NCBI RefSeq assembly: GCF_009834535.1
Contig: NC_045705.1
Span: forward strand, 71,734,001 to 71,798,000
DNA from: Camelus ferus
Lineage: Eukaryota
Direction: 5' to 3'
DNA length: 64,000 nucleotides
Part shown: in pieces, positions 1-64,000 of the stretch
Position numbering within the stretch: the stretch's first letter is position 1
Layout of the letters: each line of letters begins with the position of its first letter
Translations under genes and position numbers: made by a program
The notes under the pieces: model-generated
Told to the model about the DNA's origin: nothing
Seen by the model: only the letters and a program-made list of their open reading frames with translations
Database searches by the model: none

Positions 1-489
1 GATTAAATAAAATGCCTCCAAGCACGATGGAAGTGTCTTAACCCATCTGTGCAGCCCCCGCTGCCACGTGCACAGAGGAATAAATGGCAACTTCCTGCCC
101 ACTGGCAGCGTGACCGGTCCCACAAGAATAAAGACCTATCACTTCTTCCCTTCAGTGCAGCCTGACGGTTCTGCAGTCAACTCTGAGTCTGACGACGTTC
201 TCAACAATAGTCTAGTATTGACATGTCAATGGCAGAGCATCAAGCCCCTCCACTGATATTACCACATGTGTAAAAGCAAACAAGAGTGCCAAAACAACTG
301 AATAAATAGCCAGTGATTATTATTTCCCCAATTTCAGCAGTTCTTTCATTTTCTTTGACTCAACTGCTTGAATATTTTAATGTCAGTCAATGCAAGAGCC
401 TAGATGGACCTCCAGCAAGTGTGCTGAGTGAAAAAAGCCAATCTCAGCAGGTCACATACCGCACAATTTCATTCACACAACATCCTCAA

Positions 490-720
490 GAGGTTATGCA
501 GAGATGGAGAACAGATTAGTGGCTGAGGCACATGGTGGGGGGAGGAGGGGAGGGCAATACAGTGCAGCACAAGAAGGCCTTGTGATGGTGGAATAATTCT
601 GTATCCTGACTCAGGATGGGGGTTACGTGATGCTGTATGTGACCCGAGTACACAAACCTACACACACACACCAGACACCAGTGTACATAAAACTGGAGAA
701 AGGTGACCACGCCTGGCATA
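490..720 (+). mobile_element. Degenerate L1M-type 3' end fragment in AP2A2 intron 1
   Basis: cagattagtggctgagg...ggggggaggagggg...tgtgatggtggaataattctgtatcctgac resembles the ancient L1M 3' UTR pattern (agattagtggttgccagggg...ggtgatgaaaatgttct). Recognised by eye; boundaries approximate. Confidence 0.45.
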
Positions 721-3049
721 CTGCACCAGTGTCAGTTTCCTAGCATTGGAATGTCCTGCTTGCCCACTTTTAAGGAGGCGGGTAAGGAACGCTGGGATCT
801 CCAATCCATTTCTTAGCAAATTCCTATAAATCTAAATTTATTTCAAAATGAAGAATTATTTTAAAACTGGGACTAAATAAAATTGAAAAAGAGCACAAGA
901 AACAGTTAATGAAGTCCCACACACTGAACTCATATCAGCCAAATTCAGGGCCCCCAGGCTGAGATCAAGCAAAAAGGATCAAGTTAATCTTACGAGGCCC
1001 TGAACTGCTTCACTACCTGGGCCCCAGGAGCTGCACGGGCCTCTGTGGCACACAGAGCAGGAGCACAAGGCCCTTTGGAATCCGGGGCACACACTCGGTG
1101 CCAGTGCCAGCGCTGAGGGGTCAGGTCCCCAGTCAAGCCCCTGATGGGAAGGGCAGAGAGCAGCAGAGCTCAGGCACAGCGGGGGCTGCAGGGACTGCAG
1201 CGCGGGAAGGTACAGGGCCGACCAGACTCCAGTGACACATCAGCTCAAAACCCACCCCTCTGTCAGGTGACAAGACTGAGGCTTGGGGCCGTGGTTTCCA
1301 GTCGGTCATGGGGCTGGTGAGAGGCAGAGGGTCCAAGCTCCTGCGGCCAGCTTGGTGCCCTCTCCCCACACAGTCCAGCTACATTGACCACCATCACAAC
1401 AGGAGCACAGCCAGCACACAAAATCAGAGGCGGGCAGGGGTTGGGGAAGCAAGGGCCCCTCCCTGCCGCCAGGGGTCAAGCTCAGACTAGCTCTGACCTG
1501 GGTTTGCCTTCCAAGCTCACGTTTGCCACCAGCCCACAGCAGGGTAAGAATGTGACAGTGGTGCCCGCCGCCCGGCGCACACCAAGGCCCTGTAGCAGGC
1601 GGCTCCAGCAGCCTCTCCAGGTGAGGTCTCTAGCAGGAGGGCGGTGACCAGCAGGGGAGGGGTGACACGGCAGACGTGGCCCCACCGCAGGCAGCTCCCG
1701 GCGCACAAACTGCCGACCCAGCTCTGAAGGAAGGGGCTCATAGGACAGCGAGGTGAGAAAGCTGTTTCTGAGAAGGGGCCATGCTAAATATTGACGTGCC
1801 CCCTCCCCGTCCCCCCTGCAACGCGCCCCCCCCCCCGCCCCAAGGATTGGGCAAATCTTCCTTCAGGGAAGAAATTGTCTCATTCACTGATCTACACCAG
1901 TAGCTCTCAAAGGGGGAGGGGGAGGTAACTTTGCCCTGCAGGGCAGCGGCTGGAAACAGTTTTGGTTGTCACAGCTGAAGCATTCAGAAGCCAGAGGGAG
2001 GCCAGGGAAGCTAAGAAGCACAGGACAGCTCCACACAACAAGTGACTGGCCCCAAATGTCACAGTGCAGGGGTGGAGAAAGCCTGTCTGCACAGTCAGTC
2101 AATAAGCCAGGGCCTAGCTATGTGGCAGACCCAGCACAGAACACGCGTCCAGCACGCAGGTGACCAGTCGTCAGAGAAAATGGGTTTCAATCTCAATGAG
2201 CTACCAAAACGGAAGGACAGACGTCACAGCTAGTGTAAGGCTGCTAAGCCTCAGCCCAGGGGTGCCCTGAATTGGCAACACACACACACACACTTAACTC
2301 TACAAGATGCGTTATAATCATGAAGGTTACTATCCTGGAAATTACATTACACAGCAAAAGAAGAGAAAAACGAGGCTACTGCCCTACTTGCAGAAGCACA
2401 GACCTCAGGCAGTGTTTCCACACCAATTTCTTGCTGAGGAAGGGAAGGGACCCAAGCTCCCTTCCACAGTCTGGGTCCTCCATAGCCGTGTGAGGAGCTG
2501 AGGGGGTCATGGGAGGGTTCAGCACAAGTAGCATTTACCAGGAGGTGAAGTTACAATCATTCTTCCAAAACACGCAGCAAACCCCCAGTCAAATACCTGG
2601 TGGATAACAAAAAATAAAACCGAACAACAAACCAGCTTTGTGTTAATTTTTTGTAACTAAATAAAGAGAACGTTCCTTGACAACCAACAGGAGTTTCTGC
2701 ACACCAAAGCCAAATCTACCGGTGGACCCATGCACCCACTGGCCTCCCGGCCCCTTTCACCTTTCGGTGTGGATTTTTCCACTCTGAGAGGACACGTGTC
2801 CCTAAGAACGCTGTCCCTGATCAGACAGCAGGTAGAGCAGCTCCCCCACAGCCATCCCACCCATCCCCTACTGCCTGTCCGGATTCCCTGAGGAAGGAGT
2901 CATTTTAACCAGGGCCTAATAACCCGCCAGAACCCGGGTCAGAGCTGCTTTCACAGCAAGACACGGGTGCTGCTACTTCCACTTCCAGTGAAAATCCACG
3001 CTATTTTGGAAAATGCTGGGTTAAATGCACCATTACTAGAAAGATGGGC

Positions 3050-3950
3050 AGACTGCTCAAGATGACATCATGTTGGGGAGGGGCGTCTTCGCCAGACACC
3101 CCTCAGCGATGCCACAGCCCCCACGCAGATGGAGGACGCGCCTCGCACACCCCGCACCCCGGGCCCCCGTCCACACTGCCAGGACCTCAGCTGGCTCCCC
3201 AGTGGCCTCTCGCCCCCCCGCCAGGTCTGTGCCCGGGACCCCAATCCCGAAGACGCCTGCCCCCTAAGTCCGTGTCCGGGACCCCAGCCCCGCGCCCCCG
3301 GACCCCCGCCCGCCAGGTCCGCGCCCGGGAACCCAGCCCCGCGTCCCCGGAGCCCCGCCCGCCAGGTCCGCGCCCGGGAACCCAGCTCCCGGAGGCCCCC
3401 TCCCGCCTGCCAGCCCCCACACCGGCCTGCGCCCCCTCACCCCGCCCCCGCCCCGCGCAGGCCGGGTCCGCGCCCGGCCACTCACAGTTGCGGATGTCTG
3501 AGATGAAGACCGCCAGGCCCCGCATCCCGTCCCCCTTCGACACGGCCGGCATCTTCGGGCCCGGGGAGCGGCCTGGGCTGGCGAGCCCGGGGAAGGAGCG
3601 GGCAGCGGGCAGCGGGAGCGGGAGCGGGGAGGAGCCGCCTCAGCCCAGCCGCCTCAGGCTCCAGCGCCGCTTCGGGGCCGCCGCCTCCGCGTGCGCGCAC
3701 GCACGCACGCTCGCAGCAGCACGCACGCGCACGCTCGCTCGCTCGCGGGGCGCGGGGACGAGCATGGCGGCGGCGGGCGCGCAAAAGCTGCGGGTTTGCG
3801 TCCCCTGGTCCTCCAGCGCGTGACGGCCCCCGAGGCTGACCCACACCCACACCGCTGACCCCACCTACCACCCGAGACCCCTCACTACCCTTACCTGCAC
3901 CGGAGACCCCCACCGCCCTGCCCAGCCCGGGCCCTGAGGCAGCTTGCTGC
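3050..3950. promoter_or_regulatory. CpG island / AP2A2 promoter and 5' UTR
   Basis: Very high GC and CpG density around the first exon, with GCGC-rich (NRF1-like) tracts at 3688-3734. Boundaries approximate. Confidence 0.85.
3486..3552 (-). CDS. AP2A2: AP-2 complex subunit alpha-2, first coding exon (67 nt); rest of gene lies left of the window
   Basis: ATG at 3552-3550 encodes [22 protein letters not shown](C), the alpha-adaptin N-terminus. A GTGAGT donor follows at 3485 (phase 1). The exon sits in a CpG island, next to CHID1 as in human. Confidence 0.97.
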
Positions 3951-5759
3951 CGGCCTTGGGGGACCAGTCTCTACCCGGAGCTTCGAGGGCCTGCTGCGCA
4001 TCGCCAAGGCTGTCCAGAGCCAGCTCCTTCCTTCAGGAAGGAGACTGAGGCCGGAAAACTGCGCACCCCCACCCCGACAGCACCAGCTGACCAGGGCCCA
4101 ATCTTGAATCGACTCCTCAATGACCACCGTTGCCACCACCCAATTCCGCAGCCTGGGGCCTTGGTGGGCACAGACCACCGGGGAGTTTGGAGAGCTGGTG
4201 GCCCTGCTGGGCTCTCCTTTATGAAGAGGGATGGCTCTAAAGAGGACCCTTCCTCATCTGAGGTTACCTGGCCCTGTACCTGGAACTGGCCCAGACCCGG
4301 CTGCGTGAGATTAGGAGTGGCTTCTCGGAGGAGGGACTTGGGGATGCGCAGACATCCCACCTCCTCTCGGTGCTGACTCTGGGCTTCCCAAGCTTCCTCG
4401 GATTCCCACAGGTGTGTGTTGGGGGTGGTCCCAGAGCCTGATGAGACACACAGGTGGCTGTGCGAAAGACCCTGGCCTCCTGCGGTGCCTTCACAGGCCC
4501 TTTGGATCACTTAGTCACCAGGCTTCCGGCCTGAGTCGATACAGCCCTCCCTGAACACAGTCACTCCTCAGCCAGGGACCGGCCCCTTTGCCATGTGCAG
4601 GGCTTTCTTGGGTTGCGTAAACTGGACACGTGTCTCGTTCTGGCCATCGGTGGTCACAGCACTGTTCCCGGCCTCTCTTCCTTCCGTGGCCAGTGGGAGG
4701 GCAGGGCCCCCACCCTTGCATTCTGAAGGGAGCCCAGGGCTGATGGCACGGCCACGGTGCCACGGGCCTGCAGTGCTAACAGGCGGTGTCTTGGCTCCTA
4801 CCTGGGCCTTTCCACTTCACGAGTGACCCAGTTCCCTTCCCTAATCTCTGGAGTTGCAGGCAACAACCCTTCCAGAAAATCAGGGTTAACAGCCTGGTCC
4901 AAGCATAGCTAGAGGAACCGAGCAGCCAAGCGTGTTCAGCTGAGCAGTCCTGGGCCCCCAGTGGCTACCTGTACTCTGCAGGAATAACGTGCTTGGCCAG
5001 GCTCTGGGGACTGAACCCATCCCCTGGCATGGGAAGTGTACAGAGCACGAGGAACTGGAGAAGTCTGTGGTGAGTGGGGGGGTCCAAGGAAGCCTGACCA
5101 CCTGTAGAAGGTCAGCGATGAGCTCAAACCCCGAGCTGCTCGTGGACGTTAGGGCAGCAGGACCCGCCTGTGACCAGCTCTCACTCTCACTGCCCTAAAA
5201 CTGAGTCCAAAACCATACACAGCTGGATACAGATTGTTTCAAAAGAGACACAGAAGGTGAGTCTGTGGCCTCCCCAGCCACGTTCAGGGACAGCTGGAGC
5301 ACTGGTGCGGCCCAGAGAAGGGGAGTCGGGGGATGGGGCAGCCCAGGGGACCCCAATCCTACTTTCCAAGCACCCCCACCACCCTCCATGGCCCCTTTCC
5401 CCTCATTGGACAAAGTTGTCCCCACACTGGAAGACCCTGTAATGACATCCCCTGAAAGAGTTACTTTGTAAGAGAGAAGTCAGTTCCCCTCAAAGCCCCC
5501 CAGCCAGGCCCCATCCTGAGACCTGGGAGAAGCAGGTCCCAAGGCAAAAGTCACAGCCAGATGCGGAAGGCTTCGCTACCAGGAGAACTGCAGGAGGCTG
5601 AGTCTGTGTCAGCAGAACTCTGCAGAGTGTGTATGGGATGGATTCAGAGAGCAGGCTTGGCTAGCAGACCTGTCCCGTGGGGCACCCAGCAATCTGGCTC
5701 AGCTCAGTCTGCCTGGCCAGCTGACCACCTGGAGGCTGGACTTGGTGGCCCATGTTAAA

Positions 5760-6157
5760 ACAGGGTTGAGAGGCCATAAATTCCTGCATATAATGCAGGG
5801 AAAGGAATTCAGAGGTTTATTCCAGCTCTGAAAGTCTTTGATCAAGGTGTCAGCAGCACTGGTCCTTCTGAGACTGTGACAGGATCTAGCCCAGACCTCT
5901 GTCCTCAGCTTATAGATGGCCGTCTTCACCCCGTGTCTCTTCACGCCATATTCCCTCTCTGCATGTCTCGCTCCCAGTTCAAATGCCCCCCTTTTACAAA
6001 GGCACTAGCTGTCTTGGATTGGAGGCCCGCCTCACCCCAGTTTGAAGTCATCTTAGTTATTACACCTCAAGGACCCATATGAGGGTCCCATTCTGAGGCA
6101 CTGGGGCTGAGGACTTCAACATGTGAACTTTCAGGGTACATAGTTCAACCCAGAACA
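5760..6157 (+). mobile_element. MaLR MLT1-type solo LTR
   Basis: Matches the MLT1 pattern (atcaaggtgtcagcag ... ggattggaggccc ... tgaggcactggggctgaggacttcaacatgtgaac ... ttcaacccagaaca end). 5' boundary approximate. Confidence 0.75.
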
Positions 6158-6287
6158 GACAGTGATGTGAGCACATTTGGGCACATGACTCTGAGGCACT
6201 GGGGCTGAGGACTTCAACATGTGAACTTTCAGGGTACATAGTTCAACCCAGAACAGACAGTGATGTGAGCACATTTGGGCACATGAC
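6092..6287. repeat. Perfect 98-bp tandem duplication (2 copies)
   Basis: 6092-6189 is identical to 6190-6287 by direct comparison. Confidence 0.95.
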
Positions 6288-7050
6288 TTTGAGTCCCTGC
6301 ACCGCAGTCTTTTCCTCACGCCCACTGGGAACACGGTTTTGTAGCTGGAGCTCTGCTTGGGGCTGTAGGGGTGAGAGCCACCCCCTCCACCACGCTAGCC
6401 CTCCAGCCGCCGTGTTTATGCCCGTGGTGGGGGCCCTGCTACACCCAGCCAAACCCAGACACTCATGAATACCTGTTCCCATGCCCGAGGGTGCTGTGTC
6501 ACTGGGGCTCCTGGGGCTCTTGGGGCCTGGGGCCCTGGGGCCCTGGGCCGTATCAGGATGTCCCCCTCATCCTGCCCTGTGGCTTGTCATCGAGACCGTT
6601 TCACAGCCATTCCCCTTGGGCTTGAAGGGACCGCACAAGCACTGCCAATCATCAGTAAACGGTTGCAGGGGCAATGCAACCAGGGGAGGGGTGGAGGAGG
6701 TGGCCATGAAAATCCTGCCCCGCCAGGATGCTGCCAGATCAGGCACCCTGTTCACCCCCAGAGTAGGGACCCATGGCCTCCAGTCTCCCTAAGGTACCTG
6801 TTGAAAATACACCCCTTGACTTTAAAGGCCAGACCAGCCACACCGATAGCCAGCCAGCTGTCCATCCCCAAATGGCTTCCTGTTTGGGGGTATTTTGTGG
6901 CAAGGGCTTCCAGCTCAGGCCGACACTCACCCACTGCAGCTCCTTGCTCTAAAGGCCCAGCCAGGAAGAGCCGATGGAAGACTGGCCTGAGAAGAGCAGC
7001 TTTAGGAAGGAAAACAGAAGTGAGCATGCCAGCCCAGGCCTTGGGCACCG

Positions 7051-7495
7051 CTGTGGTTGTCTCGTGGGGCTGCTGTGACAGATAACCACAAACTGATGCT
7101 TTAGGAAGAGCAGAAATGGATTCTCTACGATTCTAGAGGCCAGAAGTCCAAGGTCAAGGTGTGTGCAGGGGTGGTTCCCCCTGGAGGTTTTTAGCTGACT
7201 CCATTCCCCTCCTCTTCTCGTTTCTGGTAGCTGCCAGCAGCCTTGGCTGGGGGCCGAGTGACCCCTATCTCTCCCTCCCTCATCCTGTGGCCTCCTCCCC
7301 TGTGTCTGTGTCTCAAACCTTCCTCTCTCCTCTTGCAAGGATCCCAGGCACTGGGTTGAGGTCCCACCCTAAATCCAGGATGACCTCCTCCTGAGATCCT
7401 TAATCACGTCAGAGACTCTGTTTCCAAATAAGTTCACAGGTGCCGGGAGTTGGGACATGGATAACCTTTTGGAGTCCGTCACTCAACTCGCCCCA
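7051..7495 (+). mobile_element. MaLR MLT1-type solo LTR
   Basis: ggggctgctgtgacagataaccacaaact ... ctagaggccagaagtccaaggtcaaggtg ... cccaccctaaatccaggatgacctc ... tttccaaataag follows the MLT1 consensus pattern in order. Confidence 0.8.
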
Positions 7496-8800
7496 CCGCA
7501 GCCACCAAGAAATGCCGTTTCATTTGGCTTCAGTGACACACACCCCACCCCTCCTTGGTTACAGAGTATTTTAAAGTTGGTTGTGGGATAGTGAGAAACA
7601 CAAAACCCATGACCGATACCGCAGAATGCAGCACCCTGTGCAGGGCCACCTGCCCGTCACCAAAGCCCACCTTGGCGCTCAGCAACTGCCCTGCCACTGC
7701 CTGGACAGTGATGTGCCAAAAAGCACGTGATGCCCCGGTCACAGCAGTCAGCCTGGCCCAGGCCAGACGGGCTCATGGGGCCCCCACATGTGTGGGACAC
7801 AGACAGATCTGCTGCGCTGGCTCTGGAGCCGTGTCTCGAAGCTTCTGCTGCATGTGACTCGCCTGCTCCCACTCCCTTCTTGCTCTGGATTTTGCTCCTC
7901 CCAGCACACTGGGAGGATGTCCCCATCCACGACCAGGCGGAGGGCTAGGCAGCAGGAAATCCTGATCTACATTCCTCTTCCTGAACGTTTGCAAGCCCAG
8001 GGGTGACAGGACGTGATTGGTGATAGTGCTTGGGCCCTGGCCTTGGGGTGACTCCCAGCCAAGGCCTCCCCATTAAAATAGGACAAGTCACGGGTGGCCT
8101 CTGCCAGGAAAGGCCTTACCTTGTGCTGACTCGGCAAATGAAGAGAGGCTCAGGGCTGACTGCAAGGACAGGGGCCCCACCCCCGCCCTACCCCAGGGAA
8201 GATACAAGCCTGGCCTCCAGAAGCCCCACAACCACCAGGCACCTCCAGCAACCAGATGGAAGTGCTCTTGGGGTGTCAGCCACATAATGGACTCCCTATA
8301 GTAACTCAGGGAGGCCCTCAAAGCTGTCCTGGAGAGGCAGCCTCAGACGGGAGCCCCTGAAGTGGGGCACTGCGGCCCTGTGGGTGTCCGCAGGACATGG
8401 GGGAAAGGGTTCAGGAACAGCAGGAGGACATGTCTCTGAAGGCCCTCTTGCTCCACAGGGCCCGGATCTGCCCTTGTGTGTCCTCTAGTGCCCACTGCAG
8501 ACAGGTGGGGCGCCAGGAGGAGCAGGGGGCAAGGGTGGGCTAGACCTAGGCTCGCAGTTCAAAGCCGGGACCTGCAGGGCAGGCGGCTTCTCCAGGAAGA
8601 GGGCCTGAAGCGGGGCTGAGGGGTGGGTTTAGAGCCTGAGCAAGGGGTTTACACTCAGATTTACATTAAATTTAAACAAGTAGGATTCAATTTATTGAAG
8701 TTATAAATTCAAAACCTAATTTTTTTAATGTGCTAAGTTTTTCAATTTTATGAACTCTATTATTCCATTTATAAGCCTGGCAGATTTTATAGTCATTTTT

Positions 8801-8883
8801 TTTTAACGGAGGTACTGGGGATAGAACCCAGGACTTAATGCACGCTAAGCATATGTTCTACCACTGAGCTATACCCACCCCTC
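8801..8883 (-). mobile_element. tRNA-Ala-derived SINE (camelid Vic-1-like) with poly-A tail and 18-bp target-site duplication
   Basis: Minus strand reads ggggtgggtatagctcagtggtagaacatatgcttagcgtgcattaagtcctgggttctatccccagtacctccgttaaaaaaaaa, with an A box, a B-box-like motif and an AGC anticodon arm. TSD gattttatagtcattttt at 8783-8800 and 8884-8901, with a TT/AAAA insertion site. Confidence 0.9.
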
Positions 8884-10399
8884 GATTTTATAGTCATTTT
8901 TAAGGGCCCTCTGCATAATATTTGGTCCCATCTACAAACTCAGTTAATTAAGCTTTTTTTTTTTAAATATATACTTTATTTACTTTTTTGGTAATTGAGC
9001 ATTTTTAAGATTTTGAACTGAATTTATGAGTTAAAATATATTTTACTCCCTTCTTATGTACTTTAGCTTGTCTGAATTGGCAGCAAAACCTCTGGTGCTC
9101 CAAGTGCTCATATACTCAGTAGATTAAATATTCAAAATGGTGAGCCCCAAGTTGTCTGAAATGTTCCAGAAACCTGAAATAGCAAATGTGTTCAGGTTTC
9201 ACTTAATATGTAAGTGCTAACGGCATGGGTCTGATTCTCTTAACCCTTTCTATGCCTCATTCTAAATCTCCCTATGGTTGGCTGATAGTTGTCATTCAAA
9301 GCAGTCAGTTTTCAGTCTGGTTTCTGGGGCCGCTTGGCACCAGCTATGCCAGCTGGGAGGCTGACAGCTTGTGCTCACAACCCCACAGGACCCCCAAACC
9401 CTGCGCAGCGGGATCTCTGCAGGGGGAGCTGGTGTGGGGCTCCCTGTCCCTCCTTCCTGCCTGCTCTTGGAGTCTGCAGTGCTGGCTCAGACTGAACACA
9501 GTGATTTCACAATTCTTTAGCTCCAAAGACCTCTGCACTCAATGGGATCCTAAGGTGACTAAATGCTTTACCAAGAGAACTCTGGCCTTGCTGGGGTCTC
9601 CTTGGTGTTCCTAGGGCTGCATCCAGCATAGCCTTCGGGCCCTCTCCAGAGCTCTGCCTGACCTGGCGCTACTACCCCAAATGTCTGGCCTCAGGGCTGA
9701 GCTGAGTGCCGGGAATGCAGAGCTGTTGCATTGGTATGTGCCATGCCTCAGGATACACACCAAACCCCAGGCCCTGGGAAGACTGTGGGGGGGTTAGCTG
9801 GCAGGAAATATGGGGAAGAGAAAGAAGGAAACATGAGTAGGAAGAAAGAGAACAAAGTTCAGCTCAGGGAGGAGCTTCATGAGCAGCAGAAATGGGGAAA
9901 CAGCTGTGCAGTGGGTCCTGGGGCTGGCTGAGTAGGGCTGGGGTGGGGACGGGCTGTGCAGTTTTCTGCAGGAAACTGCTGGGAACGCTAGGGATCTGTC
10001 AGCTTGTATCAGGTGTAAAACGCCTTGTGATTAAAACTACTGGCCACTTTGCATCCAGTCCATCCCAGAGGCTCACTGACTCCTCTTGCTGGGAGCTGAG
10101 ATGGTGGTGGGGTGGGGGTGGTACTAATGGCCTCTGGAAGGTTCCAGCTGTGAGAGCTGCAGGTGAAATGTGCCAGTTCCTGGAGGTGAGGACAGAGGGC
10201 GCGCTGAGTCTAAGATACGTGGGATTTTTGATGTCCAAGGGCCATCCAGAGGGCCTGGAACACGATTCCTTGCTCCAGACACCGTGCTGGGTGCCACTGG
10301 CCCCTGGATAGTGACCAAAGCCAAGGACTGACAAAGGCTCACCCAGGGAGACCTGGGGGATGACGGAGGAGCGCTAGGCTGGGGGGCAGCCCCCAGGCA

Positions 10400-11700
10400 G
10401 TAGGAGGAAAGCCTGGAGAGGCGATTCCTGGGTCCAAGCGAGAACGTGGAAGTGCGGAAGGTCGGTCCTGCGAGGTCCCCTTGGCCACCTGCCCGGCTGG
10501 GCAAAGGCCTTGGAGCCCGCGGCGCGCCCTGGTGGTCACCCAGGTGGTCGCAGCGCAGACATCGCACCCGGATCCGGGCCTTCCACAGAGCGTGCGCTGG
10601 GGAGGAGAGGGGACTGCGCGCCCCTTGGAACCCAGACCTCCGCGCCAGCTCTCGAGAGAGGGCGTTTGGTTCCCATCAGAGGCCAGGGCCCACGGAAGGC
10701 CGGGCTCGGCGCGCGCGGGCTCTCAGTTCGGGTGCCAGAGTCTGGACCCAGCCGAGTCCCCGCCGTGCTCCTCCTCTGGGTCGGCTCCTCCCCTGGCCCA
10801 GCCCCTCGGATTCGCCCCGCCCCCAGCGTCAGCCCCGCCCCGCCCAGCGCTCCGCCCCCGGCCCGGTCTCGCCCCTCGGCCTCGCTCCGCCCCGAGATCG
10901 ATCCCACCCCCGGGTTCTGTCCTCCAGGCCCCGCCCCTCGGCCCGTAGCCGGGACCCCCCCCCCCCAGCGTGCTGTGCGCGGCGGCGGCGCGCGGGCATC
11001 CTGGGGCGGAGCTTCCGGCGGCGTTAGCGAGCGTCTTCCGGCCACGCGCGAGGGGGGTCCGGTGGCCCTCCGGGACATGCAGGTGAGCCCTGCGACATGA
11101 AGGTGAGCCCCGCGGCGGCCCGCCGGGGTGGCGTTCGCGCCCCGAGTTCCGGCGCCTGCTTCCCCGGCTCCCACGGCCTCAGTTCCCCTCCGCGGAGTGG
11201 GCGCGCGGGGTTGCGTGTGCGGGCAGGAGGGGCGGCGGGCGTGGACAGGAGGCGGTGTGACAGCGGGTGCGCACGAGAGGACGAGGTGTGGGCAGCGGGA
11301 GGAGCGGGAGGCGCGAGCCTGTGTGGGCGGCAGCGAGCGTGGCTGCGGGCAGGGCGGGCCAGCTCGGGGGCCGGCGACCCCGATGCGCTTTGGAGCGCGC
11401 TAGGCTGGCTCCCTCTTCGCCTCAGCCCCAGACGCTGAAGGCTGCAGATCTTCCACACTGGGGAGGGGCTCCTAGGCATGAGCCCGCAGCAGTCGGGGGA
11501 CCGTGGTTGGGCGGCCGACCCCGACCTCCATCCTATCTCGCTTCCGCCGCCTGTGGAGCTGGGGTCGCCCGGCGGCCGCTCACCCCCGACCAGGGCTGCC
11601 TCGGGGCGGCTTCCTCGGCCTCATTTGTGGAGGGAACGACGCAGTGCCTGATCCCGGGGTCTGAACAGACCCGCGGTTAACGCAGCACGGGGCTGATAAA
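10400..11700. promoter_or_regulatory. CpG island / CHID1 promoter
   Basis: CpG-dense, with a GC box (ggggcggag at about 11003) and two ETS-like cttccgg motifs just upstream of or within exon 1. Boundaries approximate. Confidence 0.85.
11010..11082 (+). other. CHID1: CHID1 non-coding exon 1 (5' end approximate; alternative donor after 11102)
   Basis: Strong CAG|GTGAGC donor at 11082/11083 inside the CpG island upstream of the first coding exon, and a second AAG|GTGAGC at 11102/11103. Confidence 0.7.
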
Positions 11701-14700
11701 GTCAGCCAGGCTGTGGTCGTCCCACCTCTTACACTCCCTTCTCTTCCCACCTCGCCTCTCCCGGCGGGAGCTCAGTGGGCTCCAAAATTTGTGCTCAGAG
11801 GTGAGGATTGCACGTGCTGTGGGAACGGGAGCATTCTGTTCATGAGGCAGTTGGCTCAGGGGTCCCGCCAGGTGTGGGTGACACACACCCAGGCGTGTCC
11901 AGCAGCGTCTCTTAAATTGCATGTCACTGAGGAGTGAGACAAGATATGATGGATAAAAACTAGCTTATTAGAAATGAAGTAGAAAATGTCAGAGTACGTC
12001 TCAGCAGGGTTAGCTCTGATCATCTCTTCTCAGTCTATGCGTACACATGACACACGTGCACACCCACAACATGCGTGTGTGTAGCTGGTTACAACAAACT
12101 TTTTCTTACCATGGGTCTTGATGAAAGGCATTTTGCCGTGCTTCAGCCGACACTGCTGAAGCAGTCCTCCCAAAACCTTGGAGCCCTGGGGAGGTGGGGC
12201 TTTTGGTCACTAACGAGTCAGCCAGCAGGTCTGAGACCCCACCTCCAAGGGCCCTCTGGTCTGTGTTTGTGATGACCCCCCTGTGTGACCATGAGTGTGA
12301 ACCATCCACTGCACACCACACTGCAGAGGCCGCTCTGCCCAAAGAGAGTTATTGGTGTGCAGGGAAGGAACACGTTTTGGGCAGAAACGGTGTGTGAGCC
12401 CAGAAGTCAGCTCTTTGAAGAGCTTGATGGAGAGTTTGCCCTCAGGCCTCAGGGTGGAGGGGCCAGCAGACACCTCACCAAAATGCACAGTGGGGGGCCC
12501 TGGGAGCCACCCGGATGGGGCCTTGTCATGGCCTAAGCACCCACACGGCACAGCTGACATGTCCCCGCCACTGAGGTGCAGACAGTAGGTCTAGAAAGTT
12601 CCATGGCTGGTCCAGGAGCAGCCCAGCACTCCCCCTGATGCTGCCGAGCCGCGCCCTAGGGCTGCGCCACCGTGCGTGGGCACTCAGGGCAGTGCCGGCC
12701 CAGGCCTCGCACTTAGTCCGCTTCTCCCACTGCCCTTCCACAGGGCAGGGGAGCCAGCGGGAGGCCTGCCTTCCTTCCTCCAGAGCAGTCCCATCACCAC
12801 CCTTTCCTCTTTGTTCTTGTCTGTGCTGTGAAATCACAGGTCAGGGGTCAGGCGGAGGGCTCTCTGGGCGCACCCCCAAATCCCTGCTGGACGGCTTCAA
12901 GAGGGCCAGCTCCTGCTTGATTTCTCATCCCTTTCCGCCCTCAGTGACCCAGACCTCCACCCTGGAGCCGGGGCGGAACCAGCGACCACAGAGAGGCCCG
13001 AGGGGGCCGGGGTTGAAGATGGGGTCCTGGCAGAGTAGGCCCCACCCCTGGCAGGGGCAGGTGTCCCTCTGGTGCCCCGGCGTGTCGGCTCTGCAGCCAC
13101 TCATGTGAGCCCTCACTCCAGAAGCATGTTTGCCTAGGTGTTTTTCCGGCCCTGTGGTGGCCAGGCTGCTTGGGGTTGGTCCTCACAGCTTAGTAGCCAC
13201 AGTCTCAGACTGGCCAAGGGAGTGCTGGGTGATTCTGGGCCTCCCGCCCCTGCCATGGCCAGTGTCCCTCTCCCACAGGGCCCTTCCGAGCCCTGGGCTG
13301 TGGCCAAGGAGCTCAGGTCCCACAGCTGTGGTGGTAAGATGCCAGGGTTGGCCTGGGGTGGCAGAGGCTGCTGTCCTGGGTGAATCTGACGCTGGGCAGT
13401 GTTACCAGGGAGAGGGGCTGGCAGGGAGGGCACACTTGGCCTGCGTCCTCGTATCCCCCACACCCCTTTGGAGGTATCTGGTCCTGCCATTGTGCCTCCT
13501 TGTTTTTGGGGAGGGAGTCCCAGGGCCCCATTCTCCCAAGGCCCCACGCAGGTATGCAGTGGGTATATCAGGTGCCCCAGTGTGGAAACTCGCTGCCTGG
13601 GGCAGTCTGCACCAGGAGTGCCCATCTCACAGGGGTGGGGAGGGTGGGGGCGACAGCTCCAAGCAGGGGCATGTGCTGCTCTGCGCAGAGAGGCAGGTTG
13701 AGAAAACAAGCTTCTGGCCAGGAAGTGGTTGTGGTGGAGGGACAGGTGCCCAGGAGGGTCCCCACGGTGCCCGCCCCTGGGCAGGGGGCTGGGTCAGCCT
13801 CCAACTCCTGGTAGCGTAGGGGTCCAGGGTCTCCTCTGGACCAGCAACCCCTTGGCTGGGCTAGGGGGGAGCATGCTGCTGGGACAATGAGATCATTGAC
13901 CGACAGGCTTGTCTTATAAACTGAGAATAAAAGTCCAAGGCTTATCTGCATGTCTTCAAGCCTCATCAGGTACCACAGCCCGCCTGGGCCGACTCTTTGC
14001 TCAGCTGCCCCAAGAGAGAAAGACAAGAAGGCAGGATCACGGGGGAGAGGTGGGGCCCCGGACCGTGAAATGCCCTGCCAGCCAAAGAAGGTCCTGCACG
14101 GGAAAGCCAGGAAGCAGTCAAAGCCAGAGGGAAGACAGAGCAGCCAGCAGTCCAGAGGGCCTACTTGTTTACTTCCCCCGTCTGTCTGTCCATCCGTCCC
14201 TCTCTCTGTGGGGGCCTCGTGCGGGGTCTAGTAGGCGTGACGGCCCCCATAGTGGAATTTGCAAACAAGTGGAAACACGGATCGGAAAGTGTAATATTCA
14301 CTATCAGGTTGTCACTGGAAAAAGTGTCATCAACTTGAATTCCCAGGGACAGCTGTAAGAGTTATTGCTGCCCTGGGTCCTTGAGGCAGCGTCCTCGCCA
14401 GTGCCGGGCAGACACACCGTCTCCCGTCAGTGTCCGTTCCTGTGATCGCTGGAAGCCAGGTGCTCTCTCTGGGGCTCGGGGTGTCTGTGATGCGGCATGG
14501 GCGAGTCACGGGGTTTCTGTCCTACACCTCTTCACGACTCTTCCTTATTTCTGCAGTGGGGCGTTTCTTACTGGAGTGTCTTTTATTATCAGTTTTTAAG
14601 AGTCCTTTGCGTGTTACAGGTACAAAGCAGATAGAAACTTACTGTCAAGTACGTTATGAGCGTTTTCCTGTTTTGTTTATTTTTTCCAATCAGTGTCTTG

Positions 14701-15154
14701 CTTCCTAAGGAAAAGCCTCACAGTTTTAAGTAGTAAACTCTGCTAACGCTTTGCTTTGTAAGCTACACTGTGGCCGACACAGGTGAAAAACCCGCCCCTA
14801 CCCCCACATTTAAATGCACCAGTAACCATGTCCTCTTCAAGTCCTTTCCGTGGCTCTGTTATTTTGCACTGAAGCTGGTAGCTGGTAGCCACATTTCTTG
14901 GGTTTGAGGAGGTGGGGAGCCTATGTTTTGCTAGTTGGGGGCCAAAGTTCGGGTGGCCCTGAGGCAGTGGGGGAGGGCCCTCTAGCCTGCCGCACAGAGG
15001 GCTCTTTCTGGGTGTCTGGGAGGACCCAGGCTCCATTAGGACACGTGCTCCAGGAGGCAGAGGGGACACCCCGTCTGCTGGTGGACTTCATGTCCTCTGC
15101 TCTCTCTGCAGCCCCCAGGACCCCGACGCTGGAGCCTGCTCTGACACCCCCAGC

Positions 15155-18100
15155 ATGCGGGCGCTGCTCAGCACACTCTGGCTGGCCCTGGCCTGTGGCT
15201 CTGTGCACACCACCCTGTCAAAGTCAGATGCCAAAAAGGCTGCCTCGAAGACACTGCTGGAGAAGGTAGGGATGGTCCGGGGGCTGGCCGAAGGGCTGTC
15301 CCGTCGTGCCTTCTTGCCCACCAGGGCCTGTGATGTGGCCTGGGAGCTGAGAGCTGGGCGCTTGGCCACTGTGGGCGGCCAGCTCTGTGCCGCCCGGGGC
15401 TCTGCAGGACAGCCTTAGGGGCAGCAGCTCCTGGCGCTGGGGCCTAAGGGTGCGCCTGCCCCACCGGGCTGTCCCCTGTGGCTGTGTCCACATTTCCGCC
15501 CCTACCCTGCCTTCTGTGTCTCTCCCCACCTGCGCCCTTTCCTGCTTCATTGAGCTGTAGTGTTCAAGGCAGTCGAGCAAATCGGACAGGAGCCACGCCA
15601 GGCTAGGCTGTGTCTTTGTGCTGTTTTCCGGGGACGGCCCCAGGGAGGCAGAGTGGGTCTTTGGGGACTGTCAGCTCCTCACGTGTGGGCCTCTCCCTGT
15701 GGGCTCGCAGTCAGCAGCTCCGTGTTGATCCCAGGACACAGTCCCTGCTGACTGAGGGGCCGGCTGCCGTCCCTGGGGCTCTGCCTGGGGCTGGATGCCG
15801 ACAGTTTTCTCCCTGTTCCTCGTGCTTTAGACTCAGTTTTCAGATAAGCCGGTCCAGGAGCGGGGGCTGGTGGTGACCGACCTCAGAGCTGAGGACGTGG
15901 TTCTTGAGCATCGCAGCTACTGTTCGGCCAAAGCCCGGAGGAGGCACTTTGCTGGGGAGGTCCTGGGCTACGTCACTCCGGTAAGCTGGGCCCTGAGGTG
16001 GGCAGGGTGGTACCAAGGGCAAGGTGGCCACTGGGTCTGTGTCCTCACCTCCCCAGGCCATCCGGGGGAGGGGTGCAGTGGGAGCGATGCTGTCCAGAGG
16101 AGTAGCCAGAACTGCCCCAGGGTCTCGGTCTACATGGCACGGCGACCCCATGGTGCCCCGGCCCAGGGGCGGCTCTCGGGCCCTCTGGTCCAGCTGCAGG
16201 CGGGCTGACCGCTCTCCGCCCTCTGCCAGTGGAACAGCCATGGCTACGATGTCGCCAAGATCTTCGGGGGCAAATTCACCCAGATCTCCCCTGTGTGGCT
16301 GCAGCTGCGGAGGCGCGGCCGCGAAATGTTCGAGGTCACGGGCCTTGACGGCGTGGACCAAGGTTCTCGCCCTGCTGCTTGCTCGCACGCGTCCCGAGGG
16401 CCCAGGGGGGTGTGAGTGGATGCGTGTGGGGGGAAGGTGTGTGAGCATGTCTGAGTGTGTGTGAGTATGGTCACTGCCCGCTTTGACCCGCACCTCTGCT
16501 TCCCTTGGTGGCTTGTACACGGTGTCCAAGGAGGTGGTGTCAGGGCTGGGTGTCCAGGGCAGAGGCGTCTGGGGGGAGGTTCTGGGACAGAGTGTCCAGG
16601 AGAAGGTGAGGCCTGGGTGTCTTGACAGCCATGTTTGGGGGCGTGCACCCGAGTTGACACAGATGTGCCCCCTTGGGGGTTCAGAGAGAGAGCATGTTAG
16701 CTGGTTGTCGAGTTCCCGGATCTGGAGTAGGTTCTGATGCCGATGGGCCGTGTGTCAGAGGACACGGCTGGGCGTCGCAGGGCCTGGCCTCCGATGCCCT
16801 CAGCTCAGAACAGTCTCAGGCCCCACGGAGTCATGGCACCTGGGGCGGCCGCTGGTCCACTGGCCCCAGCTGCTCTGTGTGTGTGTGTGGGGGGGGGGCA
16901 CATGTTCTATCCTGCCGCCCCCCTGCTGTGCTCCCGTAGCAGGGGCAGAGGGGCCGCATTTTCTCCTCGGGAGCAGGCTGGGTCTTCACACAGGCAAGGG
17001 GCTGTGTCCCCACGTTGACTGTCCTCTCCACGTCCTGCAGGGTGGCTGCGGGCCGTCAGGAAGCAGAGCAGGGGCTTATGCATCGGTGAGTCCGGTGGGC
17101 CCGGGTGGTCAGGGTCCTCGGCCTCTAGGCCGTGCACCACGGGCTAGGGGGCCTGGGCCTCCCCATGGGCCTGTGACCCAGGCTGTGCTGCCTCTCACGG
17201 GGGTCACTCCCAACCGCTCAGAAACGTGGCCAGCCCGAGCCAGCATGCACGGCCCTCAGGCCAGCTGGAGCCCTGGGGGCCTCTCCCCGTGGCCTTTGCC
17301 CTCCCATCTCCTCACTCACCCACAAGCACTTACTAGGGCTGACGCTCACCCTGCCCAGCCCCTTCCCAGAGCTAATGGCTGGTGAGAGAGGGGCCTGTCG
17401 CACAGAGCTGTGGAATGCGTGGGGACTGCGGAGGGGGGCGAGGGGCTCTGGGGAGCATGTAACCGTTGAGCCGGAGGAGCTGGGAGGGGGCCCGCAGGGG
17501 GCATTGACGGGGAGCTGGAGGAGCAGGGTCTGGGCACTCGGAGGCCTGGCATGTGCAGGGAACAAAGGGTCAGTGTCTGTCCTCCCCCAGCGCCCCCCAG
17601 TGCCCTCCCTTGCCAGGCCACGTGGCACTGGGAGGACCACACTGGGTGCTCAGCTGTGGTCACTGTGCCCTGGAGGCGCAGGGCCACACTGTGGGCAGGG
17701 CCGAGCCCAGGAGGGTCACATCTGGGCCGCTCTGTTCCCAGTGCCTCGGCTGCTGTTTGAGGACTGGACTCCCGAGGACTTCCGGGACACCCTGGACAGC
17801 GAGGATGAGATAGAAGAGCTTGGCAGGAGCATCGTGCAGGTGGCCAAGGTGACGCCCGGCGCTGGCAGGTCCAGCACAGGCTGCTCCAGGCTCCCTTGTG
17901 ACCACGGGAGTCTCTAGGGCAGGGCCTTCCCTGGGTGAGCCGCCTGCCACCCTCCTGGGAGGGTGCCCATCCTAGCTCGCTGGTGCTGGGCTGCAGGGAG
18001 GAGCGTGCCCCCTGGGACATGCTAGCGGATGGGGTGCGTGGGAGCCCAGCCCCTCTGCGCTGCCGGGACTCTCCTTACCTGTGCCCTCTCCTTTCAGAGC

Positions 18101-21100
18101 CAGCACTTCGACGGCTTCGTGTTGGAGGTCTGGAGCCAGCTGCTGAGCCAGAAGCACATGTGAGTGGACTCTGGGTGGCTGACGGGCGGGCTGCCCTCCA
18201 CCCTTCCTGGCTCCCAGGTGGCAGGAAGAGGCTAGAGGAGGGTTCGGTGGCCCGTTTGAGAGGAGGGCCTTATTCCCACGTCTGCACCCATGGGTGGGGA
18301 TGGAACTCCAAGAAAGTCAGCGAGTGGCTCCGTGAACCCCTGGAGCAGCTGTGGGCGGTGTCTAGCTGGGTGGGTGGCATGACGGAGCCTTCCTGGGGAC
18401 TTTGAGAAGAGGTGGCCTTGCAGGGCCATGGCAGACAGCAGCGGAGTCCTCTGGGACAAGACTCGTGCTCAGGCCCACGGGCTCTGCGTCATCCCACCTG
18501 GGAGGTGCTGCACGTGTGTCCGGCCCCTCAGCCGCTCTGACCCGCCTGTACGTGAGGTGGTGGGACTGGCCGCCTCTTCTCCAGATGGAGGTGGCTCCTG
18601 AGGGTCAGACACTGGGCCCAGGGCCTCCCAGCAGTGATGGAGGGGCCAGGCTAGAGTGGACACACACAGCTCAGAGCCGGCCTGGGACCTGCAGCGCTGA
18701 GGCTCATCAGCACCGGCCCCTCCACAGCCCACGTGCTGCCAGTGGCGTCCTGACAGGGGCTCCTACTGGGCCTGCTGCCACCTCCCACAGGCCGAGGGGC
18801 CAGAGGAGTCTGATGCCATCTCCCTCCCTGTCCCCTCACTGGTGGCCCACTGCCCACAGGGACGCTCTGACGCTCCTCCCCTATGTCTGGGCACACGATG
18901 TGCCAGGGCTCCCTCCTCACGCCCCTGCCTGGGGTCAAGCAGGCAGAGCTCCGTGTCCTGGCATCTGAGCTGGGGGGCTGGGCAGGTGAGGCAGTCGTCC
19001 TGGGGGTGAGGTTAGGGTCCTGTCAGCACAAGGCCACCTTGGTGGAGCAGCCCCCATGCCCCCCTCATACCGAGGCACCTCCAGTGTCACACGGCCTGGC
19101 TGACTCAGCCCCCGGCAGGCTAGTGCGCTTGGGGATCCCTCCTCACCCCTGCCTGGCTCTGCTCTGGGAGGGTCCAGAGGTGATGGGGCGCTGCACGGAC
19201 CCTTGCTGCTCTTGGAGGGACCCTGAGTATGAGGAGGGGCGGGGCCGGGGCAGGCTGGCTAGGGTAGAGGGCGGCCCCCAGGGTCCAGGGCTGCCCTGGT
19301 GCTCGAGTGGGGCAAACCCAGAGCCTGCGCCTCCCGGGCAGGAAGGGCTGTGAAGGGGTGCCTGTCCAAGTGCGTCTCGGCCAAGCCACTCCTGACCTCT
19401 TCTTCGTTCTCTGCAGGGGCCTCATTCACATGCTGACCCATGTGGCCGAGGCGCTGCACCAGGCCAGGCTTCTGGCCATCCTGGTCATCCCGCCTGCCGT
19501 CAGCCCCGGGTGAGTGCCCTGCAGGCTCGGGCAGAGAGGCTCTTCCTGGTCACCACCCAGCCCCGTCCAGATGCCCCCGGGGCCACTGCGCGTGTTGGCC
19601 CAGGGAGGGTCTTGGGACCCGAGCCGGTGCACTCGGGACACCTGAGTGGGCTTGGCAGGTCCTCACGGCTCAGCAGGTCAAGGCTGAGTCCCTCCACCAG
19701 GACTCTTGAGGCCTTGGGGGGTCAGGGCTGCGTGGTCATGGCTCCCACCGCTTGGCCTGGCTGCTCGCCTTCCCCAGCCCTGTGAGGTGGCTCCTCCAGA
19801 CCCCCTGGGATGGGAGGCGGGGCACCTGGCACGGTTGTTGGAGCCGCGCATTCTGACTCCCCTGTCCACCCTGCGCTGGGCACAGGAGGCTGGACCACGA
19901 CGTGAGGACTGAGGGCAGACGGGGGGCCCAGGGTGGGGCACTGGCAGGTGGGGGGCACACAGAGGCCCTAGGGTGCCGCCTGCACCCGCAGTCCCCTGCT
20001 CTGGGGGGAGACACTGTCTTGTCACCCCATGGCCATCGGCTCACTTGAGCAGGGCCAGTTAATGGGATCAGGTTGAACAATGTCTGGTGGCTGGACGCTT
20101 ACAGGCCAGTGGCCTCACACGAAAGAGCCCGTGGGCCACGCTGCTGCGTCAGGTATGCTGGCTTTCTGGCCAGCTGCTCTTCTGTGCTTGGCGCTCACTT
20201 GCCCCACAGAGCCCCCCACATGTCACCAGAGGCCAAGGCTGAGCGCATCACTCGGGGCTGTGGTCCCCCAGGCCTAGCACGCAGGGGCTTGGGCCCTGGG
20301 TGGCAGCCTCCTGTCCTATGCTCCTCCCCAGCCCTCCTGGGCCCTCAGGCACACACGTGCTCGTGTACAGTACACACACGTGCAGGACCGGCAACAGCGG
20401 GGGCTCCCAGGATGGGGGCCTGTGGCTTCCAGGGGTGGTAAGGAAGGAGCTGGCCTTCTGGAAGGGCCAGGGAAGACAGACACTCAAGCAGCCTGTGGGC
20501 TTGGCCGCGGGCGCGGCTCCCATTTCCAGGGCCTCCTGGTTTCTGGTCTGCTTTGGGGTCAGCTGTGGCCAGTGGAGCCCCAGTTGCCCTTTGAGGTCAA
20601 AGGCCGTCTGTGGGATGAATGCAGGGGGGCTATGGTGGTGGCGGCGAGCTCCTCAGGGTTGGGTAGGGGTGAAGGGGGATGCTTGGTCATGCAGCTGGAG
20701 CCGGGACCACTGTAGCCCCTCCCTGCTGCGTGCAGTCATCAGTCCCACAGAGCCTCACAGCTTGGGATGGGTGCGGGGGCGGCCTCAGAGGTTGGGGGGT
20801 GGGTGGGCGGACGGCCCTGCAGGCCTGGTCTCTGGGCCCGGCGGGGAGGAGGGCAGGAGGGGGCAGCTGTCCAGCTGCTGCTCTCTCGGCCAAGGGGTCC
20901 GCCCTGAGCTCCTGGCCCCTGGGAGGGAGCGGGCGGCGTGAGCTAGGCCCTCACCCCGCAATGACTAGGGCAAGAGACTCCCTCCGCGTGGATCCAAGCA
21001 GATGACTGGAGGGAAGGGACCATGGCCAGTGTGGCGGAGGCTGAGGGCAGGGGTCCTGGGCACTGCCGAGCATGGGGTGGGGGGGCCCAGCCTGGCAGCC

Positions 21101-24100
21101 GGGGGTGGGTTTCATGGGCACAGATCTGGATGGCACCCTCGAAGCTGGCAAGCAGACCCCGCTTACAGCAGAGGCTCTGGTGGCCCCAGGAGTTTGTCTC
21201 ATCATCGTTGGCTTTGGTCCCCCTTCTTTTCTCATACTTGCTGGCAGCCCCCACGGAGAAGACGATAAACTCTTAATGGTTTTTCTGGCTTTTTCTGCAA
21301 CATCACTCATCCCACGAAGGCTGTGCCACCGCCGTGGGAACAACAGCTCCGGGAGGGAGTCTGTGCGGCCGGGGCAGGGGCGCCTTTGCCACCCGGTATC
21401 TGGGCCCTCCCACGGGGGCTGCTGGCACAGGTGCTGTCCTGACCTTTAGCCCTGCTCCTGCGGGCACGGTTTGGTCCTGGTCGTCTGCTTGGCCTGCTGT
21501 CAGGGGCGGGGCATGTGGACCCCCTTCCCCTGAGGAAAGGGCTCGGGGTGCTGACCTCAGATGCAGGAGGACCGGCTTCCCTCCCAGGACCAGCCCTGCG
21601 GGCAGCTGTTACAGAGCGCAGTCTGCCTCCGATGGGGCTGCACGGAAACCAGCAGAGGAGGGTCTCAGGAGTTGTGACATGTGCACGGCGCGCCCCCCCC
21701 AGATGGCAGAGCCCTGGAAACTCCATCCGCCTGACCCCCGTGGCCTTTGTTTCGAGCATCTGTTCTGAAGGCTGATCAGCCAGTGACAGCAAGGCCGTTG
21801 GCCGTGCTGAGCGGGTTTGAGCAGAAGGGTTTCTGTTTATGGGGTGAGTGAGGCCCTCAGGGGAGCAGGCCTCCTGGTGCCCCCCCCCCCCAGTTCACTT
21901 CCCCCTCCCCTCTGCCTGCCTGAGCCCTCCCTTTCACACCTGGTCCCAGCACTTCCAGGACCCTGAGGGTGGGCTCCTCCTCCCAGCTGACTGGGGACAG
22001 TGCCAGGCCCCATATCCCTCCTGGAAGGCCCCGGCTGCTGCAGTGACCAGAGCATAGGACTTGGGAGCACACCCCTCTGCTGGGGTCCCTCTGCACTGTT
22101 CAGCTCGCAGCCCTGTCTTCCCTTGTGAGCCATCAAACCCAGAAACAGTGGGGTCTGGACGTTCATGGGTTCCTGAGTGAATGTCCACCTGGGGGCGGGT
22201 AGGCTTGTGAAACGTGGAAACGTCTTCCTGGACCTGTGGGGTCTGGACGTTCATGGGTTCCTGAGCGAATGTCCACCTGGGGGCGGGTAGGCTTGTGAAA
22301 CATGGAAACGTCTTCCTGGAGCTGTGGGGTCTGGACATTCATGGGTTCCTGAGCGAATGTCCACCTGGGGGCGGGTAGGCTTGTGAAACGTGGAAACGTC
22401 TTCCTGGAGCTGCTGGCATCTACCGTTTTGTGATGGCCAGGGCCTGGTGTCTCTAGCTGACCTTAGGGGGCCCGTCTGGGGTGTGGCCACAGGCAGTGTG
22501 TCAGTTACTGCTCCCCAGGTGCGTCCCCAAGCTCCGGCAGTGGCCGGCACCCGTTGCCGAGTCCTGCCTTTTCCCACTTGTGGGGTCACTGTTGGTGCTG
22601 CTTGTCCTCAGGTCCCACAGGTGCCTGATGTCCCCAGGGGTCAGGGCCTGGCCTCCTGGCTGCTCCCAGCAAAGGCAACTGTCCTGGGCAGCTTTGCTCA
22701 GCTAGAGTTGGGCAGGCTTGAGATGGGGTGTCGTAGGGTGGCCCAGACCCCGTGGAATCAGTGACCATGTCTGGGGTCCGTGCAGCAGGCCAGTCCTGCC
22801 CAGGGATGGGGGCGCCAGCTAAGAGGGGTCCTGTCTCTGTTCATGTTGTGGGGGAAGCAGAGAACCCCTCCCTGGCCCGGGACATGGCAGAGCCGGTGAG
22901 CCAGCAGACGGGCCGCCTGGGCTCCTGCCAGGCCTCAGGCCTGAGGCCCTGGAATGAAGGGCACTCTGCCTGCGACACCGTTCTCGGGGCCGAGATGAGG
23001 GGAGCCCACCGCAGGGGTAAGCTGCCCGGAGCTGGACTGACCACGCGCTCTGATGTGGCGGGGGGGCTGCGTCTCTGCTCAACCCCAGCATGGGCTCTGC
23101 CCACTGGCCCCCACAGCCCCGCCCTGGCTCTGGAGTGTCCCTGACCCAGTTAGGGGCCATCTGCTATCACTGAGTGCCAAGTGACTTTCCAGGGAATGTG
23201 CCTGGATGTGTCTCCCAGAGCAGGGCGTGCGCTGGGCTGAGCCCAGGCGACAGCTGGCGGGGCGGGCGGGATGGCTGCGCTGACCCTGCCGTCTCACCGC
23301 AGGACCGACCAGCTGGGCCTGTTCACGCAGAAGGAGTTTGAGCAGCTGGCCCCCGTGCTGGACGGCTTCAGTCTGATGACCTACGACTACCCCACAGCAC
23401 AGCAGTGAGTGTGGGCGCCACAGGGCCCGGGGCCCCGGCCTGGCCCTCTGCCTGGACGCTGGGCACTTGGAACACATCCCGCCGGCCTGCCTAGGGCCGC
23501 GCTGTGTCAGCTCTTGGCTCCAGGAACGTGAAGGGCCGGGTCTTTTCCCTGGAGCCCACAGTCGGCCCTGCAGTGGGCAGCCTGCTCACACGGGTCACGG
23601 GTCGTAGGGCAGCAGCGACCCCCATGGGAATGCCATCCTGGGGTGTCTGTCCACACCTCCCCGACCCTGGCCACCACATGGTGGCTGTGGTGCTAGGCCT
23701 GCCCTGTTGCCAAGGAGAAGGACTCCTGTGGGCAGGGTGGCTGCCCCGGGGGAGCCTGGGGCGGGGACAGTGTCTCAGTCCACCTCGGCCTTCACTGGGG
23801 CGGCTCTGGTCCCTGCAGGGGGTCCAGGTGAGCAGATGCAGGCACAGATTAGGTCCCAAGTCTGGCCAGAAGGCACCGCGGGGATCACACTGTTCTTCCC
23901 ACTGTGTGCACTGACCCCAGCCCCGGCCTGGGGCACGCGCTGGGGACGAACCGAGCCTCCGCCTGCCGCTGAAGCCCGCTCCGCCCTGGTCCCACAGGCC
24001 CGGCCCCAACGCGCCACTGTCCTGGGTGCGAGCCTGTGTCCAGGTCCTGGACCCCAAGTCCAGGTGGCGGAGCAAGATCCTCCTGGGGCTCAACCTCTAC

Positions 24101-27100
24101 GGCATGGACCACTCGGCCTCCAGGGACGCCCGCGAGCCCGTCATCGGGCCAAGGTAAGCACCCACTGTGCAGGACTGACCCGCGCGCGGACCCTGGCGGC
24201 CCATCCCAACGCCGCCTTCCCCTCTGTCGGGGGCCGGGCATGCGGACCCCCTTCCCAGCAGAAGCAGGAGCTGCCTGGCCGCATCCTTCCCTTCAGCCTG
24301 TAGGATGCTTGTGCGGGCGCTGCTGGGGGCTCTGTGCTGGCCTGTGTGCGTTCTCCTCCGCTCTGTGTTGCTTCGGTTTTTGGAGGACGTTTTTGGTATG
24401 GGTTCTCGGTTGCCCACTGTTCCCAGAACTTTAGAGGTGCTGCTTCGCCCTCCGTCCGCTGCGCTCCGGCCACGAGACCCTCGCCAGCCGCGTCCCTCCT
24501 GCTGTGTTGCTGCTGGGCGCCCTGCTGTGTTGGTCACGGGGTGCGTTCGCGTAGTTCTGTTTCTGCGCCTGGTTCTCACTGAGCCGCTTAGGTCTGGCTT
24601 TACGCTTCTCACCGTCTCTGGGGAGGCTGTAGCCTCTCTCTTCAGGTACTCTCCCATCCTTCCCTTTCTCCCTCCCCTTCCAGGCCCACGGGTGACTTCC
24701 CCCTGTCCACTGGCACTCGTCTTGTCTTTTTGGCCTTCATCCCTGTGTTTCCCTTTGTTTGGTTTTGCTGCTGTCTTGCGGCTCACAGGCCGTTTCTCTG
24801 CACGTCGAGTCCGTTTGCTTGTCTGTGCTGCTTCTGCCGCGGCCTAGTTCTCTGATCCGGCAGTTTGTCCTGGGGCTTCGCCACTGCACGTCCCCTGCGC
24901 AGGGTGAGGGTGGCTGCCTGGCACCCTGCCTGCTGCTCCGTCCAGATCGTGCTGGGTGCGGTGGGCGCGTTCTCTCCCACCGCAGTCTCTCCCACCGCGG
25001 TCCTGTCCAGCCGGCTCTCCGCGGGCCTCTGCTCTGGGCGGGACACCAGGCGCTGTGCGTTTCGCCTGGCCAGGCGCTGGGCACTTCAGTGATCCTGAGT
25101 CTCCACTCTTGTTCCTGGTGCCGTCCCTTCCCCTGGAAACAGAGTCAGCCGTTTCTCTCAAGGCCCTGGTCCTGTCCCTGGGGACGGTCTGGGAGCCGTG
25201 ACCTGAGCCTGCAGGCCTGCTCACCGCAGGGGCACAGCGCATCTGCCCAGGCAGGGGGTTGGGCGTCTGCCCTGGCTGAATGTCTGCTGCCCACCCATGG
25301 TCCCCAGTGACCCCCTCAGGTCTGCCCTGGGGCAGGGACAGAGGTTGGCCCTTGGCTGGAGTCATGGGTTCTGGGGAGCTGTTCCCAGACCCACTCACCA
25401 TTGAGTGCAGAGGGGGCTCCCCTGTTTCCTCTGGGTCCCTCCTGCTCTAAGGGCAGGGCCTCCAAAACAAGGTGGGATGCCCCCAGGGAGCTGCGACCAC
25501 TGCTGGACAGGGCCTCAGAGGTGGGACCTCAGGGCCAGTCGTGCCCCCTGTGCACCAGCTGGTCTGGGTCTGGGTCTGGGTCTAAGCAGGCCTGGGAGCC
25601 CTGCGGAGAGAGCAGGAGGATTGGCCTGGGTACCACCTGTTTAGCTCAGGCTGCCCCACCAGGGCCGTAGCTGGGCTCGAGCCACAGAAGTGTGTTGTCC
25701 CCAGTCCCAGAGGCCGGAGTCCCAGATCCAGGGGTGGGCAGGGCCGGCTCCTCCCGGGCCCTCTTTCCTCGGCGTGGAGACAGCCGTCTTCTCCCCGGGT
25801 CCTCACGTGGTCGTCCGTCTGTGTGTGTCTGCGTCCTGATCTCTTCTTGTAAGGACGCCAGTCCTGTGGGATTAGGACCCCCCCCAGGGTACCTCAGTCA
25901 TTTTACACTAATCACCTCTTCAAATCTCAGCTTCAAATAGAGTCACATCCTGAGGTTCCTGGGGTTAGGACCCCAGTGTGTGGTATGGGGGGACAGAATT
26001 CATCTCCAGCAGTATCTGAGGAGTGAAGGGCTATAATTCACTCACTAAGCGTGGGTCCAGCAGTAGCTCATGAAGTGGAGTTGTTGCAGCCCCTAACCCA
26101 GCTTGTGTGGTCCTGTCAGAGGCCCCGCCGCTCCCCAGGGGCTTTTGAGGAGGGGGCGGAGGGGCGCAGGGGAGGAGCAGGTGCCTCTGAGGGCCCGCCT
26201 CCTGCCTGGCTGGATCTCCCCCAGGACTCCTCAGCTCCCTAACCTCGGTGGGCAGGAGGAGGTCGTCCTCCAGGGCGCAGGGGCATCTGGGTGCCCAGGG
26301 TGTGGGGCGGGGTGCCTCAGGGGCTGGCGTCCAAGTCCTGGCTCTGCAGGCAGGGCTGCTGCTCCTACTAGGAGGGTTGAGCTTGAGCACCAGAGGAGGT
26401 GTGGGGCACACACGTGGCCCTCAGTGTGGTCACCCCCATGGTCCCCACAAGACCTGATTCACATTTAGGGTCTCTGCTGAAGAGAGGGCAGGCAAAGCAC
26501 AGACTCCCCCACTGTGCCTCCCCGGGTGTGTGACAGTAGAAGCACCGACACACTTGCGGGGGCGCACATGGCCGAGGTGCCCCCACCCCACTCTCATGGG
26601 GGGTCAGGAGATAACGGCCCCCTCCACGTGGGGACTTGAGCCCAGGGAGGGGTCGCATCCCCCCAGGACTGTCCCCGGGCAAGGGCTGCAGGCAGAGAAG
26701 AGGCCTCATTGATTGACAGTTATCTGTCACACAGAGGAGACACAGAGTTGGGGTGGAGGGCGCCACCGTGAGCTCACTCTGAGGCTTCATTGTCCCGAGT
26801 GCCCCCACCCCTGCCGCTTCCTTCCAGGGCCCTGGTCTGCCATCTGTCGCCTGCTGCCAGCCCCTTGTGTGAGCCTCGGGCAGGGGACTGGGGCAACCCC
26901 GCAGGCAGGGCCCACGGCTGGCCCCTTTGGGTTGCATTTGACCTCCTTTGCCTGCAGCCTGACTTCTAGACCATCCCCCTGGAGCACAGGGGAGTTGACA
27001 CACGTGCTCAGGGTGTTGGGGCTCAGGCACCCTGGGCGTCATGGTTAGGTGCCTCCTCGCATGGCTGGGCAGCAGAACCTCTCCTCTCAGGGCCAGGTTC

Positions 27101-30100
27101 TTTTGATCTGGTGGACCGAATGGAAGAGCTTAGTAAGGCTGTCTGCAGATGGTATCTGTTTGCCAGGGGAGGGGCGGGCTGCCTCTACAGGGTGTGGGCG
27201 CAATCAGCCGGGTCCAGCTCCCCCAGAAGTGGGGGAGCCCACCAGGATGGAGCCCCCTGCATGGCCTCTGTCCCCTGGGCAGGGGAATGGGCCGATGACT
27301 GCACGGCCACTTGGACTTGCCACTGACAGAGGCTCCGCCCAGCCTGGCCCAGGCTTACCTGCCCTCCCTCTCGGCTTCTCCAGCGCTGAGACCTGGGCCT
27401 TCTGTGGCAGGTGTCCCAGCCCCTCGGGGCAGTGGGACCAGCCACCACGCCGTCTGCTCCCCAGCACACAGAGCCAGGGCCCGAAGGCGGGGGCAGGAGG
27501 CCAGCCATCTGTGCCTGCCTCGGTGGGGTCGGTCTTCAGAGGTCGTTTGTACACGTTCTGGGTCCCCCCTCCCCACCGGCCTCTGCTCACCCACCCTGGG
27601 TGACATGCAGACTCCATCATGACCACAGCCAGGCTCCTGCATGCATGGCCTGGTAGCTCTCTGACTTTGAGGAGTCTGGGCGACTATGAAACACCCCAGA
27701 AGGGGCCGGGGCGCCGCAGCCTGCAGGCTCATGTGCCCCATGGAGCAGGGTCCTGTGGCTGCAAAGCCCCCTCTTCTGAGAGGCTGTCCTGCCTCTGGGC
27801 AGGCCAGGATGCTCTGCCCAGCCCCAGGAGGGCCCTCAATCCAGGTGGGCACTTGCTCTCCTGCACCTTTGGGGTCCACACTCCCCACCTTGCCTGGCCT
27901 CTCCTGCCCCAGTCCAGGGGGCCTCCCTGGGGATCTCGGTGAGAGCCAGCCCTCAGCAGAACTCAGCCAGATGGGTCCCCAAGGGTGGGTGGTGCCCGGC
28001 AGACCATCCCCACCCCCCGGAAGCCTCTTGGTGGGCCAGGACTCCAGGGGTCAAGGGCACACGGGCATGGGGAAGCTCTACCAGCACCGCCATCCTGCAC
28101 CGTGGTCTCTCTGTCTTGAAGGGGCTGAAGCAGGCTCTGGCCCCAGGACTGCGGCCTGACTGCTCCTGTGCCTCTGGGCCTCCTCCGTGGCCTTCCTTTC
28201 CTTCTACTGGGTTTGGGCTCTGCTGTCTGATCCCTGAGCCTTCCCTGGGCCTTCTCCCAGCATCCTGCCCCGGTTTCTCAGGCCCAGGGTCCCCATGTGC
28301 CGGGTTGGCTTCTAGGTGTCCTCTGTCCCTGCACTGGTTTCCTGGCACACCCTCTGCTGCGCTGTCTGCTTGCTCCTGTGTTGGAGGCTTTCCTTGAGGC
28401 ACAGCTCAGGATGAGTCCCGCTGCCAGCAGGTGGGGACTTGTGAGCCAGGGTCACCAAGGGGGCCACCTCCTCATGTCACCCAGAGGTGCCCACTGGACT
28501 CCCCGTGTGGGCCTGAGGCAGGGAGGCCCTGCCTCTTCCCCATGCCCTTTGTGGGCCCAATCTGGGAAGGCCAGCACCAAGGGGACATGGAGCCCTGGCC
28601 ACAAGCTGCAGGGGTGCTGCAGGCAGGGCCCACCGCCTGCCAGAGGGGCATTGGGTTGGGGCTTAGTGTGAGGGGGCTCGGGTTGCAGCAAAAACAGGAA
28701 GGAGAGGCCACTCGCTGCGTGGGTCCCACACAGTGTCAGGCCTAGCCAGTCTGCTCCGCTGGCCAGTGGGAGGTCAGGGGTTTGGGGCTGGGGTGCAGGT
28801 GAGCCCACCTGGTCATTGGCTGCACCCCCACGCTTTCCGTCAGCCCCTCACTGACTTCTGGTCCCCATCCCCGCGCTCTGTCCCGGGGTCAGTGTCTCCC
28901 CTCTCCTCCAGCTACAGTGCGGCCCAGCCGGTGTCCTTTCTCGTCAAAGGTGCAGCTGTCCCGCACCGTGGTTGAAGGGGCTGACCCCTCACCCTCAGGC
29001 CCTTATCTCTGGCCGGTCTGGGCCTTGGTGGGCTCTCTGGGGCTCCCTCCAGAACCCTCTGCGGCCTCTGCCCAGCCGGCCCTGCTGAGGACGGCTGACG
29101 TCTACCAGGCCTCTTGCACTGCAGGTTCGAGGCAGTAGGGTGTTTAGGGGACGCTGGGGCCACGGGCAGTGGGTGGGGCTCCTGGGTCTCCCCAGTGCAG
29201 GCCGCAGAGACCCCGTGGGCAGCAGCAGAGGAGAATGTCCCCTCCTGGAAGGCCCCCGGCCTGCTGCAGCTGCTCCTCCCAAACCCACTTCCTCCCGTGC
29301 CCCTGGCAGGGCTGGCCCGTCTGTCCCCCCTCTGCCCGCCACAGGGAGGGCGGGCCACACCCTGGCCCAGCAAGGTGGGAGTCAGAGCCCTCGCCACAGA
29401 AACCGAAGCCCAGGGGAGGCCTGCGCTGGGCCAGGTGCCTGGGCCTGGCTGCAAACTGCAGGGGCTCTGAGAGGAGCCTGGGTGGGCTCTCAGGACAGCC
29501 GCCCAGCCACCCACTCGCCCAGTGGAGCTGCCCAGTGGGCTGTGTGTCCCCCCTCCACCCAGCACAGCCTGGTGGAGGCAGGAATCTCAACCACCCATCA
29601 GCCAGGCAGGGCTCGGGGTCCTGGGCGAGCTCAGTGAAGCTCGTCGCTAGGGACCTCGGCTGTCTGGCCGTGGGGCACCTTGGGAGCCAGCCAGCCCTCT
29701 GTGTTTGAGAGCAGGGTATTCTTGAACCCTTGGCTCCTGGCAGTAAGGCCAGGCCTACTGCAGGCTTGGGGCAGCTGTGTCCCCAGTAGGGAAGGCTGGC
29801 CCAGGGCAGCCTGGCCTCTGGAAGGGTCCGGAAACCACCGCCCTGGACAGCTATCCCCAGACAGGCTAGGGTGCGGGGTGCCAAGGGGCCTCAGGAAGCG
29901 GCCCCCAGGCCGCGTTCACCCTCGAGGCCTGCACCTGCCCCCAGCCCCCCCACCAATTTCAGAAGTTGCTGCTTCTCCTGCAGCAGCAAGCAGCCCCCTC
30001 CCTCCAGCAGGCACCGCGCCCGCAGCACGGGCACCCGCGCTCTGCCCGCGTGGGGCGGAGGTGCTGCAGCGAGAGACTCACGTCACACGCGGTGCTCTAG

Positions 30101-31069
30101 TGCAGCCAAGTCGCAGGGCGGCAGTGAGCCTGGAAACAGCCTCGGCCTCTGCTTGTGTCTCAGGGGCCATCTGTCAGGGTCTCTGTCCTCCCCCTACCCC
30201 AGCGAGGACCCACATGGCCCTGCTCCTTGGCATTTCCTCGTGTCCAGGCCGCACGTGTGGCCCTCCCACCGGCTGCTGGCACTCCCTAGGCCATCGACGT
30301 CCAGCACCCCACGTGCTTCCGCCCTTGGGCGGCCTCACCCCGCTGGTGACGGGAGAGGCCACCTCCTCCCTGTCTGGGTGTTGGGGCGGGCAGGAAGGGC
30401 TCCAGCACCTACACCCGGCTCCCCCCCGCCAGGTACATCCAGCTGCTGAAGGAGCACAGGCCCCGGATCGTGTGGGACAGCCAGGCCGCTGAGCACTTCT
30501 TCGAGTACAAGAAGTGAGTGTCCCGGAGGAGGGCCCTGGTGAGGCGTGGGCCAGCCGGGAGTCCCAGGCCAGAAGCCCCTCTGCCCCCAGGGCCAGCCTG
30601 GCCTGAGGAGTAGCACCGGGGAGGGCCTTTTCTAGCCAGACCTGCGACCTTGGCTGGATGGGGAGGAGGGCCTGGGAGAAGCGGAGGCAGGTGGGAATCA
30701 GCCTGGCCAGACAGAGGGTCCCGCTCTCTTGCAGAAGCCGTGGTGGGAGGCACGTCGTCTTCTACCCTACGCTGAAGGTGGGTGTGGGCCTGGCCTTCAC
30801 GCTGGGGGTGTGGGCAGCCGGCACCACCCCTCCCCTGACAGCCTTGGCCTCAGCCAGGCTGGGGTGGGCAGCAGGGGTCAGCGTGGGCTCGGACCTGGGC
30901 ACATTTCAGGGCCGGGTGGGGCCAGGGCAGCCTAGGGACAAGGGGCGGGACTGAGCTTCCTCTGCCTCAGTCCTTGCAGATGCGGCTGGAGCTGGCCAGG
31001 GAGCTGGGTGTTGGGGTGTCCATCTGGGAGCTGGGCCAGGGCCTGGACTACTTCTACGACCTGCTGTAG
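15155..31069 (+). CDS. CHID1: Chitinase domain-containing protein 1 (SI-CLP; catalytically inactive GH18-fold), spliced CDS, 393 aa
   Basis: join(15155..15265,15831..15980,16230..16362,17041..17085,17742..17848,18098..18159,19417..19509,23303..23404,23998..24153,30433..30513,30735..30777,30971..31069) = 1182 nt, all GT-AG and in frame. Signal peptide [19 protein letters not shown]; motifs [21 protein letters not shown] (degenerate DxxDxDxE) and C-terminal [18 protein letters not shown]. Exon 2 acceptor at 15111/15112. Confidence 0.97.
22148..22411. repeat. 88-bp minisatellite, 3 near-identical copies, in CHID1 intron 8
   Basis: Units start at 22148, 22236 and 22324 (gtggggtctggacgttcatgggttcctgagcgaatgtccacctgggggcgggtaggcttgtgaaacgtggaaacgtcttcctggagct) and differ at only a few positions. 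Confidence 0.95.
24300..24900 (-). mobile_element. Ancient antisense L1 relic (ORF1 region), heavily GC-shifted, in CHID1 intron 10
   Basis: Strong T-over-A skew on the + strand. tttttggtatgggttctcggttgcc...cagaactttagaggtgctgc resembles antisense L1M (gctggatatagaattctgggttgacag...cagcactttaaagatg). Minus-strand peptide [26 protein letters not shown] resembles the L1 ORF1p C-terminal IFKVLKEKNCQPRILYPAKISFKNEGE. Recognised by eye. Confidence 0.55.
25638..26010 (+). mobile_element. MaLR MLT1-type solo LTR in CHID1 intron 10
   Basis: acagaagtgtgttgtccccagtcccagaggccggagtcccagatccagggg ... ctcttcttgtaaggacgccagtc...ggattaggaccc ... gtcacatcctgaggttcctggggttaggac ... ggggggacagaattc follows MLT1 order. 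Confidence 0.75.
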
Positions 31070-31124
31070 GCCCAGTCTGGAGCCGACCTGCGCTTTCCCA
31101 AGAGACAGAAGGACTGATGTGCAA

Positions 31125-31130
31125 AATACA
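31125..31130 (+). terminator. Candidate CHID1 poly(A) signal (variant AATACA)
   Basis: Only PAS-like hexamer I found downstream of the stop (31069) before the TSPAN4 3' end. It is followed by pyrimidine- and GT-rich sequence. Confidence 0.45.
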
Positions 31131-33567
31131 GACTCTTCTCCATTCTCCATGCTCTGTATGCTGTGGGCATCGGGTGGGGACAGAGGTCCTGGGACCCAGC
31201 CTCCCCTTCAGTGACGTGGAGCGGGCAGTCCCGGCCAGGTGAGGGCAGGAAGCAGAGCCCCCACCACACAGGGTGGCCGGGGGTCCCACTGGCCTGCAGT
31301 TTGCTGTGGGTTTGGAGACTCCAGGACAATCCCAGGGTCCCCCACACCAGGACTCCAGGCCCCTGTTCACATCTCTCCGACTTTGGGCATCTTCCCAGGG
31401 CAGTGCAGAGGGGCCCGCCTCCCATTGCAGGCTCCGGCTTGGCCTGCCTGCAGAGGAGCCTGACAGGCCCCACAAGTAGAGGGCGTGGGGGCCAGCTCTG
31501 CCCCAGGGGACCTGGGCCCTCTGGGAGCCCATTGGTGCCCATGAGCTGTGTGGTCGCTGTGGAGTGATAGCTTGCTGCTGGCCCGCTGCCCACAGGTGCA
31601 GCCATGCTCCCAGGGGGACACACTGGGAAGAAATCTGGGATTGCCTGGAGCCAAGGGGCAGCTGAGCCTGCCCTTACCCCTCCCCAGTGAGGAACCTCAG
31701 TGAGCCCACTGGTTCCCAGCAGATGAACCCCTGTGGTCATGCTGACTGTGCCTGTGGGCTCGCTGGTCAGATGCCGGGCGTGGGCTCGGGTACAGCTGAT
31801 GAAGCACATGGGGTCACAGTCACTGCTGCTATGGGGCATAATTAGGGGAGGGCTTTAGGGGACACACAACTGTCCCTGGGGTCGAGGACTGGCCGGGTCC
31901 TCAGGAGTTGCCCCGAGGAGCTGCTCGTGGTGTGGACAGGAAGTCTGACCTCGCAGCTCCACAGCAGAAACCAGTCTGTCTGGGAAGGCAGCCCACCTGG
32001 GCACCCAGCTTCTGCCAGTGTGGGCTTCAGATAAGTACATGGGCTGGTACGTCAGACAGGGCCCTCTCCCGACCCACACAGAGGCCTCCCCAGGGCTGTC
32101 CCCACCTAGGCCTGCTATTGGGGTGGGGTAGGGTGGTCTGTTGGTTCTGGGAGACAGGCCTGGTCCCCCAGATCTGGCGTGTGAGGTGGGGCTGGGCTCG
32201 AATGGAAGGAGGGGTGAAGTGGGGCCCTCAGAAGCTGCTGTGAGTGGGTGTGTGCGCTCCTGTGTGTGCATGGGGGTCAGTCAGTGTGCCGGTCTGCCGA
32301 CTGGCACATGGGGCCACAGCCCATCTCCCCAAGGCCCCACCTTGGCACCCCCCCCCCACCGGCTGTGGGCTAGAGGGCGGAGCTGAAAGCACGAGCTGGT
32401 TCCCTCCAACTTCAGAGGCATCAGTGGGAGGGGAGCGCAGAGGCCACTGCACTGGGAGTGAGTGCTGGGACCTGGTGTGTTTGGAGGTCTGCTCAGGAGT
32501 GGGGACACGGAGGGAGGAAAGTCAGCAGTGGGGCCACAGCGTGAGTCAGTGTCGGTGGACGTGGAGCGAGAGGCATGCCAGGCGCACATGAGGCTCCCCG
32601 GCCTGGGGTTTGGAAGACATGGAGGACCAGCAAAGGGGCAGCCTGGGCCAGGACACACCGCAGCAGGCAGCAGGGCTGGCCCTGGAGGAAACAGGCCCTG
32701 CACGTCCCAGTGGGACCAAGGCAGCTCAGGGGCTGAGGGGAGCTGAGTCAGGGCTGGATTGAAGGCCCACGTCAGCCTAAGTCCCTGTGTGACCTCTGGT
32801 GGCTTCCGTGGAATGAGGACAGGTGGAGTCAGTGGGATGAGTGTGATGCCAACAGGAAGCCAAGAGCCAGGAGGGGCCAGGTGTCCTGGTGGGCTGGGTG
32901 GTGCCTTGGTTGGTACTTGGCTGGGCATCACCAGGCAGGTCGCCGCACAACAGCAGTGATGCAGAGGGGGTCGGGGTGACCAAGCGGGTGGGGCCACAGG
33001 GCGAGCAGGAGTAGGGGCTGGAAACAGATTATGGGTGCAGTTTTGGGGGTCAGATGCCCCACAGCTAGTGAGGCCCCTGGGAGGGGCCCCCAGACCTATT
33101 GGCCTCTGCACTCCCCCTCAGTGCTGACCTCAGGAAGCCTCATCCCGTCTGAGGTGGTTTGACGTAGCTTACCCACTTCTCTAACTGGGCTGTGACAACC
33201 GTTCCGCTCCCGACAGCCTACTTAATTTGCAAAATCTTGAGAGGAGCACTCACAGGGCCAAGTCCCTAGGAACAGGAAGTTACAGGAAAGATGGAGCTGA
33301 AGTCCCTTCGGTGAGGACAGCCCAGGGGGAGGGCGAGGCCCCAAGGCGGGGGTGGGATGTCAGGGAGGCTCAGGGCTCTTCTCTTACACTGCTTGGATTC
33401 CTCTTACTAAGGTTTTCCTGCCGTCCTCTGCAGACACAGGAACCCCCGTCCGTCCAGCCTGGGCAGCTCCCCAGGCCCACCCACGCCCAGGACCCCCACT
33501 CCAGGCACCAGGCCCATAACGAGTCAGGGCATTGACAGACACGGGTCAGGGGCTGCTGCCCACACAC

Positions 33568-33573
33568 TTTATT
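33568..33573 (-). terminator. TSPAN4 poly(A) signal AATAAA
   Basis: tttatt on the + strand about 430 nt past the TSPAN4 stop, with GT-rich sequence downstream on the - strand. Confidence 0.85.
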
Positions 33574-33998
33574 AAGATGCACCCAGAGCCTACCCTGGCC
33601 CCACTGTGGAATGTGGATGGTGGGGCTGTGGCCCCGCCTCGAGCACCAGGACCAGCGGTCAGCCCCTCACCTCCCACCCCAACCCGTGTGTGGCCCCAAC
33701 CCCCTGCCCTGGACAGGGTTTGTTGGGGAAAACACTACTCTGGTGAATACTTGGGTGTAAAAAGTGCCAGAAGCCCCTCCCGACCCCAGCCCCAGGCCAG
33801 GACTCGGCCACCCCATCCAGCATCACGTTCACAGGCCTGGCTGGGAGTCCTGGGGGGGGTCTGGCTGCCTGCTCCTCCCCTCCTTATGCCCAAGCTGGTG
33901 AGAAGTCCTGCAACGGGGGAGGCAGGTGGGGACGCAGTCCTCTCCCCAGTGGGCAACATCCTTTGGCAGCGAAGCAGGGATGGCAGGCAGCACGCAGC

Positions 33999-36900
33999 CT
34001 ACGCACGGTAGGTGTCTGCCTTCACCACCTGGCAGTACATGGTCATGGCGAAGGTCAGCCCCAGGATCTGTGGGGACAGGTGGCAGCTGGGCAGGGCTGC
34101 TCCAGGGATGACAGCCCAGAGAGGTCCTGCCCCAGTAGGCACCCTGACCCCACCCCACTGCCTGGATGGCCTGTAACCCTAGGGCTCAGTCCAGACCCTT
34201 TCCCCTCAGGTTTGGCCACCCACCCTGGCCTCCACGGGTGGTGTCAGGACCCACGGGTGCCAGGCCTGGCCCCAGCAGCTGCCCTCTGACCGTTAATCCA
34301 ACTGCAATCAGCACCTTTGGTGCTGTCCGCCCGCTCTGGCTGCAACCCCCGTCTGCATCCCGGAGATGCGTTGCCCTGATGCTGCCGCATTCGGGACTTG
34401 CCATGGGGAAGAAGGCGGGGGCTGGGGTGGGTCCGGCGGTTCCGGTGGCAGCCCCACCCCCTACCTGCACCAGAGCTGTGCACAGTCCGAAGACGCCCAC
34501 GGCCAGCAGGTTCTCCTGAAGCCACATCTTCACCGTCTCGTAACAGGGCTGGAGGAAGAGCAGGCGTCACCGGGGGCTGCGAGGCCGGCGCTCCACCCTC
34601 AAGTCCCCGGGGCCAGAGCCGGGGGAAGGGCACAGCCTCACCGCTTTCCACCAGGTGCCGGGCGCGTGCAGCCCGCAGCTCTCGCTGAACTCCAGACAGC
34701 AGGAGTCGGGCACGCGCGTGGCGTTGTAGACCTCGAACCAGTCGGTGTAGTTGGAGACCCCGCAGCAGCGGAACTGCGGAGGAAGTGCGGGCTGGGACTG
34801 TGCCCTGGCCACGCCCTGGCCCCGCCCACGCCCGGCGCTGCCACGCCCCGACTCACGTCTGTCTGGATGATGCTCCAGGCGTTGGTGAGGCCCACGTTGC
34901 CCGGGGTTCCGTACAGGTGCAGGCCCCTCTTCAGGTCCCGCTGCGCGTACCTGTCGATCTGCAGGACAGCAGGGCCACCCTGCAGCCAGCTCCACCTACC
35001 TCGTCCAGACCCCACCTCTGCCCAGGCCCCCACCCCGTGCCTTCTGTCCCCCTTCCTGGAGTCACCCCCTCCCAGAAGCCCTCAGCAGGCTCAGGCCTTT
35101 GCCCCTTGGTCTCCCTGGGCCACACATGGTGCTGAGCCCGGGGTTCGAGTCAGACATCAGCACGACGTCCGTCAGTTATGTTCAGAGGGAGACAGTACAG
35201 AAACCCTCAGCTGCGTCTGCCCACACCCGTCAGGACCCACACATCTTGCTGTCGGCCAAGAGGGCCGAGGTCCTCATTCCTAAGACCATCCTCCAGGAAA
35301 GGAACCAGGCTCCTTGGAGAAATGGCCAAGTCCAGGGCTGGGGCAGGGACTCCCCAGAGAGGAGGTGCACTGAAGGAGGTGCATCTCCTCACAGGAGCAA
35401 GTGAGAGCTCCTAGCCACCAAAGCTAAGACAGACGAGCAAAAAATAACAGTCCTGGAGTATATAACTCAGAATAATGTAAATGAGTCCTCACTGGTGTAA
35501 ATAATGAAATAAATCCATGGGGGATAGGAGATTTTCCCCATCCAACTAATACACAGCTGAAGTCAGCAGGAGCAGGGGGCCCAGCCTGGGGGCCACCTGG
35601 GAGCTCACACTGCTTTGCCCTCCAGGGCCCCAGCGTTTCCCTCCAGGCCCGGCCTCCAGTGGTTGTGGTTAAAATCAGATGCACGGCCGGGTCCCATTGT
35701 TGGTCCTCGCCGTGCTAGGGCCCCCGCCCCCTCGTCGCCTGTGCACCATGGCCCTCATGGTGATGAGGATGGAGCCCCCCCACCCGAAGTGGGGGAGCCG
35801 CACCTTGTCAGTGTAGGCGAAGAAGAGGATGGCGACGGTGGCCTCCAGCAGGAACACCAGCAGCAGCAGCACGAAGAACTGCGGGCGAGGACCCGGCGGC
35901 CTCAGCAACCCAGCCCCCAGCTGCCCCCAGAGGGTGGGGCGCGAGCCTCAGCCCGAGCCCCCAAGCCAGGTCTGCAGGCCCCACTCGTGCTGCCCCACCT
36001 CCCTCGGAGCCCTCCCGTCTCTGTGCCAGGGGCTGTTGGGTCTTGCCCGACCTCTGAGCACAGCCTCACGTCTTCGAGCACACACGTGTGCTCCAGACCC
36101 ATGTCCTTGTGCTCGGCGGGCAGGTGCAGCGATGCCCAGGGGGGCCCCTGCAGGGAGTGGGTCTGACTGCAGTACCCCCAACCCCCAGGTCCCATCCCTC
36201 AGGACAGCCAGGGGTGGCCACTGCCCACTCAGGCAGGAACAAGTTAGAGAAGCCCCCACCTGTGACCGCACAGGTGGCCCACTGGGTGGTGGTACCTCAA
36301 GTCACAGCCTTGACCTCAGCCCAGGTGCCCTGGCCGGGCTGAGCAGTGGAGCACTAGCCTCTGACCTCTGACCTCCAAGTCACCCCGTGGGAAAGGTCAG
36401 GGTTGGGGGCCTCAGCTCCACCCCTACCCACCGCCCTGAAGGGAACATCTGGGGCATATACTGGACACGTTGGGTAGCTGCACAGACAGGGGACGCACCC
36501 TCTGGGAGGCCCCTCCCCAGCAAGGGCTCCTCAGACAGAGGCCCCAGATGAAGCAGGTGATTTCAGGCTTGAGTCAGCCGCCGGTGGCCGCTGCCAGGCA
36601 TACTAATAGGCGTAGCCTGGCCCAGGGGTCCTTCTCCTTCTCCTGTGATTTATGTTCCACAGGATGGAAACATCCTGCCTGTAAATCCACCTCTGAAGCC
36701 GAGGCGGGGGCTGGGAGCTCTGAACAGAGGGTCCTGGGGAGCCAAGAGGGCAGGGGCAGGAGCCGGGAGGGTTCATGGGAGAGGTGGTGTCAGAGAGCAT
36801 GGGCCCGGTACCGGCTGAAGGGGCTCTGCCTGGCATGCGTGTGGGTGTGCGGGCACCCGTGTGTCTGTGTCCCGTGAAGGGGGGCCCCGCCCGGCCCGGC

Positions 36901-39900
36901 CCCAGCACCCCGCCCCGACTCACAGTGAGCAGGAGGCATCTGTTCTCCTTGATGGCCCCGATGCAGCCCACAAAGCCAATGGCCATCACAAAGGTGCCGG
37001 TGACAATGAGCAGGTTGGCGGCCGACAGGGACGGGAAGGAGGAGGACAGGGTGGCGAAGTTCCCCTGCGTGGCGGCCAGCCAGATGCCAACGCCCAGGAT
37101 GCCGCAGCCTCCCAGCTGGGACCCAGGCGGGGAGAGAGGGACGGCAGAGTAGCAGGTGAGCGTCCCGCCAGGTCCCGGGCGGCCCCACCGAACTCCCCAT
37201 CTTGTCCCGTCACCCCAGCTGGGCCCCCACATGCCCTCCCCTAACCATCCCTTCTGAAGTGCAGCCCCCACGTGCCCTTGCCACCACCTCTCCTCCACCA
37301 CTGCAGCTTTTATTGAGCTCCATAATTGCTTGTTACTACAAAAATCAATTAAAATGAGGAAGGGGAGAAGGCCAAGCAGTGATGAATCCAAGGTGAGCTC
37401 TCGGCCTTCCGTGAGGAAGGCATGCCCACCTCCTAGCGGTGGGGAGCAGGGTGGAGCCAGGGCAGCTGAGGGGCTGCGGCTCTGGCCCCCCAGGACTCTG
37501 AGGCCTCTGAGCCATCCCAAGATAAAACGGGAGAAGGTGTCCAGGGCACAGGCTAGGGGCAGGCAGCCCCCTACAAATGCTAGCCGGTTCTGGGTCCTGA
37601 GGCAACCCAGGCTTCGAGAGACCAGCTGGAGGCGGATGGCTGATGGGCTCGGGGAAGGCCAGGCAGCCCTGGGGGCTCCACACCACTCTGGGACTGGACA
37701 GGACATGGGGCCCTGCACCCCCGGGGCCCAGAAGCCTCCTTGAGGCTGGCCTGGACCCTGGTAGATACCCCATGACTTAGGCAGGCCTGATGGGCCCTGA
37801 AACCCCTGCCTAAGGAGGCCTTCTCCCTCGGCACGTGTACTCACTCGCCCTGCCCCCACCAGCAGTTCAGCCCTGGCTGCAGGGGTAGGGGTGGGGGCCG
37901 CTGCTCCACTCTCACTAAGCCCCTGGGGAGCACACATGCATTAAGCCAGGCTGGCAGAAGACTGCAATTATGGGGTGGGGGCGGTACAGCTCCCAGCCCA
38001 AGAGCAGGAGCAGCCCCAGGATCCCAGGGGTGTGGGCAGGCACCAGGGGCTCTGGCCCAGGTCTGCTGCTGGTGGCCGATGTCCCTCTCGGCCTTGCCCA
38101 GGGCTGGCTGAGGTGGACAGGAGAGCTCCAGGCTAGAATGCCCACACCTACCCCATGGGGGGCCAGTTAGCTCAGCTTCTCTCCGTCACCCACCCTATCC
38201 CTCTTTGCGCTGTCCACAAAACAGAAGAGCTTCTGTCTAAAAATTATAAGCCACACCTGTTCTGGCTGCTGCTGGCTGAGGCTGCGCCAGGCCCCCCACA
38301 GAGGCTCCTGCCCTGGCCTGTTCATCCTGCCCATCTGAGCCCCTCCCCAGGGCAAAGCAGGGTAGGGGCCTGCAGGTCCGTGAGGGGCGTGGGGGGCACG
38401 TGTGCCTGAGTGTGTGCCAGAGCTGGGCTTGGCACAGCCCCAGGACAGGGCACATGTGTGCTGCCAGGAGATGTGTGTGCCCCCACCTGTGGGGTGGGGT
38501 TACCCCCTGTGGGGCAGGCCCCCACCCGTGGTGCCAGGGACAGCGCTGTCCACGGTGCTGACTGCAGGCATGGCCACCAAGAGGGAGCAAGGCTGGGCCA
38601 CCAGTGCCTCTGGACACCCCATGTCCGCCCAGGGGCTGCCACCATGGGGCATAAAAGAGGCTGGGACAGACGCTGGCTTATTCAACCCTCTCCCCACCAA
38701 CCTGCAGGTGAGAAACCAGGAGCCAAGGGGCTGTCCCAGGTCTCATGGGATCTCCAAGGATGCTGGGAAAGGCTGGCGCTGGGAGCACCTAGTGGGGCCC
38801 AAGCAGACCTGCACATGGAGAGGGCTCCCCTGGCCCCTGCCCGGGACTGGGGCAGGAGAGGGATTTGGGAGGACAGCCTCGCTATGGAGGAAGCTGAAGT
38901 CAGGCCCTCTCCAGCTGGAAGGACAGTGACCGCCAGGCCAGGCCCCATGCCCAGCTCATAGCACGTCCCCCACTGAACAAGCAGCACCCATCCTGGGAGG
39001 GTTACATCTCCAGGTTACATCTAGGCTGGGACCACGGTGGGGTGGGTGGGGCTGCCCCTGAGCAGCGGGAAGATGCTGGTGCAGCAGGGAGAACTGTTAC
39101 TTAAAACCTCAACAGCCTGCCCATCTGGCTCTGCCTGCAAGGACAGAGGCGGATGGCTCCTTTCAGCAGGAAAGTGAGCCCCTCTGAGCTCCCTTGCCCC
39201 GTGGGATGCACGGAAGTGCACAGGGAGGACACTGCGGGCGGAGTGGCTGTAGGGGTCGGGGGGCCTGGAGGGGCCGGGCCCCACCCCCTAGCCCTGGTGG
39301 AAACATTTCTTTAATTAACACTCCAGGAAACACCCTCACCTCCACCCCAAAGTGGCAGAAGAGACACCCGCTGGCTGTCACCCAGGTGCGTGCCATGACA
39401 CACAGGGACGCGGCACACAGCCCAGGCTGTCAGACGCCCTTAAGCATCGCACAGTGTCACCCACCACACGGACACACGTCACAGACATGCCCCAAACCCC
39501 CCAGGCCCCGCCACTTTCAGGCACATCCACACAGACCAGGAACCAAAACTCTCACCGACGCGCTGAGATGCACACAGGGTTAACACAATTATCTGTGGTT
39601 TTGAAAACGTTTCTGTGTATGCAGCTTTTAAAACATTTTGGCAAGAAAATTACAGCCTCCAAGTACAGGAGAAAGTGGGCCACGTTAGACTGGCGCGTCA
39701 TCGCAGGACAAGCAGGGTCGAGGTCTCTCCCAGGACAGGTGGCCGGGGCATCAGCAGTGGGGGGCCGGGGGGCCGGGGTCCCACCCCACCCTGATGATGC
39801 CTACCCTGCACCTCCCCAGCCCCACTCATCACTGCCTGGGCCAGACAGAAGCCCTGGTGAGGCCTAGGAGAAGACCTCGACCCCATGACAGCCTGGGAGA

Positions 39901-42900
39901 GGAGCCAGCCCCCTCACTGGGATCTCCCACCCTAGTCCCACAGTCAGCTGTGGCCTGTCTCCCTGGCACACACCTTGAGGGCACACCCTGTCCTCCATTG
40001 CCCTCACCTGTCCCCAGCCCCAGCCCAGCACCTGGCACGTGTTCCTCACTTCCTGACATCTCTTTTCTTGCCCAGCTATTTTTCAGGTTGGCCTAGGGCT
40101 AGGCAGGTGGGGACCACTAGGCTAGTGATGCTGTCCCCCTCCAGGCCCATGGCGGGTGGATACCAGCCGGCCCTCTACTGCTGCCCCTCCGGCCACATGG
40201 CTCAGTGTGGCAGATGGCCGGGCAGCTGGCCATGTCTTTGGAAGGGGGTGGAGGGCTGCGTGCCCACAGGGGCCAAGCTTGTGTCCAGAAGCCCAGCACC
40301 CGGCAGCCAACGCAGGCTCAGGGTGGGGCTAGGCACGGCGAGCAACACCCCACTCCCAGCCAAGAGCAGGCACGGGGGCAGGGAGGGGGCCCATGGACAC
40401 AAAGCTCATGCAGAATGTGTCCCCTGCAACAGAAACCAGGTCTGCCCTGCACAGGGGCTGGGGAACTGAACGGGGGACAGGGCCTAGGGTGGGGGGTGGG
40501 GCTGGGACCCCGGCCCCCTCTGCCCACTCAGGCCTTCTGGCCTCTGCACTGCTCCTTGTCCCCTCTCTGCCCCAGACAGAACTCCCACCCTGCCTGCAGC
40601 TCGCTCTGCCTCTGCTTTGTGTCTGGAAGGTTCTACCCATACAGAGGCCATGACTCTCCCCTCACCCTCCCTCCCAGCAGGTTGACACAGGGGTCCCACG
40701 GAGCCCGTCTGGGTCACTGGGTGGACAGGCCAAACATGGCCACCCAGGACTGCACCAGAGCCAGCCGGAGCCCACAGCCCCCTGACCAGCCCCTGCCACC
40801 CCCAACCCATCCGGGGAGCCACCAACCTCCTAATAGTTGATTATTGAGAAATGGACTCTTTCCCTGCCATCCGCACTGCAGCAGGGCAACGGCTGGGCAC
40901 GGTGGGAGGGGAACAGGGGAGGGGTCCCAGTGCTGCCACCACAGAGGGGTTACATCCCCAGGCCCCAGAGTCCCCATCTGTCCAGTCAGCCAGCTGCTGG
41001 CCCCAAGGACAGAACTCATGCAGAACAGCTGTCCTGTGGCCTCCTGACCCCTGCCTGGACCAGGGTGGTCAGGGACCCCCCTCCCTTCACAGCTGCCCAC
41101 CCACCCTGGCTCACCCAAATCCAAGAGGACCTGGGCTGCATGGCTAGGGCTGGGCATGGCACCTGGCCACAGGAGAGCCCCAGAAGTACCCTCACTGTTT
41201 CTGAACCCAGCCTTGCCTCCACCCAGGACCATCCCCAGACCAACCAGACTACATCTGGGGCTGCGGTAACTGTCGCTGGGGGAGCCCTGAGCACCTGACC
41301 CAGAGCAAGGAAGGGGCAGGGAGGCGCCTCCCTCCTCTGCCCAACCCCGGCTGCTTCCCAGGGGCTGCTCAGCCCCTGGCCCTCACTCCTGGGCCCTGCA
41401 CAGAGCCCTAATCACCAGGATGGTGCTCCCAGGAGACACCCTGCCCCAGGGACTCTGGCCCTAAGCTGCTGACCCCCTGTGCATACCTCAGGGAAGGGAG
41501 GCTGCACCCCCAGGGGGGGTGCCCCTTGCCTGTGAGGGCCCGTCCGCTGCGGGAGGGCAGGTGCAGGTCTGGGAGTTGGCCACTCTGAGCTCGGAAAGAC
41601 CCCAGCACCGGCCCCTCTGGGCCTCTCCTCCCCCAGTGACCCTGCCGCCCGCCTGCGCCTTCCTGGCTCCCCTTCTCAGGGCACCCCAGCTCCAAGCACT
41701 GGTGACAACAAGCAGGCCTGGTTCCTCCCCTGAGATGGGTCCATGACCCACCGGCCACACAGGAACGGGCAGAGCAACCCTGGGACAGATGGGTACTGAC
41801 ATTTCCCGGCCCCACTGGGACCCAAGGCTGGAGGCCTCAGCCCTGCCCTCAGGACTCCTGCCAGGAGCCCCCAGGGAGACCTGTCCAACAGAGCACGAGG
41901 AGTCAATTATGGCCAGAGCCGGCCCATCCCTGGAGGGTGGAGTCAGGACTGACACAGGTGAGGGGGAGAGGGTCTCCAGCCCACTGGCTCCCCCACCACC
42001 ACCTCGGAGCCCATGGTGAACCTTTCATGGCTCGAATCAAATGTCCTAAAATTTATTTTGGTGATGGTTGCACAACTCTGTGAATAGAATTGAACTGCAC
42101 ATTTCAAATGGGTTAATTGTGTGATATGTGAATAAATATCACATAAATTTCAATAACGCTGTTACTTAAAAAACCCAGTGGGGAGGCTGAGGCAGGACAC
42201 TCTCGGGGAGAAATGGAGTTGGGGGCAAAAACTACCACTCCTGTGGGGGCCCAGTGCCCCCAGGCAGCAAAGGAGCCAGCGTCCCTGGGAAGGCATGTTC
42301 TAGCCGCCACCCTGTCGCCTGCAGCCTTGGTCCCTAGCAGGAAGGGCTCAGCTGGCACCTGCACAGGGACAAAGCAGGGTGAGTGTCGCACCCAGCCTGC
42401 AGCCATTCTCCCCACCCCTGGCCTCAGCACATCTCCCATGGGTCCACTCTCTGACCGCCAGGCCTCTGCACTCCCCTGACACAAAGCTGGGGCGTGGAGG
42501 GGCCAAGGCTGGTACAGGGGCCCGGTTGGCTTGGCTGGGAAATGTAATTGGATAATAAAAGGGAATTGGATTTTCTCCTCAGGGGAGAGTCCCAGAGGGC
42601 TTCCTGACTTTTCTTTCCTGGGTTGAGGACGGCATCCACGATGGGGATCAGTGGAGTGTGTCCACCCTGCAGCTGGCAGGGGGCTCCTGCAGGTGCACAG
42701 GGCAAAGAGCCCATTGGGGTGGGCTGCTCTCAGAGCACAGGCCACGTTGAGGGACCCCTTCTCCTCCATGCAAGCAGAGGTCACTGAGGAGGGCAGGGAA
42801 GGGGAGAAGCAGGTGCTGCCACCACGTAGGACCATCCCCCACACCCTCAGCCCATTCCCCTGTCACTCTGCCACAAACATGGCTCACCTCCCTCACACCC

Positions 42901-44367
42901 ATGGCTGCCAGCTCTGGTCACACTGTCACCTGCAGCCTTCTCCTGTCACACTGCCAAGGGCATGCTGACCCTGCCAGCCGCTCAGTGCTAACCACACTGG
43001 TGCCCCTACATTTGGTCAACGTCCCCCACCAAGAGAAGACAGTCCCCTCTTCTCATGCCTGGGCAGAGCTCCAGCTGCACACCGCCTCTGCTGCTGGCTC
43101 TTGGCCTCCCGTGTACCCCTCCACTCTGGCCTGGGGCCTGCCCCTCCCAGGAGCCCCCTGCAGAGAAGAAAACCTGCGGGTGACCCCTTCTGGAGACGGG
43201 CATCAGGGCAGGAACCTCCCAGGCTGGCCACCCCTCTCAGGGACACCCCCCCTTAACAAACTGGGGAGAGGAAAGCCAGCACCCCAGGATAGAAGAGAGG
43301 TGCAGAAAGGCAGACGGGCTTTCTGAGCATTTGGCCTTAACTGGACCTCATGCAAATGAGCTTACAAATGACAGCCTTCTTCTGGGGCCCAGAGCCCAGG
43401 CAGGAGCTAAAGCCACACCCCCTTACTCCCAGTTGTGGAAGGAGGGTCCGATCAGGAATTAACAACTGAGCAGGGAGTGTGACCTTGGCATCATGTCTCC
43501 ATCAACCTTCTCCCAGCGAGACCAGTGGAGCCAGGTGTGACACCTGCCCCAGCCCCAGTCCAGCACCCTCCCTGCCCTTACGGGACTGGGTGGACCCTCT
43601 GTTCTCAATCTTGCAGGGAGGGGACAACCCTGCAGCACCAACACCTCTGACCCTGAACACAGGCACCTCATCTGAGCAAACCCAACCCAACTCTGCAAAA
43701 GTTATGGATGCCCCCCCCCCCATGTTGGATGAGCAGCAGAGGCCAGACCCCTCTCCTGCTGGCCCACCATCCTGCTCAGGCTCGGGCCCAACCAGAGCAA
43801 TTACCCACACACCCTCCTCTCCCGCCCCACCGCGCTTCAGGAGTCGCGGAACCAACTCCCCTCCTCAGCCCCTCCCTAAGTGTGGTCCCTGGAGCCCGGT
43901 AGGCCAGTCTGCTGAGGAGGGGAGGGAAGAAGAGACAAGCGCTGCAGCCACGAAGAGGGAGGGAAGGGGACGGAGGGAAGGCACCCGCGGCCCCGCGCAC
44001 TGACAGGGACTTAAACCCGGCAGAGGCCAGGCACGGGGCCTGAGGCGATCCTGCGGCAGGTGCGGGACGCGCCTGGTCTCAGGAAGAGATGGAGCAGGGA
44101 GAGGATGCGGGGCGGCCGCCCAGAGTGCAGAGGCCGGGGCGGACTCCAGAGGTACCGGAACCCCTCCCCAGGGGCCGATCCAGCCCTGGCCTGCAGAGGG
44201 AGCGACGACCCCCAGGCACGCCTCCCAGTCCACGTCCCGGGTGTCCCCCACGTACCCCTGCCGAAGCGGCGACCCCGGATCCCCGACATCCCGCGGCCAC
44301 TCACCCAGAAGAGCAGGTTGAAGGCGAACATGAGGTACTTGACGCCCTGGAGGCAGCCGCGCGCCAT
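33999..44367 (-). CDS. TSPAN4: Tetraspanin-4, spliced CDS, 238 aa
   Basis: complement(join(44305..44367,36924..37115,35804..35878,34857..34958,34642..34773,34465..34548,33999..34067)) = 717 nt, all GT-AG. MARGCLQGVKYLMFAFNLLFW..., CCG motif (FRCCGVSNYTDW), PDSCC, four TM segments, ends ...VVKADTYRA*. Confidence 0.97.
42038..42172 (+). mobile_element. L1M-type 3' end fragment in TSPAN4 intron
   Basis: aaatgtcctaaaatt...ggtgatggttgcacaactctgtgaat...ttgaactgcacatttcaaatgggttaattgtgtgatatgtgaat...tcaataacgctgtt...aaaaaa is the characteristic L1M 3' terminus. Confidence 0.85.
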
Positions 44368-45000
44368 GCTGCAGCGCTTCAATTCTAGGAGGAAGATGAA
44401 GGAGAGGTCCAGGTAGAAGACCACGTACTTGTTACCCTTGGGCGACGTGTAGCGCGCCTGGGCCGCCTTGGGGCCGGGATTGGCGTGCAGGCCGAAGAAG
44501 GCGCCGCCGCGCGCGAAGCCCGGCTCCTTGCCTGGCGGCGACGGGCTGCGCCGGTACGTGGACTCGTCTGTGCTTGAGCGGCGCATCGCGCGGGGCCGCC
44601 GGGGCCGCCCCAGGCTCCGCGCCCCGGGCCGCGGTGGCACCGGGCGCGCCGCCCCTCTCGGACCCGCGACGGTCCCCGGACACCTGCCAGCCCGCGGTAG
44701 CCCGGGCCGGGCCCGCCCCGCCCCGCCCCGTGCCCGCCCGCCGGCCAATCCGCGCCGGCCCCGCCTCCGCGAAGACCCCCCCCCTCCCCCGCCACTCCTC
44801 GCCGCGCCGCCTCGCAAATCCGACCGCGCCGCCCCGCGCGGGCCAATCACAGACCCGGGACGGCGCCCCCGCCCCCGGCCCTCCGCCCGCGCCGGCGCCC
44901 CTTGGTCTTCCACTTCCCCTGCCCGCCCAGTCCGGGAAGCGATGGAGGGGGCTGGGGGCTGAGGGCAGGGGGCCCAGGCAGCGCTCAGCCCCGGGCACGA
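44000..45000. promoter_or_regulatory. Intragenic CpG island over the TSPAN4 first coding exon; candidate alternative promoter
   Basis: CpG-dense, with tandem GC boxes (ccccgccccgccccg at about 44716-44730) and CCAAT boxes at 44745-44749 and 44843-44847. Confidence 0.75.
44368..44586 (-). CDS. TSPAN4: Putative 73-aa in-frame N-terminal extension of TSPAN4 (alternative first exon / long isoform)
   Basis: ATG at 44586 is in frame with the canonical ATG at 44367 with no stop between them. 66 of 73 codons end in G/C while positions 1-2 are often A/T. No transcript evidence is available here. Confidence 0.6.
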
Positions 45001-47334
45001 CGTCCCCGTCCTTGCCCCCAAGCTGGGCTCGGAGACCTCTGACCCACGCAAAATGCAAAGCACTATGCAAATGAGGGGATGACCCAGTTGCCGTCTGGTG
45101 GCGACTTGGGGCAGCTCCGGCCCAGACCTCTGGCCCAGATTGAGGGAGCTCGGGGACTACAGCCGGAACACACAGCGGGTGCACACTCTCCGAGCAGCCC
45201 ACCCTGTGCTGGACAAGGGCTGCGCCAGGACCCGGAAACTCGCGCAGCTCACACGGGACAGGGGTCAGCCTGGGAGACAGACCCCATGCAAAGCTGGCGG
45301 CCCACCCCAGGCCCACCCAGCACTCAACCCTGGCGGCACCCTGCTTCACCCAGCCAAGGGAGCATGGCTGGCTTCACTGGCGCATGACATGTGCCGTCAC
45401 ACAGTTTGATGCTCTGGTTTTGATGCTCTGCAGCCACTGTCTTGAAATTCTCCACAATTTTTGACCAAGGGGCTCTGACTTTCATTTTGCACCAGCCCCT
45501 CCCAGACACATCCACACACTCAGCTGGATGTGGGTTCACGCCAGGCTTGCAGATCACAGGTGGCACGCACACGTGTTGCTCCAAAGCCTCTTGTGCCGGG
45601 CGTGTGGTGTGCCCAAGGGCTGATGAGCAGAGACACGCACAAGGAGCAGCCCAGAGGGGCAGGCACACGCACCACCACCACAGGTGCTGTGCCCCCACAG
45701 CCCACCCCACTGGCGGGGACCCTAGAGTGTGCTGGGAAGACACCAGCATGTGTCCCAGATGCCGCCTCCCTGTCTGCCCTTTGCCTGCGGCCCAGGAGGG
45801 GTTGAGCCTCCTCCTGTCTGCACCGGCAGAAGAGCCAGGCCTGGGGGAGGGTGGCCACCACAGGCATAGATGAGCCCTGAGCCCTGGACTGGGTCTACCC
45901 TATCCCCAAGGCCACCCATGGACAGCGTCCATCCCATTGGATGGTCCCAGAAACGGAGGGAAGGACTCACCCAAGGTCCGCAGAACTCAGAGGGGAGAGG
46001 AGTGGGAGGAATGGGGATGGGGAGATGGTGCAAGGAAGGAAAAGAAATGGGGGGACGAGGAGGAGGGAGGGGGGCCCATCAGTGGTGCTGACAAAGTGAT
46101 AGATTGAAACTAAGTGGTGCCTGCGGTGGCAAGTCTGGGAGATGTCTGCTGGGCGGGGGGCCTAGTGAGGTCTGGCAGCCCTGCTGTGCTCTGAGGACCA
46201 CTGCCCCAGCCCTGTGCTGCCCGAGGGCTCTGAGGAGAACTGCAGCTCAAGCCCCAGGGGCAGTGTCCTTATGCTGTCCTCTCTGAGCTGAGCTGGCTCT
46301 GGCCGGCAGGGAGTGGGAACAGGAGAACCCCAGTGTCCCTACCCTGCCCAAACTGGGGGCCTGACAAGGCTTCCCAGGTCCCTCTATCCTTCCTCCCCCA
46401 AGGATTCTTTGGTGTGCCTGGGCTCCTGGAATGGGACACAACAGTGACCACACACCAGGGGCCCGGTGGAGAAGCAGGCCTTGGAAGCCCCCATCCAGGC
46501 CCTGCAGAGACCACTGCCTGCAGCTCTGCCCAGGGAGCAAGTGGCCGCCGGTGACCCCTGGAGACTCTGGGGATCCCCAGCAGCCTCCAGCCACCATTCC
46601 CTTGGCCCAACCCAGCCAGCCCCACACGCCCAAGCCAAGGATGGACACTCGGGGCCCCAAGAGTCCCAGCATATGAGAGGGTGTGTGCTCTGTGCACACT
46701 TGTGGGCACAGGCAGGCTAAGCAGGACGGAAGGGCATGTCTGCCTCCCCAGCCTGGCTCCCAGGGCAGGGCCTCCGATGACCAGGGTGGGGCCACCCACC
46801 TGGGGAGCCGTGGGCTCGGCCCTCCACTCCTTCATCACACTGGAGCTCAGGGCGGGGCGGGGAAGGGGAAGTCTGTTCTGGGTTCCCATACTGGGCCCAG
46901 CAGCCCAGGACCCCCCTCCTCCACCTCACTCAGCCAATAGCATTCCTACAGCCCCTTAAACTCCTGCTAACCCCTGTGCCATCTCTAAACCCTGCACCCA
47001 TCACTCAGGTGAGCAGGTGAGACTGAGCTGAGATTAAACCAGAAAACTCAACCAAGGGTCCCGGGGCCAGTTGGAGCGAGGACAGGAGTACATCCAGGCT
47101 GCCAGGTGGAGCGCTACCCAGCCAGCCCCGGGGACCCTGTCCCCACAGTCAAGCCCTTCCTTCAGCAGGTGGGACCCCAGTGAGACACACTGAGGAGGTG
47201 ACGTCTGGTTGGCTCAGCCCCAGTTTGTCCCAGGACCAGGAGAGCGGCCAGCCATCAAGGCCCTCGGGCTGGGTGTGGGTGAGACCAGAAGGCAGCCCAG
47301 TGCTGCGCCCCTGCCCCGCCAGGCTGGGACGTAC

Positions 47335-47426
47335 CTGGGCTGGCCACAGGAAAGAGGGCAGGCTGTGCCCAGTGCCCCTGGAGGCTGGGCAGCCAGCAGG
47401 CAAGCTGGAGCTCCCTGGAGGAACGA
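47335..47426 (-). other. TSPAN4: TSPAN4 non-coding exon 2 (5' UTR)
   Basis: Acceptor cctccattctgcag| and donor CCCAG|GTACGT. No ATG inside. About 3 kb upstream of the first coding exon, matching my recollection of the human layout. Confidence 0.6.
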
Positions 47427-49936
47427 CTGCAGAATGGAGGCTCTCCAAGGGGATGAGGAACAGCCCTCCACTCAGGACCAGGTCCCTCCAGTGGCAGGGG
47501 GGCAGCTGGGGGGCAGCTAGGGGTATGCTCAGACCTGTGGGCTGCACCCCCACCCACCCTTCGCGTGGCCTTCCAAGACGCCCAGGGAGACACCAGGCTG
47601 CTCAAGTGGGGACGTGCAACCAGAGAACACACACGTCCAGAGATGAGGACACACACACAGCCTGAGGGCCGTCCCAGTCCCAAGCGGTCCTGGGCCCGAG
47701 ACTAACCTGCAGTGTCCACCTCCCCCACGACATCCTCCTGGGCTCGTCTGGGGCTAGCAGACAGACATGCCAAGCCACAGACCTAAGCTCTCCCCAGGAG
47801 CCAGCCAGTGATGACTCACGAGGCCCACTGATCTGCTGTTAGTGCTCACGGGGGTCCTCCCCTGAGAGCCAGGGATTGTGGGGAGGGGTCCCAAGCTCAC
47901 GTGGGGGTTGCGACAGCATCCTGGCCAAGCATGCGCACTTCACCCCTCAGACCAGGGCTCCTGGCAGCCTGGGGAGTGGGGCAGGCGGTCTTCCCAGCAG
48001 CCCAAGGGCAAGGAGGGGCAGCAGAGGCTCAGACGCCACACTGGCACTTGCCCATCTCCTCATGTTCATCCCCTCATGGGCAGCCCACTGCCAGCCGGTC
48101 CACTCAGACCCACACCTGGGACAGATGTGAAGCCACTGAGCCGGTGGAGGCCCCGGCAACCCGAGACCTAGCCCCTCTGAAACCCCAGTGCACCTACCAC
48201 ACAGGGAGAGCACGCCCCTGGGCCCAGGGCCCCGGGCCCACCTTCATCCCCAGCAGTCGCTGTGCCCAGGGATGAAGCATCCACGGAGGGCTTTCAGGCC
48301 CAGCGAAGTATGAAGGGTGGGAGGGACACGCCCCACGTTCTTTGATGAACCGGGAGCTGAGGGGCCCAAAGCCCACAGCAACACTGCTGAAGCTAAAAAC
48401 CATGCATCCATCCAGGCCTAAGGCTGCGTCTGTGCACCCTACCCCCCAGGACCTGGGCATCAGGGGATGGCGCCTCCCAGTCAGGCTCTAAAGGGCAGCT
48501 CCAGCAGCACCTGGCATGGCCCGCAACCCTCCTGGGCCCCCACATGTGAGGAGGCCCTGTGGCCAACACCACTACCTGGCCACATTCCCAACCCAACCCC
48601 CAAGGCAGCCCCTGGACCCTCCATGAATGATCCCGGCACCTTCTGGTCCCCACCATGCCTCTCCATGAATCCAGAGCCCCCACCCCCATCTCGGACAACT
48701 CAGACACAACCGTGCAGTCAGGGCATGGGAGCAGGGCTGGACAGGACCAGGGCTGGCTCGCTCCCCAACCCAGGCCCAGCCTCCTCCTCCAGGAAGCCTC
48801 CCTGCCCCACTCCCTGCTCTGGGCTTCCTTTGAGCTCAGAGTGGGACAGGCCTGCGTCTCCCAGCACAGCACACACAGCAGGCAGCAGGGATAGGGCTGA
48901 ACGAGAACACCAAGACACCCCTCCCACAGCCTGCCAGCCCAGGCCTGGGCCTTCTAGACCCTCCAGGACCCTGGGATGGGGGCCCTGGGGGAGCATGAGC
49001 CACACAGAGGCCGTGGGCACCTACCCGGCTAGATCAAGGTCCCACTCGAAGAAGGACCTCCCCAAACGCCGAAGCAGGGCTTGCCCACCGCTGACCCGGA
49101 GGCCTGGGGCAGACCTGCGGTTCTCAGCAGGGCCGCGGCAGGGGCCTGGCCTGGGAACATGCACCCCAGCGGGGGCAGCTCAGGGTGGAGAGTGGAGCCG
49201 GCCTGCCCACCCAGGCCCCCAGCTCTGAGGCGGCTTTGAGGAGCCAGGAGGGCCCCGCCAACACAAACAGGCCTGTGGTGTCGGCCTTCCTGCTGCTGCT
49301 TCAGCCCTCCGTGGGCCCCCACCCTGGGGGAGGGGCAGGCAAACCCCCAGGCTGGCACACCCTCCCTGGGAGGAGCCACATCCCCTAGCCCAAACTGGAA
49401 GCCTCCGGGGCTGGGAGACACCCCCTCCAGGGGAGGAGGCCCCAGTCTGTTCCTGGGCCCCCTGGGTCCCACCCCAAACTCAGGGCCTTCCCCTACCACC
49501 CTCTCCTTCCACCCACCACAGGCCCTGGGAGCACCCTTCTCAGGTGCCCACCAGGTATGTTCCCCAACCTCAGCCCTGACACCCACCCCCACCCCTGGGC
49601 TGCCCAGAACCCTCCAGAGCAGGGCCCTCAGGAAGCCCAGAGCGGCCCAGGCGTGTCCAGGGGTCTCTATGTTAGGGCCAGTTCAGCTTCAAGCACACCG
49701 GCAAACCACCACACCCAACTCCCCAGCCCCTGGGGCTGGGAGGGCTCCCGTGGGCGTAGCAGGTGGGCAGCCCCCTCTGCCCCTGGGGAGGCATCCGGGT
49801 GCCCTGCATCATCCCCGTGTGAGCACAACTCTACCCACAGCAATCAGGGCCAGGGGCTGAGCCTGGGACCCCAGGCCCACATAGCCCCGATTGGACCCTC
49901 CAGCTGGGCAGCTTCTGGTTCCACCCACACTTTCGG

Positions 49937-49972
49937 GCGGTGAAGCGGTGAAGCCGTGAAGCGGTGAAGCGG
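49937..49972. repeat. 8-bp tandem repeat (gcggtgaa) x4.5
   Basis: gcggtgaa gcggtgaa gccgtgaa gcggtgaa gcgg read directly. Confidence 0.9.
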
Positions 49973-51699
49973 AGGCTGGGACCCAGGCCGAGGGGGTGGG
50001 TCAGCCGACTCCCAGGCAGGGTTCTCCCTGGGCTCAGCCTGTTTCCAGAACACTCAGGGCCAGAGGGTCCCAGCAGCCGAGACTTCAATCGCTAATTGTC
50101 CCTTGTCCCCTGCCTGCCCTGAAGTGACCCTTCTCGAGCAGGAAGCAGGGCTCACGGGTTTCAGACCACATGTGAGCACAGCCCTCCCTCCCCTGCCCAC
50201 ACTCCTGGGGCCAGGACACCCCATTCTCCGAACACCGGTGCCTCACTCTCCCTGCCCCTTTCCCAGCCCTCCCTGGAGGTCTGGGCCACATCTGTCCTCA
50301 CAGCCCACCTCCCCTCCACCCTCACCCTTACCCATGCTCTGGTCCCTGGGGCCTCCCTCCTGCCCCTGCCCACCCTGAGGAGAGCCTGCCCACGCCCTGG
50401 CCTGCTCCCCCCAACACACCTAGCAGGACATGGCCACCCAGGGCTGGCCAGGCAGGAGGGCAGGGCTGATCTCTGAGGCTCCCCTATCCTCTGGTCTAGC
50501 TGGCTGGGACTGAGCCAGGGCAGAGTGGAGACGGAGGACCAAGTGCACATGAGCGTTGGGACCCTGCACACTGCTCCCCGCAGCCTCCCCCTGGAAATCA
50601 GGGAGCTGGAGAGGAGGAGGCCGCCACCGCCCCCACCCTCAAATCCACACAGAGCTCTCAGAATTCCAGGAATGTCAATTTGGCACTCCGTCCCCTCCCT
50701 CTCTGGGAGTAAACAACCGCGGGGCAGGAGCTGGGCGAGGCCGACTGGCAGCCCCTCCTCCAGGAAGCCTTCTGCCCCAGCTTCCCCCGTGCTCCCAGAG
50801 GCCCACCCAGATGACATCCCAGATCCCTCCCCCGTCTCCCTCACCTCCACAGATGCAAGCAGCCTCTACAGCTGAGCCTGGCTATGACCCCAGGCCCCTA
50901 TGACTCAAGGTCCCTTTCCCGCCTCTCTGGCTGGGGACAGGATGTGCGTCCAGTCAGCCTGGGAAGGGGGGCAGGGCAGGGAAGTGGCCTCCAGCTCGTG
51001 GCTCCGCACGTGGCAGGATGGGGGATGGCAAACACCACTGGGGAGGCCATCCAGGGCCCAGGCAAAGGTGGGGGCTCCAACTTCAGGCAGGCAGCGGATC
51101 TGGTCAGCCTCTCCATCTCCCGCCTGGACCTCCATCTCCTTGCCTCTCAACTAAGGCCAGGGTCCATCGTCTACCCTGAGAGGGCAGTTAGTTGATGCCT
51201 GGGACCCAACACAGGCCCCACCCACCCCAAACTGAGATCCAGACTCCTCAGGCCAGCGAACTGCCCAAAGCCTGCATAGGTGCCTAAGTCACAGGTGCCA
51301 CTGTGAGACACATCCACCCTCCCGAGTCCAAAGCTTACCTCCTTCAGGGAGCCTTCCCTGCTTCTCACTGTATACAGCCCTCCCCACTACCCCTAGCCAT
51401 AGGATCAGGGGGTTCACCCCACCTCTTTTCCAGAGACACAGCCTCCCCTCCCTTTAAATCCTTCATGGCTCCTGCCCCATCACCTCCTCCAGCTCCAGGT
51501 ACAGCCTGCAGGCCTCTGCCCAAGGGTTCCCTTTGCCAGGATCTGTCCTGCTCCCACACACACTCGGGATCTCTCTTCAAGGTTCAGCTTGAAAGACACC
51601 TCTTCCACGACTATCCCCTGACCACCTTCCCGGTTCTCAGAGATCCGACCCTCCAGATCGCAGGCGACCCACCCAGCACCGCCTGGCCTGGGACGGGTG

Positions 51700-53636
<1,937 letters not shown>

Positions 53637-53754
53637 CGTGGACCCAACAGACAGCGTCCTGCCCACAGCTCGTCCCCCCTGGTGTGGGGACCTGGAAGCC
53701 ATGCCTGCCCACAGCCCTGTCAGCTTGCATCTCCCTCTCTGGAAAGAACCATCC

Positions 53755-53760
53755 AATAAA
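53755..53760 (+). terminator. POLR2L poly(A) signal AATAAA
   Basis: Canonical hexamer about 120 nt after the stop, with T/GT-rich sequence downstream. Confidence 0.9.
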
Positions 53761-54904
53761 GGTTTTTGAGGGCCACCTGGAGGTCCTAACAGTTGGCCTA
53801 GCTTTGTTCCTGTGTCCTGCCTTGTGCGTGAGGCCAGTGGAGGTGATTTCAGCCCTCACTGCCCAGGAGGAGGGAGAAGTATGCACAGGGCCCCCATCCA
53901 CACAGCCGTGCTCTGCCGGGCTGGCTTTCCTGTGGAGGCTGCACTCAGCCCCACAAAAAGCATAGACTGTGAGCGGTTGGGTTGTGGGCCAAGGGCCGTT
54001 GGCATCCCCACAGCAGTGCTCTGGGTGCTCCTTAGGCTGAGGACAGAGGTCCTCACATCCTCTCCCCCAGGATCTGAATCTAAAGAACCAGATTCTCTGA
54101 GCCCTGAACAGAGTGCCTGCTGTGGTTACAGGGGCCCCTCTGGAGGGCACTGCTGTCAGAAGCTTCCAGGCTCTGCTGGAGCCCAGCAGGCCTGTCCCCT
54201 CCACAGCGAGCAAGTGCTGCACAACCTCCACAGGCTGCCTGTAGACCCCGCTGTGGGCTGCAGGTGCCCAGAGGAGGGGCTGGACGAGCTCCCACTGTCC
54301 CAGGCATTAACACTCCATGCGAAGAAATGGCCAGAAGCTGCCTTGCAGCAGGGATGGGAGGGGTGAGGCAGGCCCACTCCCTCCAGCAGGCGGAGGGCAT
54401 CTTGCTCAGGGCCGGCCCAGATGTCTGAAGTGCTCCTCTGACCACAGATGAGGAAACCGGTTCGAGGGGAAGATGGGGTCTGCCTGTGATGGCCCCTCTG
54501 GGCCCAGCACTAGCATGTGTCCTTCTGGACCCCAGCTCACTCTTGAGACACCTCCACTCCCCTCCTCCACCTCTCTTCTACCTTCTCCTGCACCTGGTCC
54601 CTGCACAGTGGCCAGAAGGACCTCTGGAACCACAAGCGGCCTGAGCCACCTGAGGTCCACCTCCACTTCCTCCGTGGGGCCTTGGCCATACCCGTCACTG
54701 GGTCCAAGGACAGCCAGAGCTCTGCACCAGGGCCTGTGCTCATCCCTGCCACTGGCCTCCTCTCCCTTGCGTCCCCAGCTCTCAGCTCACGCCTGGGCCT
54801 CTGCACTTCTTTTCTGTGGCACGAGGTGGGTAGTCCTGTCCACCCTGCTAGACATGAAGGCCCTGAGGACCAGAACCATCTCCATCATTAACGTAGAGTT
54901 CCCC

Positions 54905-55040
54905 GATCGGGTCCACAGGCATTTATTGAGCACCTAGTACACAGCAGGAGCAGTCCTAGGCATGGTCAGGCAGCAGTGAATAAAACCCACAGAGCTGCCT
55001 CCAGGAAAGGGGAGACAACAGTGACCTGGGAGAGGGCTCT
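54905..55040 (+). mobile_element. L2 3'-end relic between POLR2L and CD151
   Basis: gcatttattgagcacctagtac...gtcctaggc...agcagtgaataaaac matches the L2 terminal pattern (atttattgagcacctactatgtgccaggcactgtgctagg...gcagtgaacaaaac). Confidence 0.7.
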
Positions 55041-55340
55041 TGCTTGGCTTCCCCAGAGGGGTGGAGGTGGCTTAACGAGAGGCCCCCAATACCTGGGGGC
55101 TCTGGAGGTGGGCACATGGGGCGCCTCACCTGCTGCTGCCTGCCATCCCCCTACACCAACCCTCACCAGCCTTGCCCTTCCTGGTGCTGCCCATGACCAC
55201 TGTCCAGGGGACAGGGAGCACCCTGGGTGGGCCAGCCATTTCTGCCCATCAAACTGGCCCCTCTAACTGAATATACATCAGGGAGCAACCCAAGGACCCA
55301 GGACCCCACCCCAAAGGAGGTGGCCTCAAGGAAGGGGGTA

Positions 55341-55346
55341 TTTATT
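55341..55346 (-). terminator. CD151 poly(A) signal AATAAA
   Basis: tttatt on the + strand about 330 nt past the CD151 stop. Confidence 0.85.
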
Positions 55347-55676
55347 ATCAGAACTCAATCCCCACATCCCATCAGCTCCACCCACCCCGGCAGGCAAACA
55401 GGCAGACAGAAGGAGCCCTGCCTCAGGCCTTAGGACTTTGGTGTGCAGCTAAAGGCACTTGAAGCTCCCTCTGGGACTGGGGGTCCCCAGAGGTCTTGGT
55501 GATGGCACGGCGGCGGGGGCCCAGGCGTGAGGACAAGATCTCCCTGGCAAAGTGGGAGGGGAAGGGGCTGCATCCCTGGCCCGCGGCTCCCCGGCCAGCC
55601 GCCCGGAGCATCAGCTCAGTAGTCTACGCATCAGTGAGAAGCGGCAGCTCGGCGAGGCCGGCGGCCCGCGGGCAGG

Positions 55677-57808
<2,132 letters not shown>

Positions 57809-58577
57809 CCTAGCGGCAGGGAGGTGGGGCAGGGCCTGCCTGGGAGAACCACCAGCCACCAGTGAGGATGGAGGGAGGGGACACAAGTGTCCAGGCCAGC
57901 CCCAGGTTGGGTCCTGCCCTAGACAGGGGCTCTGAGACAGTGTCCATGGGAACCACGACACTTCCTGGGAGGGCAGCTCAGGAGCCCCCAGTCCTCCTGT
58001 AGTGAGGGCAGACCCCTGGCACCCAGAGCCCAGCTAAAGGACAGAGGGCCTGGCTTCCCTGCCCAGAGCCCAGCAGTGGGAGCATGAAGGACCCACAGCC
58101 ATCGGCGGCTGACTCACCTCTGCTGGCAGCCAGGGTAGGAAGCCCCAGCAGGCACCTCCGAGTGAGCTCATGCAGGCTCCCCACCCCACCCCAGCATTCC
58201 CTGGGCCCCACGTCACAAGCTGGCAGGAACCTACCGGCTGCTGGAGGGGACTGACCTGCCCCTTTCTAACCTAGTCCTGCGGCCTCAGGGGAAAGGAAAG
58301 GTGCGAGGCAGATGGAGCTGGGGCACTTTCAGTGCCGCCCTCGTCCCTGGAACCCGCACAGCCACACCGACCCCAGGGAGAAGTGCAGCTCCAGGCAGTG
58401 CTCCTCCCCCGAGACACCTATTCGAGGCACCCACTCTGTTCCGGGGTGTCCGCACTGGGGAGAGTGGGAGGAGGGCTGTGGGGCACAGACAGCCGCTGAG
58501 CTCCAGGGCCATATTTCCAGACAGGCAAAGAGCCAACAGAGCTGGACTCTGACCCACCCTACCCTACACTCACTCAC

Positions 58578-58634
58578 CTGGCTAGGGGGGCTGCTCTGTA
58601 AGACAGATGGACAGACGTTCCTGAGAAGGCTCCG
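58578..58634 (-). other. CD151: CD151 non-coding exon 2
   Basis: Acceptor gtccctgctcttctag| at 58635 and donor GCCAG|GTGAGT at 58577. No ATG inside. Confidence 0.7.
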
Positions 58635-58999
58635 CTAGAAGAGCAGGGACAGGTCGCACGTCTGACTCAACCCAGATGGGCGGGATCCTGCCACCCCTCT
58701 CTGTGGCCCACCCAGGCAGTGGACCGGAGCTGGGCTTCCAGAGCAGGCTGAGAGGGGAGCGGCCAGGCTGCGTATTTTGGTCTGGGCTAGGGAGGGGCAG
58801 GGCAGGGCAGAGGATATTTCTGGACAGTCCGACCCTGGGAGGGACCACGCGCCTCCTCCATGCACCCCACTCTGGGCCTCGGCACCAGAATTGTCACTGC
58901 CCCTTCCCCCACCGAGCAACAGTAGCAGCAACCTGGGAAGAAAAGAAGGCGCAGACCCCTACCACAGAGCTGCGGGGTGCGGGAGCCTGCTCTGAGGCC

Positions 59000-59900
59000 C
59001 TAAGCTTTCTGGGGAGGCTGCTTCCAGACACAGATCCGGCCCCCAAGGCCCGCCCACCGGAGACCGGCCGAGGAGGGGCTGCTCTTTCCGGGAGTATCTG
59101 GTGGAGATGATCCTCCCGGGAAAGGGCCGGCCAAAAATAGTTCCTGCGGCCTGCGACAGAGCTGTCCCGCCCCCAGCCCCCGCCGCTCAACAGGGCCCGT
59201 CGGCGGCCCGCGCCCCAAGGTGGGGGACTCCGCACTCCGCTCCAGCCAGGCCCGGTGAGGAATTCGCGCGTCACCGCGATGAAGTCACCGCGGCCGCCGC
59301 CGCCCCCCACGCCCGGGCGCAGCACACGGACCGCCCACTTGCACCGGGCGGAGGGAAGGGGACCAGTGTCCACGCACAGCGAGTGCGGTGCTCAGGTGGA
59401 ACCGCTGGCCCGAGGGGGCCGCCAGGCCTGATCGAGGACCCGGGAGGCGCCTTGCCCTCGCTCTGTGGACCCTCCGCGCGCCCCGCCTCCCGGCGCCCTT
59501 CTCCCTCCGGAAAGGGCCAGCAGGGCCGCGAGGCGCGCAGCTTTTCCCGGTCGGCCGGGCCAGGCGGCGCACTCACCAGCCACGCGTTGGAGTCGGGCCG
59601 TCGGCGACGGCGGCGGGGGCGGCGGCGGCTCCGAGCGCGGAGAATGCGCGGCCGGCCGCGAGGCTGCAAGCGAGACGCGCCGGGACGCCCAGGGCCCCGC
59701 CCCAGCCCCAGCCCCGCAGGCCCCGCCCACGGCCGCCGACGCCCGGCAGGTCTGAGCAAAGCTCGACGCGCGCGCGCGCGCGCACGCTCCAGCCGGTGGG
59801 ACACCGTCTGGTGCAGGCGCTGGGGTCCACCCGAGGCTGCCGAGACCGGGAGAGTTGCAGCCCGGGGGTGCCCACAGCCCAGCCAGGGCCAGCCCCCTCG
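59000..59900. promoter_or_regulatory. CpG island / CD151 promoter
   Basis: CpG-dense region with GC boxes and a (CG)8 tract at 59767-59782 upstream of exon 1. Confidence 0.85.
59577..59660 (-). other. CD151: CD151 non-coding exon 1 (5' end approximate)
   Basis: CTG|GTGAGT donor at 59577/59576 in the CpG island. Confidence 0.65.
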
Positions 59901-60691
59901 GGGGGAGCTGCGCTTGTGGCGGGAAGGGGCGGGGGGCGGCGGTCAGGCCAGCGAGGCCCTGGGCTGTGTCCAAGACCCGGAGTCTGCAGGGGTCGGCAGA
60001 GCAGATGAGGGAGAGGGTCTGGAGGTATGGTCAGATGCAGAGAGGAGTCCCTCTGGGCGTAGTTTGGAGGACGGCCTGGAGGGGAGGCGTAGGGTCAATG
60101 TGAGAGGTAGTCCAGTCTGGAGGGCATCCGCCTGGGAGTGGTGGGAAGATGTGAGGGAGAAAGGGCGGCGCCTGCTGACACGCCGAACTGGGAAGCTGAG
60201 AGTGGGAGTAAGGTGGGGAAGGGGAGTAGTCCCAGGCGTGTCTGAGTCTGCACAGTGGGTTGGAGCCGCTCTCCATGGACAGTGGGCAGCGCTCATCCCC
60301 AGCTCCCTGCCGGGCTGGCAGCTGCCAGCTCCCCAGGCAGGAAGGAGGGGCACGGGGGGGGGGGGGCGGGCAGCTCCAGGCCTACCCCAGGCGGCTCCAC
60401 TCAGGACTCCAGCGGGCTTAGCTAGCCCACCCAGGGCCTTGTGAGGACATGGGGTGGGGGCGGCTGACTGAGGCTGGGAGCAGGGAGGAAACCCCATCCG
60501 CTGCTTTCTGGGAGACAGTGGCCTCAGTCCCTTTGTCCCTACAGAGTGCTTGTGGGGTGGGGCTTCAGCTCTGACAGACGGTGAGGGCTCAGGGAGACGA
60601 CCAGGGACACACATGTACCGTGGACACCTAGGTGTACGTCACAAATGCTGTGGCTCACACACAGGAGGCCGAGGAGGTGAAGTCAGTGGAC

Positions 60692-60697
60692 TTTATT
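60692..60697 (-). terminator. CRACR2B poly(A) signal AATAAA
   Basis: tttatt on the + strand about 240 nt past the CRACR2B stop. Confidence 0.8.
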
Positions 60698-60936
60698 TGG
60701 ACTGGGGGGGCTTGCTGGTTTTGATGGGATGGGGATAGGACGAGGACCTTGAGGGAGGCACATGAGACCCTGACCACCCTGAGATTAGCTCCTTCATGTC
60801 TGCAAGTCAGGCAGCCCAGGCAGTCCACTGGGTAGAACCCACACTCTGGATGAGCAGCCCTCAGCCATGACGAGTTGCCTTCAAGGGGCAGCCTCTTCAA
60901 GTAACCAAGTAACGCCCAGTGAGTCACCCGGGCCGG

Positions 60937-63891
<2,955 letters not shown>

Positions 63892-64000
63892 GGTGAGGGT
63901 CTCAGCTGCTGGGTGCTGTGAAGCCAAGGAGGAGTCAGGGCCTGAGCAGAGCTGAGAAGAAATGAGGCGAGAGGGGAAGTGAAGGCAGAGAGAGGGTGTG

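Follow-up and report, generated by a model that had tools for sequence, protein, structure and literature searches.

The first coding exon of TSPAN4, on the reverse strand of the window (the whole 64,000-nucleotide stretch of camel DNA analysed here), is very probably used in two ways, as a first exon and as an internal exon. Transcription starting within a CpG island would make the AUG at 44586 the first in the message and give a 311-aa protein, and transcription from upstream exons, with splicing into an AG at 44385 or 44377, would remove this AUG and leave the 238-aa form. The 73 codons that separate the two products are, by comparison across jawed vertebrates, a genuine and ancient coding sequence under purifying selection, and they run across a 3' splice site that the same comparison marks as functional. 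The long isoform is already in databases and is not newly discovered here: what the first-pass annotation had called hidden is isoform d of curated human RefSeq and also appears among the predicted models from Camelus. The features on which the argument depends are as follows:

44368..44586, reverse strand: 73-codon N-terminal extension of TSPAN4, with the long-form ATG at 44586-44584 (open reading frame; orthologs from shark to mammal; dN/dS; identical with Camelus bactrianus X3 and X6)
44305..44367, reverse strand: canonical short-form start (ATG 44367-44365) and first 21 codons, MARGCLQGVKYLMFAFNLLFW
44304-44303, reverse strand: donor GT after the first coding exon, which ends at 44305
44385..44386, reverse strand: embedded 3' splice-site AG no. 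1 (a at 44386, g at 44385), CTAG/AA, exon start 44384
44377..44378, reverse strand: embedded 3' splice-site AG no. 2, AAG/CGC, exon start 44376 (RNA contig L012)
44387..44421, reverse strand: polypyrimidine tract, 83% C/T, which also codes for the hydrophobic block VFYLDLSFIFLL
44371..44436, reverse strand: GNKYVVFYLDLSFIFLLELKRC (residues 51-72), better conserved than any other part of the protein
44527..44586, reverse strand: conserved N-terminal motif M-R-R-S-S-T-D-E-S-x-Y-x-R-S-P-S (ortholog and paralog alignment)
44500..44512, reverse strand: approximate site of the artiodactyl in-frame 21-codon deletion, relative to L003
44587..44900, reverse strand: CpG-island leader and putative internal promoter
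44847-44843 and 44749-44745, reverse strand: inverted CCAAT boxes in the leader, where GC boxes also lie
33999..37115, reverse strand: downstream coding exons 2-7, all with AG/GT boundaries
37115-36924, 35878-35804 and 34958-34857, reverse strand: exons 2-4
34773-34642, 34548-34465 and 34067-33999, reverse strand: exons 5-7, with the stop in the last
53524..53634, reverse strand: segment matching part of the L012 5' leader, antisense to the last POLR2L coding exon and of uncertain status as a TSPAN4 exon

The long-form ATG lies in the context gcgcgATGc, with G at -3, and opens a frame whose peptide, MRRSSTDESTYRRSPSPPGKEPGFARGGAFFGLHANPGPKAAQARYTSPKGNKYVVFYLDLSFIFLLELKRCS, continues into MARGCL at the canonical start; the window sequence contains no ATG between the two starts. 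This is the same open reading frame that had been described earlier, and our recount agrees with its codon statistics: 66 of the 73 codons end in G or C, every Phe, Tyr, Lys and Asp codon is C- or G-ending, and the seven codons ending in A or T are TCA, ACA, CCA, AAT, GGT, CTA and GAA. GC content by codon position is 56%, 53% and 90%, and this third-position periodicity is not chance. Assembly of the window's exons gave an intact long-form open reading frame, as the first-pass annotation had supposed, and its 311-aa product is 96.8% identical, without gaps, to goat TSPAN4 isoform X1. The identity of the gene is supported by a match to PF00335 in ortholog P0023 (E = 8e-57), and upstream of it the window holds a POLR2L-type exon (PF01194) and a tetraspanin paralog.

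An open frame by itself is weak evidence of coding at this site, because this is CpG-island sequence (74-87% GC), no stop interrupts the frame as far as 45063, and 22% of shuffled sequences are likewise free of stops. These properties, and the fact that the last 35 nt before acceptor no. 1 are a real splice signal in the form of a polypyrimidine tract, are what could be said for a purely non-coding origin of the conservation (promoter, 5' UTR, tract and acceptor), with the frame a by-product of the GC-rich island. However, variable sites at codon positions 1, 2 and 3 number 25/14/59, and dN/dS of the extension is 0.011-0.154 within mammals and within sauropsids. Synonymous and non-synonymous differences of 12/2, 19/6 and 19/1 correspond to values of 0.047 (window against L001), 0.078 (window against rodent cDNA) and 0.011. 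Extensions of 73, 73, 94, 95, 90, 90 and 82 codons, read from genomic DNA or cDNA, are all open, and every length difference between them keeps the frame; turtle, swallow and zebrafish supplied DNA for this comparison. Similarity begins exactly at the Met; the peptides further upstream are unrelated between species, and the frame is closed by stops 12-33 codons before it in rodent, turtle and swallow. Furthermore, the N-terminal motif is 150-200 nt from the acceptor, and conservation at the protein level extends through all of jawed-vertebrate history and to the paralog. We therefore give the non-coding explanation practically no chance. The ortholog comparison proposed in the first-pass annotation thus finds the ATG kept, all insertions and deletions in frame and a synonymous bias in substitution.

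The extension is found in TSPAN4 of mammals, birds, reptiles, amphibians, ray-finned fish and sharks, and 279 proteins, from shark to mammal, align over all 94 residues of the query extension. Met1 is invariant in 30 of 30 TSPAN4 and TSPAN9 sequences, and RSPS is invariant in both paralogs. Among 63 long forms of the two proteins, the consensus fraction of residues 51-72 is 0.89, compared with 0.87 for TM1 and 0.66-0.69 for TM3, EC2 and TM4. No Pfam family matches the extension, and a profile built from the extension only recovered just 60 representatives from 1.84 billion proteins. We inspected 39 matches that were new to this search, and nearly all of these, including every strong one, were TSPAN4 or TSPAN9.

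The same data bear on whether the extension is an ancestral coding sequence that has become a rarely used or untranslated relic in mammals or in camel, with the 238-aa form as the sole relevant protein. To our knowledge, every functional study of TSPAN4 has used the 238-aa form, and the sequence is relaxed in a few mammals (armadillo, a cat and the source of P0193). A second copy of the block was considered as the origin of the P0193 N-terminus and rejected, as this N-terminus maps to the same site. Artiodactyls, including camel, have also lost 21 codons relative to L003, with the conserved FRRYSS motif among them, and this is how the 311-aa camel and artiodactyl forms differ from the 330 residues of human isoform d; other mammals differ from the camel extension by 19-24 codons. 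Nevertheless, purifying selection within mammals is strong, the deletion preserved the frame, and a 311-aa goat product is on record from Logan RNA assemblies, so that we regard loss of use as very unlikely. The deleted stretch, GGPFRRYSSLYGRAG..., lies between direct GCCCCTTC repeats, both of which are still in L003. The first-pass annotation included neither this artiodactyl loss nor the second acceptor, 8 nt downstream of the first.

The splice acceptor is embedded in the most constrained part of the extension. AG no. 1 takes its A from the end of the Leu67 codon, CTA, and its G from the start of the Glu68 codon, and at least 10 gene models, with those of primates, mouse and birds among them and with unrelated peptides from their upstream exons, join at /ELKRCS, which bears out the ctag acceptor and the exon start at 44384. 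It had also been suggested that the acceptor dictates two of the A/T-ending codons, CTA and GAA; all seven DNA sequences compared do indeed encode Leu67 by CTA, a rare codon, and have G as the next base, while 59 of 69 third positions vary. AG no. 2 is used in the short-form RNA contig L012, whose junction reads ...CTCCGG/CGCTGCAGC-ATG, that is, a splice at AAG/CGC, and the AAG at Lys70 is invariant in six tetrapod sequences. From L012 we took as evidence only its junction into the coding exon; its far-upstream leader, antisense to POLR2L, has no demonstrable donor at its end in the window. The pyrimidine fraction of the tract is 0.77-0.83 in six species, and its composition in the window upholds the earlier proposal that it doubles as codons for the hydrophobic block.

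Spliced transcripts of the long form are available from a rodent-like mammal (L002) and from zebrafish (L008-L011), and expression in camel may be inferred from NCBI models and from these and other species. How such transcripts begin is a separate matter. An internal promoter just upstream of 44586 is plausible from the sequence, but the same long protein could also be made with no such promoter, from far-upstream transcripts left unspliced at the embedded acceptor. In keeping with intron retention of this kind, the 230-nt leader of L002 and the 835-nt leader of zebrafish L008 run unbroken along the genomic DNA, neither with a defined 5' end, and the zebrafish leaders contain several upstream ATGs. 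However, conservation among mammals extends to the CpG island upstream of the ATG and to its CCAAT and GC boxes, and in the window there is no ATG in any frame from 44586 up to 45100 (514 nt upstream), as would fit a short dedicated leader. Moreover, the canonical Met is absent in gar, several rays and a chimaera-like sequence, and to judge from the start codons present, the long form seems to be the sole product in gar and rays. We thus consider retention alone unlikely, and prefer a start within the island itself.

The 73 extra N-terminal residues of the 311-aa form comprise a Ser-rich motif that is conserved, a linker that varies and, beside TM1, a hydrophobic block that hardly changes. One question is whether this block crosses the membrane as an additional segment; the protein would then have five passes and its N-terminus outside the cell. 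It comprises 16 mostly hydrophobic residues, with a mean Eisenberg hydrophobicity of 0.69 and a hydrophobic moment of 0.10, as such a segment might have. However, the top six Kyte-Doolittle 19-residue windows (1.69-1.96), admittedly a weak test, all fall in TM1 and none over the block; Asp60 and Glu68 are invariant within it, and basic residues lie on both flanks. The N-terminal motifs also resemble cytosolic kinase sites. Structure prediction gave a mean pLDDT of 51 in a first model, with the extension at low confidence, and of 68.5 in a second model based on 63 sequences, in which the extension was still below 60 and formed only a short, low-confidence helix (residues 61-71) next to TM1. A fifth membrane pass is therefore improbable in our view, and the tail is more readily pictured as cytosolic, disordered and probably phosphorylated, with the block perhaps acting at the membrane's inner face or close to it. 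The YxxPhi patterns YVVF and YLDL, and likewise RRSS and RSPS, are present and conserved, although a helix predicted in part of the block would argue against access of adaptors to the YxxPhi patterns.

Annotated relatives place the camel sequence in a wider context. The human ortholog of the long form is tetraspanin-4 isoform d (NP_001426622.1, 330 aa), which has the motifs MRRSSTDE and KYVVFYLDLSF and the canonical Met at residue 93 and shares 98.5% identity with its long-form counterpart in gibbon. In Camelus bactrianus, isoforms X3 (XP_045373232.1, 307 aa) and X6 (263 aa) have an extension and first exon letter-identical to those of the window; these models differ in skipping exon 3 (TM3) and adding 21 residues from intron 6, whereas in the window the splice sites needed for a regular 311-aa product are intact and canonical. 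A comparison with TSPAN9 had been suggested as well, and it reveals the same module at the same position: long isoforms of about 326-341 aa ('tetraspanin-9 isoform X1') carry RSPS and, directly before MARGCL, G.KYVVFYLDLSF.FLLE..C, as in TSPAN4, and a single gene is annotated with both a long and a short form. Compared as protein, TSPAN9 differs in starting with MEKSSS rather than MRRSST, in having a different and longer linker and in lacking FRRYSS.

TSPAN4 is a standard marker and driver of migrasomes and has been studied as a protein of about 238 aa, and TSPAN9 has been studied in platelets, endosomes and virus entry as the form of about 238-239 aa. In the literature searched we found no published study of the long form of either protein, human NP_001426622.1 included, and the peptide strings of the extension are absent from searchable papers. 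Both genes also encode a long form, with 70-115 extra residues that include the protein's most conserved stretch. No other form has a start codon in gar and some rays. A bolder proposal, which we offer tentatively and rate as rather unlikely, is that the long form is ancestral and in some lineages the sole TSPAN4 or TSPAN9 product, and that its phospho-regulated, disordered tail and invariant hydrophobic juxtamembrane block govern trafficking or the way in which tetraspanin macrodomains assemble. If this were true, a layer of regulation would have escaped the work on migrasomes, platelets and endosomes done with the 238-239-aa forms, and the sequence of the block would have been set jointly by the function of the protein and by the splice signal that switches the block off.

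Two known systems invite comparison. TSPAN10-type tetraspanins also have a long N-terminal tail on a tetraspanin core, as in the long form of TSPAN4. However, we detected no sequence relationship between them, the profile traced the module to TSPAN4 and TSPAN9 alone, and a feature-based Atlas search that lists tetraspanin-10 among its nearest clusters did so with scores of 0.42-0.49, far below a meaningful level. The closer likeness is with hybrid first/internal exons, which contain a 3' splice site within the exon and in which the choice of use sets which AUG is present in the message. The TSPAN4 exon similarly has an acceptor inside it, is entered from upstream exons and may have a start site of its own. 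Unlike hybrid exons in general, its acceptor and pyrimidine tract lie within highly constrained codons, as they have since the ancestor of jawed vertebrates, and the locus is thus a clear example of a splice signal embedded in strongly constrained coding sequence.

In the window, the amino-terminal extension that the first-pass annotation proposed for TSPAN4 is defined by the following sites.

44586-44584, minus strand: ATG, in the context gcgcgATGc, which begins the 73-codon extension
44367-44365, minus strand: canonical TSPAN4 ATG, in frame with the extension
44305, minus strand: end of the exon
44304-44303, minus strand: donor GT

The reading frame and its codon bias were confirmed: 66 of the 73 codons have G or C in third position (the seven that do not include CTA and GAA, which lie at the proposed acceptor), and Phe, Tyr, Lys and Asp are encoded throughout by codons with C or G as third base. 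The open frame alone is little evidence, because the region is a CpG island (74-87% GC) in which the same frame stays open as far as 45063, and because 22% of shuffled versions of the region are stop-free. The three-base periodicity, with GC at 56% in first, 53% in second and 90% in third codon positions, is a real signal.

When residues 1-94 of the long form were searched against 5.8 billion proteins, 279 matches were returned. Among the best 120 of these are proteins predicted as 'tetraspanin-4 isoform X' from mammals, birds, reptiles, amphibians, ray-finned fish, sharks and rays, and query coverage is 100% in nearly all. The alignment has three parts: an N-terminal motif (MRRSSTDES.Y.RSPS), a linker that varies between homologues, and KYVVFYLDLSFIFLLELKRC, a block nearly without variation. 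We also compared the DNA of the window with that of two other mammals, a rodent-like cDNA, green turtle, barn swallow and zebrafish. Across these seven sequences the Met marks precisely where similarity sets in, peptides read in frame 5' of it are mutually unrelated, and three of the seven species have an in-frame stop 12-33 codons upstream. The extension varies from 73 to 95 codons and is open in every sequence, so each length change preserved the frame. Variable sites at codon positions 1, 2 and 3 number 25, 14 and 59 in the seven sequences (7, 3 and 23 in the four mammals). Thus, on each point where the coding claim could have failed, the outcome is for coding: the Met is kept, the frame is open and substitutions are biased towards synonymous changes.

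Nei-Gojobori counts on the extension only
Comparison; synonymous / non-synonymous; dN/dS
Window versus L001 (mammalian DNA); 12 / 2; 0.047
Window versus L002 (rodent-like cDNA); 19 / 6; 0.078
Turtle versus swallow; 19 / 1; 0.011

Weaker matches carry MEKSSS.ES.IHRSPSLDS, further on GSKYVVFYLDLSFVFLLEFKKCN, and then MARGCLCCLKY, and are named tetraspanin-9 by NCBI. The suggested comparison with this paralog found the same module directly before MARGCL in its long forms. TSPAN9 long forms, about 326-341 aa in length, are annotated in chimaera, sharks, teleosts, frogs, lizards, birds and mammals, and in rays isoform X1 (329 aa) has the module and isoform X2 (238 aa) lacks it. A profile of the extension only matched just 60 of 1.84 billion representative proteins (E <= 0.001); among the 39 newly returned matches inspected, nearly all, and every strong one, were jawed-vertebrate TSPAN4 or TSPAN9. 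There is no Pfam model for the extension. The module, nearly wholly confined to these two genes and present in both, therefore predates the TSPAN4/TSPAN9 duplication. Among 63 long forms from both genes, the 22-residue block is the best conserved segment of the entire protein, with a mean consensus-residue fraction of 0.89, against 0.87 for TM1 and 0.66-0.69 for TM3, EC2 and TM4.

In gar (P0080), four rays (P0074, P0076, P0077 and P0079) and the chimaera-like protein P0072, Leu or Val stands at the position of the canonical TSPAN4 Met; the upstream ATG is therefore the only possible start there, and the short form lacks a start codon at its usual place. Compared with L003, another mammalian DNA, 21 codons are missing in frame from camel, deer, goat, reindeer, cattle relatives and whales; this shared loss takes out the FRRYSS motif, which is elsewhere kept from sharks to primates, and is flanked by direct GCCCCTTC repeats. 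The dN/dS of 0.047 indicates that the rest of the extension is still under selection. P0193, a transcript-derived mammalian protein from Logan (257 aa), begins MVLSLDLSLLLLLELRSCG-MARGCL and maps to 44424-44290; its N-terminus is a diverged form of the block with a new Met, which suggests decay of the extension in that lineage. Relaxed extension sequence is also found in armadillo and in an Iriomote cat model.

Long-form transcripts were recovered from other species. In L002 (run SRR28256956) a 230-nt leader precedes the extension and exon 1, and the junction to exon 2 is precise; four zebrafish assemblies from separate runs each contain the entire 321-aa long ORF, with a single contiguous first exon and seven correct splices. 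The goat 311-aa product was recorded, exact, from Logan assemblies and NCBI. In the window no frame contains an ATG over the 514 nt 5' of 44586, nor is there one between the two starts. The island has GC boxes and inverted CCAAT boxes (44847-44843 and 44749-44745), kept in two other mammals. These features fit, but do not prove, a putative internal promoter in the CpG island. Retention of the upstream intron, without an internal promoter, would yield an identical mRNA body.

The last codons of the extension also serve splicing. At Leu67 the codon is CTA followed by G in 7/7 DNA sequences, at a position class where 59 of 69 comparable third positions vary, and of the ten CTA codons found across all the sequences, seven lie here. 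The preceding 35 nt are 77-83% pyrimidine and also encode VFYLDLSFIFLL, so the tract does double as code for the hydrophobic stretch, as had been proposed. Models with unrelated upstream-exon N-termini (Saimiri, Lemur, Trachypithecus, mouse, manakin, turkey, duck, pigeon and stork) all join immediately before ELKRCS, and a cobra model before KLKRCS; the phase of the ELKRCS junction is that expected for CTAG/AA at 44385/44384. L012, a fully spliced mammalian short-form RNA contig (about 90% identity to the window), has its junction, AAG/CGC, at 44377/44376, 8 nt downstream. There are therefore two tandem acceptors, both in the last codons of the extension: the proposed acceptor inside coding sequence stands, but it is not single. 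We used L012 for its junction only, as a far-upstream origin of its leader is uncertain. The leader maps in part to 53634-53524, on the strand opposite the final coding exon of a POLR2L-type gene (53529-53636, plus strand, followed by a stop; Pfam RNA_pol_N, E = 1.3e-13), and reflects either antisense transcription starting far upstream or a join made in assembly. A donor within the extension, located after ...GQFGAA, is used in P0150 and P0152 (king cobra and a related model) and is joined there to the embedded acceptor, which omits the block, retains the N-terminal motif and may give a third isoform. The splicing QTL rs4963153, from human endothelial cells, concerns a TSPAN4 junction cluster (11:843050-847201) and shows colocalisation with LDL cholesterol (PMC12324277, table).

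AlphaFold with 63 sequences, which improved on a first model from a shallower alignment, gave a reasonable tetraspanin body (pLDDT 75-89), disordered residues 1-60 (pLDDT about 30) and, at low confidence, a short helix at 61-71, with a break at Cys72 before the TM1 helix. Hydrophobicity is uniform along the block but spans just 16 residues, with Asp60 and Glu68 invariant and both flanks basic, and no 19-residue hydrophobicity window over it ranks with TM1. The extension may best be read as a cytosolic disordered tail in which Ser motifs of basophilic (RRSS) and proline-directed (RSPS) type are conserved; next to the membrane it would end in a hydrophobic element, containing a conserved Cys, that would act at the inner leaflet or provide a binding surface.

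In the window, seven TSPAN4 exons, all with AG/GT boundaries, assemble into the predicted 311-aa ORF, which is 96.8% identical to goat isoform X1 without gaps. The extension and first exon are identical to those of Camelus bactrianus isoforms X3 and X6, models that skip exon 3 and add 21 residues of intron 6. As the canonical sites are intact, the regular 238-aa and 311-aa products may be missing from the Camelus model sets, which were seen in part. Other features are as follows.

35804-35878 and 34402-34548, minus strand: Camelus RefSeq models X1, X3 and X6 leave out the TM3 exon, lengthen exon 6 by 63 nt, or both
34005-34007, minus strand: CGT in camel TSPAN4, which ends ...ADTYRA (other mammals compared, ...YCA), Arg replacing a C-terminal Cys
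56053-56229, minus strand: weak tetraspanin match, 34-36% identity to the TSPAN4 EC2 region
57725-57763, minus strand: weak TM1-like tetraspanin match

The two weak matches probably belong to a neighbouring paralog, presumably CD151 going by human gene order.

Searches of the literature by peptide strings and isoform names found no paper describing a long TSPAN4 isoform. So far as is searchable, the depth of conservation, the module shared with TSPAN9, the absence of the canonical Met in some fishes and the double role of the final codons, which also form a splice signal, all appear to be unpublished. Contrary to the earlier claim, the isoform itself is not hidden but already annotated, both in many predicted models, those of Camelus included, and as human tetraspanin-4 isoform d (NP_001426622.1; 330 aa), which has both motifs, shares 98.5% identity with the gibbon long form and carries the canonical Met as residue 93.
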